Below are positions 1 to 10,348 of a stretch of 10,348 bases of DNA, one piece after another. The stretch lies in contig JBHHXN010000184.1 of the NCBI GenBank assembly GCA_046757025.1, positions 1 to 10,348 on the forward strand, in the 5' to 3' direction. The notes beneath the pieces were generated by a model that had not been told where the DNA came from, did not search any database, and saw only the letters and a program-made list of their open reading frames with translations. Each line of letters starts with the position of its first letter. Position 1 is the first letter of the stretch. Origin of the DNA: a bacterium (GTDB lineage Bacteria; Zhuqueibacterota; Zhuqueibacteria; Oceanimicrobiales; Oceanimicrobiaceae). Made by a program: the position numbers and the translations under genes.

Positions 1-150
1 AACGGAAACTCGAGAAATGCGCGATTTAAGAGCCTCTTCGCGAAGGCGTCCCTTCGACAAGGCTCAGGACAGGCCTCGCCGAGCCAGGCAGGAATTCACC
101 CTCGGCCAGGAGACCTTTGGGAAGATCAGGTCGTTTTCGTTCAGACATTA
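1..150. mobile_element. Putative MITE-like miniature element, left end cut by the window edge
   Basis: Bases 1-9 (AACGGAAAC) match the reverse complement of 133-141 (GTTTTCGTT -> AACGAAAAC) at 8/9. The right end continues CAGACATTA into TTAATTAA (148-155). The interior is GC-rich and palindromic (TTCGCGAA 37-44; GCCGAG 78-83 / CTCGGC 101-106), unlike the AT-rich DNA that follows. No transposase is visible in the window. Confidence 0.4.
50..73. repeat. REP-like short interspersed palindromic repeat (CCCTTCGACAAGGCTCAGGACAGG)
   Basis: The reverse complement CCTGTCCTGAGCCTTGTCGAAGGG resembles the widespread CTGAGCxTGTCGAAGG REP-like family that reads as PELVEG/LSLSK-type peptides (recognised from memory). 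Only one copy is in the window. Confidence 0.6.
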
Positions 151-153
151 ATT

Positions 154-254
154 AAGAATTGTCAGCAAAAAATATGCCGCATAATATGTGCGAATCCGCC
201 ATTGAATATCATTGAGAGGCATTCAACACCGAAATTCTTTCTGACACGTACCTT
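154..254. repeat. Second small element bounded by inverted repeats (possible degenerate MITE)
   Basis: TGTCAGCAAAAA (160-171) matches the reverse complement of TTCTTTCTGACA (235-246) at 10/12. Internal hairpins occur at 178-192 and at TTGAAT 202-207 / ATTCAA 221-226. Confidence 0.3.
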
Positions 255-560
255 GAAAATATTTCACTAATGATGAAAATATTACGCATAGATTTCATTC
301 TTCGATTCAATTGGAATTAATGATTCTCAGTTTTTTACCTGTGTTAAAATACTCATTGTGACCAAAAAGATTAATAAAAATTTCAATACTGAAATACTAA
401 AATGTAATAAAAATCGGTCAGGAGTATCTTAAAATTAAAAAGCTTATCAACCATTATCTTTTTATTGAAGTCAAATTGAAATTCTCTTTCACTTTAAATG
501 TCAATGAAATCATTTACATGAAGCGGTACGAACATAACTATTTCAAGGTAACGGTGGATT

Positions 561-576
561 TGGCACAAGCTTTGCG
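561..576 (+). promoter_or_regulatory. sigma54 (RpoN) -24/-12 promoter
   Basis: TGGCACAAGCTTTGCG matches TGGCAC-N5-TTGC, with GG at 562-563 and GC at 574-575 (exact GG-N10-GC spacing). The predicted TSS is near 586-588, about 33 nt before ATG 620. The upstream DNA is very AT-rich (361-420 has 12/60 G+C). Confidence 0.8.
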
Positions 577-619
577 AAGAGGAAAATTAATTTTGAGTTT
601 TAATCGAATAATTAAAAGT

Positions 620-937
620 ATGATGCGTTTAAAATTATTTTTCTTTTGTTCTGGCTTGATTTTTTCAATCATTCTCCTCGTCCGGTGCAGCGGCCCGTTT
701 CCTTCGATCTCAAAATCTGGGTTACCTTCCGATCACACCGAAAAAATAAAAGGTGTCCTTCACAAAAAAGGATTTAAATATCCATACAAAACAAATAGCG
801 GTTGTTCCGATTCGAAATGTCATCAAGATGATCTCGATGGCGGTGTCGCAGAAGTCGATGGGAAAATCACTATCTCTCCATCTTGCTTCCAGTGCCATGA
901 GACCTTGTGGGAAGATGACATTGATGAGGAAAATTGA
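620..937 (+). CDS. Small di-heme c-type cytochrome, probable lipoprotein (CxxxxCH...CxxCH type), 105 aa
   Basis: Start moved from 476 to ATG 620 (or 623), downstream of the sigma54 promoter and at the beginning of a hydrophobic signal MMRLKLFFFCSGLIFSIILLVR-C (atypical lipobox). Heme motifs are CSDSKCH (803-823) and CFQCH (884-898). Two further His (SDHT, VLHK) are candidate distal ligands. Acidic tail. Confidence 0.8.
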   Translation: MMRLKLFFFCSGLIFSIILLVRCSGPFPSISKSGLPSDHTEKIKGVLHKKGFKYPYKTNSGCSDSKCHQDDLDGGVAEVDGKITISPSCFQCHETLWEDDIDEEN

Positions 938-970
938 ATTTTTAGAAAGAAGAACTTTTACATCTTAAAT

Positions 971-978
971 AAGGAGGT
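971..978 (+). promoter_or_regulatory. Shine-Dalgarno site for the TlpA-like gene
   Basis: AAGGAGGT lies 5 nt upstream of GTG 984. Confidence 0.8.
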
Positions 979-983
979 TTAAA

Positions 984-1481
984 GTGAATAGATTTCTAAT
1001 TGGATTGCTATTGTTCGTTTCTGTGGGAGCTCTGGTGCAAGCCCGGGAAAATTTGACCAGGGCTAAGGACTTCAAAGGCTTAACTGTTACGGGTGATAAA
1101 ATAAATCTTTCCGATTATAAAGGTCAGGTGGTTATTCTCGATTTCTGGGCGAGCTGGTGCAAGCCCTGCCAGAAAGAATTCCCGTTTCTCATCGAGTTGT
1201 ATAATACATACTATAAAAAGGGATTGACGGTGATCACGGTTAATTTGGATGAAAACCCGGTGAACATGAAAAAATTTCTGTCAAAGCTTAAGGCTAAAGT
1301 CCTGTTTCCGCTAATTGTGGACAAAGAGGGAAAGATACCCGCCATGTACAAAGTAGAGGCCATGCCCACGACGCTTTTTATCGACAAGCGCGGAATGATT
1401 CGCAGCCGGCACACCGGCTTCAAAGATTCACACAAGCCGATATATCACAAAGAATTACAATTGTTACTGGCAGAGAAATAA
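984..1481 (+). CDS. TlpA/ResA-family periplasmic thiol:disulfide oxidoreductase (thioredoxin fold), 165 aa
   Basis: Signal peptide (…GALVQA|RE), LSDYKGQVVILDFWASWCKPC active site, cis-Pro loop AMPTTLFID, strong RBS. Confidence 0.93.
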   Translation: MNRFLIGLLLFVSVGALVQARENLTRAKDFKGLTVTGDKINLSDYKGQVVILDFWASWCKPCQKEFPFLIELYNTYYKKGLTVITVNLDENPVNMKKFLSKLKAKVLFPLIVDKEGKIPAMYKVEAMPTTLFIDKRGMIRSRHTGFKDSHKPIYHKELQLLLAEK

Positions 1482-1495
1482 CGGAGAAATTGTCG

Positions 1496-1708
1496 ATGAA
1501 ATTAAAACATCTCATTTGGTTGTTTCTGGTGTTGGTTCTGTCAAGCTGTGCCACTGTCCAACCCTGGGAAAGGGGAGGGCTGTCTGATCCCATCATGATT
1601 TTTGACGAGAACCCCCTGGACGCCGGCATTAACGAACATCATATCGATTATCGTGAAGGATCGGTGGGCGGCACTGGCGCACAAAGCGGAGGTTGCGGTT
1701 GTGGTTAA
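1496..1708 (+). CDS. DUF4266-family small lipoprotein, 70 aa
   Basis: GGAG at 1483-1486 precedes ATG 1496. Lipobox LSS-C, then ATVQPWERG.L.DPIM, REGS.GG and a C-terminal GGCGCG (CxC), all hallmarks of DUF4266. It sits between a TlpA-like gene and DUF3570, as expected. Confidence 0.88.
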   Translation: MKLKHLIWLFLVLVLSSCATVQPWERGGLSDPIMIFDENPLDAGINEHHIDYREGSVGGTGAQSGGCGCG

Positions 1709-2849
1709 GTCGATTCAATTGCTCATATCAATTTGTTTTTTTGCTGCGACCGCAACCTTTTCACAGGATTTACCTGAAAGTGAATTGCAGGTTAACTTGA
1801 ATTCGTATTTCGACAGTTTTAATGTCGAGATTGTGTATCCCAGTATTTCGTTGACCAAAAAATTGTCGGAAACGACTTCGGTCAACGCGCGCTATCTGGT
1901 GGATGTCATCAGTGCGGCATCCATGAAAAGCCATTTCACAGTGGACGGTGTCACCTCAGCCACTGAAAAGGAAGACGGCGGCGGAGATAATTCACCGGAC
2001 GAAGTACGCCATGAAATCGGCGGCGGATTTACCCAGGCGATAAAAGACGGTGTTCTTTCAGTCAACTACCTGTTAAGTAAAGAACACGATTATCGTTCTA
2101 CAACCCTGGCTGGAACGTATTCACAACCGTTTGCCAGAAAGAATACGGTGCTGCAGATGGGAGTGGTGCGCAGCTGGGATAAAGTTTTCCCACAAATCCG
2201 CGACTGGGAGAAAGAGAAAGACTCCTACACATTCAGTTTGAATCTCACACAAGTATTGAGCAAGCGGTTGATTTCGCAAGCGATTTTTTCTTACAACTAT
2301 TCGAAAGGATTGCTTTCGGATCCGTATCAAATCGTACAAATTATTCAAAATGATGCGGTTGCCAATTATGAGCCGGTGCATCCGGATAAACGCATTCGCA
2401 AAGCCGTGGGTTTGCGGATGAACTACCAGGTAGATCGCAAGTCAGCTCTACAAATCGGCGTGCGTTATTACTGGGATGACTGGGAGGTCAAATCGTTTAC
2501 CACCTCGTTCAATTTTCAACAGCATTACAACGATTTTGTCACCGTTGGGCTCGGCTTTCGAAATTATGTCCAGGGCAGCGCTTTTTTCTTCAAAGAAAAT
2601 TATTTGGCGCCGGAAGAATTCATGACAGTGGATAGTAAATTGGACGAATTGTATTCCAATGAATATCAATTGAAGTTGAGTTTAAACGGCGGGCATTTCA
2701 AGGGCGTGCCATTTTTATCCAATGAGAAGGTGCAATTGAACTTGCGAGTTAATTTTTACCATCGGCACACCTCTACGCCCAATTGGCACAGCCGCACCAA
2801 AGACCTGTACGCGTACATTCTCAGCTTCGGCGCGCGCTATCGTTTTTAA
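1701..2849 (+). CDS. DUF3570-family outer-membrane beta-barrel protein, candidate ApbE flavinylation substrate, 382 aa
   Basis: Start moved to GTG 1701 (GGAGG at 1688-1692; signal peptide MVKSIQLLISICFFAATATFS|QD). Alternating amphipathic strands, family-like segments (SKEHDYRS, GLLSDPY, RYYWDDWEVKS) and a C-terminal beta-signal GARYRF. Motifs VDVISAAS and VDGVTSAT. Confidence 0.85.
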   Translation: MVKSIQLLISICFFAATATFSQDLPESELQVNLNSYFDSFNVEIVYPSISLTKKLSETTSVNARYLVDVISAASMKSHFTVDGVTSATEKEDGGGDNSPDEVRHEIGGGFTQAIKDGVLSVNYLLSKEHDYRSTTLAGTYSQPFARKNTVLQMGVVRSWDKVFPQIRDWEKEKDSYTFSLNLTQVLSKRLISQAIFSYNYSKGLLSDPYQIVQIIQNDAVANYEPVHPDKRIRKAVGLRMNYQVDRKSALQIGVRYYWDDWEVKSFTTSFNFQQHYNDFVTVGLGFRNYVQGSAFFFKENYLAPEEFMTVDSKLDELYSNEYQLKLSLNGGHFKGVPFLSNEKVQLNLRVNFYHRHTSTPNWHSRTKDLYAYILSFGARYRF

Positions 2850-2884
2850 AGGCAAATAGATTTAAATTGAAAAAGGAATCGAAC

Positions 2885-3568
2885 ATGAAACGTAGAGAAT
2901 TCTTAAAAAACTGTTCGCTGGTTTTAACTGGCCTGGCAGTGACCAAAGGTGTTGGCATGCAGCGGAATTGGCTTTTTGCGAAAGAATCGGGATGGGATTT
3001 TTCGCTTGATTTGCTCACAGATGATCCCGTGCGCGCAGTGGCTAAATTAACAGATCTGCTCAGAACATTCGACTGCAATTTAGATGAAATCAAATACACG
3101 GAATACACTCTTCCCGGTCAGCAAATTGGCGACTTGGTGCTCATCAAAAACGAGCAACTGATCAATTTTAGAAAAAGCCCGGATGCCCTGTCAAAACAAT
3201 TACTGGAAATTGCAAATGAGCTTGGGCTGCCCCGAGCTATGGAAAATCCGACCCTGGTCAGATTCTCCAACAAGCGCAGCGAACGTGCTTCCACGGAGGT
3301 TCACATCTTTCACAAAAATCGTCTGATCGAAAAAATCTCCGTGGCTGCCCATCAGCCGTCCCTTCAAATTAAAGGCACCAAAGGAGAGCTTACGGTGGCA
3401 ATTGAAAGTGCTGAAGTGAGAATCACCCATGCTTCCTGCAAGCACAAGACCTGTGTGAAAATGGGTCGGATCGAGCAGTCCGGGCAAAATCTGGTGTGCG
3501 TACCCAATGAAATTCGTATTGCCATCGCTGGCGAAAATGCTCTGGGAGTCGATAGTGTGGCTTATTAA
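2885..3568 (+). CDS. Tat-exported protein with a C-terminal NusG domain II (Lin0431/DUF1312-like), 227 aa
   Basis: AAGGAA precedes ATG 2885. Twin-arginine signal MKRREFLKNCSLVLTGLAV. The C-terminal GELTVAIESAEVRITHASCKHKTCVKMGRIEQSGQNLVCVPNEIRIAI matches the NusG-II pattern SxCPxKxCVxxGxIxxxGxxIVCxPN. Confidence 0.85.
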   Translation: MKRREFLKNCSLVLTGLAVTKGVGMQRNWLFAKESGWDFSLDLLTDDPVRAVAKLTDLLRTFDCNLDEIKYTEYTLPGQQIGDLVLIKNEQLINFRKSPDALSKQLLEIANELGLPRAMENPTLVRFSNKRSERASTEVHIFHKNRLIEKISVAAHQPSLQIKGTKGELTVAIESAEVRITHASCKHKTCVKMGRIEQSGQNLVCVPNEIRIAIAGENALGVDSVAY

Positions 3569-4580
3569 ATTGACCGGCGCGACCCTGTTTTTTAGCTTGT
3601 GCTTTTCAAATATCAACTATGCCGGCGACAAAGGTCCGGCATTTGAAATTTCAACGACCAAATATTTATTAGGGACGGAGGTTGAAATTACTGTAGTACA
3701 TGCCGATATCCAGAAAGCAAAAGTCGCCAGTTACCATGCCTACAAAGAAATCGAGCGCATAGAAGCCCTGCTGAGCTCGCACGATGAGCAAAGCGAAATC
3801 TCATACATCAATCACAACGGCTGGAAGGCGCCGGTCAAAGTCAGTTACGAGACGTTCGCCATTCTGCAAAGAGCCATTGCTTACTCGGAAAAGTTCTTCG
3901 GATTGTTCGACGTGACCATCGGGCCGTTGAGTGAGCTGTGGGGCTTCAATGGCGATCAAGAAATTAAATTGCCACTCAAAGACGAGCTGCAATCGCGGCA
4001 GGCTCTGGTGGATTTTCACCTGATTTCATTCGATGTTCAGGATACCACTGTTTTCCTGGCAAAAAAAGGAATGCGCATTGATTTAGGCGGCATTGCGAAG
4101 GGATACGCGGTGGACCGAGCAGCCGTGGTTTTGAAGAACGACGGTGTGAAAAAGTTTTTAATTAATGCTGGCGGCGATATTTATGCCTGTGGCTGGAAAA
4201 ATGCCAAATCCAAATGGCAGGTGGGATTGCAGCATCCGAGAAAGCGCCAGAAGTTGTTAGCCAGGTTCGAGTTAAGCGATTTCGCGGTGGCCACCAGCGG
4301 CGATTACGAACGATTTGTTGAAATCGACGGTCGGCGTTATCATCACATCCTGAATCCAGAAACCGGCGTCCCTGGAGACTTGAGCCAGAGTGTCACGGTG
4401 TTTGCCCCCACGGTCGAAGAAGCGGATGTGTGGGCTACGTTTTTGTTTCTATACGGGAAAAATGACAAATCACCTCTGCCAAATCCGCACAAAATTAAAT
4501 CGCTTCTGGTGCATTCTGACGGGCAAATCGATTGCGATGACTCATTAAAATCAGAGTTCGGGTTGCAATTTCTCAATTAA
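3555..4580 (+). CDS. apbE: FAD:protein FMN transferase (flavin transferase ApbE), about 341 aa
   Basis: Motifs LGTEVEI, SEISYIN, FDVTIGPL..LWGF, IDLGGIAKGYAVD, INAGGDI, VATSGDYER, YHHILNPETG, ADVWAT. The likely start is GTG 3555 (GGGAG at 3544-3548, followed by a signal peptide); ATG 3537 and 3507 are alternatives. Confidence 0.96.
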   Translation: MWLIKLTGATLFFSLCFSNINYAGDKGPAFEISTTKYLLGTEVEITVVHADIQKAKVASYHAYKEIERIEALLSSHDEQSEISYINHNGWKAPVKVSYETFAILQRAIAYSEKFFGLFDVTIGPLSELWGFNGDQEIKLPLKDELQSRQALVDFHLISFDVQDTTVFLAKKGMRIDLGGIAKGYAVDRAAVVLKNDGVKKFLINAGGDIYACGWKNAKSKWQVGLQHPRKRQKLLARFELSDFAVATSGDYERFVEIDGRRYHHILNPETGVPGDLSQSVTVFAPTVEEADVWATFLFLYGKNDKSPLPNPHKIKSLLVHSDGQIDCDDSLKSEFGLQFLN

Positions 4581-4664
4581 TTGTTTATGTTCTTTTTTTA
4601 TTCGGCGAAAATTAACCGCCTTTGAGTCGATTATCCAGATTCATCATTTTCATCGTTGTTGACC

Positions 4665-4688
4665 AATCGCTGCCGGTCTGCGATTTTT
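4665..4688 (+). terminator. Possible weak intrinsic terminator after apbE
   Basis: AATCGC (4665-4670) / GCGATT (4680-4685) stem running into a T tract. The stem is short. Confidence 0.3.
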
Positions 4689-4821
4689 ATGAGTCTTATT
4701 TGTTTGCAGACTGAGATGCGAAAATAGGTACCCTTCACACAACCTAGCTGTTCGAACTAGAAACGGGAACTTCGATTGCAAAAAGAAACTAAATGCGGTC
4801 AGCATTAAAAAAAAGGAAACC

Positions 4822-5832
4822 ATGGTCATGTACGAGCTAATCGTGATTGGCGCCGGTCCCGCGGGTATCAGTATGGCGGTTGAAGCACGTCAGGCTGGCA
4901 TTCCTGCCGACAAAATATTAATCCTCGAAAAGTCCGAAGAACACTCATGGACCATTCGCAAATTGTATCCTGAAGGCAAACCGGTGGCGGCAAATTACAA
5001 GGGACAGAATGCCCTTTGTCATGGCGTGATGTGCATCCCGGACTTGAGTAAAGAGGAAACCCTGTCCTATCTCGACCGGGCCATTCAAGAAAATGCCTTG
5101 CATGTTCATTACAAAGAAGGCGTAAATGCCATTCAACAACTCAAAACGGGCGGCTTTAAAATTGTCACAGAGCAGTGCACCCACCCCACAAAAGTGTGCG
5201 TTATCGCCATCGGTATTTTCGGTAAACCGAATAAGCCGGATTATCCATTACCGCGTTCTCTCAAATCAAGAATTCATTTTGATGTGACTTCGGTTACCAT
5301 TGAAAATTCGCGCGTACTGGTGGTGGGCGGTGGAGATTCCGCATCCGAATACGTGCAGTACTTGTGTGAGCGAAACAATGAGATCACCCTTTCCTATCGC
5401 AGGGATGATTTTTGGCGTATGAATGAAATCAATAAAAAAAGTTTACTCGCACTTGAAAAAACGGAAGCCGTGGAAGTCATGCGCAGCAGCACCGTCATCA
5501 AAGTTGTCGAAGAAGACGGCAAACCCAAAGTGACTTTAGCAAAAAGGGAACAGTACGAACGTGTCTTCGATCATCTGGTTTATGCTTTGGGCGGTACTAC
5601 CCCACAGAATTTTTTACGAAGCATCGGCATCGACTTTGAAGGAGAGGTGCCCACTGTCAAAGATGGGTACGAGACGAATATTCCGGGTTTATTTTTGATT
5701 GGAGATTTAACCGCCGGTCGCAAAGGCGGATCGATCATTTCTGCGTTCAACTCATCCCGCTCCGCCATGGTGCGCATTTGTGACAATTATCTTGCATGCA
5801 CGGTGCCTATGGTTCCCACACATCAGAGTTAA
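4822..5832 (+). CDS. NAD(P)/FAD-dependent oxidoreductase, thioredoxin-reductase fold without CxxC; FqrB-like (flavodoxin/ferredoxin:NADP+ reductase type), 336 aa
   Basis: FAD motif VIGAGPAG, NADPH motif VVGGGDSA...SYRR, C-terminal ETNIPGLFLIGD, no redox CxxC. Segments EKSEEHS.TIRKLYPEGK, SKEETL, AIG..GKPNKP.Y.LP and LVYALGGTTP..FL resemble Helicobacter/Campylobacter FqrB as recalled. AAGGAA RBS; no signal peptide. Confidence 0.85.
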   Translation: MVMYELIVIGAGPAGISMAVEARQAGIPADKILILEKSEEHSWTIRKLYPEGKPVAANYKGQNALCHGVMCIPDLSKEETLSYLDRAIQENALHVHYKEGVNAIQQLKTGGFKIVTEQCTHPTKVCVIAIGIFGKPNKPDYPLPRSLKSRIHFDVTSVTIENSRVLVVGGGDSASEYVQYLCERNNEITLSYRRDDFWRMNEINKKSLLALEKTEAVEVMRSSTVIKVVEEDGKPKVTLAKREQYERVFDHLVYALGGTTPQNFLRSIGIDFEGEVPTVKDGYETNIPGLFLIGDLTAGRKGGSIISAFNSSRSAMVRICDNYLACTVPMVPTHQS

Positions 5833-5874
5833 TCAACATACATTGCAATTTATCTTAAAATATTTTTCTTTAAG

Positions 5875-5910
5875 AAAAAGGGGCAGGTATTAAATACCCG
5901 CCCCTTTTTT
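5875..5910. terminator. Bidirectional rho-independent terminator between convergent genes
   Basis: AAAAA-GGGGCAGGTAT-TAA-ATACCCGCCCC-TTTTTT: an 11-bp stem with one mismatch (a G-U wobble on the minus-strand RNA), flanked by A and T tracts. Confidence 0.9.
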
Positions 5911-5944
5911 GCATGGAGGCTAAATTTTGGGTCAAAAGGAAAGA

Positions 5945-8900
5945 TCAGGGATAGAGCTGAGAACTACCTGGAGTCGGAATCTTAAATTGACCCAAAACGC
6001 CTGTCGGAATACGCATGACCATCGGGGAATTAGCTCGCCATTCGAAAGCGCCCATATCGATCATACCGTTGACCACAGACCTGGGAAGTCTTTCCAAATC
6101 AATGCCAGGACCGATAGACGCATCCGCCTGATCGATGACTGGAGAACCCGGCTGCAATCTCCAATTTAAATTGGCGGGATCCACGAACATGGGATCGAAG
6201 TTGAGGTTGTTGCCACTCATCTGAAACAGGCTTTTGGCTCTTTTCTGGTGAACCTGTGTTTTTGCGGTATTTTTTAACTCCCGCATAAACAAACTCCTGA
6301 TCTTAGTACTCATACTCAGCCAGTTGGTAAAGGACAGGGTTCCGTCTGATGCGATAGCAAGATGCGGTGCAGGAGAGCTGGTTTCGATAATTAGCTCTGG
6401 AGCCGTGCTGCCTTCTTTGGAGCTGTATTTTGCAGCATCGGAGGAAGCGTTTTTTATTCCGAAGCTGTAAACACCGTCTCCAGTTATAGCAGTAGAGACA
6501 TCAAACTCCACGATGTCACCTTTGGCAACGGCGCCGACGGAGCTTAATGGACTGCCGCCTATGGCCGGTGCGTTGTTCCAGTTCAGGCTGCCTTCATCCC
6601 AGCTACTGGCAATCGAATAGATTGAACCGCCGTCGTCACTGGCACTGACCACTTTCAATCGGAGCCGCGCACTGGTTACGTTGCCACTAAGTCCGTTCAC
6701 GGCGAACATCAAGTAAGCGTGCATCTCTTTTGAGGATGTTTTGCGCAAGCGAAGTTGGCTGGAACCGCCATAATTTTTACTGGACTTGTCTGACCGAGCA
6801 AATGCATCGTCAGTTGGGTTGAATGTGAAGGTACCTGGAGTTCCTCCGCCGCCAGCGTTGACGGTTATGATAACCTGGTCAGTTCCGGTCGCACCCTGAT
6901 TATCCGCTACTGTCAAAGTGATGTTGTGCGTACCCACTGTAAGCGATACCGAAGGTGTAATGCCAGTAGCGAAGACAAGTCCGCCTTCACTCCAGTCGTA
7001 GCTAACAATACTGCCGTCGGTGTCATAAGAGTCGCTGCCATCGAGCGAGACTATTTCAGCACCTGAGTTGTCAGAGTCAGTTACTGTTTGGTCAGGTCCG
7101 GCGTCCGCGACGGGTGGTGTGTTGGCGCCGCCGCCAGCGTTGACCGTCACCACTACTTGATCCGCTGCGGTTGCACCGTGGTCATCGGATACTGTCAAAA
7201 CGATGGTGTGGACACCCACGGCAAGATTTACCGTAGGTACGCTACCAGTCGCAATGGTACTCCCGCTTTCACTCCAGTCATAACTCATAATAGTACCATC
7301 GGAATCGTAGGAACCGCTGCCATCCAGCGTAACCATTTCATCATCCGAGTTGTCGCTGTCGGTCACGGTTTGATCCGCACCGGCATCCGCTATGGGCGGA
7401 GTGTTGCCTCCGCCGCCGCTACTGGTTTCGATGATCAGCTCTGGCGGAGTGGAACCCTCTTTTGAGCTAAATTTAGCGATGTCGGACGAATTGTTCTTCA
7501 GTCCAAAGGAATAGGTACCGTTCCCCGATATAGCGGAGGATACATCGAATTCTACCATATCGCCACTTGAAATTTTGCCAGCAGAACTCAATGACGAACC
7601 AGGAAACTGCGGTGCACTCTCCCAGGTGACATTGTCTTCATTCCAGTCATTAGTTACCGCATAAATGGAGCCGCCATCTTTACTGCCATTGCGAACTTTC
7701 AGGCGAACCTTTGCATTCAAGATCGAACCACTCAGTCCCGTTACATCGAACTTCAGAAAACTGTGAAATGTTGTGGAGGAATTACGCACGCGAAGATCGC
7801 GTCTCCGGCCATAATTATTCAATTTACGATTGGATCGTACATAGCTATCGTCAGTCGGAATAAATGAAACGGTAGTTGGTGTGATGGCGTTCACGGTTAC
7901 GCTAACTACGTCTGTGCTCGAAGCGCCGCGTTCATCAAACACTTTCAGTAAAATGGTGTGAGAACCGATTGCCAATTCCACCGTTGGATTCACACCCGTT
8001 GCGAGGGGTGCGCCGTTTTCGGTCCAGGTGTAGCTGACGATGGAGCCGTCGGAGTCTGAAGAGCCGCTGCCATCGAGGGTTACGGGTTCGGAGCCGCTGT
8101 TGTCCAGGTCTTTGAGGGCCTGGTTGGCGCCGGCATCGGCGGTGGGCGGCTGGTTATTGTAATCGTAGCCTCCCATGATGTTGTTAAAGGCGACCTGGCT
8201 GAAGCTGTTGGAGTTTTGTTCGCTCAGCCATTCCGGCTGCACATGGGGGTTGTCCACGTGCAACTGATCGGGTGTCCAGACATAGTTTTTAGCCCAGGTG
8301 TAATCCAGGTCTTCTTCTTCCCCGCCTTCCACTGGCTGCTGGTAATTCACACGCCAGTTGCCCCAGATGATGTTGTTGAAGATCATCGGATCACTGTATC
8401 CAGGCGGCATATAAACGCTGCCGTCTGGTTTTTCAGCAATGTACTCGTGGCCATGGCGTTCGCTGTCGATACCGCCACCGGCGGGGTCAAAGCTGCCCAT
8501 CACCATATTGCCGACGATGGTGTTATTGAATATTTTAGCATCACGGATATCGTCCAATGCAAGAGCGGCGCCGCGGGCATGGTTCTCGCCGTGATCGTCG
8601 GCGATGTTTTCCGCGAACAAGTTGTTATAGACGTTGATGTGGGACAGGGTGTCGGCAATGTCTTCAAAACTGATGGCGCCGCCGTCATCCGGTGTCCAGT
8701 TGCGCAGAAAAACGTTACCGTAGATATCTGCAGGTCCAGAGTCTTCAAGGAACATCGCTCCGCCGTGGTCTTCGGCTTTGTTTTCCATCATGACGTTGCC
8801 ATAGACTTTGAGATGGTCCTTGATCTCATACAAACAGACAGCGCCGCCGTAATCCGCCGACCAGTTGTGAAACAGAATGTTGTTGTAGATTTCATAGGTA

Positions 8901-10348
8901 CCTGGAGGCGGGCCGGGGTTGTAATCGTCCCAGACATGCTCGGGCTGGCCGTGCTCTTCAGAGTACTCCGGTTCGTCGTTGACGCTGATGCCGCCGCCGT
9001 AGCCGCCGAAGTTGCCGTTTTCGGCGATGACGTTGGACCAGATCTTGACGTTGTGGTTGGAGTAATGCAGCCAGATACCGCCGCCGTAGTAGCCGCCGTT
9101 GCGGAAGATGATGTTGTTGTTGATATCGAGATCGGAATTGCCGTAATCGCAGAAAATTCCGGCGCCGATTTCTTCAAGAACAGTGCCACCGGTTATGGTA
9201 AAGCCGCAGACACGGATATCAGATTTTGCGCCATGAATACCGCCTTTTCCAATAAAAATGGTTGGTCCGGCGCCGCCGCCTTCGCCCTGGTGTTGAATTT
9301 GCATGCGTTCGGGCAGGCCGTTGATGGTGGTTTCATGAGGTCCCGAACCGATCAGGTGAACGTGGTTTTTATCGATTTTTACACGTTCATTGTAGGTGCC
9401 AGGCGCTACGAATATATATCTCGGGGTTCGGTTAGGTAAATTGTTTACGGCCTCCTGTATGGTGTTCCAGGGGTTGGCCTTGCTACCGTCTTCCGGACCG
9501 CTGTTGCTGGCATCCACATAAACAGACCGTTTTCTCATATAAGAAGCTCTGCTGGATCTATAGTTGATTTCAACCATCAATGCGTTAGAAAGGCCGGTTG
9601 TGGTTGCGACTAAGAGGGGACCGCTAATGGCATCTGAGGGTATTTCGACGTCGATGTAATTGTCGGTCCATTCGAGCACGTCCAGGGGCTGTCCGGCCAG
9701 GCTGACGGTCTGGTACCCCTGGGCGTCGCCGAAATTGAAGCCCTGGATGCGATAGGTATCGCCGGGAGCCAGAATGACCGGTGGGCTGGCCGCCAATTTG
9801 GTGTTTTTCCCTTTGGCTCCTGTGCGTCCCAGAACCTGTGCTGGCGGCGCGCCGGGCACGATGATGGTGGGCTCGGTAAACAGAATGAGCGGGTCCTGGT
9901 TACATCCGAAGGTAAAGGGGGCGGTGGCCGTGGGCACGAGGGACCAGTCGGCTTCGAATTTGAATTTGCCCTGTCCGAAGGTGTAGGGAAGAATCAGGGG
10001 CAAATAGTTGGGGCAGAATCCCGGCAGAGTGGGGTCGTTGCCGGCGTAGATATGCACGCCGGGCGCGAAGCGGCGTTCCATTTCGGGTTTTTGCACGGGA
10101 TCTTCCCCGGGTGGACAATCGCCCGGGTAGGCGGCGGCATGGCAGAGTGGATTGCCCATGAAGCCGGCGCCCATGAGATAGCCGAGGTGGTCGTAGACGC
10201 CTACGGGGGCGCCGGGCACGCCGGCTTTTTCTGCGAACAGCAGACTTCTGGCATCGCCGGGATCGGGCGTAAACTCGCCGCCGCGGTTATCGATGTTGAC
10301 GTCGTCGAAGACGCCGCCTTCGATTTCGCCGGCCAGGGGCACGCCGAA
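5945..10348 (-). CDS. Very large extracellular multidomain protein, 5'-truncated (>1465 aa): IPT/TIG - right-handed beta-helix (pectin-lyase-like) - PKD - DNRLRE/CBM96 - PKD - PKD - DNRLRE/CBM96 - choice-of-anchor-Q-like tail
   Basis: The frame is open to the window edge (…TTC GGC GTG CCC), so GTG 10342 is probably not the start. IPT ~9560-9790. Beta-helix ~8165-9527 (VYVDASN..DGS.ANPWNTIQEAV, then repeated N.I..N....GGGI). PKD units NxPPxADAG…VTLDGSxSxDxDGxIxSYxW at ~7886-8157, ~7136-7405 and ~6854-7123. DNRLRE/CBM96-like units PTDD…NYG…L.F.V…SSKEG..PELIIET at ~7424-7872 and ~6380-6833. Tail DPMFVDPANLNWRLQPGSPVID…IDMGAFE at ~6038-6220. Confidence 0.9.
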   Translation of the reverse strand, partial: FGVPLAGEIEGGVFDDVNIDNRGGEFTPDPGDARSLLFAEKAGVPGAPVGVYDHLGYLMGAGFMGNPLCHAAAYPGDCPPGEDPVQKPEMERRFAPGVHIYAGNDPTLPGFCPNYLPLILPYTFGQGKFKFEADWSLVPTATAPFTFGCNQDPLILFTEPTIIVPGAPPAQVLGRTGAKGKNTKLAASPPVILAPGDTYRIQGFNFGDAQGYQTVSLAGQPLDVLEWTDNYIDVEIPSDAISGPLLVATTTGLSNALMVEINYRSSRASYMRKRSVYVDASNSGPEDGSKANPWNTIQEAVNNLPNRTPRYIFVAPGTYNERVKIDKNHVHLIGSGPHETTINGLPERMQIQHQGEGGGAGPTIFIGKGGIHGAKSDIRVCGFTITGGTVLEEIGAGIFCDYGNSDLDINNNIIFRNGGYYGGGIWLHYSNHNVKIWSNVIAENGNFGGYGGGISVNDEPEYSEEHGQPEHVWDDYNPGPPPGTYEIYNNILFHNWSADYGGAVCLYEIKDHLKVYGNVMMENKAEDHGGAMFLEDSGPADIYGNVFLRNWTPDDGGAISFEDIADTLSHINVYNNLFAENIADDHGENHARGAALALDDIRDAKIFNNTIVGNMVMGSFDPAGGGIDSERHGHEYIAEKPDGSVYMPPGYSDPMIFNNIIWGNWRVNYQQPVEGGEEEDLDYTWAKNYVWTPDQLHVDNPHVQPEWLSEQNSNSFSQVAFNNIMGGYDYNNQPPTADAGANQALKDLDNSGSEPVTLDGSGSSDSDGSIVSYTWTENGAPLATGVNPTVELAIGSHTILLKVFDERGASSTDVVSVTVNAITPTTVSFIPTDDSYVRSNRKLNNYGRRRDLRVRNSSTTFHSFLKFDVTGLSGSILNAKVRLKVRNGSKDGGSIYAVTNDWNEDNVTWESAPQFPGSSLSSAGKISSGDMVEFDVSSAISGNGTYSFGLKNNSSDIAKFSSKEGSTPPELIIETSSGGGGNTPPIADAGADQTVTDSDNSDDEMVTLDGSGSYDSDGTIMSYDWSESGSTIATGSVPTVNLAVGVHTIVLTVSDDHGATAADQVVVTVNAGGGANTPPVADAGPDQTVTDSDNSGAEIVSLDGSDSYDTDGSIVSYDWSEGGLVFATGITPSVSLTVGTHNITLTVADNQGATGTDQVIITVNAGGGGTPGTFTFNPTDDAFARSDKSSKNYGGSSQLRLRKTSSKEMHAYLMFAVNGLSGNVTSARLRLKVVSASDDGGSIYSIASSWDEGSLNWNNAPAIGGSPLSSVGAVAKGDIVEFDVSTAITGDGVYSFGIKNASSDAAKYSSKEGSTAPELIIETSSPAPHLAIASDGTLSFTNWLSMSTKIRSLFMRELKNTAKTQVHQKRAKSLFQMSGNNLNFDPMFVDPANLNWRLQPGSPVIDQADASIGPGIDLERLPRSVVNGMIDMGAFEWRANSPMVMRIPTGVLGQFKIPTPGSSQLYP
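6380..8157 (-). repeat. Intragenic domain repeats: three PKD and two DNRLRE/CBM96-like modules
   Basis: Near-identical peptides recur, e.g. DIAKFSSKEGSTPPELIIETSS vs DAAKYSSKEGSTAPELIIETSS, and NTPPIADAGADQTVTDSDNS vs NTPPVADAGPDQTVTDSDNS, joined by GGGG linkers. Confidence 0.9.

Follow-up and report, generated by a model that had tools for sequence, protein, structure and literature searches.

A conserved six-gene cluster with a predicted DUF4266-plugged DUF3570 barrel and a Tat-exported EetA-like protein in uncultured KSB1-related bacteria

The window analysed, a stretch of 10,348 nucleotides of contig JBHHXN010000184.1 (C184; assembly GCA_046757025.1), carries a cluster of six ORFs, all on the forward strand and with the limits given by an earlier reading of the sequence without database searches (hereafter, the sequence-only reading); the features are collected in Table 1. 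The successive ORFs are separated by 46 and 14 nt, overlap by 8 nt, are separated by 35 nt, and overlap by 14 nt; from this spacing, the six genes may be co-transcribed. The six-gene set is conserved in the host group, uncultured KSB1-related bacteria. Export signals were assigned by inspection and from conservation (invariance of the Cys and of RRxF). The AhpC-TSA/Redoxin, DUF4266, DUF3570, NusG_II and ApbE families that had been proposed all scored above the Pfam cut-off, and the arrangement described by the sequence-only reading, six co-oriented, closely packed exported genes behind a sigma-54 site, was confirmed by the ORFs, the gaps and the conservation of the site.

Table 1. Features of the cluster and its upstream region
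Feature	Position	Strand	Evidence or remark
Dispersed repeat at contig start	1..157		blastn, read depth
Sigma-54 -24/-12 promoter-like site, TGGCAC-N5-TTGC	561..575	+	Motif match, conservation, rpoN
Small probable dihaem c-type cytochrome lipoprotein	620..937	+	CX4CH 803-823, CX2CH 884-898; optional part
TlpA/ResA-like periplasmic thioredoxin, WCKPC	984..1481	+	PF00578 E 9.5e-27, PF08534 E 9.4e-23
DUF4266 lipoprotein, Gly-rich arm and Cys-Gly-Cys end (1694-1702)	1496..1708	+	PF14086 E 4.8e-19; predicted plug
DUF3570, predicted 16-strand outer-membrane beta-barrel	1701..2849	+	PF12094 E 5.9e-38; AlphaFold2 pLDDT 91.8
Flavinylation-like motif 1, DVISAAS	1902..1922	+	Outer end of strand 3
Flavinylation-like motif 2, DGVTSAT	1944..1964	+	Long outer loop, low pLDDT
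Tat-signal protein: ~90-aa domain and EetA-like DUF1312/NusG_II (CxxxxC, CxP), D-x-V-x-x tail	2885..3568	+	PF07009 E 1.3e-18
ApbE FAD:protein FMN transferase, no lipobox	3555..4580	+	PF02424 E 5.3e-81

The putative sigma-54 site was the only match to its consensus (0.03 expected; matched in 6 of 200 shuffles), and 10 of the 18 loci of relatives have a similar site 5' of the cytochrome gene (0.046 expected per window). The genome encodes both rpoN and tatC. The predicted promoter thus agrees with the proposal in consensus, conservation and the presence of the sigma factor. Upstream of it, where an activator site was sought, a weak conserved patch was seen in the 10 sequences compared. A YpdA/TrxR-like gene downstream (4822-5832) was ruled out as a member of the system, because it had no homologue in the relatives' loci scanned.

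The upstream end of the contig lies in the repeat: blastn of the first 620 nt against the genome gave 122 matches, of which those listed cover positions 1-165, and the read depth is 260-430 there versus 6-12. Another contig of this genome, C82, likewise begins with a repeat and starts with the DUF2271 and DsbD genes (six catalytic-type Cys), with the same downstream neighbours as locus L071. DUF2271 is divergent upstream of the cluster in eight loci scanned, and DsbD adjoins it in four of them (L069, L071, L072 and L077). No contig bridges C82 and C184, the contigs from four DNA runs breaking inside the repeat. From synteny, we infer that the repeat probably separates the two contigs and that DUF2271 and DsbD are probably divergent upstream of the cluster here too.

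The first ORF gave no match in Pfam, NCBIfam or the PDB sequences. In all 14 homologues, CX4CH (an atypical motif) and CX2CH are accompanied by two further invariant His (H39 and H48), likely the distal haem ligands; two motifs with two such His are the pattern of class III/c7-like bis-His cytochromes. The Cys of the lipobox is invariant in the alignment and is preceded here, atypically, by Arg. The same module is repeated in multihaem proteins (15 times in P0129), longer homologues match PF14522, and the neighbours in the Atlas (c7/c3/PF09698, at 0.86-0.91) were taken as leads. The gene was present in 13 and absent from 9 of 22 loci, which were not chosen for its presence. The dihaem lipoprotein is therefore an optional part of the system, and its description as a coupled component does not stand as worded. 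The possibility that neither it nor the NusG-II gene would be conserved beside DUF3570 was not realized: both recur, the cytochrome gene in 13 of those 22 loci. DUF4266 lay directly upstream of DUF3570 in all 15 close loci of relatives, accompanied by TlpA in 14 (in one, the contig ends), and three Ignavibacteriales loci had no TlpA in the cluster. No acceptor gene occurred consistently near the loci (Fur-FeoB in one, TerC in one).

DUF3570 and DUF4266 have no solved relative by sequence. The AlphaFold2 model of DUF3570 has 16 long strands, with short turns on the side of the termini and long loops on the opposite side, and its top fold matches were the 16-strand export channels PelB, BcsC and PgaA (Z 19.6-20.1). 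A copper channel with a Met ladder was rejected, since the barrel has no Met/His ladder and only M287 is widely kept (117/135). Both flavinylation-like motifs lack the canonical Gly, having Ala or Ser instead in all 118 close homologues (canonical Gly motif, 0/118); at least two motif-like sites are retained in 114 of the 118, and motif 2 aligns with the canonical TGAS/SGAS of 17 paralogues. Among DUF2271 orthologues, one has the canonical DAVTGAT and the others D[AG][VI]TSAT at that place. The DUF3570 protein of Chlorobium luteolum was flavinylated in vitro at two serines (PMC8238504, in the portion of the paper used here); the statement that such clusters had been noted in comparative work on flavinylation was too cautious, since one member had been shown in vitro to be flavinylated. 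A Gly-to-Ala change still leaves about 50% flavinylation, according to the part of PMC12052999 consulted, and no tested Ser-for-Gly variant was found in those portions of the flavinylation literature that were examined. FMN would be attached at the variant motifs, and two covalent FMNs are likely at the outer end of the predicted barrel.

In the 53-residue DUF4266 lipoprotein, the Cys of the lipobox, C50 and C52 are invariant (29/29 sequences). The model of its complex with DUF3570 scored 0.70 (best control, 0.00). Among solved complexes, 116 out of 157 came up to this mark, as did 2 out of 215 mismatched pairs; these counts are approximate, since our own alignments were used. At least 75% of the contacts agreed among runs, and the partner pLDDT was 61-68. 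DUF4266 contacts alternate on 12 of the 16 strands, i.e., they face the lumen, and the predicted interface includes the periplasmic turns, with R36/E37/G38 touching the outer ends of strands 12-16. DUF4266 is thus predicted to thread the lumen, which supports the relay geometry of the sequence-only reading at the level of models. Strands 4-7 are uncontacted in the model and bear the invariant R82, E107, D109, Y110 and D139, adjoining the flavinylation motifs. Residues 45-53, with the Cys-Gly-Cys tail, were not placed, and the model therefore does not display a CxC-FMN contact. The DUF4266 anchor is modelled near the outer mouth, no cofactor spans the gap to the periplasm, and the six-residue arm may be too short for periplasmic TlpA.

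In the Tat protein, RRxF is invariant (22/22), the C-terminal part has the PF07009 domain and the DUF1312 fold with CxxxxC and CxP (fold matches 4ESN, 3LD7 and 4OBI), and the N-terminal domain of about 90 residues had no clear Foldseek match. With a Tat signal, the extra domain and ApbE next in line, where EetA has a membrane anchor and an adjacent eetB, it is EetA-like rather than EetA proper. The Tat signal, the DUF1312 fold and the ApbE link rule out a transcription-factor role for the NusG_II domain. ApbE follows this gene in 29 of 29 metagenome loci, and four close loci have neither gene beside the barrel; the NusG-II protein is better grouped with ApbE than with the barrel, and it is likely a helper of ApbE. 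The EetA-linked ApbE N-termini of 14 relatives have no lipobox, whereas the Nqr-linked ApbE of this genome has one, and the ApbE here is probably soluble in the periplasm. No PF07456 (EetB) match was found in this genome. The Tat form occurs in 19 genomes, of which 12 had no eetB match, one had a broken copy and six an intact one; of the 148 remaining genomes, 99 had a match. Strict replacement of EetB by the Tat form thus holds in part only. Related genomes in these counts are not independent, and completeness is 70-80% for three of the 12. Deletion of eetA in Listeria gave no phenotype (PMC9973259).

Taken together, the system likely moves reducing power from the cell interior to the surface. 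The reading that we prefer, and rate just short of an even call, is an outer-membrane reductase that is fed by DsbD and passes electrons from thiols to flavin at low flux. Electrons would pass from cytoplasmic thioredoxin to DsbD, TlpA and the CxC of DUF4266 on its flexible Gly-rich arm; DUF4266 would plug the barrel from the periplasm, its tail handing electrons to the flavins. FMN would convert two-electron thiol chemistry to one-electron steps for an outside acceptor, presumably a haem protein of the surface or a metal, whether free ion or chelate. FMN would be put on the barrel by ApbE in the periplasm, ahead of membrane insertion, and also on DUF2271, and the EetA-like protein may dock on ApbE via its tail, which resembles the first half of the ApbE recognition motif. 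The dihaem lipoprotein, co-travelling with DUF2271 and the sigma-54 site, would be an optional one-electron partner. With DsbD as the probable electron source, low-flux reductive chemistry, assimilatory or for maintenance, would be expected rather than respiration.

Three other readings were weighed. It is unlikely, in our judgement, that the genes serve biogenesis only, TlpA and DsbD keeping the Cys of DUF4266 and of the apocytochrome reduced in assembly (as ResA/CcmG would) and the finished barrel-plug being a flavin/thiol-lined binding or sensing site, e.g., for a soft metal on CxC, with no repeated electron flow. The NCBIfam best match of TlpA is indeed ResA (score below cut-off), and the atypical CX4CH motif and the gap between the periplasm and the DUF4266 tail in the model point the same way; however, TlpA is kept in nine loci without the cytochrome and the cytochrome is found in three without TlpA, four PF01578 maturation genes lie elsewhere in the genome, a Met/His ladder is missing, and FMN that is covalently bound normally cycles as a cofactor. 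Since each of these two genes, TlpA and cytochrome, is found in loci that lack the other, the dedicated cytochrome-maturation module that had been offered as an alternative is weakened.

A respiratory flavin/thiol conduit that replaces Mtr-type complexes, with the dihaem lipoprotein as obligatory relay, is distinctly improbable: the cytochrome is absent from those nine loci, DsbD, as the probable donor, takes its electrons from cytoplasmic thioredoxin and not from the quinone pool, no quinol dehydrogenase recurs beside the relatives' loci scanned, and two-electron thiol exchange would be slow for respiration. It would be consistent with the predicted barrel and plug geometry, with the finding that a second type of DUF3570 in this phylum lies alongside a different dihaem protein (16/17 loci), and with the lack of any PF11854 (MtrB/PioB) hit in this genome, 35 ORFs of which have at least four haem motifs, although this single unmatched family leaves other porin-cytochrome types possible; EetA homologues, moreover, come from flavin-based EET loci (PMC9973259, PMC9888254). 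We give very little credence to the reverse mode, in which the flavins oxidise the CxC tail with O2 or an outside acceptor, and the module makes disulfides, drains periplasmic reductant or imports electrons from an outside donor. The arrangement may resemble that of yeast Erv2p, in which, as reportedly described by Gross and colleagues in 2002, a flexible Cys-Gly-Cys shuttle connects a flavin with a thioredoxin-fold protein. However, the CxPC motifs of TlpA are of the reducing type, and the barrel, in which Cys is absent, has no flavin-proximal CxxC. A reversed direction is allowed by Meheust 2021; co-location with DsbD, which exports reductant (PMC8238504), speaks against it.

To our knowledge, the DUF3570 system has no known function or structure. 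If the preferred reading is true, a barrel plugged by a thiol lipoprotein would be a cytochrome-independent route for reducing power across the outer membrane, and the predicted barrel and plug give the system a concrete architecture with named residues. The Tat EetA-like protein bears on the role of EetA and on the FAD supply to periplasmic ApbE in double-membraned bacteria without EetB. We hold as possible, though doubtful, a fuller claim: that DUF3570-DUF4266 is an undescribed trans-outer-membrane electron path, in which a dithiol swinging arm through a flavinylated barrel connects DsbD with flavins at the surface and with dihaem partners that can stand in for one another. Its maturation would fall to a soluble ApbE, on which the Tat EetA-like partner would dock by a pseudo-substrate tail, taking over the supply of FAD from EetB. 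The six genes, DUF2271 and DsbD can all be expressed heterologously, and each step is open to direct test. In the literature on DUF3570/DUF4266, flavinylation, eetA/DUF1312 and EET in KSB1, no DUF3570 barrel, DUF4266 plug or Tat-exported EetA was found.

Among known systems, the closest are the "DsbD systems" of Meheust 2021, consisting of DsbD, a thioredoxin-like protein, DUF4266 and an ApbE-flavinylated DUF3570, with several hundred DUF3570 gene clusters counted; DsbD is expected within five genes, and 316 clusters without it are counted as well (PMC8238504). The cluster shares with them TlpA, DUF4266, DUF3570 and ApbE in one place, a secreted DUF4266 ending in CXC, two motif-like DUF3570 sites, and DsbD close to the cluster in relatives, probably also in this genome (C82, across the repeat). 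It differs in that the thioredoxin scores as PF00578/PF08534 (PF13899 is cited there) and the motifs are without the Gly of the two [S/T]GA[S/T] given there. It adds the dihaem lipoprotein, the Tat EetA-like protein, the divergent DUF2271 (tied to PepSY systems in that paper) and the sigma-54 site. The words "barrel", "porin" and "NusG" are absent from the main text of PMC8238504, and an outer-membrane barrel with a plug is not described there. The proposal of an expanded TlpA-DUF4266-DUF3570-ApbE cluster was therefore sound; the core with DsbD is already published, and the predicted barrel and plug architecture, the Tat EetA-like protein, the divergent DUF2271 and the optional dihaem lipoprotein are added here.

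The Tat protein shares with EetA, whose gene we take to be lmo2639, the PF07009/DUF1312 domain and fold; unlike EetA, it is followed by a soluble ApbE and not by EetB. A DUF1312 domain is contained in lmo2639 (PMC3091722), and in the flavin-EET locus of Listeria, Enterococcus and Lactiplantibacillus EetA partners the FAD exporter EetB (PMC9973259, PMC9888254). Short EetA homologues in the phylum likewise sit before PF07456 (8/8 neighbours scanned). As in MtrCAB, a redox partner is predicted in the lumen of an outer-membrane barrel. MtrB, however, has 26 strands and ranked 32 in the fold search (Z 13.9, rmsd 7.7 over 285 residues), and the Mtr conduit is filled by a decahaem instead of a small thiol lipoprotein; a conduit of that type would call for a multihaem cytochrome that reaches across the barrel and is co-encoded in every locus. 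Because of the 16-strand barrel, the two-haem cytochrome and DsbD as the probable electron source, the comparison with an Mtr-type conduit was not borne out. Fold class and barrel size are shared with PelB, BcsC and PgaA (rmsd 3.2-3.9, 252-295 aligned residues, 9-12% identity), which differ in having a TPR scaffold, polysaccharide genes and no such redox motifs. The predicted plug can be likened to LptD-LptE and RcsF-OmpA, in which a lipoprotein lies inside the barrel lumen.

The window is one complete contig (C184) of a 5.96-Mb genome (94.8% complete), and its DNA is present in hydrothermal-vent metagenome runs, all from one study. The nearest titled relatives of its proteins were KSB1, Calditrichota-labelled and Ignavibacteria records. 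The six ORFs of the cluster are separated by intergenic spacings of 46, 14, -8, 35 and -14 nt, and their signal peptides were assigned from sequence and conservation. The families named in the sequence-only reading were recovered with Pfam (AhpC-TSA/Redoxin, DUF4266, DUF3570, NusG_II and ApbE); no family was assigned to the first ORF, a cytochrome-like lipoprotein, in the family searches. Of 18 loci from relatives, 10 have a sigma-54 site upstream of the cytochrome gene, against an expectation of 0.046 per window (one of the eight negative loci had just 66 nt upstream), and both rpoN and tatC were found in the source genome. A YpdA/thioredoxin-reductase-like flavoprotein gene lies downstream of ApbE, with no terminator-like hairpin in the interval; it was rejected as a cluster member since it was not conserved beside the cluster. 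The large secreted protein encoded beyond it (beta-helix, three PKD, two CBM96/DNRLRE and choice-of-anchor Q domains) is unrelated to the cluster.

Coordinates of the cluster features and of related loci
Feature	Location	Remarks
Sigma-54 consensus site	561-575	single occurrence in the window vs 0.03 expected
Six ORFs	620-4580, + strand	
C-terminal tail of the Tat protein	3554-3568	DSVAY
YpdA/thioredoxin-reductase-like gene, then 17-bp hairpin	4822-5909	
Large secreted protein	5945-10342, - strand	truncated at contig end
Motif DVISAAS	DUF3570 residues 47-53	outer end of strand 3 (model)
Motif DGVTSAT	DUF3570 residues 61-67	long outer loop after strand 3 (model)
Second DUF3570 locus of the source genome	contig C53, L068:6054-9617	dihaem protein, DUF4266, DUF3570; no ApbE
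DUF2271-carboxypeptidase-regulatory-domain protein and full DsbD	contig C82, L123:268-2949	DAVTSAT
eetB in two pieces with stops, in a Tat-EetA genome	G017:C154:154-520	

The AlphaFold2 model of mature DUF3570 (135-sequence alignment; pLDDT 91.8) has 16 long strands, with short turns at the end where both termini lie and long turns at the other, and the chain terminates in Phe, as outer-membrane proteins do. The closest folds were PelB (Z 20.1), BcsC (19.8) and PgaA (19.6) at an rmsd of 3.2-3.9; a separate Foldseek search likewise retrieved only barrels. Co-folding of mature DUF3570 with DUF4266 in ESMFold2 gave a score of 0.70 vs 0.00 for the best control; this mark was reached by 116/157 solved complexes and 2/215 mismatched pairs, counts that are approximate here because our own alignments were used. 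The runs agreed in at least 75% of contacts (partner pLDDT 61-68), and neither chain had a solved relative by sequence. The modelling thus supports binding of the two proteins. On strands 1-3 and 8-16 the contacts follow an alternating pattern and therefore face the lumen, so that DUF4266 is predicted to be a plug: its residues 16-19 contact strands 9-11 close to the periplasmic end, and R36, E37 and G38 contact Y268, S298, R334, S244, K292 and Y332 of DUF3570 near the outer mouth. Strands 4-7 have no confident DUF4266 contact and carry the invariant R82, E107, D109, Y110 and D139 beside the motifs; this free face would suit the flavins and the DUF4266 tail, whose residues 45-53, including both Cys, were unplaced in the complex.

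Two motif-like flavinylation sites were found in 103 of 118 close DUF3570 homologues, three in 11 and one in 4, and the canonical Gly motif in none of the 118. Each of the 17 DUF3570 proteins of a second, paralogous type has a single canonical site, which aligns with site 2 of the window. For one DUF3570, flavinylation at two serines was demonstrated (Meheust 2021, PMC8238504), and about 50% flavinylation is reported to remain after a Gly-to-Ala change in the motif (review, PMC12052999). Given this residual level and the retention of two sites, flavinylation of the window's DUF3570 at the variant motifs is likely. With ApbE in the periplasm and the motifs pointing outward, FMN would have to be attached prior to outer-membrane insertion.

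The cytochrome has CX4CH and CX2CH motifs, and two further His are invariant in 14/14 homologues, a pattern that fits two bis-His haems; the genome has four maturation genes of family PF01578. Its profile search gave 120 representatives, among them proteins with up to 15 module repeats, some of which match cytochrome c7/c3 families; leads from the Atlas were c7-like. DUF3570 was present in 25 of 61 related genomes, with a clear ORF in 34 of 35 fetched places (15 window-type, 17 second-type and 2 classic ApbE-DUF4266-DUF3570). The expectation that the cytochrome and NusG_II genes are conserved beside DUF3570 was borne out, though not at every locus: DUF3570 was within three genes downstream in 16 of the 17 closest cytochrome loci (the contig ends in the remaining one), but the cytochrome is optional and DUF3570 precedes the NusG_II gene in 19/27 loci. 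DUF3570 was not near the cytochrome in seven distant matches and four further distant homologues; standalone homologues of 80-86 aa (L134-L137) lie in unrelated contexts without DUF3570. Among 22 loci not selected for the cytochrome (five were left out for too little upstream DNA or a contig without TlpA), it preceded TlpA in 10/13 relatives' and 3/9 metagenome loci. The sigma-54 site was found in 10/13 loci with the cytochrome vs 0/9 without it, and a divergent DUF2271 gene in 9/13 vs 0/9. Note that the loci of separate surveys overlap and kin are not independent. By this co-variation, the cytochrome, DUF2271 and the promoter are an optional extension of a core made up of TlpA, DUF4266 and DUF3570. 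In three Ignavibacteriales loci (L080-L082), the cytochrome gene is directly 5' of DUF4266 and the cluster is without TlpA.

A different dihaem protein accompanies the second-type DUF3570 in 16/17 loci, so a haem partner recurs in the phylum. At the C53 locus, this protein (630 aa) has a hydrazine-synthase-alpha middle domain (PF18582), DUF4266 ends in GGCACN, and DUF3570 has one canonical TGAS motif. As hzsA-like genes were reported in KSB1 genomes (PMC10732223), such loci give them a gene context.

In relatives, DUF2271, the other flavinylation substrate in Meheust 2021 (PMC8238504), lies divergently upstream, and DsbD comes next in L069, L071, L072 and L077. Contig C82 of the source genome opens with DUF2271 and an intact DsbD, then TPR and lysA-like genes, the arrangement of L071, and dispersed repeats are at the start of both C82 and C184. 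The two contigs are thus probably head-to-head neighbours; no contig spanning the repeat was found. The DUF2271 orthologues have a conserved Pro-rich C-terminal tail resembling half a fibronectin strand.

The C-terminal domain of the Tat protein (the Tat-exported NusG_II product) has the fold of the DUF1312 proteins 4ESN, 3LD7 and 4OBI. We take lmo2639 to be eetA. DUF1312 is contained in lmo2639 (PMC3091722). In the phylum, short homologues with a membrane anchor are common; they are followed by PF07456 in 8/8 neighbours scanned (10 loci fetched). PF07456 is EetB, the FAD-exporting subunit supplying ApbE in Listeria; eetA adjoins eetB in 3,328 genomes, and its deletion in Listeria is reported to give no phenotype (PMC9973259). 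In Lactiplantibacillus, flavin-dependent EET was lost in eetA/B mutants, with no complementation by single genes (PMC9888254). Of 36 metagenome loci with the Tat form, 29 extended 400 nt or more downstream, and in all 29 ApbE follows, as it does in 18/20 phylum loci; DUF3570 precedes the Tat form in only the 19/27 noted, and the linked ApbE is without a lipobox. The Tat protein, tracking ApbE more than DUF3570, is thus a predicted ApbE accessory. Pairs of Tat-EetA and ApbE without DUF3570 directly upstream (loci L107, L108, L125, L144, L149, L151, L152, L156, L158, L164 and L170) are, judged by gene context, a putative mobile two-gene maturation cassette. No eetB match was found in the source genome; of 19 Tat-form genomes, 12 had no match, 1 had a broken copy and 6 an intact one, and a match was found in 99/148 other genomes. 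Replacement of EetB by Tat-EetA is only suggested by these counts. The C-terminal sequence D-x-[VILT]-[ST]-x occurs in both the short and the Tat forms (23/33 in the EetA-like alignment A6, 25/36 metagenome loci; 4/5071 genome ORFs), with the Asp fifth from the C-terminus in 32/33 and 33/36, respectively; in the window the Asp is kept and the Ser/Thr is not. This tail is disordered in the model. It is similar to the opening half (four residues) of the ApbE motif and might dock ApbE as a pseudo-substrate.

The best-supported reading, held tentatively, is a low-flux thiol-to-flavin reductase of the outer membrane, to which DsbD would feed reducing power. Against it count the two unplaced Cys of DUF4266 and the arm of this protein, which is anchored near the outer mouth in the model and may be too short for periplasmic TlpA; the same geometry favours a thiol role limited to biogenesis, with the barrel-plug as a static binding or sensing site, which we consider unlikely. 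A respiratory substitute for Mtr is quite improbable: the cluster lacks the defining features of an Mtr-type conduit, and MtrB ranked only 32 among the structural matches of DUF3570 (Z 13.9, rmsd 7.7). No MtrB/PioB match was found in the source genome; 35 ORFs with at least 4 haem motifs (up to 31) were found on contigs C12, C52, C94, C158 and C186, many on C12, and other porin-cytochrome types may be present. An oxidase or inward electron mode appears very unlikely.

In Meheust 2021 (PMC8238504), a DsbD system is made up of DUF3570, DUF4266, ApbE and a thioredoxin-like protein; DsbD itself is present in 285 clusters and absent from 316. The words 'barrel', 'porin' and 'NusG' are absent from the main text of that paper, and the cluster neighbours in its Supplementary file 1 may include like clusters. 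Haft 2023 (10.1101/2023.06.07.544157) merely mentions the trio, and the word 'barrel' is absent from the main text of Huang 2024 (10.1101/2024.03.13.584918). Our literature search found no barrel-and-plug architecture and no Tat-exported ApbE helper. The core is already published; the predicted barrel-plug and Tat-exported ApbE helper would be the new part, which opens the function of the widespread DUF3570 system to direct testing. The Tat-exported protein differs from canonical EetA and the cluster from Mtr-type conduits; its gene content is that of the Meheust 2021 DsbD/DUF3570 system, with which it would function alike.

What the first reader, a model, noticed from the sequence alone, without database searches (positions are those of the whole stretch)
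1902..1964. Two tandem non-canonical flavinylation motifs in a loop of the DUF3570 barrel
Seen: DVISAAS (1902-1922) and DGVTSAT (1944-1964), 14 codons apart, followed by a flexible acidic/Gly stretch EKEDGGGDNSPDE. Established: ApbE attaches FMN to the last Ser/Thr of D-x-x-[S/T]-G-A-[S/T]. Both copies here replace the central Gly (with Ala or Ser). No classical FMN-binding-domain gene is in the operon, so the barrel is the only obvious ApbE substrate. Inference: a two-FMN wire on a loop folded into the barrel lumen, and an ApbE with relaxed motif specificity.
Basis: partly seen in the sequence, partly recalled or inferred. Interest (0 to 1): 0.7.

Follow-up and report, generated by a model that had tools for sequence, protein, structure and literature searches.

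The report
Two flavin sites on plugged barrel
The two motifs are real, conserved and likely the flavin-attachment sites already shown for this protein family in 2021, so the core idea is known; the missing glycine is common in the family, and the barrel's pore is predicted to hold a small cysteine-tailed lipoprotein, with the flavins likely at its outer mouth.

Summary
Observation confirmed. DVISAAS (1902-1922) and DGVTSAT (1944-1964) lie 14 codons apart in a DUF3570 gene. Both are conserved in the 120 best homologues (self included), none with Gly, and this is the only such pair among 3,734 ORFs of the genome.

The core idea is published: Meheust 2021 showed ApbE flavinylates Chlorobium DUF3570 at two motifs. 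Site 1 aligns with the canonical Gly site in 57 of 58 Chlorobia-class barrels.

A special relaxed ApbE is not needed. Gly-less site 1 is normal in other Bacteroidota (0 of 22 with Gly), a natural Gly-to-Ser site is published, and Gly and Gly-less sites sit beside the same apbE.

A loop folded into the lumen is unsupported. Two models give a 16-strand barrel with site 1 ending strand 3 and site 2 in an unplaced loop. DUF4266 is predicted inside the lumen (0.73; best control 0.00).

The barrel is probably not the only substrate: DUF2271 (with dsbD) lies divergently upstream in relatives. The scan already holds 97 notes on this system on other DNA, including the Gly-less and plug readings. Function remains open.

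The parts
1902..1922 (+). Site 1, DVISAAS. Likely FMN acceptor Ser at 1920-1922; end of barrel strand 3 (mature residues 47-53)
   Evidence: Aligns with DS[VI][ST]GAS-type sites of Chlorobia-class barrels, 57 of 58 canonical.
1944..1964 (+). Site 2, DGVTSAT. Likely FMN acceptor Thr at 1962-1964; in the low-confidence loop between strands 3 and 4 (mature residues 61-67)
   Evidence: pLDDT below 50. Spacing from site 1 is 14 in 94 of 120 homologues, up to 49.
1965..2003 (+). Acidic/Gly linker EKEDGGGDNSPDE leading back to strand 4; a third motif is inserted in the loop in 10 of 120 homologues
1701..2849 (+). DUF3570 (PF12094) gene: predicted 16-strand outer-membrane beta-barrel. Signal peptide about 1701-1763, read by eye
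   Evidence: pLDDT 91.8; 91.6; best match BcsC 6tzk, Z 19.9, rmsd 3.8, 292 aligned; PelBC and PgaA entries tied.
1496..1708 (+). DUF4266 (PF14086) lipoprotein with C-terminal GGCGCG (1688-1705); predicted to thread the barrel lumen
   Evidence: Present in 58 of 59 related loci with at least 2.5 kb on each side.
984..1481 (+). TlpA/ResA-like exported thioredoxin-fold protein (WCKPC)
   Evidence: Present in 47 of 59 loci.
620..937 (+). Small predicted lipoprotein with two haem-type motifs (CSDSKCH, CFQCH) and two conserved upstream His; likely a di-haem cytochrome c
   Evidence: Present in 38 of 59 loci; 61 of 62 homologous ORFs (some the same gene in overlapping loci) have two C-x2-4-CH motifs. 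No Pfam or NCBIfam hit. Atlas look-alikes are c7/c3-like cytochromes at 0.91 or less.
2885..3568 (+). NusG_II (PF07009) protein with a Tat-like leader (RREFLK, read by eye)
   Evidence: Present in 54 of 59 loci.
3549..4580 (+). ApbE FAD:protein FMN transferase, conserved core intact; start codon uncertain (ORF opens at ATG 3507)
   Evidence: Present in 54 of 59 loci.

Best explanation
The two motifs are likely the covalent FMN sites of a predicted 16-strand outer-membrane barrel whose pore is predicted to be threaded by the DUF4266 lipoprotein, so the flavins would sit at the outer mouth as the end of an electron path across the envelope. Step 1 (inferred, about 0.75 for both sites): an ordinary exported ApbE uses FAD to attach FMN to Ser (1920-1922) and Thr (1962-1964). 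It probably acts on the unfolded chain in the periplasm before membrane insertion, because site 1 ends up continuous with strand 3 and both sites end up outside. Step 2 (predicted, about 0.75): DUF4266 enters from its periplasmic lipid anchor; residues 15-18 sit at the inner end and 35-38 at the outer end of the lumen, leaving its Gly-rich CxC tail free. Step 3 (inferred, about 0.35): DsbD reduces TlpA, TlpA reduces the DUF4266 CxC, and the CxC passes electrons to the rim-held FMN of site 1. The tethered FMN of site 2 then hands them to an outside acceptor such as a metal chelate or disulphide. Gly, Ala and Ser at position 5 are interchangeable variants and need no special enzyme.
For: Sites: C. 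luteolum DUF3570 is flavinylated by cognate ApbE and both Ser-to-Ala changes are needed to abolish it. Site 1 aligns column for column with canonical sites. The other four motif positions are conserved in 116-120 of 120 homologues. That protein was co-expressed in E. coli, found mostly in the pellet and purified denatured, yet was flavinylated, which fits modification of an unfolded chain.

Enzyme: in L003 and L008 the DUF2271 has canonical DAVTGAT while the barrel has Gly-less sites beside one apbE, and orthologous DUF2271 in 5 other loci has Ser. 9 of 22 other-Bacteroidota barrels have a Gly-less site 1 and a Gly-type core later in the same loop.

Barrel and plug. Complex score 0.73 (runs 0.67, 0.73, 0.73), best of 3 controls 0.00; the mark was reached by 116 of 157 solved complexes and 2 of 215 mismatched pairs (counts hold only roughly, since my own alignments were used); contact agreement at least 66%, partner pLDDT at least 64. 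51 of 55 strand contacts lie on the polar face, on 12 of 16 strands. No solved sequence relative of either chain was found. Family-invariant R82, S105, E107, D109, Y110 and D139 cluster at the outer ends of strands 4-7, next to site 1.

Electron source: dsbD follows DUF2271 in this genome, lies in the divergent unit in relatives, and flanks the cluster in Chlorobia-class loci.
Against: No flavin, redox or localisation measurement exists for any Gly-less DUF3570 in what I read. The tested protein is from Chlorobium, whose class carries Gly sites; I did not obtain that exact sequence. D-x-x-S-A-A-S as a natural acceptor appears in no paper I read; only an engineered G-to-A change is reported, with about 50% loss. 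The DUF4266 tail (residues 44-52, with the CxC) and barrel residues 47-79 are not among the confident contacts, so CxC-to-FMN contact is not predicted. How periplasmic TlpA would reach a tail emerging near the outer end is unresolved. Site 1 is absent in a paralogous clade that includes the genome's second DUF3570 (C53: DRVLIPP, one canonical DGVTGAS). 19 of 57 Chlorobia-class barrels lack a second site in this loop, so two flavins in this loop are not essential family-wide. The outward topology is inferred from strand order, not measured.
Confidence: 0.6

Rival explanations
1. One reading: both FMNs lie on a loop folded into the barrel lumen as a fixed two-flavin wire, made by an ApbE with altered specificity.
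For: Strands 4-7 have no confident DUF4266 contacts and strand 3 only one, so there may be room on that side. By alternation the site 1 Asp falls on the lumen-facing side. One ApbE position (Arg at 95 in the alignment numbering) is shared by the two Gly-less groups and differs in Chlorobia and in the Nqr-linked ApbE.
Against: The loop is unplaced in two models. Spacing varies from 14 to 49 residues and 10 of 120 homologues have a third copy. The lumen is predicted to hold DUF4266. The ApbEs beside Gly-less barrels fall in two separate parts of a midpoint-rooted tree, and at 3 of 5 differing positions they match the Nqr-linked ApbE. Gly and Gly-less sites share one apbE.
Confidence: 0.12
2. Haem route: the small di-haem lipoprotein (620-937), not the thiol chain, exchanges electrons with the FMNs. 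TlpA and DUF4266 serve assembly or plugging.
For: The gene is first in the operon in most of the 38 of 59 related loci that have it, and keeps two haem-type motifs. The genome has 4 cytochrome c assembly genes.
Against: It is absent from 21 of 59 loci and from most Chlorobia-class and other Bacteroidota clusters, whereas DUF4266 is nearly always present. I did not test its binding to the barrel.
Confidence: 0.12
3. Reductive metal uptake: the FMNs reduce a bound metal at the outer mouth, and the DUF4266 CxC is a metal ligand that carries the ion inward.
For: Meheust 2021 found 25 DUF3570 clusters with a VIT1 iron transporter. The two tail cysteines are invariant in 148 of 148 aligned DUF4266 (rows were selected on that tail). 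Conserved acidic residues line the outer mouth.
Against: No metal transporter recurred among the larger conserved neighbour clusters of the 80 closest loci (unannotated clusters read by eye). The plug is predicted to fill much of the pore.
Confidence: 0.15
4. Only one site, most likely site 2, is modified here. Site 1 is conserved for structure as the end of strand 3.
For: Site 1 has Ala at position 5 and a Ser acceptor, each of which lowers yield. It lies partly in a strand. One paralogous clade has lost it.
Against: In the C. luteolum protein both sites had to be mutated. Site 1 keeps the acceptor Ser in 95-100% of three separate groups.
Confidence: 0.15

Closest known systems
Chlorobium luteolum DUF3570 (ABB24424.1) with cognate ApbE (ABB24423.1), and the ApbE/DUF3570/DUF4266/thioredoxin-like 'DsbD system' of Meheust et al. 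2021, eLife 10:e66878 (PMC8238504; abstract, section 4 and keyword passages read; Fig. 3C logo not visible; supplementary file 1 too large to read)
   Same: Same Pfam family, two acceptor motifs, and the same partners: thioredoxin-like, CxC-tailed DUF4266, ApbE, and DsbD nearby in relatives.
   Different: Position 5 is Ala or Ser, not Gly. The operon adds a di-haem-type lipoprotein and a NusG_II protein, with a divergent DUF2271(-dsbD) unit in relatives. The words barrel, porin and NusG do not occur in that paper's main text.
Kinetoplastid fumarate reductase FRDg acceptor DGRSSAS, consensus Dxx(s/t)(s/g)AS (bioRxiv 10.1101/2020.12.30.424822; passages read)
   Same: A natural ApbE-type site with Ser in place of Gly; the acceptor Ser was shown by mutation, and by MS in Leptomonas.
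   Different: A eukaryotic soluble enzyme with a fused ApbE domain. It gives no precedent for Ala at position 5.
16-strand polysaccharide-export barrels BcsC (6tzk), PelBC entry (9h80), PgaA-type secretin (4y25)
   Same: Closest solved folds: Z 19.9, 19.8 and 19.4; rmsd 3.8, 3.2 and 3.3; 292, 259 and 255 aligned.
   Different: 8-11% identity; a shared fold only. No sequence-level match in the PDB.
Porin-cytochrome conduits (Shewanella MtrCAB, 6r2q)
   Same: Works-like comparison only: a partner protein inside an outer-membrane barrel, with redox centres at the outer face.
   Different: The predicted occupant is a 52-aa haem-free lipoprotein, the redox groups would be thiols and FMN, and the barrel is smaller (MtrB match Z 13.9, rmsd 8.3; MtrB's 26 strands and deca-haem MtrA are recalled).

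Membership tests
DUF3570 (PF12094) | Pfam score above the curated cut-off | tested here: met
   131.2 bits against 25.
ApbE/DUF3570/DUF4266/thioredoxin cluster (Meheust 2021) | apbE in the cluster | tested here: met
   3549-4580, PF02424 272.5 bits; 54 of 59 related loci.
ApbE/DUF3570/DUF4266/thioredoxin cluster (Meheust 2021) | DUF4266 with C-terminal CxC | tested here: met
   PF14086 69.5 bits; GGCGCG at 1688-1705.
ApbE/DUF3570/DUF4266/thioredoxin cluster (Meheust 2021) | Thioredoxin-like protein | tested here: met
   984-1481, AhpC-TSA/Redoxin/Thioredoxin_8 above cut-off. The paper cites PF13899, which did not appear among the hits.
ApbE/DUF3570/DUF4266/thioredoxin cluster (Meheust 2021) | dsbD co-located (285 DsbD clusters in the paper; 316 further clusters lack it) | tested here: inconclusive
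   The only dsbD is on contig C82 behind DUF2271. Both contig starts end in dispersed repeats with no unique overlap. The unit is divergently adjacent in L002, L225, L227, L228 and L231.
ApbE/DUF3570/DUF4266/thioredoxin cluster (Meheust 2021) | Two motifs in the position of the family's acceptor sites | tested here: met
   Site 1 aligns with canonical sites in 57 of 58 Chlorobia-class barrels, and the second motif lies in the same loop. The exact tested sequence was not obtained.
ApbE/DUF3570/DUF4266/thioredoxin cluster (Meheust 2021) | Covalent FMN on both sites | not testable with these tools
   Needs co-expression and MS.
Strict ApbE motif D-x-x-[S/T]-G-A-[S/T] | Asp1, Ser/Thr4, Ala6, acceptor Ser/Thr7 | tested here: met
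Strict ApbE motif D-x-x-[S/T]-G-A-[S/T] | Gly at position 5 | tested here: not met
   Ala in site 1, Ser in site 2; 0 of 120 homologues have Gly. Published work treats the Gly as non-essential.
Outer-membrane beta-barrel | Even number of amphipathic strands, closed barrel, C-terminal aromatic residue | tested here: met
   16 strands in two models, C-terminal RYRF, all listed fold matches are membrane barrels. Prediction only.
Porin-cytochrome conduit (MtrCAB type) | Multi-haem cytochrome chain spanning the barrel lumen | tested here: not met
   The operon's only cytochrome-like protein has two haem-type motifs, and the predicted lumen occupant has none.

The most novel reading that the evidence does not exclude
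DUF3570-DUF4266 is a haem-free electron conduit across the outer membrane. A lipoprotein plug carries a swinging Gly-rich CxC arm through the free side of a 16-strand barrel. It takes electrons from DsbD-TlpA to a rim-bound FMN and on to a tethered second (sometimes third) FMN that reduces extracellular acceptors. In this lineage a di-haem lipoprotein and a flavinylated DUF2271 add further periplasmic inputs.
Probability: 0.25. Interest if true: 0.75.

Novelty: new member of a known kind. Interest (0 to 1): 0.3.

Why it matters
As given, the finding mostly re-finds a 2021 result. Two points remain useful. First, motif searches that require Gly would miss both sites here and site 1 in most non-Chlorobia DUF3570 proteins that I sampled, so the ApbE substrate set may be under-counted, and D-x-x-S-A-A-S is a natural variant I did not find tested. 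Second, the barrel-plus-plug model turns a system of unknown function into a testable machine. If thiol-to-flavin transfer across the outer membrane is real, it would be a cytochrome-independent route for extracellular redox chemistry in KSB1, Ignavibacteria, Chlorobia and Bacteroidia. That second point applies to the whole family and was reached before in this scan on other DNA.

Tried and rejected
Profile search of the 50% representatives: nine tries met a full queue. The family survey therefore rests and has no named proteobacterial sample; the counts are of related sequences and are not independent.

The tested C. luteolum sequence and the Fig. 3C logo could not be seen. Supplementary file 1 is too large to read and the three readable files hold no DUF3570 entry. 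The logo may already show Ala or Ser at position 5.

A wider alignment did not order the loop. The structure tools return no coordinates, so the loop could not be measured against the lumen.

No PDB sequence relative was found for either chain, apart from one fibre-protein match at E 0.18.

Joining contig C82 to the window failed: only dispersed repeats are shared.

ApbE specificity signature: five positions separate the Gly-less groups from Chlorobia, and three are shared with the Nqr-linked ApbE. The tree used the last 330 residues of 116 sequences, midpoint root, no clade test. I rejected this as evidence for a special enzyme.

The FAD oxidoreductase at 4822-5832 was rejected as a member: its profile found 2 hits among all loci and the window. 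Promoter and terminator scans were uninformative.

Literature: 'DUF3570' returned 5 papers, 4 listed; 'DUF4266/PF12094/PF14086' 5, 4 listed; flavinylation with barrel terms 2 and 3 papers, seen as listings only. Huang 2024 (PMC11334425; passages and section 5) has no occurrence of DUF3570 or barrel. A degenerate consensus without the Gly, recalled from a 2018 review, was not found in the library and is not relied on.

Full report
Observation. The two motifs are as described. They lie in a DUF3570 gene (1701-2849) within a co-oriented run: small two-haem-motif lipoprotein (620-937), TlpA-like thioredoxin (984-1481), DUF4266 (1496-1708), DUF3570, NusG_II protein (2885-3568) and ApbE (3549-4580). 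The pair is far from chance: 1 in 100,000 shuffles, and the only close pair among 3,734 ORFs of the genome. In the best 120 of 253 homologues (self included), positions 1, 4, 6 and 7 of both motifs are kept in 116-120 sequences and position 5 is never Gly: site 1 has A 104, S 15, T 1, and site 2 has S 112, A 7, T 1.

What is known. Meheust et al. 2021 (PMC8238504; abstract, section 4 and keyword passages) identified two conserved [S/T]GA[S/T] motifs in ApbE-associated DUF3570. They showed that the Chlorobium luteolum protein is flavinylated by its cognate ApbE and that both serines must be changed to abolish it. They described the ApbE/DUF3570/thioredoxin/DUF4266 cluster with or without DsbD and left the function open. 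I could not see their logo or supplementary file 1, which may already include Gly-less members.

Are these the same sites? I sampled the class of the genome that holds L068 (titled Chloroherpetonaceae); 68 of 121 genomes had DUF3570. In an alignment of 185 distinct barrel ORFs of 330 aa or more (shorter, N-containing and duplicate ORFs left out), site 1 falls in the same columns as canonical DS[VI][ST]GAS-type sites in 57 of 58 Chlorobia-class sequences. 38 of 57 have a second Gly-type core 11-22 residues later in the same loop. So site 1 is positionally homologous to the canonical site of the class from which the tested protein comes. The loci taken were the best Pfam scorers, so the sample is biased.

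Is a relaxed ApbE needed? Probably not. In 22 other Bacteroidota barrels site 1 never has Gly (mostly SAYSSAS or DHYTSAS), and 9 of these have a Gly-type core later in the same loop. Beside close orthologues of the window's operon lies a divergent DUF2271 whose site is DAVTGAT in L003 and L008 and DA[VI]TSAT in L001, L002, L004, L005 and L219, while the barrels keep Gly-less sites. A review (PMC12052999, section 8) reports that G-to-A lowers flavinylation by about half. A trypanosome site, DGRSSAS, is proven (bioRxiv 10.1101/2020.12.30.424822, passages). The window's ApbE keeps the conserved core, and the ApbEs beside Gly-less barrels share only one distinctive residue, Arg95, that both the Chlorobia and Nqr-linked enzymes lack. 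Against this reading, I found no report of a natural Ala-at-5 site, so site 1 is the less certain of the two.

Other substrates. The genome has two apbE genes, one in the window and one by the nqr genes. It also has three FMN_bind matches, a second DUF4266-DUF3570 pair on C53 with a single canonical DGVTGAS and no apbE match on that contig, and a DUF2271 with DAVTSAT followed by the only dsbD at the start of contig C82. In 6 of 7 other same-family genomes with a strong DUF2271 match, it stands head to head with the small cytochrome gene; the seventh ends at a contig edge. Here both contigs begin in dispersed repeats with no unique overlap, so the junction is likely but not shown. 'The only obvious substrate' holds for the operon, probably not for the locus.

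Where are the sites? Two AlphaFold2 models, from a close alignment (119 rows) and a wide one (147 rows), give 16 strands at mean pLDDT 91.8 and 91.6. The nearest solved folds are 16-strand exporters such as BcsC (Z 19.9, rmsd 3.8, 292 aligned). Site 1 (mature 47-53) is the end of strand 3 and the first loop residues. Site 2 (61-67) lies in a stretch with pLDDT below 50 in both models. With both termini periplasmic, as is standard for such barrels, the strand 3-4 connection is an outer loop (inference). Spacing is 14 residues in 94 of 120 homologues but reaches 49, and 10 of 120 carry a third motif. This fits a flexible tether better than a fixed wire.

What fills the lumen? DUF4266 precedes the barrel in 58 of 59 loci with at least 2.5 kb on both sides (59 of the 80 kept, from 397 found). 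The complex prediction scored 0.73 (0.67, 0.73, 0.73) against a best control of 0.00. That mark was reached by 116 of 157 solved complexes and 2 of 215 mismatched pairs; the counts hold only roughly with my own alignments. Contact agreement was at least 66% and partner pLDDT at least 64. It supports binding and does not show it. 51 of 55 contacts within strands are on the polar face, over 12 of 16 strands. DUF4266 residues 15-18 meet the inner ends of strands 9-11, and its invariant Glu36 region meets the outer ends of strands 11-16. Neither chain has a solved sequence relative, though a pass by fold likeness cannot be excluded. The CxC tail and the motif loop are not among the confident contacts. 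Strands 4-7 are free of contacts and carry family-invariant polar residues at their outer end next to site 1, a plausible flavin pocket (inference).

Mechanism. Most likely an ordinary ApbE flavinylates both sites on the unfolded chain in the periplasm, the barrel folds with the DUF4266 plug, and the flavins sit at the outer mouth. Electrons would run DsbD, TlpA, DUF4266 CxC, FMN 1, FMN 2, outside acceptor. The motifs, gene order and conservation are shown here. The fold and plug are predicted. Flavinylation is inferred from a tested homologue. The electron path and acceptor are inference only. Two flavins in this loop are not universal: a paralogous clade has lost site 1, and 19 of 57 Chlorobia-class barrels have no second site there.

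Novelty. This is a new member of a published system. The Gly-less pattern is a common family variant. The barrel-and-plug reading was not found in my paper searches. The scan's index holds 97 findings on this system in at least 88 genomes, including a Gly-less operon and a predicted lipoprotein inside the barrel. I read those notes after my own prediction; they are unchecked and are not counted as support. No earlier finding matched this sequence or this genome. Interest 0.3.

Noticed in passing
window 620-937 (+): Unannotated small lipoprotein with a Cx4CH and a CxxCH motif plus two conserved His. Some homologues have CxxCH at both. Present in 38 of 59 related operons; no Pfam or NCBIfam hit.
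   Followed up: partly
G000:C82:268-2949 (L216): DUF2271 with DAVTSAT followed by the genome's only dsbD. It is head to head with this operon in relatives and probably adjacent to the window across an assembly break.
   Followed up: yes
G000:C53:23162-24613 (L115:9162-10614): Second DUF4266-DUF3570 pair with one canonical site (DGVTGAS) and site 1 replaced by DRVLIPP, downstream of an HZS_alpha-domain protein (PF18582); no apbE on the contig.
   Followed up: partly
window 2885-3568 (+): Tat-leader NusG_II protein between the barrel and apbE in 54 of 59 loci. Its role is unexplained, and NusG does not occur in the text of Meheust 2021.
   Followed up: partly
window 1-156: About 150-bp dispersed repeat with many 72-92% identical copies in the genome; related repeats sit at the start of contig C82.
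   Followed up: partly
window 4822-5832 (+): YpdA/TrxR-like FAD oxidoreductase after apbE; not conserved beside related operons.
   Followed up: partly
window 5945-10348 (-): Large open frame running off the window, with apparent beta-helix, PKD-like and repeated carbohydrate-binding-like segments, read by eye.
   Followed up: no
G000:C13:12969-13757: The NqrC-like protein has DGLSGST (Ala6 replaced by Ser), another departure from the strict motif in this genome.
   Followed up: no
G000:C113:306-1916 (L217): Tat-signal Gfo/Idh/MocA oxidoreductase containing DAVTSAT at residue 455; a possible further ApbE substrate, or chance.
   Followed up: partly
L205-L208 (Chlorobia-class genomes): Two to four DUF3570 genes per cluster. 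Some carry their extra motif in the loop after strand 1 instead of after strand 3.
   Followed up: no
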